Source of the DNA: an uncultured archaeon | GTDB lineage: Archaea > Asgardarchaeota > Lokiarchaeia > Sigyniarchaeales > Promethearchaeaceae | Assembly: GCA_964426185.1 (NCBI GenBank) | Contig: CAYRPF010000010.1 | Location: forward strand, 15,914-47,913 | Length of the DNA stretch: 32,000 nucleotides | Reading direction: 5' to 3' | Notes under the pieces: generated by a model | Seen by the model: only the letters and a program-made list of their open reading frames with translations | Told to the model about the DNA's origin: nothing | The model's database searches: none | Position numbers and translations under genes: made by a program | Shown: in pieces, positions 1 to 32,000 of the stretch | Layout of the letters: every line of letters starts with the position of its first letter | Numbering within the stretch: the stretch's first letter is position 1

Positions 1-622
1 TATAATTATTCTCAAAATCCGAACAATGGAACTCAGAAGACAACTTTGGTTTATGGAGAATCTTCGGGCTTGCTTCTATCATTTTCATCTGAATTTGGAG
101 GATATTTGTTAAGTGCTGCTTTGGTACCTCAAAGTCATCTTGAATATTCTATCCAACAAAGTAATGGAGAAGTATATTTTTATCCAGTTGGGATTGTATC
201 AACCGAAGTTGGTGGCTCAATTCGGTTGGATTTTACCGGATATTACTCCGAATGGAATGAGGTTCAACCTTTCTTTAATATCAGTTTTTATTATGCAGAT
301 GGAAGCTTAAATGCAACTGCGGTAAATGTATCGCAAGCTACCATTGGTATGAATTTAATCCTCGGATTTGGCGGTTTTTCCCCCAATATTATTAGTAATA
401 GTGATTGGAAACAGCAAGATCTTTCTGCTTTAGCCGTTGCAAATGCACCCGCTTCTGAGTCATGGCCTGGTTTAAACGGGACCCTTGATATTAGATCAGA
501 TTATGGGCAACATATTTATAATTATTCTCAAAATCCGAACAATGGAACTCAGAAGACAACTTTGGTTTATGAAGAATCTTCGGGCTTACTTCTATCATTT
601 TCATCAGAATTTGAAGGATATT
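1..622 (+). repeat. Intragenic direct repeat: 1-106 vs 517-622 (period 516 nt, 4 mismatches); first copy probably extends upstream of the window
   Basis: Manual alignment gives differences at 56/572, 72/588, 90/606 and 98/614. Confidence 0.95.
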
Positions 623-885
623 CTTTATCGACATCTTTAACGATGATTTACCAATTTCCATTTGTTTTAATCTTAGAAAATGGAGAATTTTCCCAAAAAC
701 AAGGTGAAAATGAAAACCCTAATAATGGAACAGACACAGATTCCAACCCAAATCAAAATGCTCCCGATAGTTATCCCGCTTCACCTTCTTCTTTGGGTAT
801 TCCTGGTTATTCAATGTTATATTTCGCTCCATTCACCCTTCTAGGGTTGGGGATGATTGTTGTTATTTTTCGTAAAAACAAATAA
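1..885 (+). CDS. Partial (5'-truncated) cell-surface protein with 172-aa internal repeat and C-terminal Loki-CTERM-like sorting signal
   Basis: Frame 1 is open from base 1 (YNYSQNPNNGTQKTTLVY...). That peptide recurs 172 aa later. An N/D/P/S-rich linker is followed by IPGY, a hydrophobic TM and RKNK, the pattern of Loki-CTERM/PGF-CTERM-type signals. Confidence 0.75.
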   Translation, partial: YNYSQNPNNGTQKTTLVYGESSGLLLSFSSEFGGYLLSAALVPQSHLEYSIQQSNGEVYFYPVGIVSTEVGGSIRLDFTGYYSEWNEVQPFFNISFYYADGSLNATAVNVSQATIGMNLILGFGGFSPNIISNSDWKQQDLSALAVANAPASESWPGLNGTLDIRSDYGQHIYNYSQNPNNGTQKTTLVYEESSGLLLSFSSEFEGYSLSTSLTMIYQFPFVLILENGEFSQKQGENENPNNGTDTDSNPNQNAPDSYPASPSSLGIPGYSMLYFAPFTLLGLGMIVVIFRKNK

Positions 886-902
886 TATCAAGCTGAACGA
901 TA

Positions 903-1391
903 ATGAACGATATAAATCCTTCTGAAAAGCATAAAAAAATCATTTTATTGGGCTTTTTTTTTCTTCTTCTTATTAGTATTTCATTTTTATTGCCTTTAAT
1001 TTTCTATAATGATAAATTTACGGTTAAAAAATCAACGAATTCAAATATTCCATATGATCCTCTAATTCATTATACTAACATTAGCCTTTCTGTAGATTTT
1101 GGTAATGGAACAGTAGATTATCACCAGAATATTACAATATGTAAAAATGCAAGCAGTGTTTTTGATTTACTTCAGCTTTTTTATGAAATAGGTTATGAAT
1201 CATATTCATATGGTTTAATTATTACATCAATAAATAATGTCGAAAATAATATTGTAAGTAATTATTTCTGGTTTTTTTGGGTAAATGAAGAATATTCCAA
1301 CATCGGAGCTTCAAATTATCAACTTAACGATTCGGATAGGGTTTATTGGGCTTATAGAAATGCAAATGATGTGGAAGATTTTCAATTTTAA
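903..1391 (+). CDS. Membrane-anchored DUF4430 (transcobalamin-like C-terminal domain) protein
   Basis: N-terminal TM, then SVFDLL...YGLIITSINNVEN...YFWFFWVN...IGASNYQLNDSDRVYWAY, typical of DUF4430. Confidence 0.8.
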   Translation: MNDINPSEKHKKIILLGFFFLLLISISFLLPLIFYNDKFTVKKSTNSNIPYDPLIHYTNISLSVDFGNGTVDYHQNITICKNASSVFDLLQLFYEIGYESYSYGLIITSINNVENNIVSNYFWFFWVNEEYSNIGASNYQLNDSDRVYWAYRNANDVEDFQF

Positions 1392-1395
1392 AATC

Positions 1396-2358
1396 TTATT
1401 TTTTCGAAAATTCTGAGTTGTACTGATTAATCAAATCAGGGAAATCATACCCACAAATGCAATGTTTTGAATATGGATCTACTTCTTGATAACATTTAGG
1501 ACAAAATTTTCTATTACAGGAAATACAAAAAGTTCCAAAATCAAATTTGCGTGAACAAATTGGACAAAATTTAAGATCTAGTGACTTCACTTCAGTTTTT
1601 TTTTCAAATTCATCAGAATTTTCTTCATTTTTAGGAAATTTAATCTGCAATGTTCTAATATTATTAGTATTTTGTTGAATGTCTGGTCTTTTTTCCTTCT
1701 CTTCTTGTATATATAATGGAATGGGAGCATTGTATTGAGAAAATGTTTGATTTATCCAATTATTCAGTTTATTGATTTTACGTTTACGGTTCTCGCGAAA
1801 ATCTTGAAGTAGTTCATCAGTTGCAAATTTGATGCGGCGTTTGTCATGAGTAATAACCTTAAATTGTGGTGAGGAGATTGTTTTTTCCCATTTTTTTGAA
1901 AAAAAAAGTGCAGGAAAGAATTTGACGATTAGTTGAAGTAAAATATACAATCCACCTGTTATCGATAAAATAATCAATAAAATAGTCCTAATTTGCTTCT
2001 TATCTAGGAAAAAAACTGTGCTCGCAAAAAATAAAAAGGGAGAGAAGAAGAAGAGCACTTTAAGTAGTTTCAAAGCAATTTGAGCAAATGGAATTAAATT
2101 CATAAAACAATAGATACACAAATAATTAGATTTACAATCCCGACAAATGGGTAGTCCGCAGTGAAGGCAACTTTTTTGAATTTGTAGATTTGAAATTGGT
2201 TGTCCACATATTTTACAATATCTTTCCTCATCTGAGTGAGTTTTTATGTTATTATCTTCAATCTTGTTGGATGATAACTCTTGTTGTATTTCATTATAAA
2301 CATCATCCCATATTTCATCTTCGAAGTTGATATCTGATTGAGACTTTTTTTCTCCCAT
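1396..2358 (-). CDS. Two-TM membrane protein with N-terminal 8-Cys zinc finger and C-terminal double zinc ribbon
   Basis: CKIC..CLHC-x4-CRDC..CIYC, two hydrophobic segments, then CPIC..CISC..CPKC..CICG. Confidence 0.7.
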   Translation of the reverse strand: MGEKKSQSDINFEDEIWDDVYNEIQQELSSNKIEDNNIKTHSDEERYCKICGQPISNLQIQKSCLHCGLPICRDCKSNYLCIYCFMNLIPFAQIALKLLKVLFFFSPFLFFASTVFFLDKKQIRTILLIILSITGGLYILLQLIVKFFPALFFSKKWEKTISSPQFKVITHDKRRIKFATDELLQDFRENRKRKINKLNNWINQTFSQYNAPIPLYIQEEKEKRPDIQQNTNNIRTLQIKFPKNEENSDEFEKKTEVKSLDLKFCPICSRKFDFGTFCISCNRKFCPKCYQEVDPYSKHCICGYDFPDLINQYNSEFSKK

Positions 2359-2745
2359 TATCTTTCGTTACACTTCATGCTTGAAGGCTTAAAAATTGTA
2401 CTCGACTTTTAATCCAAATGGACAAATTTTTTACTTTCAGTTACCTCTCTCGAAAAAATATTTTTGAGATCTTATCCTTTAGGAATTAACACACTATTTT
2501 CTTTGATCTGAAATGGTTTTTATCAAGGACGAAAAAATTGTACTGAAATCATTTATCTAATGGTTGAAGATGTTTTTGTTATAGTTACGCCGAGGTAAAT
2601 TCCACAGAAATTCAGAAAATAGATCTTTTTTCCTTATATCTGTGTTTTTGTTGTTAAAACGAGAATTCTTTATATATAAATAAAAAACAAAGAATAATTT
2701 TGCCAAAACGAAGTAAAACAAAAATTTCCCTAAATAAATGGAGAA

Positions 2746-3153
2746 TTATTGAAAAAATTGATAAACTTCATCTAATTTTTCAGGAATGGCTTGATCAGGG
2801 TCTTTAGAAAACTGAGGTACCTTATCATTTTCATACCGAGGAATTATATGAATATGCGAATGAGGGACGATTTGTCCTGCAATTTCAAAATTATTCTGAA
2901 TTAAATTGAAGCCCTTTGCTCCAATTTTTTCCAAAACTAATTTAGACACTTTTTGTACGTCTAAAAAGAAATCTTTCATCAGATTAACAGGCATATCCAA
3001 GAAATTATAAAAATGAACTTTAGGTATCACTACCGTATGACCTCGTGTTGCTGGTGCAATATCTAAAAAGGCGATTGAATTATCAGATTCGTATATTATT
3101 CTTGCTGGTATTTCTTTTCTAGCAATTTTACAGAAGATGCAATCTTGTTCCAT
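2746..3153 (-). CDS. HIT family (histidine triad) nucleotide hydrolase
   Basis: DCIFCKI start, GHTVVIPKVH and the HSHIHII triad. Likely start ATG at 3153; the track extends to 3186. Confidence 0.95.
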   Translation of the reverse strand: MEQDCIFCKIARKEIPARIIYESDNSIAFLDIAPATRGHTVVIPKVHFYNFLDMPVNLMKDFFLDVQKVSKLVLEKIGAKGFNLIQNNFEIAGQIVPHSHIHIIPRYENDKVPQFSKDPDQAIPEKLDEVYQFFQ

Positions 3154-3266
3154 TATTTTCAACTCAACAGTTTGTAAATAATACACTGAAGAAGTTGAAT
3201 TTAAATTTTTTAATAATCATAAATGGGGATGGAATATTATAAACACACAAAATATTTTGGAATCAT

Positions 3267-4058
3267 ATGTATTTTCAACAAATAGAATCTATTTTACAGA
3301 AAAATTATCCATTTGCTTGGAAATCATTAAGTTTTCAGCCTTATCTAGAATTCGGAGAAAAATCAAGCAATAAATGGTATTCTACTTTGGGTATTTCCTT
3401 ATTTCCATCAAAAGAGGTAATAATATCTGCGAAAAAACAAAATATTCATTTTATATTTACTTATTTTCCTCTTTTTTTCCGTCCTGTCAAGCAAATTTCA
3501 GAATTTTCCATAAAAGATATAAAATTACTAGCTTTATCCGATATTTCATTGTATGTTATCGGAAATTTAATTCAATTTTGTAAAGGGGGTATTCTTGATA
3601 TGATGATCCGTATGTCTTCATTGGATCTTATTAAAAATATTTCTGAGCAAAAAAGTGAAGAATCTATTCCCATTGGCCGTCTATGTCGACCTCTTACAAA
3701 TTCAACTGATTTTTCATATATCCTCCAAAATCTTCAGAAAAACTTTGGCGCTAAAAATGTCCATTTGTGGGGCTCTACTAAAAGTAAAGTTGAACGAATT
3801 GGAATTTTTGAAGTTGATTCTCTATTGAAAATAGGTTTTAAAGTATTATTTGAGGAAAACATAGAAGTAATTGTTACCTCTGATTTATCACTAAATTGGA
3901 TATGGAAATTAGTAAATCTCGGGATAACAGTTATTTCTATAGATTCATTAACCTATTTGACTCACGGATTAGAAAATTTCTCAAAACAATTATCTGTACT
4001 TATGCCTAGAATGAAAATTGAATACATCCCATATTCTCTTCAAAGATTAGTAATCTAA
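3267..4058 (+). CDS. NIF3/YbgI-like protein, degenerate metal-binding site
   Basis: Length and motif spacing match NIF3 (IFTYFPLFF in place of ITHHPLIF; PIGRLC; KVERIGI; VIVTSDL), but the His ligands are absent. Confidence 0.65.
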   Translation: MYFQQIESILQKNYPFAWKSLSFQPYLEFGEKSSNKWYSTLGISLFPSKEVIISAKKQNIHFIFTYFPLFFRPVKQISEFSIKDIKLLALSDISLYVIGNLIQFCKGGILDMMIRMSSLDLIKNISEQKSEESIPIGRLCRPLTNSTDFSYILQNLQKNFGAKNVHLWGSTKSKVERIGIFEVDSLLKIGFKVLFEENIEVIVTSDLSLNWIWKLVNLGITVISIDSLTYLTHGLENFSKQLSVLMPRMKIEYIPYSLQRLVI

Positions 4059-4099
4059 TAATAATCTCTTTCTTTTATCCTAAAAAAATAGTATTAATT

Positions 4100-4996
4100 A
4101 TGGAAAACCAATCTGAATACTTATTATGTGAAGATGTCTTTAATCATGGTTTTGTTGAATTAATTGATGTAATGGGTTCTGATCAAGCAATTGTAAATGC
4201 TGCACGAACATCATATGCAAAAGGAACAAAAAAAGTATCTTCGACTAAGCAACTAATGAGATATTTACTTCGTCATAATCATTCGGGTCCATTTGAATTT
4301 GGAGTATGTGTTTTTCGCATCAGATGTCCTTTATTCGTTGCAAGACAGTGGTTTCGTCATAGAACTGCTTCTTATAATGAAGTAAGTCTCCGATATTCCG
4401 AAGCTCAAGAAGATTTTTATATTCCTGAAGAAGAATGGATAACAACTCAAGATCGTAGGAATCGACAAGCACGAACTGAAGAAGAAATCGTAAATGCACA
4501 AAAAATCCGAAATATGTTAAATGCTGATGCTAAAGTCTTATTGGAACATTACAATTATTATCTTAGTGAAGGTGTTGCAAGAGAAATTGCGAGAATAAAT
4601 CTTCCATTATCGCTTTATACAACATTTACATTTAAAATGGATATCAGAAATTTACTTCATTTTCTCTTATTAAGAACTGATCCACATGCTCAATTCGAAA
4701 TTCGTCAGTACGCATTAATTATGGAAAATATGATTGAGAAATACTTTCCTTTCGTCATAGAAGCATGGCGTGATTATTATAAACATGCAATAACTTTTTC
4801 CAAACCAGAGATATCAATTTTGAAAGAAATTTTCCAATCAAAATTAAATCTTTTAGAAGAAGTACAAGAATATCTTGAAACAAATCAAGATTCTATCTCT
4901 CTTGCAAAATTGGAACAAATGGAATTCATTGACAAAATAAAATTACTGTTGGGAGAAGAATTAGATTTAAATTATTTGGGAAAGAGGAATCAATAA
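4100..4996 (+). CDS. thyX: Flavin-dependent thymidylate synthase ThyX
   Basis: AARTSY, HSGPFE, RQWFRHRTASYNEVSLRY (RHRx7SxR motif), REIAR, LRTDPHAQFEIR. Confidence 0.97.
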   Translation: MENQSEYLLCEDVFNHGFVELIDVMGSDQAIVNAARTSYAKGTKKVSSTKQLMRYLLRHNHSGPFEFGVCVFRIRCPLFVARQWFRHRTASYNEVSLRYSEAQEDFYIPEEEWITTQDRRNRQARTEEEIVNAQKIRNMLNADAKVLLEHYNYYLSEGVAREIARINLPLSLYTTFTFKMDIRNLLHFLLLRTDPHAQFEIRQYALIMENMIEKYFPFVIEAWRDYYKHAITFSKPEISILKEIFQSKLNLLEEVQEYLETNQDSISLAKLEQMEFIDKIKLLLGEELDLNYLGKRNQ

Positions 4997-5022
4997 ATTT
5001 TACCCCTTTTTTTTTAATATTA

Positions 5023-5397
5023 ATGGAAAAAAAACACTATAAAAAACATGCTCATATTTCAGATGATAAATTAACTATAGAATATGATATGGTTGATTTT
5101 ACGGAATCTTTACCAAATTTATCTGATGAAATTTTTGCTACTAAAAATAACTCCCCAATTTCAATCATTGGGGTTCGACAAAAAAATGTCCCCCATGATC
5201 CAGAAGTGACTGACTTTCTTCAAAGATGTAAAACTGATGGAGAAGCTCGAGATATTATTTATTATTTACAAAATAAAGGGGAAATAAGCGAAGAAAAAGC
5301 AAAAGAGCTCATTAATCAACTTGAAAAGAAGGGAGTCAGAAGTTTCGGACCATTAAAATCTTATGGATATTACGAACGAAATTTTAGAAATAAATAG
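5023..5397 (+). CDS. DUF2095 family archaeal protein
   Basis: DPEVTDFLQRC...IIYYLQNKGEIS...GVRSFGPLKSYGYY matches the DUF2095 consensus as I recall it. Confidence 0.8.
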   Translation: MEKKHYKKHAHISDDKLTIEYDMVDFTESLPNLSDEIFATKNNSPISIIGVRQKNVPHDPEVTDFLQRCKTDGEARDIIYYLQNKGEISEEKAKELINQLEKKGVRSFGPLKSYGYYERNFRNK

Positions 5398-5424
5398 GAA
5401 ATTTCAGAAGTTGTTTTATAGATT

Positions 5425-5871
5425 TCAACCGATAAAATTTGGAATAACCATTGAAATCCGAAATTTTTGTGGGTATGCAATTAAGTATTCTAAAAATCTC
5501 TTGATTTCATCTTCTTCTTCCTTACTTTCTTTAAGATAATTTACAAATTTTTCAGGACCTATTCCAACTAGGAAACCTGAAAGATCTTTTTCACGTTTCA
5601 TAAGAAATCTAAATGGAATATCACTTTCGTTGTCCTTTACTAACATTAATATCCATGGATTTAAGGACCAATCTTTTCCATTAGGATCAATAACAAACTC
5701 GATTCCTTTTCCAATCATATATCGGTTGATAATTTTTGCGATGTTAAGTAATTCCACATAAAAATTTCGATTGATATTAAGATATCCATCGAGAATCTCC
5801 TTTGCATCAATCAATTCTACTAAGTTTTTCTCATTTTCTTCTAATTTGAGAGAAACTTTCCATTTTTTCAT
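5425..5871 (-). CDS. Hypothetical protein (148 aa)
   Basis: Clean ATG-started ORF with globular composition and no recognised motif. Confidence 0.65.
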   Translation of the reverse strand: MKKWKVSLKLEENEKNLVELIDAKEILDGYLNINRNFYVELLNIAKIINRYMIGKGIEFVIDPNGKDWSLNPWILMLVKDNESDIPFRFLMKREKDLSGFLVGIGPEKFVNYLKESKEEEDEIKRFLEYLIAYPQKFRISMVIPNFIG

Positions 5872-5977
5872 ATCTTTAACTCCAAATAATTTTTCTAAAT
5901 AACGCTAATATGTATGATATTAGGAAAAGAAAGTAAAAAAGATTATCAAAAAACTAGTTTTAGTTATTTGATAATTT

Positions 5978-6160
5978 TTAATTTAATAAATCTGGAACTT
6001 CTTTCGATTGATATCGAATAAACCCACCTAATTCAGTTTTTAATAAATCGCGAACTGCAACGCGAATGGCTTCAGAACGATTAGGATAAGCTTCATTCGA
6101 TACTAATTTATCAATGCCAGCCAAATAGGCTTCCGGTAAATGAACAGTGATTAATCGCAT
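5978..6160 (-). CDS. Ribbon-helix-helix (CopG/CdrS-like) transcription regulator
   Basis: MRLITVHLPEAYLAGIDKLV...YPNRSEAIRVAVRDLL. ATG at 6160; the track starts at 6172. Confidence 0.9.
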   Translation of the reverse strand: MRLITVHLPEAYLAGIDKLVSNEAYPNRSEAIRVAVRDLLKTELGGFIRYQSKEVPDLLN

Positions 6161-6363
6161 TTTTACTACCAAGATATAGTGTTAGATAATACCTAAATAA
6201 GATTCAAGTAGATTTCCTATTAATTAAATATATGATCCAGATATATATGATTCCAAAAAGTCCTTCAAACAAGCATCTACATTGTTTTTGGCGAGTTTAA
6301 AAAAACAACTGCACAAGAAAATATTAAAAATGCGGCTCCTTTTTTTGACGTGTGGGCATAATC

Positions 6364-7185
6364 ATGAGAAAACGTAATTCTTTCCTTATTCTAGTCATTT
6401 TCTCACTTTTTCTTGGTACATTAATCCAATCTATATCTGCTCAAGATGAAACATGGAGTCGCCCTGAAGTAACTTCAAATCCCGGATTTGAACCTGTAAT
6501 CGATGGTGTAAAAGAAGAGAGTTGGGGACCAAGCGTAAATTCATCTGTATATGTATTAGATGGTCTACAATTCAAGGTATTTGTTCAACATTATGAGCAA
6601 TCAATTTACTTCTTGGTTGAAGCTCGATTTACCACTAAGGTTCAAAATGAAACTGTTTCTTTACTTTTATCGGAAAACAATCAAACCGTGGAATTATTGG
6701 ATAAAAAAGAGATCACTATCTTTAACGCTTCAGAAGCTGGCAATGAATCATCAATCTTTACTGATTATTATTTAAGTTCAGATAATTACATTCCCGATCA
6801 ATTTGAAGCAGGATTTACTGGAGCAGGCGCTATTGGAGAAAGTGGATATCGTATTTATGAATTCCAGATCCTTCTCGAACCAGATGAAAATAGTTCTACT
6901 GAAGATATCACTTGGAATGTCTATAAGAATTATGCAGTTGAATTGGTTTATAATAATTCTAACAGCGACGAAATTAAAATATCTGATCCTCTATTAGTTC
7001 AAATTGGACCTAAAAGTTCAACAAATACTGAGGGGGTTATTTCAGAATATAAATTTAATTCTGAACTATATATCTTGATTGTTTTGATCATAATATCTGT
7101 CTTTGTAATTGGATATGGTTTTATGTTGCTTTCGACCAAGAAAAAACAAGGAATTTCTTTAATTGAAGATTCGGAGGAAATGTAA
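6364..7185 (+). CDS. Type I membrane/surface protein, possible CBM9/DOMON-like beta-sandwich domain
   Basis: Signal peptide (MRKRNS-hydrophobic-ISA|Q), PVIDGVKEESW motif, YEFQI strand, several N-glycosylation sequons, C-terminal TM followed by KKK. Confidence 0.6.
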   Translation: MRKRNSFLILVIFSLFLGTLIQSISAQDETWSRPEVTSNPGFEPVIDGVKEESWGPSVNSSVYVLDGLQFKVFVQHYEQSIYFLVEARFTTKVQNETVSLLLSENNQTVELLDKKEITIFNASEAGNESSIFTDYYLSSDNYIPDQFEAGFTGAGAIGESGYRIYEFQILLEPDENSSTEDITWNVYKNYAVELVYNNSNSDEIKISDPLLVQIGPKSSTNTEGVISEYKFNSELYILIVLIIISVFVIGYGFMLLSTKKKQGISLIEDSEEM

Positions 7186-7188
7186 AAA

Positions 7189-7656
7189 ATGTCGAAAAAT
7201 AATAAATCTGCAGAAATTGCACAAAAAGAAGATAATATTATTTCGAAAACAAATATTAAACTTCATATGTTCAATTCTGCAAAAATTTCCTATATTCTTG
7301 CTCTGGTTTTCTTCATTATCTCATTTCTCTTTAATGGAATATTAATTAATCCGTGGGTAAATTTAGTAGAAAATGCAAGTAGTGCAGCTAATGGTCCAAC
7401 ATTCGTAGGAGTTCTCGATATCTTGATTAAATCTCTTTCAATTATTCTTTTCTTCTTGTTTGGATTTATTTCTTTAGGGAATCTTCAAGAATTACGAGGA
7501 TATATTGTTACTTGGAAAGAAATGGTTGTATTAATTGTTTTGAGTCTTTTCCAAGCTACTATAAATGGAACTGTTTTTCTGATATCAACTATTGGAGTAA
7601 TCATTATTTTAGTTTACTTCTATTTCATGCAAGCTAAGATTTCAGATGAATACTAA
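7189..7656 (+). CDS. Hypothetical membrane protein (about 4 TM)
   Basis: Four hydrophobic segments; starts 3 nt after the upstream stop codon. Confidence 0.7.
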   Translation: MSKNNKSAEIAQKEDNIISKTNIKLHMFNSAKISYILALVFFIISFLFNGILINPWVNLVENASSAANGPTFVGVLDILIKSLSIILFFLFGFISLGNLQELRGYIVTWKEMVVLIVLSLFQATINGTVFLISTIGVIIILVYFYFMQAKISDEY

Positions 7657-7852
7657 ATTATTCTAGTTTATTTTCTTTGCTTTTTTCAAATTTATTTTAT
7701 AAACATTCGAACTAAAATCGTATTTCCGCGCTTGATACACCTAAATCCTGCGAAATTTTACTTTTTTATGTTCTGAATTGTTGTAGTTATAATATAGGCT
7801 GCAATATCATCAAAAAAGTGAATTAGGCGTAGATAAAAAAAGAGTCTCAAGT

Positions 7853-8011
7853 TCAAACCCGATTTAGAGGCTCAAACGCTTTTTCTTTTATAATTAAATC
7901 ACGGACCGCGTGTCTAATTGCTTCAGATCGATTTGGGTAAATATCTTCTTGTACTAATTTTTCAATTCCATCAATATATGCATCAGGGAGATTAAGTGTG
8001 ATTAATTTCAT
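7853..8011 (-). CDS. Second ribbon-helix-helix (CopG/CdrS-like) regulator, 52 aa, absent from the ORF track
   Basis: Manual translation: MKLITLNLPDAYIDGIEKLVQEDIYPNRSEAIRHAVRDLIIKEKAFEPLNRV*. It is 27/40 identical to the RHH at 5978-6160. Confidence 0.9.
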   Translation of the reverse strand: MKLITLNLPDAYIDGIEKLVQEDIYPNRSEAIRHAVRDLIIKEKAFEPLNRV

Positions 8012-8103
8012 TTAGATCGATATTACCAAACCAAGTGTAATTTGTATATGAATGCAACATATGAAATACATTAAGATGACATCTGTATGTTAAAAAAACG
8101 GAT

Positions 8104-10248
8104 TTAATTTTTATTGACAATAACAGCATTACCAGGAGGAATTGTGCGAATTAAATCATTAAGAGAAGTAAGCCTCATCCAAGGCTTAAGATTTTCTTCC
8201 ACTTTTGAAACAAGAATCGAACGAATTTCTTTGGCCAGATCACTTACTTTTTTTCCACTTTTATCTGGTCTTATTTTTACATAGTGAATACCTTTTCGTT
8301 TTAGGGCTGATTCTGGTCCCGATACAACCTGAGGGAAATATTGTAATGCTTGTTCTTCTCCTTTTTGATTAGTAACATGTGAGGATTCTGAAATTTCATT
8401 AAAATCTTCTTCAGATTTAATTGGAATAAAATTTACTCCGATTGTAATTTCAAGGAAGGGTTTTTCGAGAAAATTTTTCCTTCCAGTGATAACAAAAGAT
8501 CCTTTTTTGAGATATTCTCCTGATTTTGGGGTTTTAGAAACTTGATCTGGAAATACATAATAAATATCTGCATTTCCCCATCCTTGTTTCCATGCTGATG
8601 AATAACAAGCAGCAAATTGTCCTGTTTCTTTAATGGTTGTTTCTGGGATTTTCCTATTGTCATCATTTTTAATTAGGCATACCGAAGCACCTCGTACATC
8701 CGTATGAAAAAATAAATCGTTTTTGTTCATATGAGATCGAAATATTTTTTCATTGGAAGAAGCATCTCGGCCTCCTATAATTAAAAAATCATCCGAAGAA
8801 ATAAACCACCTAAATTTTTCATACCATTTTTGTTTTGGGCGTTTTACCAATAATTTTTTTTGAGACTCTACCACCTTATGTTCTTCTTTTTGCTGTTCGA
8901 TTTGTTTTTTAGTTTTTTCTAAAGCTTTTTGGGCACCAATTATCTTCTTTTTGGCTTTTTTGGCTTTGTTATAAATCTCATTTGCATTTTCTATTGCAGA
9001 TTTTTTTAAATCTAATTTAAATTGATGACCTTCTAAATTAATCTGCAATTTAACTTCTTGAGGGAAGATTTGTTCGTAAATTTGGCATTCTGGAATTCCC
9101 ATTTTCTTGCCTTGAAGTAATTTCTGATGAATTTCTTCCCAACTATTATTTTTTTCCCGTTTTTGTCTCATTATAGTTGAAATTAGATTATCGATTTGAG
9201 TTACATATTGAAAAATCAAATGGCCATATTCCAAAGATTTTTTACGAATTTCAGCGGATTCTTCTATTTTTTTTTGTTGTTGAACAAATATTTTCTCTGT
9301 TTTAGATAATTTTACTTTTGATTTTTCGACATCTCCGGAATAAATAAGTTTTGAATCTATTGAAGAAAAAAAGAGATCTACTGCTTCATTAAAGGTTTTT
9401 ACAGGTTGAAACGTTAAATGTGAGAATATTTTCAATTCAAATGGTTCAAATCGAATATTTTTTCCTTCAAAATCCTTTATTAACTGTGGATTAAACGTAT
9501 GATTTTCTAGAATAGAAGATATTTCAAGAATACTTTTATAAAGAAGATTAAAATCAGAGTCTGAAAGTTGAGAAATTTCCTTATCTTTTTTAATTTCTGC
9601 TCTATAACAGATTTCTTCTGCTAAATAGCCCCCAATATTGAATTCTCTCGCTAGAATGCGAACAATTTGTCCAGATTTCTTTTTTACAATCTCTTGAAAT
9701 TGTTCTTCATGTAAATTATTTATGTCTATACCACGCGATTTTGGATAATTATATTCATGTTTTGGAAGAATTTCACGATTTCGATACTTTTTGTAATGTT
9801 CCGCTATTATAACTTGATTAGTATCATTAACTAGGATGAAATTTCCTCCCCCGAAAAATTCAATGATAAATTTCCAAGGTTCTCCATCTTTAGAACCCAA
9901 TTCAAATATTAAAATTCGATCCAAATTGTATTGAGAGATTTTTGTAATTCTACGTCCCTTAATGAACTTTCTTAGAGACATAATAAACTGTGAAGGGAAT
10001 TTAGGAACTGGATAATCAAATTGAGTTAAGTTTATTCTTTGAGAAGTATCTATTATTAATTTTTGGGGTCCTGATTTAGATCTACATTTTAAAAGCAAAA
10101 CTCGGCGTTCAATTTCGATTTCATAAACATTGGTAATAAACCCTTGACAGAGAATTTCATTTAATTCGTATGCAAGAATTGATAGATCAATATTACTGAT
10201 TTCTTTTTTAAAGCTTGAATGGGAATCAAGATTATTACTTCTACTCAT
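8104..10248 (-). CDS. rqcH: Ribosome quality control factor Rqc2/NEMF/RqcH (NFACT family)
   Basis: NFACT-N (LRKFIKG, LDRIL, IEFFGGGNFIL), H2TH, coiled coil, and NFACT-R (WYEKFRWFISSD..GGRDASSNE, FHTDVRGAS, QVSKTPKSGEYL). Confidence 0.93.
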   Translation of the reverse strand: MSRSNNLDSHSSFKKEISNIDLSILAYELNEILCQGFITNVYEIEIERRVLLLKCRSKSGPQKLIIDTSQRINLTQFDYPVPKFPSQFIMSLRKFIKGRRITKISQYNLDRILIFELGSKDGEPWKFIIEFFGGGNFILVNDTNQVIIAEHYKKYRNREILPKHEYNYPKSRGIDINNLHEEQFQEIVKKKSGQIVRILAREFNIGGYLAEEICYRAEIKKDKEISQLSDSDFNLLYKSILEISSILENHTFNPQLIKDFEGKNIRFEPFELKIFSHLTFQPVKTFNEAVDLFFSSIDSKLIYSGDVEKSKVKLSKTEKIFVQQQKKIEESAEIRKKSLEYGHLIFQYVTQIDNLISTIMRQKREKNNSWEEIHQKLLQGKKMGIPECQIYEQIFPQEVKLQINLEGHQFKLDLKKSAIENANEIYNKAKKAKKKIIGAQKALEKTKKQIEQQKEEHKVVESQKKLLVKRPKQKWYEKFRWFISSDDFLIIGGRDASSNEKIFRSHMNKNDLFFHTDVRGASVCLIKNDDNRKIPETTIKETGQFAACYSSAWKQGWGNADIYYVFPDQVSKTPKSGEYLKKGSFVITGRKNFLEKPFLEITIGVNFIPIKSEEDFNEISESSHVTNQKGEEQALQYFPQVVSGPESALKRKGIHYVKIRPDKSGKKVSDLAKEIRSILVSKVEENLKPWMRLTSLNDLIRTIPPGNAVIVNKN

Positions 10249-10319
10249 TACACTCGAAATTAAATAATGAAAAGTAGATATAAAAATTAATGAATGAAAA
10301 AAATGATGTGAGGAATGTT

Positions 10320-11687
10320 CTAAAACTGCTTTTTAGATTTTTTCACTAACATCGGAAGAATTAAACCAGCAAAAAGCAAACCTTCCCACCCGAATGGAAC
10401 GCTTCTTTTTGTAGCTGTATCATTCGACACTGGAGATGGTCCAGGATTTAATATATCAACTCGATCGATGCCGCGGACACCATCAGCAATATAAAGATAT
10501 TTCCCTTCTACATCAAAATTATAAGCATTTCCCAGTGAATTATAAACCCTAGACGTATTTATATTTGGGGAAAAAGGATTTGTGATATCAATAAAGAAAG
10601 TTCCGTTGTCAGGTGTATTATAAAAGAGAGTATTCTCAAAAATAAACTGATTTTGTCCAGGATTTGCGGTAAAATTATAAGAATTAATTAATTCTGGGGC
10701 AGATGGATTAGAAATATTATACAAAATCAAACCATGATTTGAAGTGGATAGAAAAATTACATCGTTTTTCATTTCGATATCGTTAAAAGTATCATTTGAA
10801 ATTTGAATAGTGTACAAATCAATCGGTGAATTAAAATTTGAAACATTGACAATTTTTAAGGCAGGATTTGATGAAACAGAATAAATTAATAAATCGGAAG
10901 ATAATTTTGCACTTAAAATAGAATTATTTGCTTCCAAATAGACCAAATTACTCGGATTTGCTGGATCTAAACAGTCAATTATGAAAATTCCATCATTCGC
11001 TGTTGCGACAATCATTTTTGATTGATTAAGCAAAAATTTTGTAATAGAGCTATTAATTTCTATTTTACTAATCATATTGATATTTGTGGGGTCAGATACG
11101 TCTAAAATCCGAATTCCATAATTATTATCTACCAAGAAAGCATTTTTTCCTTGTTTCTCTATAAATCGTGCATCTATATTATTTGTATAATATTTGCCTA
11201 GAAGAATTCTAGAATTGTAATTTGAAATATCTAAAACCAACAAACCATTTTGACCATCTGCAACATAAGCGGTATGATCTTCGATTATAATATCATATGT
11301 ATCGGCGGGATTTACAACCTTGTCTTTGTAATCGCCATAAGTAATTATAGTAAAGCATACTGTTGAGATTAGCATAAATGAAAAGAAAAAGGCACCTACT
11401 CCCGTTTTCAATATTTTTTTCCAATCCCATTGTTTTTTCTTATATGGAAGTCTGAAAATTACAAAACTCTGAAGAAATGGCCAAACTAGCATAAATCCTG
11501 CTAAATATAAAAACATCCACCATCCTCGTAAATCAAATACTAATACACCAAATAATGATGACACAACTGCTGTAATTACTTTTACCCAGTAGAATTTTTC
11601 TTCAATTGTTCGTTCTTTAGTTTTTTCTTTCTCTATGGCTTTCTTCTTTTTTTTAACTAAATATTTGGGTTTTCTTTTTCTAACCAT
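10320..11687 (-). CDS. EMC6/Rab5ip-like three-TM domain fused to a seven-blade LVIVD beta-propeller, with C-terminal VPFG-hydrophobic-basic tail
   Basis: Basic N-terminus; TM block FYWVKVITAVV..LRGWW..KILKTGVGAFFFSFMLISTV; seven LVIVD-type repeats; ten N-x-S/T sequons. Likely ATG at 11687. Confidence 0.7.
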   Translation of the reverse strand: MVRKRKPKYLVKKKKKAIEKEKTKERTIEEKFYWVKVITAVVSSLFGVLVFDLRGWWMFLYLAGFMLVWPFLQSFVIFRLPYKKKQWDWKKILKTGVGAFFFSFMLISTVCFTIITYGDYKDKVVNPADTYDIIIEDHTAYVADGQNGLLVLDISNYNSRILLGKYYTNNIDARFIEKQGKNAFLVDNNYGIRILDVSDPTNINMISKIEINSSITKFLLNQSKMIVATANDGIFIIDCLDPANPSNLVYLEANNSILSAKLSSDLLIYSVSSNPALKIVNVSNFNSPIDLYTIQISNDTFNDIEMKNDVIFLSTSNHGLILYNISNPSAPELINSYNFTANPGQNQFIFENTLFYNTPDNGTFFIDITNPFSPNINTSRVYNSLGNAYNFDVEGKYLYIADGVRGIDRVDILNPGPSPVSNDTATKRSVPFGWEGLLFAGLILPMLVKKSKKQF

Positions 11688-11729
11688 AATGTTAATAATA
11701 GAAAATATCAAAAAAATTTTGTTTTTTTA

Positions 11730-12236
11730 TTAAAAACTAGTGCGCAAAATCTCATCTTGGTAAACTATCCGTTCACAATATGTACAAGCAATTTTTAGCG
11801 GATCTTCAGAAATAACTCGAAATTTAGTTTCTACTGGCTCTCGCTCTACATTTGTGATGCACTTTTCATTTGGACATTTAACAATTCCATGAATCATATC
11901 AGGAATTTTTACAACAAATTTTTTTACTACCTTGTAATCTTCAATAAAAGAAACTTTACATCTTGGGGAAATAATCGCAATTTGATGGATTTGTTTTTGA
12001 TCAAGCATTATCTTTTCAACTTTTACGATATCCTTCTTTCCACTTTGGGACGAATTTGATTTGACATTTATCCCTACTGTGATTAGACTGCCATCCTTTC
12101 CTTCTAGTCCAAGAATTTTCATTACAGAAAATGCAAAACCTTCTTTAATGTGATCGATAACGGTTCCACGTTGAATTTTCTCTACATAAAGTCTCTTACC
12201 ATCTTTATCTGAGTTTTCTGAATTCATAATGCTCAA
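11730..12236 (-). CDS. pyrI: Aspartate carbamoyltransferase regulatory subunit
   Basis: LYVEKIQRGTVIDHI, KKDIVKVE, CPNEKCIT and CTYCE zinc site. Confidence 0.96.
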   Translation of the reverse strand: MSIMNSENSDKDGKRLYVEKIQRGTVIDHIKEGFAFSVMKILGLEGKDGSLITVGINVKSNSSQSGKKDIVKVEKIMLDQKQIHQIAIISPRCKVSFIEDYKVVKKFVVKIPDMIHGIVKCPNEKCITNVEREPVETKFRVISEDPLKIACTYCERIVYQDEILRTSF

Positions 12237-12276
12237 CTAATATAATATGGATTTGGATGCTAAAATCATTTTTTAT

Positions 12277-12660
12277 TTAAGAATTGAGTATATATGTAGA
12301 AAGCCATTTTTTGAGATCGGAACATACTTTTTTAAAACGTTTTGGATTACTATAGAAAAGACGATTATGAGGGCATTCATCATCTAAAACGCATGTTTTG
12401 CTCTCAAGATCATATATCATGGGATAGAATTTGCATCCCATTGGACGTATAGAATATATGGAACATTTTCTCGTTTCAGGTAAATAAAAAATACAATGAC
12501 CATCGATATTTTTCAATCGGTAAAATTTACCATCAAAATCATAAAATGATTCAGAAGATAACGGTTCTTGTAAATTTTCTGAGATATTTAGTATGTCTTC
12601 CTTTGAAAGAATCATTTCTGTGTGGGTACAACAAATTCCACAAGTTTGACAAATTTTCAT
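12277..12660 (-). CDS. YkgJ family cysteine-cluster (CxxCxxCC) protein
   Basis: CQTCGICC...CIFY...CSIYSIRPMGCKFYP. Confidence 0.9.
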   Translation of the reverse strand: MKICQTCGICCTHTEMILSKEDILNISENLQEPLSSESFYDFDGKFYRLKNIDGHCIFYLPETRKCSIYSIRPMGCKFYPMIYDLESKTCVLDDECPHNRLFYSNPKRFKKVCSDLKKWLSTYILNS

Positions 12661-12696
12661 TTTTCTTACAAATAAAAGAGATAAAAAAGGTTATAT

Positions 12697-12876
12697 TTAT
12701 TTTATTTTTGTATACATATTCTTCGAAATTCTATTAATATATCCACGTTTGTAGAATTGTTTTAAGATATTACGTGCTTCACGCGCATCATCCTTTTCCA
12801 TATCAAGGATTGCCATAAATTGATAAATGGAAAAATTGTTTGGTAACAGTTGCTCAATTAATGTATATAATCCCAT
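12697..12876 (-). CDS. Small winged helix-turn-helix protein, 59 aa, absent from the ORF track
   Basis: Manual translation: MGLYTLIEQLLPNNFSIYQFMAILDMEKDDAREARNILKQFYKRGYINRISKNMYTKIK*. It shows a wHTH recognition helix and wing (KRGYINRISKNMY). Confidence 0.7.
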   Translation of the reverse strand: MGLYTLIEQLLPNNFSIYQFMAILDMEKDDAREARNILKQFYKRGYINRISKNMYTKIK

Positions 12877-12980
12877 AATTTTCAGCTTGATAAGATTTTA
12901 TAATGATTAATCAAATGAATTGTACATAAATTTTAACTTTTTTGGGTGTATCTTTTACCTAAGCTTTGAGGGATTAAATA

Positions 12981-15900
12981 ATGAAAATTCGAAAATTTGC
13001 TATTATTTTTTTATTGGGCTTAATGCTGATTACTATTCCTGTAAACCTTCAATTACATTCAAATTCTTTTTTGAATACAATAAAAAAAACCTCAAATCTT
13101 AATCAAATCTTTGTTTCTTCGCTAAATATAGAAGAAATGAATAAAGATTCTCATTTATTTTTGAGAGGTGAGTCTTATGAACATTTTTCAGATGATAGCG
13201 GATTTTCAAAGAAAATTTTCATAGTTTTTGATCCTACATTAGATTATAATGATCGAATTTTCTACCTTAAGAAAATTGACAGTAATGTGAAAATAAGATA
13301 TAATTATAAATATATTCCTGTAGTATCGGTGGAATTTTCTCAATCTCCTCATACTTTGTTCAAACAGAATCCGCTGAAATTTTTGAGGATAACAAAAATT
13401 GTTAATCTTCATCAAACTAGGATTGAACGCCCTGAATACTCACGATTATTTTTTTCAGACGAACAAAAGAATAATTCTTCATCAAACATGGAAAATTGGT
13501 GGTTAAATTCAATTGATGCTGCTGATGTCCAATATACCGGTAAAGGAGTAAAAATTGCCATTATAGATACAGGTATTTCTGTTCATCCAGATTTTTTCTC
13601 AAATGGGAACAGTCGTATTATTGCAAGTAAGAATTTTACTAGTGAAGCGGGAGTTACTCAAAATCAATATTACTTCGATGATTATGGTCATGGGACTCAT
13701 GTTGCTGGGATTGCAGCTGGTAACGGATTTTTATCCGATGGAAAATATAGAGGAGTTGCCTCACAAGCGCTGTTATATAATGCTAAAATATCAAATTCGA
13801 CTGGATTTATTGAAGAAGATGATGTGGTTGCTGCGATTGAATGGTGCATTGACGAACAAGTTGATATTATCAGTATGAGTTTTGGAGATACTATTCCTGA
13901 AGTTTGGACAATTCAAACTATGGCAATTCAACAAGCAGTAGAACATGGAATTGTAGCCTTTGCATCGGCTGGGAATAGCGGTCCTGGTTTTTTTACTTCA
14001 GGGACTCCGGCAAGTGGACTTTTTTCCATCGCGGTAGGAGCAACAGATGAGAATAATCAAGTTGCTCAATTTAGCAGTTGGGGTCCGACTTATTCTAATC
14101 AATTAAATCCTGAAATTTGTGCCCCTGGAGTAAACATTATAGCACCTCTTTCTAAAAGTTCAATTTTAGATTTAGAAATGAATATTAGAGAAAATAAAAT
14201 TGATTATTCTTCAAATTTTGGTTACATACCTTTATCTGGAACGAGTATGGCATGTCCTATAGCTGCTGGAGCTGCTGCTCTATTGATAGAAGCATATCCT
14301 AATGCTTCTCCTGAAACCATAAGAAATGCACTTATTGAGGGTGCAAAAGAGATTAATTCAGGGATTTTAGAAGGAAAAATGGTTAGAGCCGGAGCAGGGC
14401 TCATTAATATAAGTAAATCTCTGCAAATCTTAGAAGAATGGAGTACAAATTCTGATGGTGTGAATGATAATATTCGAATTTTCCCTAATATTTTCCCTTA
14501 TGCTCCTTATGATTTTTTTAATTATCCAGGGGATCAAATTATTCTAAATTATACATTGATAAAGGGTTCTTCGGCTACTATAAAGATAGAATTACCCAAT
14601 ATTCCAGGAATTGAGTTTCAGATTGTTTCTAACAATTCTTTTACATATGAGAAAAAGATTGTGAATGTTCCAATTTATGCCCGTATATTATATAATGCAA
14701 CTCCAGGGTATTATTCGGGGAATATTTTAGTAAAAAATGCAATTACCGGGACTTTACTTGACCAGATTGAGTCTAATATTATTATAAAAACTCCAAAAGC
14801 AAAAGTCTATTTCGATTCTTATCACGGTTTAAATGATTTCTACCCCAGTAACTTTTCTACATTTTCCCAAATTGACCTCTATCATTTATTTAGTCTTTTA
14901 AACTCACAAAATTATCAAGTAGCATTTAATATGGAGCATTGGACGCCTTTCTACAATGCTTCGCTAAATTCTCCTATTCTTACCAGTGAAATTTTGAGTA
15001 ACATTGATATACTTGTGCTCCAAGCGCCAATTATTCCATACAATCGATATGAAATTCAAGAAATAACCAATTTTTATAACGAAGGGGGTTCAATTTTATT
15101 TCTCGGAACAGTTAATAATCTTTTATGCACAGATTCACTAAACGCTTTGTTTGACTCATTAAACACTAATATAAAATTTGGGGAAAATTTAGTTAACCTT
15201 AGAAATTTCGGTTATTTTTCACAAGCGATTCCCTTTAATAATTTAACTCTAAACGAGGAGGTTCCTCTCTTAACTAATATTTCTGAATTTTATTATTCCT
15301 TTGGAACTTCTTTCGTTAATCAAACACCAGTAATTCCTTTAATCTCTGTAGATGGTAAAATAGTCGCAATGGACGCAAGTTTTAATAGATCTACTGGGAA
15401 ATTCCTTTTATTCGGCGATTATCATTTTCTAACTACCTCTGTATTCACATCAGAGAGACTTTATACAAATCTCTCTGCTTTTGCTACAAATATCTTCGAC
15501 TATCTACGTCCTTCAGATAAGATTCGAATTGATCTCTCTTATAATCACCAATATACTGTAAATACTACAAAAATTCCCATTAAACTTCAAATTCTTGATC
15601 AAATTTCCAAAGAACTCTATTCAAACTTCGCAATTGGCTCGGCTCTTAACATGTCTCTTCTTTTTCCTAATGGCACCGTAAAAAATTTGGATGTGATTGA
15701 AAATTCTAAATTGAAGGCTTATTTTTCGTCAATTCCGCTAAATAATTTAAATTTCAGCAGATATCCACTTATTTTGACAGTTAATTTACAAATTAATGAA
15801 ACAATTTATTCAGATACCTTTAAATTTATTCATGAAGTCTCAGATTTGATTTCTCCTTATAAAATAAGTAGCTTAGACGAGAAATTAGATCGATTAGAAC

Positions 15901-16775
15901 CAGGACCTTCAATATTTGCTATAAATACTTCAGAAACGGACATTTTTAGATCAATAAACGCCATTATTTTCCCAAATTCATATTTTTCTATTAATAATCT
16001 TGAAATTTTGGAAACTAATTTATCTTCTTTTGAAAATTACTCAATAATTTCTTATGAATTTACTAGCAGAAATCCTGCAGGAGAAATCATTTTCACCCCA
16101 AACGATCTCTCTAATCAATCTATTAATAGAATTGATTTGTATCCATCTCGTATCTCTTTTTCATTAATTGATTATTTACCAGAAGTAAAAGAAACATCAT
16201 CTTTCATTGGATCTAATCCATTCACAGAATATCAAAATGGCGATTACATCATACCCGTACAAATTTTGGTTAACCAAGAAATTCCTCTTCAAGTTTCAAT
16301 TGTTGATTATGATGATAATCCAGTAGATCGAAACAAATTCAAATTAAGTTGTTCCTTAATACCAGGCATAATTTATCATAACTTTTTCAATCCGATATTT
16401 CCTCAGAAAATATGGTATTTTAACTTAAATTATAATACTACCAGTCAATTTTATGAAGGAAATATTGTGATTCCTGCAGAATTTCAATTCTCTGGTTTTT
16501 CTGGATCTGTGAAATATTCCAGTGAATCTGATTTCTTGAATTTCTATACATTGGCATTAATATCCGTAATCGATCCGAGTGGTGGGTCTAATTTTTATCC
16601 ATTACTCTTTATGCCTTATGAAAAACCGATCCATCTTTTTAATTTAACTCCAATTTTCATGCTATATGGATTGATTGCGTTATCAATCGTCTTTATAGAA
16701 AAAGGCTCAAAATGGAAGCAAAAAATAAGATTTCACAGAATTTCCCACAATCTTGTAAGCAAAAAAAAATTTTAA
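12981..16775 (+). CDS. Membrane-anchored S8 (subtilisin-family) serine protease with downstream GATase-like/DUF4350-type domain
   Basis: Signal peptide and prodomain; triad IIDTG, HGTHVAG, GTSMACP; oxyanion AGNSG; later KVYFDSYH..DILVL..GGSILFLG..GKFLLFGD; C-terminal TM and basic tail. Confidence 0.92.
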   Translation: MKIRKFAIIFLLGLMLITIPVNLQLHSNSFLNTIKKTSNLNQIFVSSLNIEEMNKDSHLFLRGESYEHFSDDSGFSKKIFIVFDPTLDYNDRIFYLKKIDSNVKIRYNYKYIPVVSVEFSQSPHTLFKQNPLKFLRITKIVNLHQTRIERPEYSRLFFSDEQKNNSSSNMENWWLNSIDAADVQYTGKGVKIAIIDTGISVHPDFFSNGNSRIIASKNFTSEAGVTQNQYYFDDYGHGTHVAGIAAGNGFLSDGKYRGVASQALLYNAKISNSTGFIEEDDVVAAIEWCIDEQVDIISMSFGDTIPEVWTIQTMAIQQAVEHGIVAFASAGNSGPGFFTSGTPASGLFSIAVGATDENNQVAQFSSWGPTYSNQLNPEICAPGVNIIAPLSKSSILDLEMNIRENKIDYSSNFGYIPLSGTSMACPIAAGAAALLIEAYPNASPETIRNALIEGAKEINSGILEGKMVRAGAGLINISKSLQILEEWSTNSDGVNDNIRIFPNIFPYAPYDFFNYPGDQIILNYTLIKGSSATIKIELPNIPGIEFQIVSNNSFTYEKKIVNVPIYARILYNATPGYYSGNILVKNAITGTLLDQIESNIIIKTPKAKVYFDSYHGLNDFYPSNFSTFSQIDLYHLFSLLNSQNYQVAFNMEHWTPFYNASLNSPILTSEILSNIDILVLQAPIIPYNRYEIQEITNFYNEGGSILFLGTVNNLLCTDSLNALFDSLNTNIKFGENLVNLRNFGYFSQAIPFNNLTLNEEVPLLTNISEFYYSFGTSFVNQTPVIPLISVDGKIVAMDASFNRSTGKFLLFGDYHFLTTSVFTSERLYTNLSAFATNIFDYLRPSDKIRIDLSYNHQYTVNTTKIPIKLQILDQISKELYSNFAIGSALNMSLLFPNGTVKNLDVIENSKLKAYFSSIPLNNLNFSRYPLILTVNLQINETIYSDTFKFIHEVSDLISPYKISSLDEKLDRLEPGPSIFAINTSETDIFRSINAIIFPNSYFSINNLEILETNLSSFENYSIISYEFTSRNPAGEIIFTPNDLSNQSINRIDLYPSRISFSLIDYLPEVKETSSFIGSNPFTEYQNGDYIIPVQILVNQEIPLQVSIVDYDDNPVDRNKFKLSCSLIPGIIYHNFFNPIFPQKIWYFNLNYNTTSQFYEGNIVIPAEFQFSGFSGSVKYSSESDFLNFYTLALISVIDPSGGSNFYPLLFMPYEKPIHLFNLTPIFMLYGLIALSIVFIEKGSKWKQKIRFHRISHNLVSKKKF

Positions 16776-16822
16776 TCAATTGATTTTTTTTTGATCCTTC
16801 GTTGATAAGAATAGAGATTTTC

Positions 16823-17059
16823 ATGTCGAAATATGATAAATATAAAAATGATGGTATTTTTCCCCATAAACACTGTCCAATATGTTTTAAAATAATTCCT
16901 GAAGAAGGAACAGAATACGGCGAGTATTGCTCTGCTGAATGTGCTGGTGTAAAAAAAACGGAGAAAAAAAGCAAGAAACGACGCTATATCATTATGTTTG
17001 CATCATATGGAATAATGATTGTTGTATTTGTAATAATGATGATCCTTTCTAGAGGTTAG
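16823..17059 (+). CDS. DUF2116-like zinc-ribbon protein with C-terminal TM
   Basis: PHKHCPIC..IP..YCSAEC, basic patch and TM. ATG at 16823. Confidence 0.75.
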   Translation: MSKYDKYKNDGIFPHKHCPICFKIIPEEGTEYGEYCSAECAGVKKTEKKSKKRRYIIMFASYGIMIVVFVIMMILSRG

Positions 17060-17077
17060 AAAAAAGAAAGTGTATGA

Positions 17078-18835
17078 TTATTTTTTTTCTGAAAGATGTA
17101 TTACATGTTGAATCCGTTTTCTAATCCAAACTGGGGCCATCATTGACATGAGGGGACCCAATCGTGGTCCTTTTTTACTCCCCAAAAGGATAAGATAAAA
17201 AGCTTGGAATATCTTCATGGGTTTTACTTGTAACGTATCTCTTAGATGAACCATAATCTCTTTTATCCGATCTTCTGTTAATTCTTCTGCTGTTTCAATA
17301 ATGTTATAGAACTCTCTTAGAATTTTAATTTGTTCTGCTGATAATTTAGATACAAGTTCATCTGGAAATTCTTCTAAAATGGAGAAGAGTATTATTTTTC
17401 TTTCCATTTCCTTTTTATTTTGTAGATTTTTCTCATTTTCAATTAAATTTCTCATTTCTTGTATCCAATTACTTGTTTTTGCCAATTGCATCTTAAATTC
17501 TTCAACATCAAATTCTTGGTTTCCATACTCTTTGAGCAAATAATGTTTAGTTTTTGTTAGTACCCCAGATTCTTTCAAAATGGGTTTTAATTGTGCCAGA
17601 ATTGTGATTAATCGAAATGGAATTTGATATTTTAATTTTGCTTTTATTTTATCAGGAATAATTAACGGATATATATACTTAATTTCTCGATATTCGTTAT
17701 CTGAAATTGCAGGCTCTAAATCATAGTATATTCTTTCTATTCTTTGAAATTCATTATAATATTGTTCCATTTCTTCAATTCGAATTGAAATATGTTTAGT
17801 TGGATTTGCTTGATAAATTAACATTCTGAGAATTTTGGCTTCTGCCATTTCAAGAAATTTAGCAGGTGTAAAAACAATACCTTTAGAAGTTTTCATGTCT
17901 CGATCCCCTAAGCGTAACCATTCATATGCTACTTTAATGGGTCCTTCATATCCGTAGATTTCTTTGCATAATTCTAAACCTGTGTCATAGGATCCACCTG
18001 GAGTGCAATGATCTTTTCCTGCAGGTTCACAAATAGTATTAAAAATTGTCCATTTGGCGGGCCAATCTAATCTCCAATTTAATTTGACCAATCCACTTTG
18101 AATCGTCACTTTTCCTTCGTAACCGCAGCTTGGACAGCGATAAACACATTCGTCAGTATCCTCAAGATATTTCAAAACGCGATTTGGGCTGATTGTTCCA
18201 TCCTTTTGTTTTTTTTGCGTTGCTTGACATTTTTCACAAATAACCATGGCTCCCATCCAAGTTTTTTGTTGTTGTAGATATTCTTCTTTTTTTTCAGGGG
18301 CCATTGATCTTGTGAGATATTTTGCAACAATTTCCTTTACTAATTCATTTTTCTTTAGACCAATACGAATTTTCTCTTTCATTTCTTCTGTTTTATATAA
18401 ATTGTGGGTCCAAACAATTTCCGCTGAAATACCCATTTCTTGAAATGTTTGAGCTAATTCATTACCAAATATTTCTGCATAACTTTGAGAATCTGATGGA
18501 TCAAGTGGATTCGGGATTAGAGCAAATGGTTTGCCCAAATGTTTTTTAGCATAATCTGAAGGGATATAGGAAGGAAAACGCTTTGCGGCATCCAAATCAT
18601 CAATAAATAGACGAAATATTACGCGAAGGCATCTTTCCGCATATTTTCTTCTGATCGCTTCGCATATTAAGAGTTCTCGCATAATTCCCAAATGAATATG
18701 TCCACTAGGTGTTTTCCCAGTAGCTAAATTTATTTCATTAGGATTTCGAGCATCAATATCTCTTATAATTTTCTCAAGCCAATGATCTGGAAAGTGTGTA
18801 GGATTATTGGAGGTTGATTGATTCATTTCTTTCAT
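17078..18835 (-). CDS. lysS: Lysine--tRNA ligase, class I
   Basis: TGKTPSGHIHLG (HIGH-like), KLNWRLDWPAKW, EPAGKDH, MKTSKG (KMSKS-like), GPRLG. Likely ATG at 18835 or 18826. Confidence 0.96.
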   Translation of the reverse strand: MKEMNQSTSNNPTHFPDHWLEKIIRDIDARNPNEINLATGKTPSGHIHLGIMRELLICEAIRRKYAERCLRVIFRLFIDDLDAAKRFPSYIPSDYAKKHLGKPFALIPNPLDPSDSQSYAEIFGNELAQTFQEMGISAEIVWTHNLYKTEEMKEKIRIGLKKNELVKEIVAKYLTRSMAPEKKEEYLQQQKTWMGAMVICEKCQATQKKQKDGTISPNRVLKYLEDTDECVYRCPSCGYEGKVTIQSGLVKLNWRLDWPAKWTIFNTICEPAGKDHCTPGGSYDTGLELCKEIYGYEGPIKVAYEWLRLGDRDMKTSKGIVFTPAKFLEMAEAKILRMLIYQANPTKHISIRIEEMEQYYNEFQRIERIYYDLEPAISDNEYREIKYIYPLIIPDKIKAKLKYQIPFRLITILAQLKPILKESGVLTKTKHYLLKEYGNQEFDVEEFKMQLAKTSNWIQEMRNLIENEKNLQNKKEMERKIILFSILEEFPDELVSKLSAEQIKILREFYNIIETAEELTEDRIKEIMVHLRDTLQVKPMKIFQAFYLILLGSKKGPRLGPLMSMMAPVWIRKRIQHVIHLSEKK

Positions 18836-18928
18836 TAGTAAAAATATCTCGCGAATTATGAATTTTTCTAAAAAAAATAGAAGCAAAAAAGATAAGAATT
18901 AGGCCAAATTTCCTTTAATGAGAAGAAT

Positions 18929-20743
18929 ATGCGAATTGCAGTAATTAACCGCGATAGCTGTAAACCCACTGATTGCGCATCGGGACCAAACAAACCATGT
19001 ATAAAATACTGTCCTAGAAATCGAACTGGTGATGAAACGATTAAATTAGGGGATGACGGATATCCCCACATTAATCCCCTTTTATGCTCAGGTTGCGGAA
19101 TTTGTGTAAAAAAATGCCCTTTTCATTGTTATACAATTATAAATATTCCCGAAAAGCTGGAGAGCGAAGTTGTTCATAAATATTCACCTGATGGTTTCAG
19201 CCTTTTTCGAATGCTAATTCCTTCTAAAAGTAGAGTTCTTGGAGTAGTAGGTCAGAATGGAATTGGAAAATCAACCGCGCTAAAGATCCTTTCGGGTTCA
19301 TTAAAAATGAATTTAGGTAAATTCGGAGAAGAAACACCTGAATGGGATGAAATCATTTCAAATTTTAAAGGATCTACCCTCCAAGAATATTTTACTTTAT
19401 TGAAAGATAAGAAATTAACAATAGTTCATAAACCTCAAGAAATTACCGAAATTCCGAATTTTGTAAAAGGAAAAGTAGTTGATCTACTCAAAAAAATAAA
19501 TAACTCCCCAAAGATGGAAGAAATCGCTAAAAAATTAGATTTAGTTCATCTGTTAGAGAGAAATATTGGTGTTTTAAGTGGAGGGGAATTACAACGAGTT
19601 GCAATTGCAGCAGCACTACTACGGGATGGTGATTGTTATTTAATTGATGAACCTTCTTCATATTTAGATGTTTCTCAAAGGCTGAGGATGGCAAAATTAA
19701 TACGAAATCTTCCTCAAGATTCAAAACGGGTGGTTGTTATCGAACATGACTTAGCGATTCTCGATTTTCTGAGTGATCAAGTATGTTTACTTTATGGAGA
19801 ACCGGGAGCGTATGGTATAATTTCAAATGTAGCTGGTGTACGGGTTGGAATCAATACATTTCTAAATGGATATATTAAAAGTGAAAACATGCGATTTAGG
19901 GAAGAGCCTATCCATTTCCATGAACGCCCTCCAACACAATCTCTTTTCTATTCTTCTAAGGTTGTTTGTGAATATAACGATATGGAAACCCACCTGGGAG
20001 ATTTTAAATTAAAAGTATGTGCTGGAGAAATCCATGCTGGTGAAGTAATTGGTATATTAGGTCCAAACGGAAGTGGAAAGACTACTTTTATAAATCTTAT
20101 CGCTGGAAAAATAAAACCAACAAAGGGGATAAGCATCAATACTGAAGAATTAAAGATTGCAGTAAAACCTCAATATATTGAATATGATCCAGAAAAATCT
20201 GTTTTGGATATACTTCAAAAAATCCGAGGATCCCCGTATTTTGATACTCAATATAAAAAACGAATTCTTCGAGGATTAAAAGTCGAACAATTAGAATCTA
20301 GAACAATAGGAGAACTTTCGGGGGGTGAATTACAAAGAGTTGCAATTGCCGATTGTCTTACTGAAGATGCGGATCTTTACTTAATTGATGAACCTTCCGC
20401 ATTTTTGGATGTAGAAATGCGCCTTGCTATGGCTATGATTCTCCGTAGATCAATAGAAAGTAATAAAAAAGCGGCATTTGTGGTAGAGCATGACATTATC
20501 ACTCAAGATTTTATTAGTGATTCATTAATCGTATTTAAGGGCGATCCAGGGAATAGTTGTGCGTGCACGCCTCCTCAAGACTTACGTTCAGGAATGAACG
20601 AGTTTCTAAAGATGATGAACATTACTTTTAGAAGAGATCTCTCTACTGGGCGGCCTAGAGTAAACAAGTTGGGATCAAATATCGACAAAATGCAGAGAAA
20701 AATTGGAGAATATTATTATATTCCAACTAAAGACGAAGATTAA
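18929..20743 (+). CDS. rli: Ribosome recycling ATPase ABCE1/RLI
   Basis: N-terminal Fe-S domain (CSGCGICVKKCP), two ABC domains (GQNGIGKS, GPNGSGKT, LSGGELQR twice), C-terminal GRPRVNK. Confidence 0.98.
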   Translation: MRIAVINRDSCKPTDCASGPNKPCIKYCPRNRTGDETIKLGDDGYPHINPLLCSGCGICVKKCPFHCYTIINIPEKLESEVVHKYSPDGFSLFRMLIPSKSRVLGVVGQNGIGKSTALKILSGSLKMNLGKFGEETPEWDEIISNFKGSTLQEYFTLLKDKKLTIVHKPQEITEIPNFVKGKVVDLLKKINNSPKMEEIAKKLDLVHLLERNIGVLSGGELQRVAIAAALLRDGDCYLIDEPSSYLDVSQRLRMAKLIRNLPQDSKRVVVIEHDLAILDFLSDQVCLLYGEPGAYGIISNVAGVRVGINTFLNGYIKSENMRFREEPIHFHERPPTQSLFYSSKVVCEYNDMETHLGDFKLKVCAGEIHAGEVIGILGPNGSGKTTFINLIAGKIKPTKGISINTEELKIAVKPQYIEYDPEKSVLDILQKIRGSPYFDTQYKKRILRGLKVEQLESRTIGELSGGELQRVAIADCLTEDADLYLIDEPSAFLDVEMRLAMAMILRRSIESNKKAAFVVEHDIITQDFISDSLIVFKGDPGNSCACTPPQDLRSGMNEFLKMMNITFRRDLSTGRPRVNKLGSNIDKMQRKIGEYYYIPTKDED

Positions 20744-20823
20744 TTTCAACTAACCCTAACTTTTTTCTTCCATCCAAAATTTCTGTTTTTTAACCTTAAT
20801 ATTTAAATTTATCGACATTATTC

Positions 20824-20878
20824 GAAAAATTTAACTTTTATATTCACTTTTCTAAAGTAGATCCTTCATCTGAAGGAT
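20824..20878 (+). promoter_or_regulatory. Putative BRE/TATA promoter of the rpl3 operon, followed by a perfect inverted repeat
   Basis: Purine run, then TTTTATAT (20836-20843), then ATCCTTCA-TC-TGAAGGAT (20861-20878). Confidence 0.45.
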
Positions 20879-20908
20879 TCGAAAATAGTCATTCTGAGTG
20901 TGAAATAA

Positions 20909-21934
20909 ATGGGACATAGAAGGCAATCCGCCCCTCGACATGGATCTTTAGCATATCTTCCTCGAAAACGCGCAAGATATAATAAAGGTCGTGTCCGTCA
21001 CTGGCGTCCTTATCCAGATAAGGACATTAGGTTCCAAGGATTTGCAGGATTTAAAGCAGGGATGACTCATGTTGCGTATATTGAAGATCAAGAACACAGT
21101 GCCTTTTTTGGAAAAGAAATCGTAAAGGCAGTTACTGTTCTTGAAACCCCTCCCTTAGTATTATTTGGAGTAAAAGTTTATCATAGGGATGAATACGGTT
21201 TAAATACCATCGGAGAAGTATATGCTAAAGAGTTAAAACCTGAATTAGGAAGAAAAATCCAATTACCAAATCCAGAGACTTATAATTTCGAGGAAAAACT
21301 TAAGGAATTAGAAGCAAAGATCCAAGATCATGATGAAGTTCGTGGATTATTCCATACACAACCATGGAAATCAAGTGTACCACGAATTAAACCAGATATT
21401 CTCGAAATAAATGTGACTGGCGGCAATGGCAATGCAAAAGCTCACTTCAATTTTGTAAAAGAGCGATTAGGTCAAGAAATAAGAGTTCGTGATGTTATCG
21501 AAGAAGGATCACTAATCGATACGATTGGTGTTTCCAAAGGTAAAGGTTTTCAAGGCGCAGTTAAAAAATTCGGGATAAAATTAATGTCTCGGAAAAATCG
21601 TAAAGGAAAACGACGAGTTGGTTGTATAGGTCCTTGGAAACCCCCAAAATTATTGTATACCATCGCCCGTTCGGGACAAATGGGATATCATCAACGAGTA
21701 GAATATAACAAACGAATCTTAAAGATTTCAGAAGATAGTGATGAAATCAATCCAAAAGGAGGATTCATTCGCTATGGTCTAGTTAAAAGTGATTATATGC
21801 TTTTACTTGGCTCAGTTCCAGGTCCTAAAAAGCGATTAATCCGACTGAGAGATTGTATGAGACCTCGTGATAATTTCAAGGTATCCTCCCCTGAGATTAC
21901 TTATATTAGTAAAATCAGTCAACAAGGAAAATAG
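20909..21934 (+). CDS. rpl3: 50S ribosomal protein uL3
   Basis: PRHGSLAYLPRKRA, GFKAGMTH, SKGKGFQG, GQMGYHQR. Confidence 0.98.
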   Translation: MGHRRQSAPRHGSLAYLPRKRARYNKGRVRHWRPYPDKDIRFQGFAGFKAGMTHVAYIEDQEHSAFFGKEIVKAVTVLETPPLVLFGVKVYHRDEYGLNTIGEVYAKELKPELGRKIQLPNPETYNFEEKLKELEAKIQDHDEVRGLFHTQPWKSSVPRIKPDILEINVTGGNGNAKAHFNFVKERLGQEIRVRDVIEEGSLIDTIGVSKGKGFQGAVKKFGIKLMSRKNRKGKRRVGCIGPWKPPKLLYTIARSGQMGYHQRVEYNKRILKISEDSDEINPKGGFIRYGLVKSDYMLLLGSVPGPKKRLIRLRDCMRPRDNFKVSSPEITYISKISQQGK

Positions 21935-21944
21935 GTGAAGAAAA

Positions 21945-22742
21945 ATGGCGAAAAATACGAAATCTGTTAAAATACTCGGCTTAGATGGGACAGAAAAAGG
22001 AAATATCGAATTACCAGATGTGTTCAACCTATTTCCAAGATTTGATCTGATTCATCGTGCTGTAGTTTCTTCAGAATCTGCTCAAAAACAACCACAAGGA
22101 AGAGATCCATTAGCAGGAAAGCGAAACACTGCAGGAAGCTGGGGTACTGGATATGCTTCTGCAAGAGTTCCTCGTTTAACCGGATCTGGTTATCCATCTT
22201 CAAGAAATGCAGCATTTGCACCAGGAGTTGTAGGTGGGCGATTAGCTCATCCTCCACGTGCTGAAAAAGTAATTTTAAAGCGAATAAATAAAAAAGAAAA
22301 AGTGAATGCTTTATTATCAGCTATTTCTGCAACTGGAAAATTTGATCTTATCCAAAACCGAGGGCATAAAATTACTGAAGAAATGGAATTTCCATTGGTT
22401 ATCGACGATAAACTCCAAACGTTAAAAAAATCTTCACAAGTGATGGAGGTTCTTGAAAAACTTGGCTTAAATTTGGAATTAAAGCGAGTGAAAGAAGGAA
22501 AACAAATTCGAGCAGGAAAGGGAAAACGTCGAGGACGGAAGTACAAACGAAAAACTGGGCCTTTAATCGTTATTAAAGATGATTTTGGGATCTTTAAAGC
22601 AGCTCGTAATATTCCAGGTGTTGATGTTATCAATGTTAATGAACTTAGTTGCAAATTATTGGCTCCAGGAACCCATCCTGGTAGATTAGTTCTATGGACT
22701 CAATCTGCTTTCCAGCAGTTAAAGAAATTTGAGGTGAACTAA
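21945..22742 (+). CDS. rpl4: 50S ribosomal protein uL4
   Basis: [39 protein letters not shown]. Confidence 0.98.
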
Positions 22743-22743
22743 A

Positions 22744-23010
22744 ATGGCAGATAATTATTACGCGATAATTAAAAAGCCTCTGGTAACTGAAAACACTTTT
22801 GATTTAATTGAAGATCAAAATAAAATCGTTTTTATCGTTGACCGTAAAGCAAATAAGTATCAGATCAAAAAAGCTATTGAAAAATTGTATGACGTTCAAG
22901 TTATTAAAGTCAATACATTAATTAATACTAAAGGAAGCAAAAAAGCATTTGTAAAACTCCATCCAAACTATTCTGCTGCAGATTTAGCAATAAAGCTTGG
23001 AATCTTTTAA
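22744..23010 (+). CDS. rpl23: 50S ribosomal protein uL23
   Basis: [31 protein letters not shown]. Confidence 0.98.
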
Positions 23011-23011
23011 G

Positions 23012-23047
23012 TTTCTTTTTTTTTCAATTCTTTCTTTTCTTTATTTC
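23012..23047 (+). terminator. T-rich archaeal-type terminator after rpl23
   Basis: Oligo-T tracts immediately after the stop codon, between convergent genes. Confidence 0.55.
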
Positions 23048-23127
23048 GTTCTAATGGGCAATCTACTAAACTTAGGTCAAATAGTCTGGTCTCTATCTAA
23101 CAGTAGAGAAACGACAAGAAATCTTTA

Positions 23128-24630
23128 TTAAAAAAAATTTGAAAAGATCAACATTTTTACTACTAATGAAATCACCAAAAAAGATCCTAAAAATAACAGA
23201 TCCACTTTTTTAAGAATTTTTCCAGAAACCATGGTATTAAAAGAAAATAAAGTTATAATTAAAAAATAAAGAGGAAGAATTAAAAAATACCATAAATCAT
23301 AAGTTTGTCCTATAAGTGGGGTATTACTTGAGAAATAATTGAAAATATGCATGTAATTTGAAAATATTACATGAAAAGCATACACAAAGGGGCTTAAAAT
23401 ACTTAAATTGATCATCGATACTAATTTGAAAATTAAAGATTTACTTCGTATTTCGTTTTGTATGAGTTCTTTTTGTTTCTTAATTTTTTCATGTTTGATC
23501 AAGATGTCCTTAAAGGATTTGAAGAAATCTTGTCCTTGTGTGCAATTTATTTTTAAGATCTGAGAAAATGCTTCTATAATGATGAAAATACTCTTGTTTT
23601 TGGTTCTCTCTTTTAGAATATGAAAAAAAGCGTCAATTGGATTAAAACTTCCAATTATTAGATCTCTAATATCTTTAATAGGTTTATTTGATGATTTTTG
23701 GAGAGAATTTAGAAGAGCTAATGGAGGAGAAAAGAATTGTAATTCGTAACTAAATAATTCAAAGAAATCAATAACTTCATTCAATCCAATGTTCTTTGAA
23801 TTTTTGCTTTTAATATAAATTAAAGGAAAAGAACTCTTCCATCTTTTAATTAAAAAGAAAAGCAACATCGTGAAGGATAAAATAATGAAAATAATATCTA
23901 AAATTGACTGAAAATAAAAAAGATTGACAGAAAAGAAAACAATTGGGAAAAAAAGGGTTAGAAAAACTAATATTTCTAAGTGAGTCTTAAATTTTGGCAA
24001 ATTAAATTCAAATTTATTCAACGTTTTTTCATCGAATTGAGAAATTAAGGAATTATTCAGATCATTTCGCTCAAGAATATAGCAGAATAAATCTTTAAAT
24101 TCTTTTGAATAAAACTGAATTTCTTGCAAATTTTTGGTAATATTACCCCCACGAAAAATATTTTGAATTTTCTCTTTAATATTTATACCTAAACTTGGAT
24201 TCTGAAAAAATATCTCAAAAATATATTGAAATGTATTAATTTGCCCAGAAAATGTTTTAGAAAAAAGTGACAAATTCAACAATATAAACCGATAGTTATC
24301 CATATTTTCATATTTTCGTTTTTGGATTTCTACATATAAGAAATTGTGAAGAAATGAGCCTAAAATAAAGATAATAATTAAAGAAAAAAATAAAAATCCC
24401 GTAATTTTAATTAATAAAATATAAACAAAGAAAAAAAGGATGAAGATTAAGCAAAATATAAGTAAGTTAAATTTTTGAATCTGAAATTGGGAAATTCCAA
24501 AAATAATTTCTACATCTCTCCATTTTTTTTCCCTTTTACGAAATAGAATTGGTGTAGATTTAAACATCAAACATGATTTAATATAGTATTTGAGAAGGAG
24601 ATCATTCAAATGAAAATAAATTTCAATCAC
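23128..24630 (-). CDS. Divergent TadC/GspF(PilC/ArlJ)-like pilus platform membrane protein
   Basis: TM pairs alternate with two helical soluble domains (e.g. IDFFELFSYEL..SPPLALL). It lies downstream of the secretion ATPase. The call relies partly on context and the start is uncertain. Confidence 0.6.
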   Translation of the reverse strand: MIEIYFHLNDLLLKYYIKSCLMFKSTPILFRKREKKWRDVEIIFGISQFQIQKFNLLIFCLIFILFFFVYILLIKITGFLFFSLIIIFILGSFLHNFLYVEIQKRKYENMDNYRFILLNLSLFSKTFSGQINTFQYIFEIFFQNPSLGINIKEKIQNIFRGGNITKNLQEIQFYSKEFKDLFCYILERNDLNNSLISQFDEKTLNKFEFNLPKFKTHLEILVFLTLFFPIVFFSVNLFYFQSILDIIFIILSFTMLLFFLIKRWKSSFPLIYIKSKNSKNIGLNEVIDFFELFSYELQFFSPPLALLNSLQKSSNKPIKDIRDLIIGSFNPIDAFFHILKERTKNKSIFIIIEAFSQILKINCTQGQDFFKSFKDILIKHEKIKKQKELIQNEIRSKSLIFKLVSMINLSILSPFVYAFHVIFSNYMHIFNYFSSNTPLIGQTYDLWYFLILPLYFLIITLFSFNTMVSGKILKKVDLLFLGSFLVISLVVKMLIFSNFF

Positions 24631-25059
24631 CTATTTAAAATGAATGTAGCCTATTGAATTACTAATTCCTGCTGTGTAGGTTGTTACAGAATTATTCAAC
24701 CCATAAATTTTTGTATTTTTCGATATTTTGAATACATATTTTTGGAATAAACTGAAATTTTCAATATAAAAAAAAAAGGTAATTTCTAGATACTTCTTTT
24801 CAAAATATCCTTCAATTGTCCCATATTGGCAAAAACTAAGTTGTACCGTCTCATTAAATTCAGAATTTATTGATGAATTTTCAATTCTATTCAAATTTTC
24901 TTCCAATTTAGAAGAGTCTTCCTTAACACTTTTTTCCCAGAAATCGTTTAATTGAAATTCAGGTAGTAAATAGTCTAAAGGAAAAAAAAACGGCAAAAAC
25001 ATTAAATTAAGAAGCAATCCAAAAGATATAATTAAGTATTTTTCAAGAATTTCACTCAT
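24631..25059 (-). CDS. Hypothetical N-terminally anchored protein in the pilus operon
   Basis: ATG at 25059 is 4 nt after the ATPase stop. Single N-terminal hydrophobic helix; its stop abuts the next gene. Confidence 0.55.
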   Translation of the reverse strand: MSEILEKYLIISFGLLLNLMFLPFFFPLDYLLPEFQLNDFWEKSVKEDSSKLEENLNRIENSSINSEFNETVQLSFCQYGTIEGYFEKKYLEITFFFYIENFSLFQKYVFKISKNTKIYGLNNSVTTYTAGISNSIGYIHFK

Positions 25060-25063
25060 TTCG

Positions 25064-27097
25064 TTATATTTCAGAAATAAAAGTATTAATATTCCGATAT
25101 AACTGGTCAATTTGAAAAAAATTAAATTTTTTATTATTATTAAGTTCAATGATAACCTCTTTAATTTTATCTAAAATTGATTGTAGTTGATTTCTTTTTA
25201 AGATAAAGATATTTTTATATTTATTATCTAAAAATTCTTGGATTTGTAACGCATTTTTTTTCCATCTGTGCTCTTGAAAATCAAAATTAAATAGTTTTAA
25301 TATCTTTATTTCTTTCAAAACAGGAATGTAAACAATCTGGTAAATCGAGTGAATAAATCGTTGATGATTAGTTCTTTTCATTAATATAATGATCCCTAAA
25401 TCATTCAAGCATGATTGGTTAATATTGTAATGAAAAATCCATCTGTTTATTAATCCATTAATTGAAGAGGCATGCGTTGTTTGAAGTCCTTTTAATCCAG
25501 CACTAAGACAGTGAAACATTGCATGTGTTTCTAAATTGCTTAAAATCTCACCAAGAATAATGAAATCACCTGAACGATGTAGTAATTTATAAATCTGTTT
25601 TTGTTTAGAATCTTTTTCTAAAGCTTCTGGTTTCACTATATATTTCAATTGATGAGATAAATTATTGATTTTACCTAAGGTTTCAATATTTTCTTCCACA
25701 TAAATTTTCCTAAAATGAGAAGGGGCATACATATCAATTGCATTGAGTAATGTCGTTTTTCCAGAATTTACTTCTCCCACAATGGTTATATTTATTCTAA
25801 AATAAACTGAAAACAAGATAAAGCTAGCAATTTCAATATTTAAGGTCTTTAAATTAACTAGATCTAAAAGTGTTAAAGTTTTTTTTTTCAAATTCCGAAT
25901 ATCAATAGCTATATTTTTCCAATGTGATGGATAAATATCTACACTAAATCTCGCGTAAAAATACTTTGATTGAAAAACATGCATAACATTTGGATGTTCT
26001 AAATCTAATCTCTTTTTACTTTCCAAACACACATAAGTCTTGATTGCTTCAATTTCTACATTAGAAAGCATTAGATCACTTTCTAATCTACCGTAACGTT
26101 GATGGTTAATATATAATGGAGTTTCAATTTCATCTATAAAAATTTCTTCAATCATTTCATCTTGAAGAAAGATAAAAATTTTCTCAAATTTTAAATATCT
26201 CAGCATTAAAATTAATGAAACTTTCTTTCGATCTTCACTAGTAAGTGAATTATAATATCCTGCTAAGTAATGAAAGAATTTACACGAAATATCATTGATT
26301 CGTTCAGATAAATTGGAAGAAATTAAAAAGTCAGATTTTCGGACTTTAAGAGAAACAAATTCAAGGATTTGATCTAATTTTGATAAAACATCTGATCTTA
26401 AATTTATTTCATAACGGATTTTTTTACAATGAATATTATTTTCATATATAATGATGTCGATTAAATCTTGAAAAACTTGATACCTTGTAATTAGTTTCTC
26501 TTGATTATTTGGAATAATTCTGCTTTTTATTGGCATGCTTTGAGTTAAATTTACGAATATTTTCTTCAGAGTATTAATATTCCAAGAGAGAATGGCATAG
26601 CTTATCCTAAGGTATTGTGAGATTTTTGATTTGTACTTTAATTTTTCAAATCCACTTAATATTTTTTGATTTTTTTTTTCATTTCTGTTCATTTTTTTAT
26701 TTGAATTATCACTTAATTCCGAATGATAATCCAAAATTTCATAGAATCGTATGATAGAAAAAGGTTCTTTGAAAAAAGTATTACTTAAGATTTTTTTACT
26801 ACTTCTACTTAGTTTCTTTCTTTTCTTACTATATTTCTTTTGAAATGATATATATAATTCTCTTAGTAGAGAGAGTACATTTATTTCTTCTTTTGATAGT
26901 ACTTGATTAAAAGGGCATACCACTTCTTCGATAATTTTGTCTTTGTGTTTTATAAAATAACTGAAGATACAATCAAAACAATCAGAATGATCACAATTTT
27001 TGAACCTTGAAGATAAATTTGGCAACAGTTTGTAAGATAAAGACTTGGTTGTTTGATTTGGTGATATTACAACTTGAAAGATATCCATAATCTTCAA
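25064..27097 (-). CDS. Type II/IV secretion (TadA/CpaF/VirB11-family) pilus assembly ATPase
   Basis: DEMIEEIFID, IDIR, Walker A GEVNSGKTT, Asp box YVEENIE, Walker B HRSGDFIILGEI, His box TTHA. Confidence 0.9.
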   Translation of the reverse strand: MKIMDIFQVVISPNQTTKSLSYKLLPNLSSRFKNCDHSDCFDCIFSYFIKHKDKIIEEVVCPFNQVLSKEEINVLSLLRELYISFQKKYSKKRKKLSRSSKKILSNTFFKEPFSIIRFYEILDYHSELSDNSNKKMNRNEKKNQKILSGFEKLKYKSKISQYLRISYAILSWNINTLKKIFVNLTQSMPIKSRIIPNNQEKLITRYQVFQDLIDIIIYENNIHCKKIRYEINLRSDVLSKLDQILEFVSLKVRKSDFLISSNLSERINDISCKFFHYLAGYYNSLTSEDRKKVSLILMLRYLKFEKIFIFLQDEMIEEIFIDEIETPLYINHQRYGRLESDLMLSNVEIEAIKTYVCLESKKRLDLEHPNVMHVFQSKYFYARFSVDIYPSHWKNIAIDIRNLKKKTLTLLDLVNLKTLNIEIASFILFSVYFRINITIVGEVNSGKTTLLNAIDMYAPSHFRKIYVEENIETLGKINNLSHQLKYIVKPEALEKDSKQKQIYKLLHRSGDFIILGEILSNLETHAMFHCLSAGLKGLQTTHASSINGLINRWIFHYNINQSCLNDLGIIILMKRTNHQRFIHSIYQIVYIPVLKEIKILKLFNFDFQEHRWKKNALQIQEFLDNKYKNIFILKRNQLQSILDKIKEVIIELNNNKKFNFFQIDQLYRNINTFISEI

Positions 27098-27125
27098 ATT
27101 TCGTGCACCTTAATAAAAAACGACA

Positions 27126-27611
27126 TTAAAATGCCAAAGAAAAAAAAATAGAGAAAAGAAAAAAAGGTGCCAGTGGGGTTTTATCTTCTTTTTTCTTTCC
27201 AAAAAAAATTTTGTAGAAACAAATAGAAAGAAGAAAGAAGAAAAAAAAAGCAAATAAATCTGGAAACTCAATTAAGAAAAAAGCACCACTCAATGACAAA
27301 TTATGGTTAAATACAGGATTTACTAAAATAAGAAGAGTTATTTTAATATCAGCTCCCCCTAACTGCTCTTTTTTATATAATTGGAGAAATATAAGACTGA
27401 TCAACACTTTGGTTAAAAAAATATCAAATTGCCAAACCCAATTGCCTAAAAAGAAAGAAACTATTGAAATCAATAAAATCATAATAAAAGCTTCAAAAAC
27501 TAATATCGAATCAATTTTCTGAAATAAAATATCTTCCAAACTAAAAAGAAAATAGAAAAACAGACTCATAAAATATAAAAGAATAACAATATATCCATTA
27601 TTCATAATCAT
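27126..27611 (-). CDS. Short prepilin peptidase (A24, TadV/CpaA-like)
   Basis: Polytopic membrane protein with both catalytic Asp motifs (SLEDI and LGGADIK) and a C-terminal PLAPF. Confidence 0.8.
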   Translation of the reverse strand: MIMNNGYIVILLYFMSLFFYFLFSLEDILFQKIDSILVFEAFIMILLISIVSFFLGNWVWQFDIFLTKVLISLIFLQLYKKEQLGGADIKITLLILVNPVFNHNLSLSGAFFLIEFPDLFAFFFFFLLSICFYKIFFGKKKEDKTPLAPFFLFSIFFSLAF

Positions 27612-27900
27612 CCCAAAATTCTATAAGGTTCTTAATTGCACGAGCTCGTATATTTTCATCACAAAACCTATAGATTTTAATTCGACCAAAACACTTTTCT
27701 TCTACAATCTTTGCTTTTATTAGTAATTCTAAATGTTTTTTTACGCTATTATGGTTTAAACCGGACATTTTTACAATATATGAGATATTTGTTTCATGAG
27801 AAAAAACTAAGATTTTAATTATTTTTGTTCTTCCTTTAGAAGCAAAAATATCTTCAATATTGTATGAATTTTCTTTAATTATACTTTGCATAATGTTCAC
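27598..27900 (-). CDS. Winged helix-turn-helix (ArsR-like) protein
   Basis: FASKGRTKIIKIL..NISYIVKMSGLNHNSVKKHLELL..VEEKCFGRIKIY. Confidence 0.85.
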   Translation of the reverse strand: MNIMQSIIKENSYNIEDIFASKGRTKIIKILVFSHETNISYIVKMSGLNHNSVKKHLELLIKAKIVEEKCFGRIKIYRFCDENIRARAIKNLIEFWDDYE

Positions 27901-29127
27901 TTATACCTTTGAATTAAAATCACGAATTTTATGATTTAGTCTTTCATGAATTGCATGGATAGGTAGATCAGCATTTGAAATTATCGATTTCCTTCCTTTG
28001 ATGTTTTTCGAAACGACATTTGCTTTAACTAATCCAAAATGTGAAAAATGTTGCAAGTAAATCCATAATTGTGTATTTTTCCTTGGTTTTTTTTGCAAAT
28101 TGTCGCATATTTTTTCATAATGTTGTTTTAAATCTTTAAAAAGAAGATTTTGTTCACCTGTGTTAATCATTAAATCCATTATTGAAAATAGAAACAATAT
28201 TTCATTGAAAGATAAAGAACCAATTAAATCGACATATGAATTTGGAATAGTATTACTTAAGGCGACATCTATCTCTTCCTTTGAAACATTTTTCAATTCT
28301 TTTGATTCAGCAATCTTTACGGCATTTCTTATGATGTTTAATCCTTTTCTAACATCGCCTGAATCATCAATTTCACTCACAATATATTCAAGTGAATCTT
28401 TCGAAAACACACCAGGCTTTATGGCAGTTTTAATCCGGGCTGAGAGAATATCAAATAATTGTTCTTTGGTATATTTTTTCAAGGTTATTACATTCCCTTG
28501 CAGTGTACTTTTTGTAGAATCATCCAAATTTCCTAATAATATTAAATTTCTAACGATAACTATTAAAGAAATATAGTTTTTTCGATCAAAATTCGATTCA
28601 TTAAGGCGAGAAAGGCTGTATATTAAATTGAAATGGGTCATTCGTAAATAATTCAGTTCATCTAAGGTTAAAATCAAGTAAATTTCAGATTTAATTAAGT
28701 AATCTTCTAAAAATAATATAAGTTCTTGAACAGAATAACCCCTAATTGGAATGCTACAATTCAAACATGAAAGAATACGATTAAGGATGTTATTTGGGGT
28801 TTTTTCTTTTCGACAATTAATATGAATATATTTTATATTTAAATTTCTCTTCATTGATGACATTAAAACCATTTTTCCAAACGTTTTTGCAATAACGGTT
28901 TTTCCAATACCAATTTCTCCTTGAATTGTAACTTTTCGAGATATCAAAAATGGTTTTTCCAATAATTTTACGAATATTTTAGAGAGTAATATTAATTCTT
29001 CTTCGCGATGAAGTAAAATATCAGGAATATAATTGATTTCTAAGTGTTCTTCATGTAAGAATAAAGTATTTAGCAAATATTGCTCTTCCAGATAGTTAAT
29101 ATCCGAGTTTTGTTCCATAATTATCAA
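27901..29127 (-). CDS. cdc6: Orc1/Cdc6 family AAA+ ATPase (Orc1-2/Cdc6-2-like)
   Basis: YIPDILLHREEE, Walker A GEIGIGKT, INC, Walker B LDEL, Y..QL.DIL..R, GDVR, and a C-terminal wHTH PRKNTQLWIYL..IKGRKS. Confidence 0.92.
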   Translation of the reverse strand: MIIMEQNSDINYLEEQYLLNTLFLHEEHLEINYIPDILLHREEELILLSKIFVKLLEKPFLISRKVTIQGEIGIGKTVIAKTFGKMVLMSSMKRNLNIKYIHINCRKEKTPNNILNRILSCLNCSIPIRGYSVQELILFLEDYLIKSEIYLILTLDELNYLRMTHFNLIYSLSRLNESNFDRKNYISLIVIVRNLILLGNLDDSTKSTLQGNVITLKKYTKEQLFDILSARIKTAIKPGVFSKDSLEYIVSEIDDSGDVRKGLNIIRNAVKIAESKELKNVSKEEIDVALSNTIPNSYVDLIGSLSFNEILFLFSIMDLMINTGEQNLLFKDLKQHYEKICDNLQKKPRKNTQLWIYLQHFSHFGLVKANVVSKNIKGRKSIISNADLPIHAIHERLNHKIRDFNSKV

Positions 29128-29179
29128 TACATCTTAAATTGTCGGTATTAAATTAAAGAGAAAAAGAATGAAGATTTTC

Positions 29180-29392
29180 TTATTTATTATAAAAATCTTC
29201 GAAAAAGGATAAAACTGAACTAAATTGATCTTCAATCCATCCGTAGATATTTGTTACAATCCCAATTAAAATTAAAAACAAAATTAATGAAAGGGCAATA
29301 AGTAATCCAGTTTCAAGCATCGAACTGCCAGAATTATCTCTTAATAGTTTTTTCCAAAACTTTTCTTGTTTATTATCAATTTTTCTAAACAT
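29180..29392 (-). CDS. Flp-like type IV pilin (class III signal peptide)
   Basis: Basic 22-aa leader ending ..LLRDNSG|SSMLETGLLIAL.., with Glu at +5 and a hydrophobic helix; 48-aa mature protein. Confidence 0.8.
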   Translation of the reverse strand: MFRKIDNKQEKFWKKLLRDNSGSSMLETGLLIALSLILFLILIGIVTNIYGWIEDQFSSVLSFFEDFYNK

Positions 29393-29760
29393 AATCCTTA
29401 ATTTCTCTAAATAATAAAAATTCCGAAATTTTAATAAATACGTTTCATTGTGATATTTGTTTAGGATTTAAAGATTTACGTTGTTTTTTAACAATGAGGA
29501 ACCTCGCTTCTTGCTCTTGACCGAGGATTTTTAAATAGATGAAAATCTAATCTTAGAATAGAAACGTCTTCGATGTCAGGGATTTTGATGATTTATCAAA
29601 TGAAAACCTGAAATTGAATTGAAACGACTAAGAACCTCGAAGAAAGGGAAAAAAAGCATTAAATTTGTCAAGAATTTGCTTTGAGTATCCCGAATAGTTG
29701 GATATCTTAGTATTATATTCACATAATACACAAAAAAGCGGGTATTAAATCCATAAACAT

Positions 29761-32000
29761 CTATATTAATATTTTTTTTCCCATTCTCTTTTTTGGGCGG
29801 AATTTTATTATATTTTGCTTTTTCAAAAAACTAAATGAGCCTATTATAAATAAAACCCCAAGAGTGCTTGTTAGATAGGGTTTTATCTTATCCAAATTAT
29901 AATAAACATGAAAAATTATTGCAATTTCATCATATTCATTATTTAAATCTCGAATTTTAAGTGTAATATTTAAATCAATATTATAATCATTAATAAATAC
30001 AATAATTTCTGATTTATTTATGGAATAAATAACTTGATCAACTAACCAAATAATGGTAGCTGGAAGATTACCCAAATCTCCAATAAAAATAAATTTTACA
30101 TAAGTTTGACTTACAATTTTTGAAACATTTGATGTAAAAGATGCATTAGGCATAAGATTTGGAAATACTTCTATAAATCTATTAATAATTAAAAAATCTT
30201 GATCTCCATCTATATCAAACACATTTAAAGAAACTGAATAATTTCCTTGAGTTAAATAGCGATGTACGGGATTTTTTTCCGTTGAATTATTTCCATCTCC
30301 GAAATCCCATATCATTTTTTGCAATCCATTTCCTTCAAATCCAGTAAAGAAAAATAAAATATCCTGGGTTTCTACAGTTAATGAAGAATTTGTGGAAAAA
30401 CTGGCAATTGGAAGTAGATCAGGGTTTACTTGTATCATACAAGTCGTGATATTTTGTTCATCTCCATCCCAATCAATAATTATCAAAGATGCTTGAAATA
30501 TTCCTGGGTCCAAGTAACGGTGTATAGGTGAAATATCACTTGAATTACTTCCATCTCCAAAATCCCAAAAGAAAGTACTTGGATGATTTCCATAATTACC
30601 AATAGGTGAAAATTCAATATACTCTCCTTGAATGCATATTGAATTATTTACTCTAATTGAAACATTGGGAAAATAATCTTCATTAATAAAAAACGAAATA
30701 TTTGTTAGAAATACATCTAAATCAAAATCTACAATTGTTAGAGTTAAATTGACAACACCTGACGAATTAAAAGAATAAGAGAATGTCTCTTGATAAAGAA
30801 ATATTCCATTCCCTAAATCCCAGCAGTAGGAAATGGGTAAATTTCCAGTAACATTTAATGCTTGAAAAGATATAGAGTAATTTCTTATCAATTTGGATGT
30901 ATTTATATGAATATATCCACTCGGATGTAGATCTTCAGAAACACAAAGTGGAACTGAATTTAAATATTGATCTTTATCAGAATTTTGATCAATTACTGTT
31001 AATGTAATTGAAAAATTCCCTGGAAATTTATATATATGTGATGGAGTCCTTTCTGTGGAATTTTTTCCATCTCCAAAGTCCCAAAAAAAGCAATTTTTTC
31101 CATTACCTTCCAAACCATTGAATTGGAAATCCACAGATTGTCCCGCAACTATATTATTTTTGCTTATATTATAAGATGCTTGTGGAATAAGATTCTGTTC
31201 TATTGATATTGTTTTGGTTGTTGAAAAACAATCGCCATCGTGATCAGTAATCAACAAAGTAACATTGAATATACCAGGATATTCATAAATATTACTCGGT
31301 GAATCTTCTTGAGTAAAATTTCCATCTCCAAAATCCCAAAAAACTAAGTATGGTGAATTTCCAAAACACCCAGAGAAATTAAAAAGAACTAAATCACCAG
31401 TATAAAAAGTAATATTTTCATAAGAAATATTGCCATTTGGAAGAAAATCGATTGATATATTTAATACTTTTAATATTTGCGATTCTTGCATGTCTTGATC
31501 TCTAATTTTTAACTTTACATTTATCATTCCCGGTTCTGAATAGATATGGATTGGATTTCTTTCACTGGAATTAGTTCCATCTCCAAAGTCCCAAAAGAAA
31601 ACTGTTGGATTATTTCCTAGTTGTCCCGTAAAATTGAATTGTATCTCCTGACTCATAAATAAAAATGGAGAACTGATTGAGAAATTTGCTATTGGATAAA
31701 GATCCATTTCAATATTTACAAGCATATAGTGAATTGAAGTATCATTATCTTTGTCTATGACAGTTAAACTAATATTGTGGATTCCTATTTGTTGAAAGAA
31801 ATGAACGGGGTTAATATCAGATGAATTTGTTCCATCTCCGAAGTCCCAAAAGAAAACTGTTGGATTATTTCCTAGTTGTCCCGTAAAATTGAATTGTATC
31901 TCCTGACTCATAAATAAAAATGGAGAACTGATTGAGAAATTTGCTATTGGATAAAGATCCATTTCAATATTTACAAGCATATAGTGAATTGAAGTATCAT
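29761..32000 (-). CDS. Partial (5'-truncated) PKD-repeat surface protein with C-terminal TM anchor
   Basis: About eight 85-aa units, six with WDFGDG, one WDLGNG and one degenerate. C-terminal TM and basic tail. The frame stays open to the window edge. Confidence 0.9.
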   Translation of the reverse strand, partial: DTSIHYMLVNIEMDLYPIANFSISSPFLFMSQEIQFNFTGQLGNNPTVFFWDFGDGTNSSDINPVHFFQQIGIHNISLTVIDKDNDTSIHYMLVNIEMDLYPIANFSISSPFLFMSQEIQFNFTGQLGNNPTVFFWDFGDGTNSSERNPIHIYSEPGMINVKLKIRDQDMQESQILKVLNISIDFLPNGNISYENITFYTGDLVLFNFSGCFGNSPYLVFWDFGDGNFTQEDSPSNIYEYPGIFNVTLLITDHDGDCFSTTKTISIEQNLIPQASYNISKNNIVAGQSVDFQFNGLEGNGKNCFFWDFGDGKNSTERTPSHIYKFPGNFSITLTVIDQNSDKDQYLNSVPLCVSEDLHPSGYIHINTSKLIRNYSISFQALNVTGNLPISYCWDLGNGIFLYQETFSYSFNSSGVVNLTLTIVDFDLDVFLTNISFFINEDYFPNVSIRVNNSICIQGEYIEFSPIGNYGNHPSTFFWDFGDGSNSSDISPIHRYLDPGIFQASLIIIDWDGDEQNITTCMIQVNPDLLPIASFSTNSSLTVETQDILFFFTGFEGNGLQKMIWDFGDGNNSTEKNPVHRYLTQGNYSVSLNVFDIDGDQDFLIINRFIEVFPNLMPNASFTSNVSKIVSQTYVKFIFIGDLGNLPATIIWLVDQVIYSINKSEIIVFINDYNIDLNITLKIRDLNNEYDEIAIIFHVYYNLDKIKPYLTSTLGVLFIIGSFSFLKKQNIIKFRPKKRMGKKILI
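31574..32000 (-). repeat. Intragenic tandem repeat: 31574-31745 vs 31829-32000 (period 255 nt, 1 mismatch in 172 nt)
   Basis: Manual alignment; the only difference is 31585 a vs 31840 g. Confidence 0.95.

Follow-up and report, generated by a model that had tools for sequence, protein, structure and literature searches.

The window analysed in this study is a 32,000-nt stretch of the assembly GCA_964426185.1 (contig CAYRPF010000010.1, positions 15,914–47,913, forward strand), which belongs to a member of the Promethearchaeaceae (Lokiarchaeia). An open reading frame was present on the minus strand at 10320–11711, and the transmembrane (TM) block quoted in an earlier sequence-only reading was found in this frame as written. 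The ATG at 11685–11687 was preferred as the start codon, because the orthologues begin there; all aligned orthologues share the start MVRKRKPKY, in the form MV(R/K)KRKPKY. The resulting gene at 10320–11687 (minus strand; stop codon at 10320–10322) encodes a polypeptide of 455 amino acid residues, whose parts are, in order, a polybasic N-terminal tail, a domain with three TM helices (3-TM domain), an NPA-containing linker, an LVIVD propeller, a Pro-rich stalk and a fourth TM helix (TM4) with a basic tail (Table 1). In the 3-TM domain, TM1, TM2 and TM3 covered residues 35–53, 56–78 and 95–117, respectively. The loop between TM2 and TM3 (residues 79–94) was rich in lysine, predicted to be cytoplasmic and contained an invariant WDWK motif.

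Table 1. Features of the fused gene and its neighbours (window coordinates).
Feature	Position	Strand	Evidence or remarks
Polybasic, predicted cytoplasmic N-terminal tail, residues 1–30	11598..11687	(-)	15 K/R within the first 34 residues
EMC6/OPTI-like three-TM domain, residues 31–117	11337..11597	(-)	Profile, Foldseek, VIA, model
Linker, residues 118–129, junction of the modules	11301..11336	(-)	Invariant N-P-A at the entry of blade 1
Seven-bladed LVIVD beta-propeller, residues 130–412, predicted extracellular, 9/10 sequons	10452..11300	(-)	PF08309, AF2
Pro-rich stalk, residues 413–431	10395..10451	(-)	Invariant P415 and P419, one sequon (N422)
Fourth TM and predicted cytoplasmic basic tail KKSKKQF, residues 432–455	10323..10394	(-)	Invariant G433-W434 at the outer end
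PyrI (aspartate carbamoyltransferase regulatory chain), upstream neighbour	11730..12236	(-)	Pfam, synteny
NFACT/Rqc2-type protein, downstream neighbour	8104..10248	(-)	Pfam NFACT_N and NFACT-R_1, synteny

The fusion of the EMC6-like domain with the propeller is a genuine gene and not an artefact. Independent protein clusters and assemblies that carry the fusion at full length numbered at least 20; among them were the closed genomes of L. ossiferum and P. syntrophicum as well as the single-contig MAG of Ca. Harpocratesius. Full-length orthologues, which came from many assemblies, showed identities of 36–72%. In the two closed genomes, the single-contig MAG and many other MAGs, the reading frame was unbroken and its product ranged from 455 to 502 amino acid residues. 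Moreover, the junction near nt 11312 was bridged, with zero differences, by contigs of two different studies that covered positions 10881–11520 and 11011–11575 of the window. Two relatives were exceptions: in one (G212/L079) the frame was interrupted after 193 amino acid residues, and in the other (G213) the gene was divided between contig ends.

The endoplasmic reticulum (ER) insertases EMC3 and TMCO1 have EMC6 and OPTI, respectively, as obligate partners. Comparison of the single window sequence with the Pfam family EMC6 (PF07019) gave 10.7 bits (E 0.76) for a cut-off of 23.3, so that the test set by this cut-off was not met; the sub-threshold alignment spanned positions 4–79 of the 81 profile positions. 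The single sequence did not match EMC6_arch (PF19094, cut-off 26.7 bits), and Pfam and NCBIfam scans of its N-terminal block returned only noise (holin, Cornichon and HgcAB-like families). Similarly, a profile made from 12 fusion proteins alone matched neither OPTI nor EMC6 in PDB, its top match being eL22 (E 0.26). Searching 1.84 billion representatives with the domain profile identified 29 relatives, which included fused forms as well as stand-alone proteins of ~100–160 amino acid residues from Promethearchaeota/Lokiarchaeia. Pfam scores of the relatives reached 19.5–20 bits, compared with 10.7 bits for the window protein, and two of the stand-alone relatives matched EMC6 or EMC6_arch at E ~1e-3, which is below the Pfam threshold. 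A 30-member family alignment of the 3-TM domain was used as a profile (A3) against 177,635 distinct PDB sequences. The sole match at E<1 was OPTI (7tut_9; E 1.7e-4, 25 bits), which was aligned end to end (query positions 7–94 on chain residues 43–128); the runner-up had an E of 3.8. In addition, Pfam EMC6 was the family matched by most A3 members (11 of 30, best E 8e-4).

Structure comparisons pointed to the same family. The model of the 3-TM domain had a pLDDT of 90.3, and Foldseek ranked OPTI first and human EMC6 second among 350,542 candidates. The OPTI match had a probability of 1.00, a TM score of 0.66, an rmsd of 2.6 Å and 30% identity, with an E of only 0.027. In an exhaustive VIA alignment with 48,161 PDB chains, only three chains reached Z>=8, which were OPTI (11.3), human EMC6 (10.6) and yeast EMC6 (10.5), and the runner-up was at 7.4. 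Helical bundles can reach Z ~13 through common arrangement alone, a range that covers Z 10–11. Structural neighbours of the domain in the Atlas included a Rab5ip/EMC6 cluster and an EMC6_arch cluster, and a Bathyarchaeota cluster with a 3-TM part plus PKD was also noted there; the Atlas search by protein-language features gave no usable match. The 3-TM domain and OPTI have in common the YW at TM1, the G at the turn between TM1 and TM2, and K-x-G...F-x-x-F-M...T in TM3. In a previous HHpred study, each archaeal proteome was found to have a single EMC6-like protein, that of Lokiarchaeum being closest to C20orf24/OPTI (Lewis and Hegde, 2021; PMC8675477). Given the A3 profile, the Foldseek and VIA results, the Pfam tally, the Atlas neighbours and the agreement with this earlier study, we place the 3-TM domain in the EMC6/OPTI superfamily as a divergent member, although it falls below Pfam's own threshold.

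LVIVD (PF08309) matched the window protein with 64.5 bits (cut-off 20.2, E 5e-18), and the AlphaFold2 (AF2) model, made from 12 orthologues, showed seven four-stranded blades in residues 130–412 with a pLDDT of ~90. With its score above the cut-off and a closed seven-bladed fold, the test for an LVIVD propeller was met. Foldseek matches of the propeller to PDB propellers had E ~1e-12, and the nearest structures were generic ones, including WD40, beta-TrCP, designed propellers and BamB. The stalk had low pLDDT and no secondary structure in the AF2 model, and the C-terminal hydrophobic stretch with its basic tail (FGWEGLLFAGLILPMLVKKSKKQF) was present. Invariant elements among the orthologues were the NPA of the linker, the first and seventh blades, and the G-W of TM4. 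A sorting signal similar to PGF-CTERM was considered for the FGW-TM-basic C-terminus and rejected, as this C-terminus was not common to other proteins of the window genome.

Exactly ten N-x-S/T sequons were found, all of them in the ectodomain (residues 212–422) and none in the first 125 residues, compared with 6.1 +/- 2.1 expected from shuffles of the ectodomain. All 12 orthologues had more sequons than their own shuffle means, the excess being about 1.4–3.2 SD, and conservation among them was seen in several sequon columns. The numbers of K/R were 15 in the N-terminal tail, 7 in the loop between TM2 and TM3 and 4 in the C-terminal tail, while the ectodomain was net acidic. Because of this K/R distribution and the position of all sequons after TM3, the predicted topology is N-in, propeller-out and C-in, which fits the positive-inside rule and the sequon placement and is without experimental support. 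The sequence-only reading had described the TM block as EMC6/OPTI-like, followed in frame by seven LVIVD repeats, ten sequons and a hydrophobic-basic tail, with an N-in/C-out orientation that places the propeller outside. The EMC6/OPTI assignment was supported by the A3 profile, the Atlas neighbours and two independent structure comparisons, in which Foldseek and VIA both put OPTI and EMC6 first; the single sequence remained below the Pfam cut-offs. The description of the repeats, sequons and tail held on Pfam, the AF2 model and the sequon count, and the orientation held as a prediction.

In the window genome, which is 92% complete, the fused gene was the sole match to the 3-TM domain profile, and a six-frame search of this genome with Pfam EMC6 and EMC6_arch revealed nothing credible (best E 0.05). 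The fused gene was likewise the only match to the domain profile in each of the genomes of L. ossiferum, Ca. Harpocratesius and P. syntrophicum. In Ca. Lokiarchaeum ossiferum B35 (WP_371801982) it lies on a complete chromosome, in Ca. Harpocratesius repetitus FW102 on a single contig of 4.36 Mb and, as found in the family-level search, in Promethearchaeum syntrophicum MK-D1 (WP_147661819) within a single-contig genome. Across the phylum, the domain was present in 81 of 201 sampled genomes, almost always once and almost always as a small stand-alone ORF. The fusion was restricted to part of one family, and most Asgard genomes searched had the stand-alone form. Within the window's own family, four genera had the fused form and two the stand-alone form; in the sister family, all examined copies were stand-alone and terminated directly after TM3. 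The stand-alone EMC6-like genes of sister lineages encoded ~110–150 amino acid residues, E values of 1e-33 to 1e-37 were obtained for the stand-alone Asgard forms against the domain profile, and the K/R-rich N-terminal tails of the stand-alone relatives were longer still than that of the fused form. A word-based search for other fusions among longer proteins found only LVIVD fusions, which is weak evidence for the absence of others.

At nearly every locus examined, the fused or the stand-alone gene occupied the same slot between the PyrI and NFACT genes. In the sister family, the EMC6-like gene was inverted relative to these neighbours. Given this common slot, the fused gene is the positional orthologue of the stand-alone Asgard EMC6-like gene and not an extra paralogue. 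These results satisfy the criterion of one copy per archaeal genome that is orthologous to the stand-alone gene. The fused proteins of the four genera were only about 31–39% identical, and mean pairwise identities among fused proteins were 71% for the 3-TM domain, 35% for the propeller and 32% for TM4. Thus, the 3-TM domain is under far stronger constraint than the propeller, and the fusion was kept across four genera. A tree of the domain (98 columns) was too poorly resolved for counting gains or losses of the propeller, and only the stand-alone clade of the sister family was separated in it.

The fused gene was also the only LVIVD gene of the window genome, and no type-I LVIVD protein was found there. 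Related genomes contained many LVIVD genes, which encoded type-I as well as multidomain surface proteins. A recurrent class among them had ~340–390 amino acid residues (about 365) and consisted of a signal peptide, an LVIVD propeller, a TM helix and a basic tail; its members scored 100–125 bits against the propeller profile. Similar to the window protein, these type-I proteins of related Lokiarchaeia have an LVIVD propeller followed by a TM helix and a basic tail. Different from it, they begin with a signal peptide where the window protein has its EMC6-like domain, and no invariant FGW is present at their TM helix. In the simplest scenario, the EMC6-like gene would have acquired a type-I LVIVD gene at its 3' end, and TM3 of the EMC6-like domain would have taken over from the signal peptide as signal anchor. 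We infer that the added module was probably derived from a type-I membrane LVIVD propeller protein, with gains and losses of the propeller not being countable.

A candidate insertase partner was found in the window genome, where a DUF106/EMC3_TMCO1 gene (PF01956, 64 bits) is directly downstream of SecY. This genome also has a second, more divergent DUF106 paralogue (30 bits), which was widespread in the order, in both families, and independent of the fusion state. As there are two DUF106 paralogues for one EMC6-like gene, the partner is not identified. Complex prediction with the SecY-adjacent DUF106 protein scored 0.32, compared with 0.00 for three of three controls, which was rated as weak support; the runs had a contact agreement of at least 86% and the pLDDT of the partner was at least 65. 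In the benchmark of this score, 58 of 80 solved complexes attained the mark, as did 2 of 110 mismatched pairs. Only 7 of the 80 solved complexes had scores of 0.60 or below, a range that also included both passing mismatched pairs. Moreover, memory of the solved EMC3-EMC6 and TMCO1-OPTI structures may inflate the prediction. The predicted complex is slightly favourable and nothing beyond that; such a pairing is expected by homology, and binding has not been shown.

Taken as a whole, the window protein is likely an EMC6-like insertase partner with an added outer propeller module. Docking and the function of the propeller are inferred, and there are no experimental data for any archaeal EMC6-like protein. 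In the proposed mechanism, the gene, as this lineage's archaeal EMC6-like orthologue, would encode a three-helix partner of a YidC/DUF106 (Oxa1-superfamily) insertase. Its 3-TM domain would still bind the DUF106 insertase in the way that EMC3 is bound by EMC6 and TMCO1 by OPTI, with the predicted MJ0480-MJ0606 pair as a precedent (PMC8675477), and the polybasic N-terminal tail would be directed toward the cytoplasm and the ribosome. The second module, which consists of the putatively glycosylated seven-bladed propeller, the short stalk and the fourth TM helix, would have been added at the C-terminal, outside-facing end. If the docking holds, TM3 and TM4 would tether the propeller straight above the outer (trans) face of the insertion site, where it may serve as an accessory holdase or as a platform on which newly exposed segments or other factors of surface biogenesis dock. 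In two genera of the same family and throughout the sister family, the orthologue had no propeller. Because orthologues of other lineages lack it, the propeller is an accessory that the core role does not require, and it may also have a function unrelated to insertion.

The sequence-only reading had further proposed to check for an interface with the DUF106 homologue and for recurrence of the fusion in other Lokiarchaeia, had suggested that the propeller may be analogous to that of EMC1, and had named an assembly or frameshift artefact as a refutation. The interface obtained the weak support described above, and recurrence held but was limited to part of one family. The likeness to EMC1 held for the layout, with no EMC1 in the Pfam results or the Foldseek top 50, and the artefact was ruled out by the contigs of two studies that bridge the junction.

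In the main rival interpretation, the protein would belong to the cell-surface LVIVD propeller proteins, as an adhesin, a ligand-binding or an envelope-associated protein; the EMC6-like helices would be a stable membrane anchor, the propeller would be unrelated to insertion, and the fusion would be functionally incidental, with the EMC6-like domain retaining its ancestral role. LVIVD propellers are typical surface modules of archaea and bacteria and are abundant in the relatives, the propeller evolves fast (35% identity), orthologues of other genera lack it, and no similarity to EMC1 was found by Pfam or in the Foldseek top 50. However, the fusion has remained intact over four genera at ~31–39% identity and is always the sole EMC6-like copy. 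The invariant NPA, blades 1 and 7 and the G-W of TM4 suggest a fixed geometry relative to the 3-TM domain, and an independent surface protein needs no second anchor tied to an insertase subunit. We consider this reading unlikely. A bolder alternative is that the propeller and TM4 function as a trans-side subunit within an archaeal insertase holo-complex, which would make them a functional counterpart of EMC1 that arose in Lokiarchaeia. This is also doubtful. If it were true, the separate type-I LVIVD proteins of sister lineages would, by Rosetta-stone logic, associate in trans with their stand-alone EMC6-like/DUF106 pair, and multi-subunit EMC-like insertases with an outer propeller would have existed among the closest cultured relatives of eukaryotes.

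Two further objections concern the evidence itself. The 3-TM domain could be a convergent small helical bundle whose matches result from hydrophobic composition and a common arrangement; every Pfam match was indeed sub-threshold, the E of Foldseek was only 0.027, and arrangement alone may bring helical bundles to Z ~13. Against this, three independent methods placed the same family first among 177,635, 350,542 and 48,161 candidates, the alignment covered the whole domain with common motifs in TM1 and TM3, intermediate sequences provided links to EMC6 and EMC6_arch, and an independent HHpred study tied the Lokiarchaeum protein to EMC6 and C20orf24 (PMC8675477). Convergence is thus very improbable. 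That the fusion unites two genes through an assembly, frameshift or gene-calling error could be argued from the frame broken after 193 residues in one relative (G212/L079) and from the gene split at contig ends in the other (G213). However, an unbroken frame was seen in many MAGs besides the single-contig one and the two closed genomes, the linker was conserved, and contigs from different studies crossed the junction without differences, so that this explanation is all but excluded. The interpretation as an EMC6-like insertase partner with an added outer propeller module remains the preferred one.

EMC6-like proteins of Asgard archaea have already been published (PMC8675477; 2026 preprint PMC13734099). 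No mention of a propeller or LVIVD fusion was found in the literature searched, including the searched text of these two studies. The fused layout thus appears undescribed, and whether the published reference Lokiarch_50810 (KKK40543.1) is a fused form was not established. In databases, the fused proteins are named only "LVIVD repeat-containing protein," a label that hides the EMC6-like domain and that is corrected here. The results bear on the open question of how a simple archaeal pair of YidC and an EMC6-like protein developed into the many-subunit complexes of eukaryotes. The domain order of the fusion is what EMC6 and EMC1 jointly supply in eukaryotes and, even as a mere analogy, the C-out end of a partner subunit gained a trans-side module. 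Both cultured Asgard species carry the fusion as their only EMC6-like gene, which makes the composition of the insertase complex experimentally accessible. As fusion-bearing organisms can be grown, the Asgard insertase complex is directly testable.

Among known proteins, OPTI (C20orf24/RAB5IF; PDB 7tut chain 9), the partner of TMCO1, was the best profile and structural match to the 3-TM domain, with an rmsd of 2.4 Å over 93 residues and 20–30% identity. Similar to the predicted arrangement of the window domain, OPTI has three TM helices in an N-in/C-out topology. Different from the window protein, OPTI is a stand-alone protein of ~130 amino acid residues that ends just past TM3, whereas the window protein adds a propeller of 283 residues, a stalk and a fourth TM helix. 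The partner of the window protein would be an archaeal DUF106 protein instead of TMCO1, a pairing that has not been shown. EMC6 has its fold in common with the window domain (Z 10.6 for human and 10.5 for yeast EMC6), and their identity in the structural alignment was ~12%. EMC6 has no ectodomain, and in EMC the lumenal propellers and the C-terminal TM come from a separate subunit, EMC1. Lokiarch_50810 and MJ0606 (PMC8675477), EMC6_arch (PF19094) and the EMC6 structural cluster of Lokiarchaeia (PMC13734099) belong to the same family as the window domain. The archaeal EMC6-like proteins described so far, however, were treated as small stand-alone proteins, while the window form is fused.

The parallel with EMC1 is one of layout only, drawn by analogy, and no homology was found. 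None of the EMC1-related Pfam families matched the window protein at E<=10, and EMC1 was absent from the 50 best Foldseek rows for the propeller, lower ranks being outside that view. EMC1 has two PQQ-like propellers, compared with the seven LVIVD blades in one propeller of the window protein. The periplasmic P1 domain of bacterial YidC is likewise analogous, and not homologous, to the trans-side propeller. Similar to the C-terminal module of the window protein, EMC1 possesses a trans-side propeller, a TM helix and a short basic cytoplasmic tail in the same order and with the same topology as that predicted here, and the EMC1-like module of the window protein would also adjoin an EMC6-type subunit.

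The gene order of PyrI, the EMC6-like gene and the gene for NFACT/Rqc2 was kept across two families of the order (L011-L039 and L074-L084 as well as the window), regardless of whether the middle gene was the fused or the stand-alone form. In the sister family, the EMC6-like gene lay inverted between PyrI and NFACT/Rqc2. The linkage of a gene for an insertase partner with a ribosome-quality-control gene is striking, and it may reflect no more than synteny. The neighboring S8 subtilase gene was likewise conserved beside the fused-gene locus in Harpocratesius and L. ossiferum. Elsewhere in the window, G+C content fell to 0.24-0.27, compared with ~0.30-0.35 in the flanks.

Features discussed in this part and their coordinates
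Feature	Location	Strand	Remarks
PyrI - EMC6-like - NFACT/Rqc2	window 8104-12236		conserved gene order
S8 subtilase, 1264 aa	window 12981-16775	+	long C-terminal extension, C-terminal TM, basic tail
Low G+C region	window 23001-30000		
DUF106/EMC3_TMCO1 paralogue	L001:1432-2097 (contig C6)		genome of the window (G000)
DUF106/EMC3_TMCO1 paralogue	L002:1450-2118 (contig C100)		genome of the window (G000)

In a MAG of the Lokiarchaeum genus (L079, G212:C268), the reading frame of the fused gene broke after 193 amino acid residues, although tblastn traced the gene on to residue 433; the break results from either a frameshift or an error of assembly. The fused gene of a second MAG (G213) was divided between two contig ends (L081/L084).

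Of the two DUF106/EMC3_TMCO1 paralogues in the genome of the window, one directly followed SecY (64 bits), and the other was divergent (30 bits) and adjoined an ABC ATPase gene. Both paralogues were widespread across the order, but the EMC6-like gene was present only once per genome.

Moreover, a recurrent class of proteins of ~340-390 amino acid residues, in which a signal peptide precedes an LVIVD propeller that is followed by a transmembrane segment and a basic tail, was identified in genomes with the stand-alone EMC6-like gene (L091-L095; G162, G071, G117, G210, and G189). These proteins could be the donors of the fused module or, alternatively, its counterparts acting in trans.

Finally, among the ESM Atlas neighbors of the 3-TM domain (residues 24-125 of the fused protein P0001), a Bathyarchaeota cluster of 224 members, ~178 amino acid residues in length, superposed on this domain with a TM score of 0.73. 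All of its members contained PKD domains. This cluster might represent a second, independent addition of an ectodomain to an EMC6-like protein.

Follow-up and report, generated by a model that had tools for sequence, protein, structure and literature searches.

Why a gene of the Orc1/Cdc6 family should lie among genes for a type IV filament is the question raised by positions 23128-29392 of the window (the whole 32,000-nucleotide stretch of DNA that was analysed). The host is Ca. Harpocratesius (Lokiarchaeales), i.e. an Asgard archaeon, as had been predicted. On the minus strand, the region carries seven co-oriented genes, all of which were verified as open reading frames, in the order pilin, Orc1/Cdc6, winged helix-turn-helix (wHTH) protein, A24 peptidase, ATPase, pilin-like protein and platform protein. 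The predicted co-orientation and intergenic gaps (52, 0, -14, 28, 4 and 0 nt) hold as reported, save that the pilin-Orc1 gap is likely 61 nt, ATG 29118 being the more likely Orc1 start, since the alignment with orthologues begins only at about residue 6-10. The 4-nt gap requires that the small pilin-like protein starts at Met31 (25059), the start favoured by its orthologues, and from the Orc1 gene to the platform gene no gap exceeds 28 nt. This arrangement is kept across six genera and is the sole type IV filament set of the genome; a literature search found no published description of a cluster of Orc1 and type IV pilus genes in Asgard archaea. The reading that we prefer, with a probability of about one half, is that the Orc1/Cdc6 and wHTH proteins form a regulator pair which lies within the only filament locus of the genome and drives its assembly genes via the Orc1-2 operon.

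The Orc1/Cdc6 paralogue (27901-29127, minus strand) is assigned, by TIGR02928, tree and motifs, to a wHTH-linked clade of probable Cdc6/Orc1-2 type. It scores 220 bits against TIGR02928 (cut-off 181) and matches PF22703, PF09079 and PF13401 above their cut-offs, with an AAA+ domain, a Cdc6 lid and, at the C terminus, a winged helix (wH); the Walker A (GxxGxGKT), Walker B (DE) and sensor-2 Arg positions are invariant columns in a 27-sequence Orc1/Cdc6 alignment. The canonical Orc1-1 of the genome is encoded on another contig (G000 C11; 320 bits to A. pernix ORC1) and is 23% identical to the cluster protein (range 20-24%). In a tree from a quick search, made without Sulfolobales or Halobacteria sequences, the Orc1-1 clade has an SH-aLRT support of 100 and every wHTH-linked Cdc6 falls on the opposite side, so upholding the proposal that the cluster protein is a non-canonical paralogue. 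The unusual ST segment on which that proposal drew is likewise real, ST.ST being a signature of the clade that is common to P. aerophilum Cdc6 and not to Orc1-1. The best solved relative of the clade is P. aerophilum Cdc6 (124 bits with the window protein, 222 bits with a Culexarchaeal orthologue); thus, a place in the Cdc6/Orc1-2 cluster (Raymann et al. 2014) is indicated for the clade, an orthology that rests on the best solved hit and the literature since the tree is without Sulfolobales sequences. Thermoproteales, the order to which P. aerophilum belongs, keep only Cdc6/Orc1-2 (PMC3914693). With respect to the A. pernix proteins, the window protein scores lower against ORC2 (86 bits) than against ORC1 (115 bits). 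Orthologues are present in 173 of 201 Asgard genomes, the clade spans TACK and Asgard archaea, and the Orc1/Cdc6 tree follows taxonomy.

The start of the wHTH gene (27598-27900, minus strand; 100 residues) abuts the Orc1 stop, and its product is the ArsR/SmtB-type partner of this Cdc6 clade. The match to NF033788 is at 1e-7, below the cut-off of that model; PF01022 is recorded for orthologues, and the wHTH profile has CzrA and SmtB among its matches, at 1e-6 to 1e-4 (about 1e-6 over the whole domain for CzrA), which together place the protein in the ArsR/SmtB family. It is alike to the repressors CzrA, SmtB and HlyU in its length of about 100 residues as well as in profile, but differs from them in its constant pairing with a Cdc6 gene. 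Across Asgard classes the wHTH proteins are 39-54% identical, i.e. more conserved than Orc1, and the gene adjoins Cdc6 in 19 of 20 Asgard loci; within a wider set (Bathy-, Culex-, Methanomethylicia and Asgard) it lies directly 3' of Cdc6 in 61 of 80 loci. A prediction of an Orc1-wHTH complex, each protein being given with its alignment, scored 0.00, a result that counts neither for nor against an interaction. Most of these Cdc6-wHTH loci have no pilus genes close by, and the wHTH gene is followed by TruA at four other loci of Asgard archaea (L051, L054, L056 and L061) and by MoaC in Culex/Bathy loci. The pair is far older than its linkage to the pilus, which, the pair being so widespread and mostly without pilus genes, is secondary; the idea of a self-contained pilus module, as originally put forward, is therefore not sustained.

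The Lokiarchaeales locus encodes what seems to be a complete, very divergent type IV filament set, which current family models miss. The first gene (29180-29392, minus strand) encodes a 70-residue minimal pilin of Flp/Epd type with a class III signal peptide, for which cleavage is predicted after Gly, with Glu at +5. All the pilin orthologues have the basic leader, Gly, xxxxE and hydrophobic helix of class III pilins, and the motif G/S-S-M-L-E-T-G-L-L is kept in all orthologues of families f1 and f3; a sub-threshold Flp_Fap match (E 0.02) recurs in four of the six pilins scanned (that of the window and three of five orthologues). The 161-residue class III signal (prepilin) peptidase (27126-27611, minus strand), a short A24 enzyme whose gene overlaps that of the wHTH by 14 nt, matches PF01478 only at E 0.66 in the window copy, while 10 of 11 orthologues match it (best 1.3e-11) and the peptidase profile matches FlaK (3s0x) at 1.2e-7; one catalytic Asp, D88 (the second, that of the GxGD motif), is invariant and the other, D27, is nearly so (absent in one truncated ORF call), as is appropriate for the A24 family.

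The ATPase (25064-27097, minus strand), of the FlaI/TadA/VirB11 superfamily, has a Cys-rich N-terminal extension of about 280 residues; it scores 36 bits against PF00437 (cut-off 24.9), the sole match above cut-off in the genome, and is matched by FlaI, VirB11 and TadA models, FlaI being closest. The following gene (24631-25059, minus strand; 142 residues from Met31) encodes a leaderless pilin-like, or FlaF/FlaG-like, membrane-anchored protein, the N terminus of which mirrors that of the mature pilin; its only family match is a weak one to FlaF_Ig-like (E 0.27), in one orthologue. The tentative assignment of the last product (23128-24630, minus strand; 500 residues) as a fused PilC/TadC-type platform has support at the level of fold only. 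Residues 273-397 of its AF2 model (pLDDT 79) match four PilC/EpsF/TcpE/SpoIIIAB cytoplasmic domains by VIA-align, with Z 7.0-8.4, which is modest for helical bundles, and rmsd 2.9-3.6 over nearly the whole of the targets. By sequence, the platform protein has no Pfam match, its profile drew a blank against PDB sequences, and a PF00482 search gave no match in the genome and a single weak one (E 0.009) in the 11 orthologues; by Foldseek, no match had an E value under 0.5.

In overall composition, the set resembles the Epd pilus of M. maripaludis and bacterial Tad/Flp pili (system 1 of the archaeal T4F, i.e. type IV filaments; PMC13705601), with a minimal pilin lacking a globular domain, an Flp-like G/xxxxE signal, a short A24 peptidase of its own and a TadA/FlaI-type ATPase. 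It differs in that its components are too divergent for Pfam thresholds, in the presence of regulator genes inside the cluster, and in that the platform is fused, there being two platform genes both in system 1 and in non-Loki Asgard archaea. A Pfam search of the cluster found no secretin (RcpA/CpaC), TadZ/CpaE, TadD or other bacterial Tad part, none of which would be expected in an archaeon; we consider the system as Epd/Tad-like, rather than as a member of the Tad family.

Comparison of neighbourhoods bears out the expectation that the pilus linkage recurs in related genomes, with the qualification that an operon-tight linkage is confined to Lokiarchaeales, other Asgard archaea having a looser one. 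Six more Asgard families, with varied arrangements, have a type IV filament (T4F) ATPase module no more than 8 kb from the pair; family f4, and 11 of 20 loci elsewhere in Asgard, have no T4F gene within that distance. According to a 2026 survey of T4F (PMC13705601), such systems are rare in Asgard, with a scattered distribution; the cluster is not mentioned in it.

With respect to transcription, a CCGACAA element (29140-29146, minus strand), which directly follows a TATA-like tract in the gap between pilin and Orc1, is a probable promoter/operator of the Orc1 operon; the element in the window reads CCGACAATTTAAG and is without ANTTTC. CGACAA occurs at the same place in seven of eight family f1 loci (as CCGACAA in six; none is present upstream of Orc1 in L029). 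In the genome as a whole CCGACAA is not enriched (181 observed, 190 expected; the 10-mer, 22 versus 13), so the element is specific to the locus, and the idea of a regulon defined by it was rejected. Because Orc1 has its own conserved element in this gap, the pilin is probably a separate transcription unit, rather than co-transcribed with the initiator-family gene as the original prediction had it. The pilin promoter itself would have to lie within about 71 nt, all that is left by a probable RNase P RNA gene (29464-29752, plus strand; a neighbour outside the module), which matches RF00373 over its full length at 63.4 bits (gathering score 84; E 3.9e-17), the sole match in the genome, and which has 72% mean column identity across six genera. 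The stretch 29393-29760, which had been put forward as a regulatory gap for ChIP/EMSA, is thus mostly taken up by that gene.

A second element is more widely distributed. An 18-nt box with an ANTTTC core (ACTTTC) lies 65-100 nt upstream of Orc1-2 orthologues, and upstream of a TFB-like gene, in TACK and Asgard archaea; ANTTTC, the DDRE, is the Sulfolobus Orc1-2 site (PMC9738581). When a matrix made from six TACK sites only was applied to 611 kb of Asgard DNA, eight of the ten top matches were upstream of Orc1-2 (five) or TFB-like (three) genes. In the present genome neither the pilin nor the Orc1 nor the ATPase promoter carries the box, and the TFB-like gene has only a degenerate version (score 7.8, about the 95th-99th percentile); an Rfam scan of the box-bearing gap at 2300-2800 gave no match.

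Absence of the box from the pilus promoters of this genome, and the occurrence of the pair without pilus genes in most lineages, are as would be expected if the pair were a general regulator, or a chromatin or cell-cycle factor, beside or into whose operon T4F genes merely landed with no regulatory logic. The flanks are also consistent with such a scenario: they comprise housekeeping genes (RNase P RNA, S17e, L3-L4-L23 and TFB-like), and since the whole neighbourhood is a slowly evolving block, the proximity of the pair and the filament genes may in part be inherited synteny. We regard it as less likely, however, in that translational coupling of the wHTH and peptidase genes persists in two families, inversions have left the T4F module next to the pair, the six further Asgard families with nearby T4F ATPases have differing arrangements, and, in family f7, the box is found upstream of TFB-like-ATPase operons.

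That the Orc1-type protein initiates replication at a secondary origin near the locus, with the wHTH as an accessory factor of that origin and the genes of the pilus as bystanders, is unlikely. The intact Walker A/B, sensor 2 and wH elements, and the position of the locus within a conserved core region, would be in accord with such a role, and proteins of the Orc1-2 cluster must initiate in Thermoproteales, where Orc1-1 has been lost (PMC3914693). However, neither a set of ORB-like repeats (repeat search of 22900-30000) nor a cluster of inverted repeats was found at the locus or around it, the sole sizeable gap is occupied by the probable RNase P RNA gene, and the genome has a canonical Orc1-1; in S. 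solfataricus and H. volcanii, moreover, Orc1-2 is not at origins (PMC3914693). Compared with Orc1-1 proteins that act at ORB origins (A. pernix ORC1, 2v1u; S. solfataricus Orc1-1, 2qby), the cluster protein has the same AAA+ lid-wH architecture and all the ATPase motifs, but has ST.ST where they have PRV.SS, differs in the recognition region of the wH, and has no ORB repeats nearby. GC skew over the 58-kb contig is uninformative on an origin, and upstream of the canonical Orc1-1 there is one short tandem repeat only. A horizontally acquired or mobile island with its own Orc1-type replication gene, as might be suggested by the low GC of the seven-gene block (24-27%, versus 30-37% in the flanks) and by the frequency of Orc1/Cdc6 genes on archaeal integrated elements (PMC3914693), is all but ruled out by order- and phylum-wide synteny and vertical inheritance of block and flanks; the Orc1/Cdc6 tree matches taxonomy, and neither tRNA genes in the window nor terminal repeats flanking the block were found.

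On the preferred reading, that of a regulator pair driving filament assembly, an ancient, vertically inherited module of two genes, one for a winged-helix AAA+ protein of Cdc6/Orc1-2 type and the other, in translational coupling with it, for the ArsR-type wHTH partner, would have come to lie between pilin and peptidase genes and would act as an ATP-dependent transcription-regulatory module, not as the main initiator. The peptidase gene would have joined the operon of the pair in Lokiarchaeales, and the ATPase, accessory protein and platform genes would also have joined it in this family, such that the genes from peptidase to platform would be transcribed from the Orc1-2 promoter bearing CCGACAA while the pilin keeps a promoter of its own. 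Capacity for filament assembly would then be made only while the Orc1-2 operon is on. From the gene arrangement, it is thus probable that pilus assembly is wired to a regulator of DNA status or the cell cycle. By analogy with the Sulfolobales pathway, in which Orc1-2 acts through TFB3 on Ups/Ced, DNA damage or the state of the cell cycle is a possible trigger, and aggregation or adhesion a possible function of the filament. The search for DNA-transfer homologues that had been proposed returned a mixed answer: a DprA homologue is present, and no match to ComEC (PF03772) was found in this genome, which is 92% complete.

A Sulfolobus-like circuit from Orc1-2 to pili is, by the same analogy, a plausible hypothesis. 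The features in common with the Sulfolobales Orc1-2/TFB3/Ups-Ced system (PMC6061795, PMC9738581) are a non-canonical Orc1/Cdc6 beside Orc1-1, an element with an ANTTTC core upstream of genes of the orc1-2 type and of a TFB-like gene that is non-canonical, and a link to type IV filaments. By contrast with Sulfolobales, where it occupies a separate locus, the Orc1-2-type gene here is in an operon-like cluster with filament genes; the box is of 18 nt, and there is a deeply conserved ArsR-type partner, undescribed in PMC6061795 and PMC9738581.

It is possible, and we put it forward tentatively, that Orc1-2 and its ArsR-type partner constitute a switch dating from a TACK/Asgard ancestor, which recognises the box at its own promoter and at the TFB-like gene and which drives the Asgard filament, in Lokiarchaeales from a shared operon. 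To our knowledge, no master regulator of an archaeal DNA-damage response other than Orc1-2 has been described, and Orc1-2 is so far known as such from Sulfolobales only. If the proposal of an ancestral switch is true, the Sulfolobus route from DNA damage via Orc1-2 and TFB3 to pili would be one surviving branch of a far older programme, present in the lineage leading to eukaryotes. The conserved partner protein, the TACK/Asgard cis-box and the operon link to the sole Lokiarchaeales filament are handles that can be tested in vitro, and may thus give access to how the state of the DNA or of the cell cycle might be linked to behaviour at the cell surface in the archaea closest to eukaryotes.

The seven co-oriented ORFs of the original prediction, with the gaps assigned between them, are borne out by the ORF coordinates at 23128-29392 (-), in a genome (G000; 3.26 Mb, 92% complete) whose nearest named relatives by protein are Ca. 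Harpocratesius (Lokiarchaeales, Asgard; Orc1 identity 74%). The Orc1/Cdc6 identity of the second gene is solid, TIGR02928 matching at 220 bits (cut-off 181) and the lid and wH domains both being present; since orthologue alignments begin only at residue 6-10, its start is likelier to be the ATG at 29118. The third gene encodes a 100-aa winged helix (wHTH) of the ArsR/SmtB type, a profile of 26 orthologues matching CzrA and SmtB at 1e-6 to 1e-4. The window copy of the 161-aa membrane protein gives no Pfam match by itself; Peptidase_A24 is matched by 10 of 11 orthologues, with both catalytic Asp residues conserved, and the family profile matches the FlaK structure at 1.2e-7. The first gene encodes a minimal pilin of 70 aa, Flp/Epd-like and carrying a conserved G/SSMLE signal, and the 142-aa protein has an N-terminus like that of a mature pilin, the leader being absent; the start of this small pilin-like protein is Met31 (25059). 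The 500-aa protein escapes detection by T2SSF models; residues 273-397 of its AF2 model (pLDDT 79) align with four PilC/EpsF/TcpE/SpoIIIAB cytoplasmic domains, at modest Z scores (7.0-8.4) and rmsd 2.9-3.6, the same family recurring across matches. The 677-aa T2SSE/FlaI-type ATPase is the sole PF00437 match above cut-off in the genome, so that the cluster is the organism's only recognisable type IV filament set. Such filaments are rare and scattered in Asgard archaea according to a 2026 survey of archaeal type IV filaments, which mentions neither the cluster nor Orc1. The GC content of the filament/Orc1 block (23000-30000) is 24-27%, that of the flanking housekeeping genes 30-37%; the block is vertically inherited, and this conservation contradicts an origin as a mobile island.

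The genome encodes three clear Orc1/Cdc6 proteins, besides a fourth that has diverged strongly. The copy on contig C11 is, judged by its sequence, the canonical Orc1-1 (320 bits against A. pernix ORC1, 315 against S. solfataricus Orc1-1; PRV.SS signature), and the window protein is 20-24% identical to its paralogues. Among solved structures the window Orc1 scores best with P. aerophilum Cdc6 (124 bits, versus 115 for ORC1, 110 for Orc1-1 and 86 for A. pernix ORC2), as does a 34% identical Culexarchaeal orthologue (222 bits, versus 160 and 151 for Orc1-1 types); loss of Orc1-1 with retention of Orc1-2 has been inferred for Thermoproteales (Raymann et al., PMC3914693). The STKSTLQ segment, already remarked on as unusual, proves to be a group character, ST.ST being conserved across the whole orthologue group and resembling the P. 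aerophilum Cdc6 segment. In a quick ML tree of 41 sequences, 32 of them wHTH-linked, the Orc1-1-type proteins of this genome and of five TACK genomes form one clade (100 SH-aLRT), opposite to which lie all 32 wHTH-linked proteins, the window Orc1 nested among Lokiarchaeales. The predicted non-Orc1-1 type thus held, no grouping with Orc1-1 being seen; as the tree contains no Sulfolobales sequences, full orthology to Orc1-2 is probable, short of proven.

The idea of a self-contained pilus module fared less well, the pair of Orc1-2-type and wHTH genes being ancient and mostly without pilus genes in TACK and Asgard loci. Of 40 relatives nearly all have an orthologue of the window Orc1, as do 173 of the 201 Asgard genomes sampled (E <= 1e-35). 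The wHTH gene lies directly 3' of Orc1 in 14 of 16 loci of the order and, among 20 loci drawn from 17 other Asgard families, in 19. A profile run against 1.8 billion representatives returned 1718 wHTH relatives, of which the Culexarchaeial and Bathyarchaeial homologues are also immediately 3' of a Cdc6. With a TACK Cdc6 as query, species-representative genomes yielded a clade spanning Culex-, Methanomethylic- and Bathyarchaeia, a Thermoprotei MAG, Thermoplasmatota and many Asgard classes, the wHTH gene being adjacent in 61 of 80 loci, commonly with an overlap of 1-4 nt. At most loci of the pair pilus genes are absent, and TruA (in several Asgard classes) or MoaC comes next. No description of the wHTH partner gene was found in the literature searched.

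Linkage of the pair to pilus genes nevertheless recurs in relatives, as the original prediction had anticipated. The full seven-gene order is kept in one Lokiarchaeales family (f1; Harpocratesius, Promethearchaeum, Lokiarchaeum and others), with the pilin inverted in two further genera of that family. A second family (f3) has an intact Orc1-wHTH-peptidase trio, with junctions of 3-4 nt, and an inverted ATPase-small-platform module 2-5 kb off; in a third (f4) no filament gene was found within 8 kb of the pair. Outside the order, an ATPase/platform/pilin module, its platform split, lies within 8 kb in 8 of 20 loci, from six families. Inherited synteny may account for part of this proximity, since the whole region is a block of housekeeping genes (RNase P RNA, S17e, a TFB-like gene, L3-L4-L23); persistence despite inversions, together with the coupled junctions, speaks for a linkage exceeding that. 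The L3-L4-L23 genes themselves (20909-23010, +) end after L23, head-on to where the filament cluster ends; L2, S19 and the others that usually come next are not adjacent here in Lokiarchaeales. On the other side, family f1 has a conserved neighbour of the pilin (29761-32000, -, running on to C10:49774 of the source contig), a surface protein of 1366 aa with PKD repeats and a membrane anchor at the C-terminus. A near-identical tandem duplication lies in the N-terminal part of this protein. It matches the 'pilus system RbmA-like protein PamR' model below threshold (E 3e-15) and may be a filament-associated adhesin.

The segment 29393-29760, proposed as a regulatory binding target, turns out to be mostly a probable RNase P RNA gene on the opposite strand (29464-29752, +; RF00373, 63.4 bits, E 3.9e-17, full length, below the gathering score), the match being unique in the genome and its sequence nearly unchanged among six Lokiarchaeal genera. 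An ORF of 51 aa called there is an artefact of this gene. It is transcribed divergently from the pilin gene, leaving ~71 nt for the pilin promoter. Of 8 family f1 loci examined, 7 have between pilin and Orc1 a conserved TATA-like tract with CCGACAA (CGACAA in one) after it, and a T-rich stretch follows the pilin stop, on which grounds a promoter of its own is very probable for Orc1; across the genome CCGACAA shows no enrichment. Cotranscription of Orc1 with the pilus genes therefore survives in part: Orc1-wHTH-peptidase-ATPase-small-platform, in which no gap exceeds 28 nt, is likely one transcription unit, from which the pilin would be separate.

A further regulatory signal is an 18-nt element close to TACTTTCGGTTACCTCTC, usually 65-100 nt upstream of the Orc1-2-type ORF, in Culex-, Bathy- and Methanomethylicia, a Thermoprotei MAG, and Odin-, Baldr- and further Asgard lineages. 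When a matrix trained on six TACK sites only was scanned on 611 kb of Asgard loci, 8 of the best 10 hits were intergenic, in sense orientation and 65-236 nt upstream of an Orc1-2 gene (5) or a divergent TFB-like gene (3, MK-D1 included). The ACTTTC core of this box is compatible with ANTTTC, the element that S. islandicus Orc1-2 binds (PMC9738581). The C-rich 3' half of the box resembles the 16S rRNA 3' end and seems to covary with the downstream G-rich ribosome-binding site, making a translational role of that half conceivable. Just upstream of the box, ~100-200 nt before the Orc1-2 gene, loci of other Asgard classes (L045, L051, L054, L061, L064) carry a C/D-box-sRNA-like element with terminal stems, C and D-like boxes and two conserved guide-like stretches.

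In the source genome the cluster lacks the box, of which two perfect copies lie elsewhere. One, at L034 ~1341 on contig C24, precedes the fourth, degenerate Cdc6-like gene by about 46 nt (L034:1387-2673, +; 428 aa, Walker A GAGKN, TIGR02928 only 41 bits). The other, at 2432-2449 (+), scores 27.9, as high as the training sites, and sits in a 387-nt gap (2359-2745) with no Rfam match and no downstream ORF of at least 60 aa. This box and a ~140-nt stretch at 2494-2631 are conserved in Ca. Harpocratesius (93% and 76%), and an RNA or small gene missing from the annotation may lie in the gap and share the control of the Orc1-2 box genes.

The divergent gene (G000:C10:51954-53045, equivalent to L151:4055-5146, -) is weakly assigned as TFB-like, by Zn-ribbon and cyclin-repeat matches below cut-off in three orthologues; canonical TFB genes number about ten in the genome. 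It is kept 4-8 kb from the Orc1-2 gene throughout Lokiarchaeales, and in the source genome lies 8 kb past Orc1 with only a degenerate box. Scored with the full matrix, 14 TFB-like promoters include 5 above the 99th and 10 above the 95th percentile of random 300-nt windows, the sites being mostly ~130-145 nt upstream. In other Asgard families the gene is directly upstream of the filament ATPase; in one of these (f7) a boxed TFB-like gene is followed immediately by it.

The Sulfolobus circuit, in which Orc1-2 acts through TFB3 on Ups pili, is an attractive analogy, one drawn from homology, a shared core motif and gene order; a response to DNA damage would be hypothetical here. As to DNA uptake, no ComEC homologue was found in the genome; a DprA homologue, also sought, is present. 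A less likely alternative, that the Orc1-2-type protein is an initiator at a nearby secondary origin, is not supported by repeats, none of origin type being found in or around the locus; GC skew along the 58-kb contig gave no clear signal. In S. solfataricus and H. volcanii Orc1-2 is not coincident with origins (Raymann et al., PMC3914693). The simplest interpretation has an old Orc1-2/wHTH regulatory module gaining filament genes, which would have become its neighbours in Asgard archaea and its operon partners in Lokiarchaeales, so that filament assembly would follow the state of the Orc1-2/wHTH regulator.
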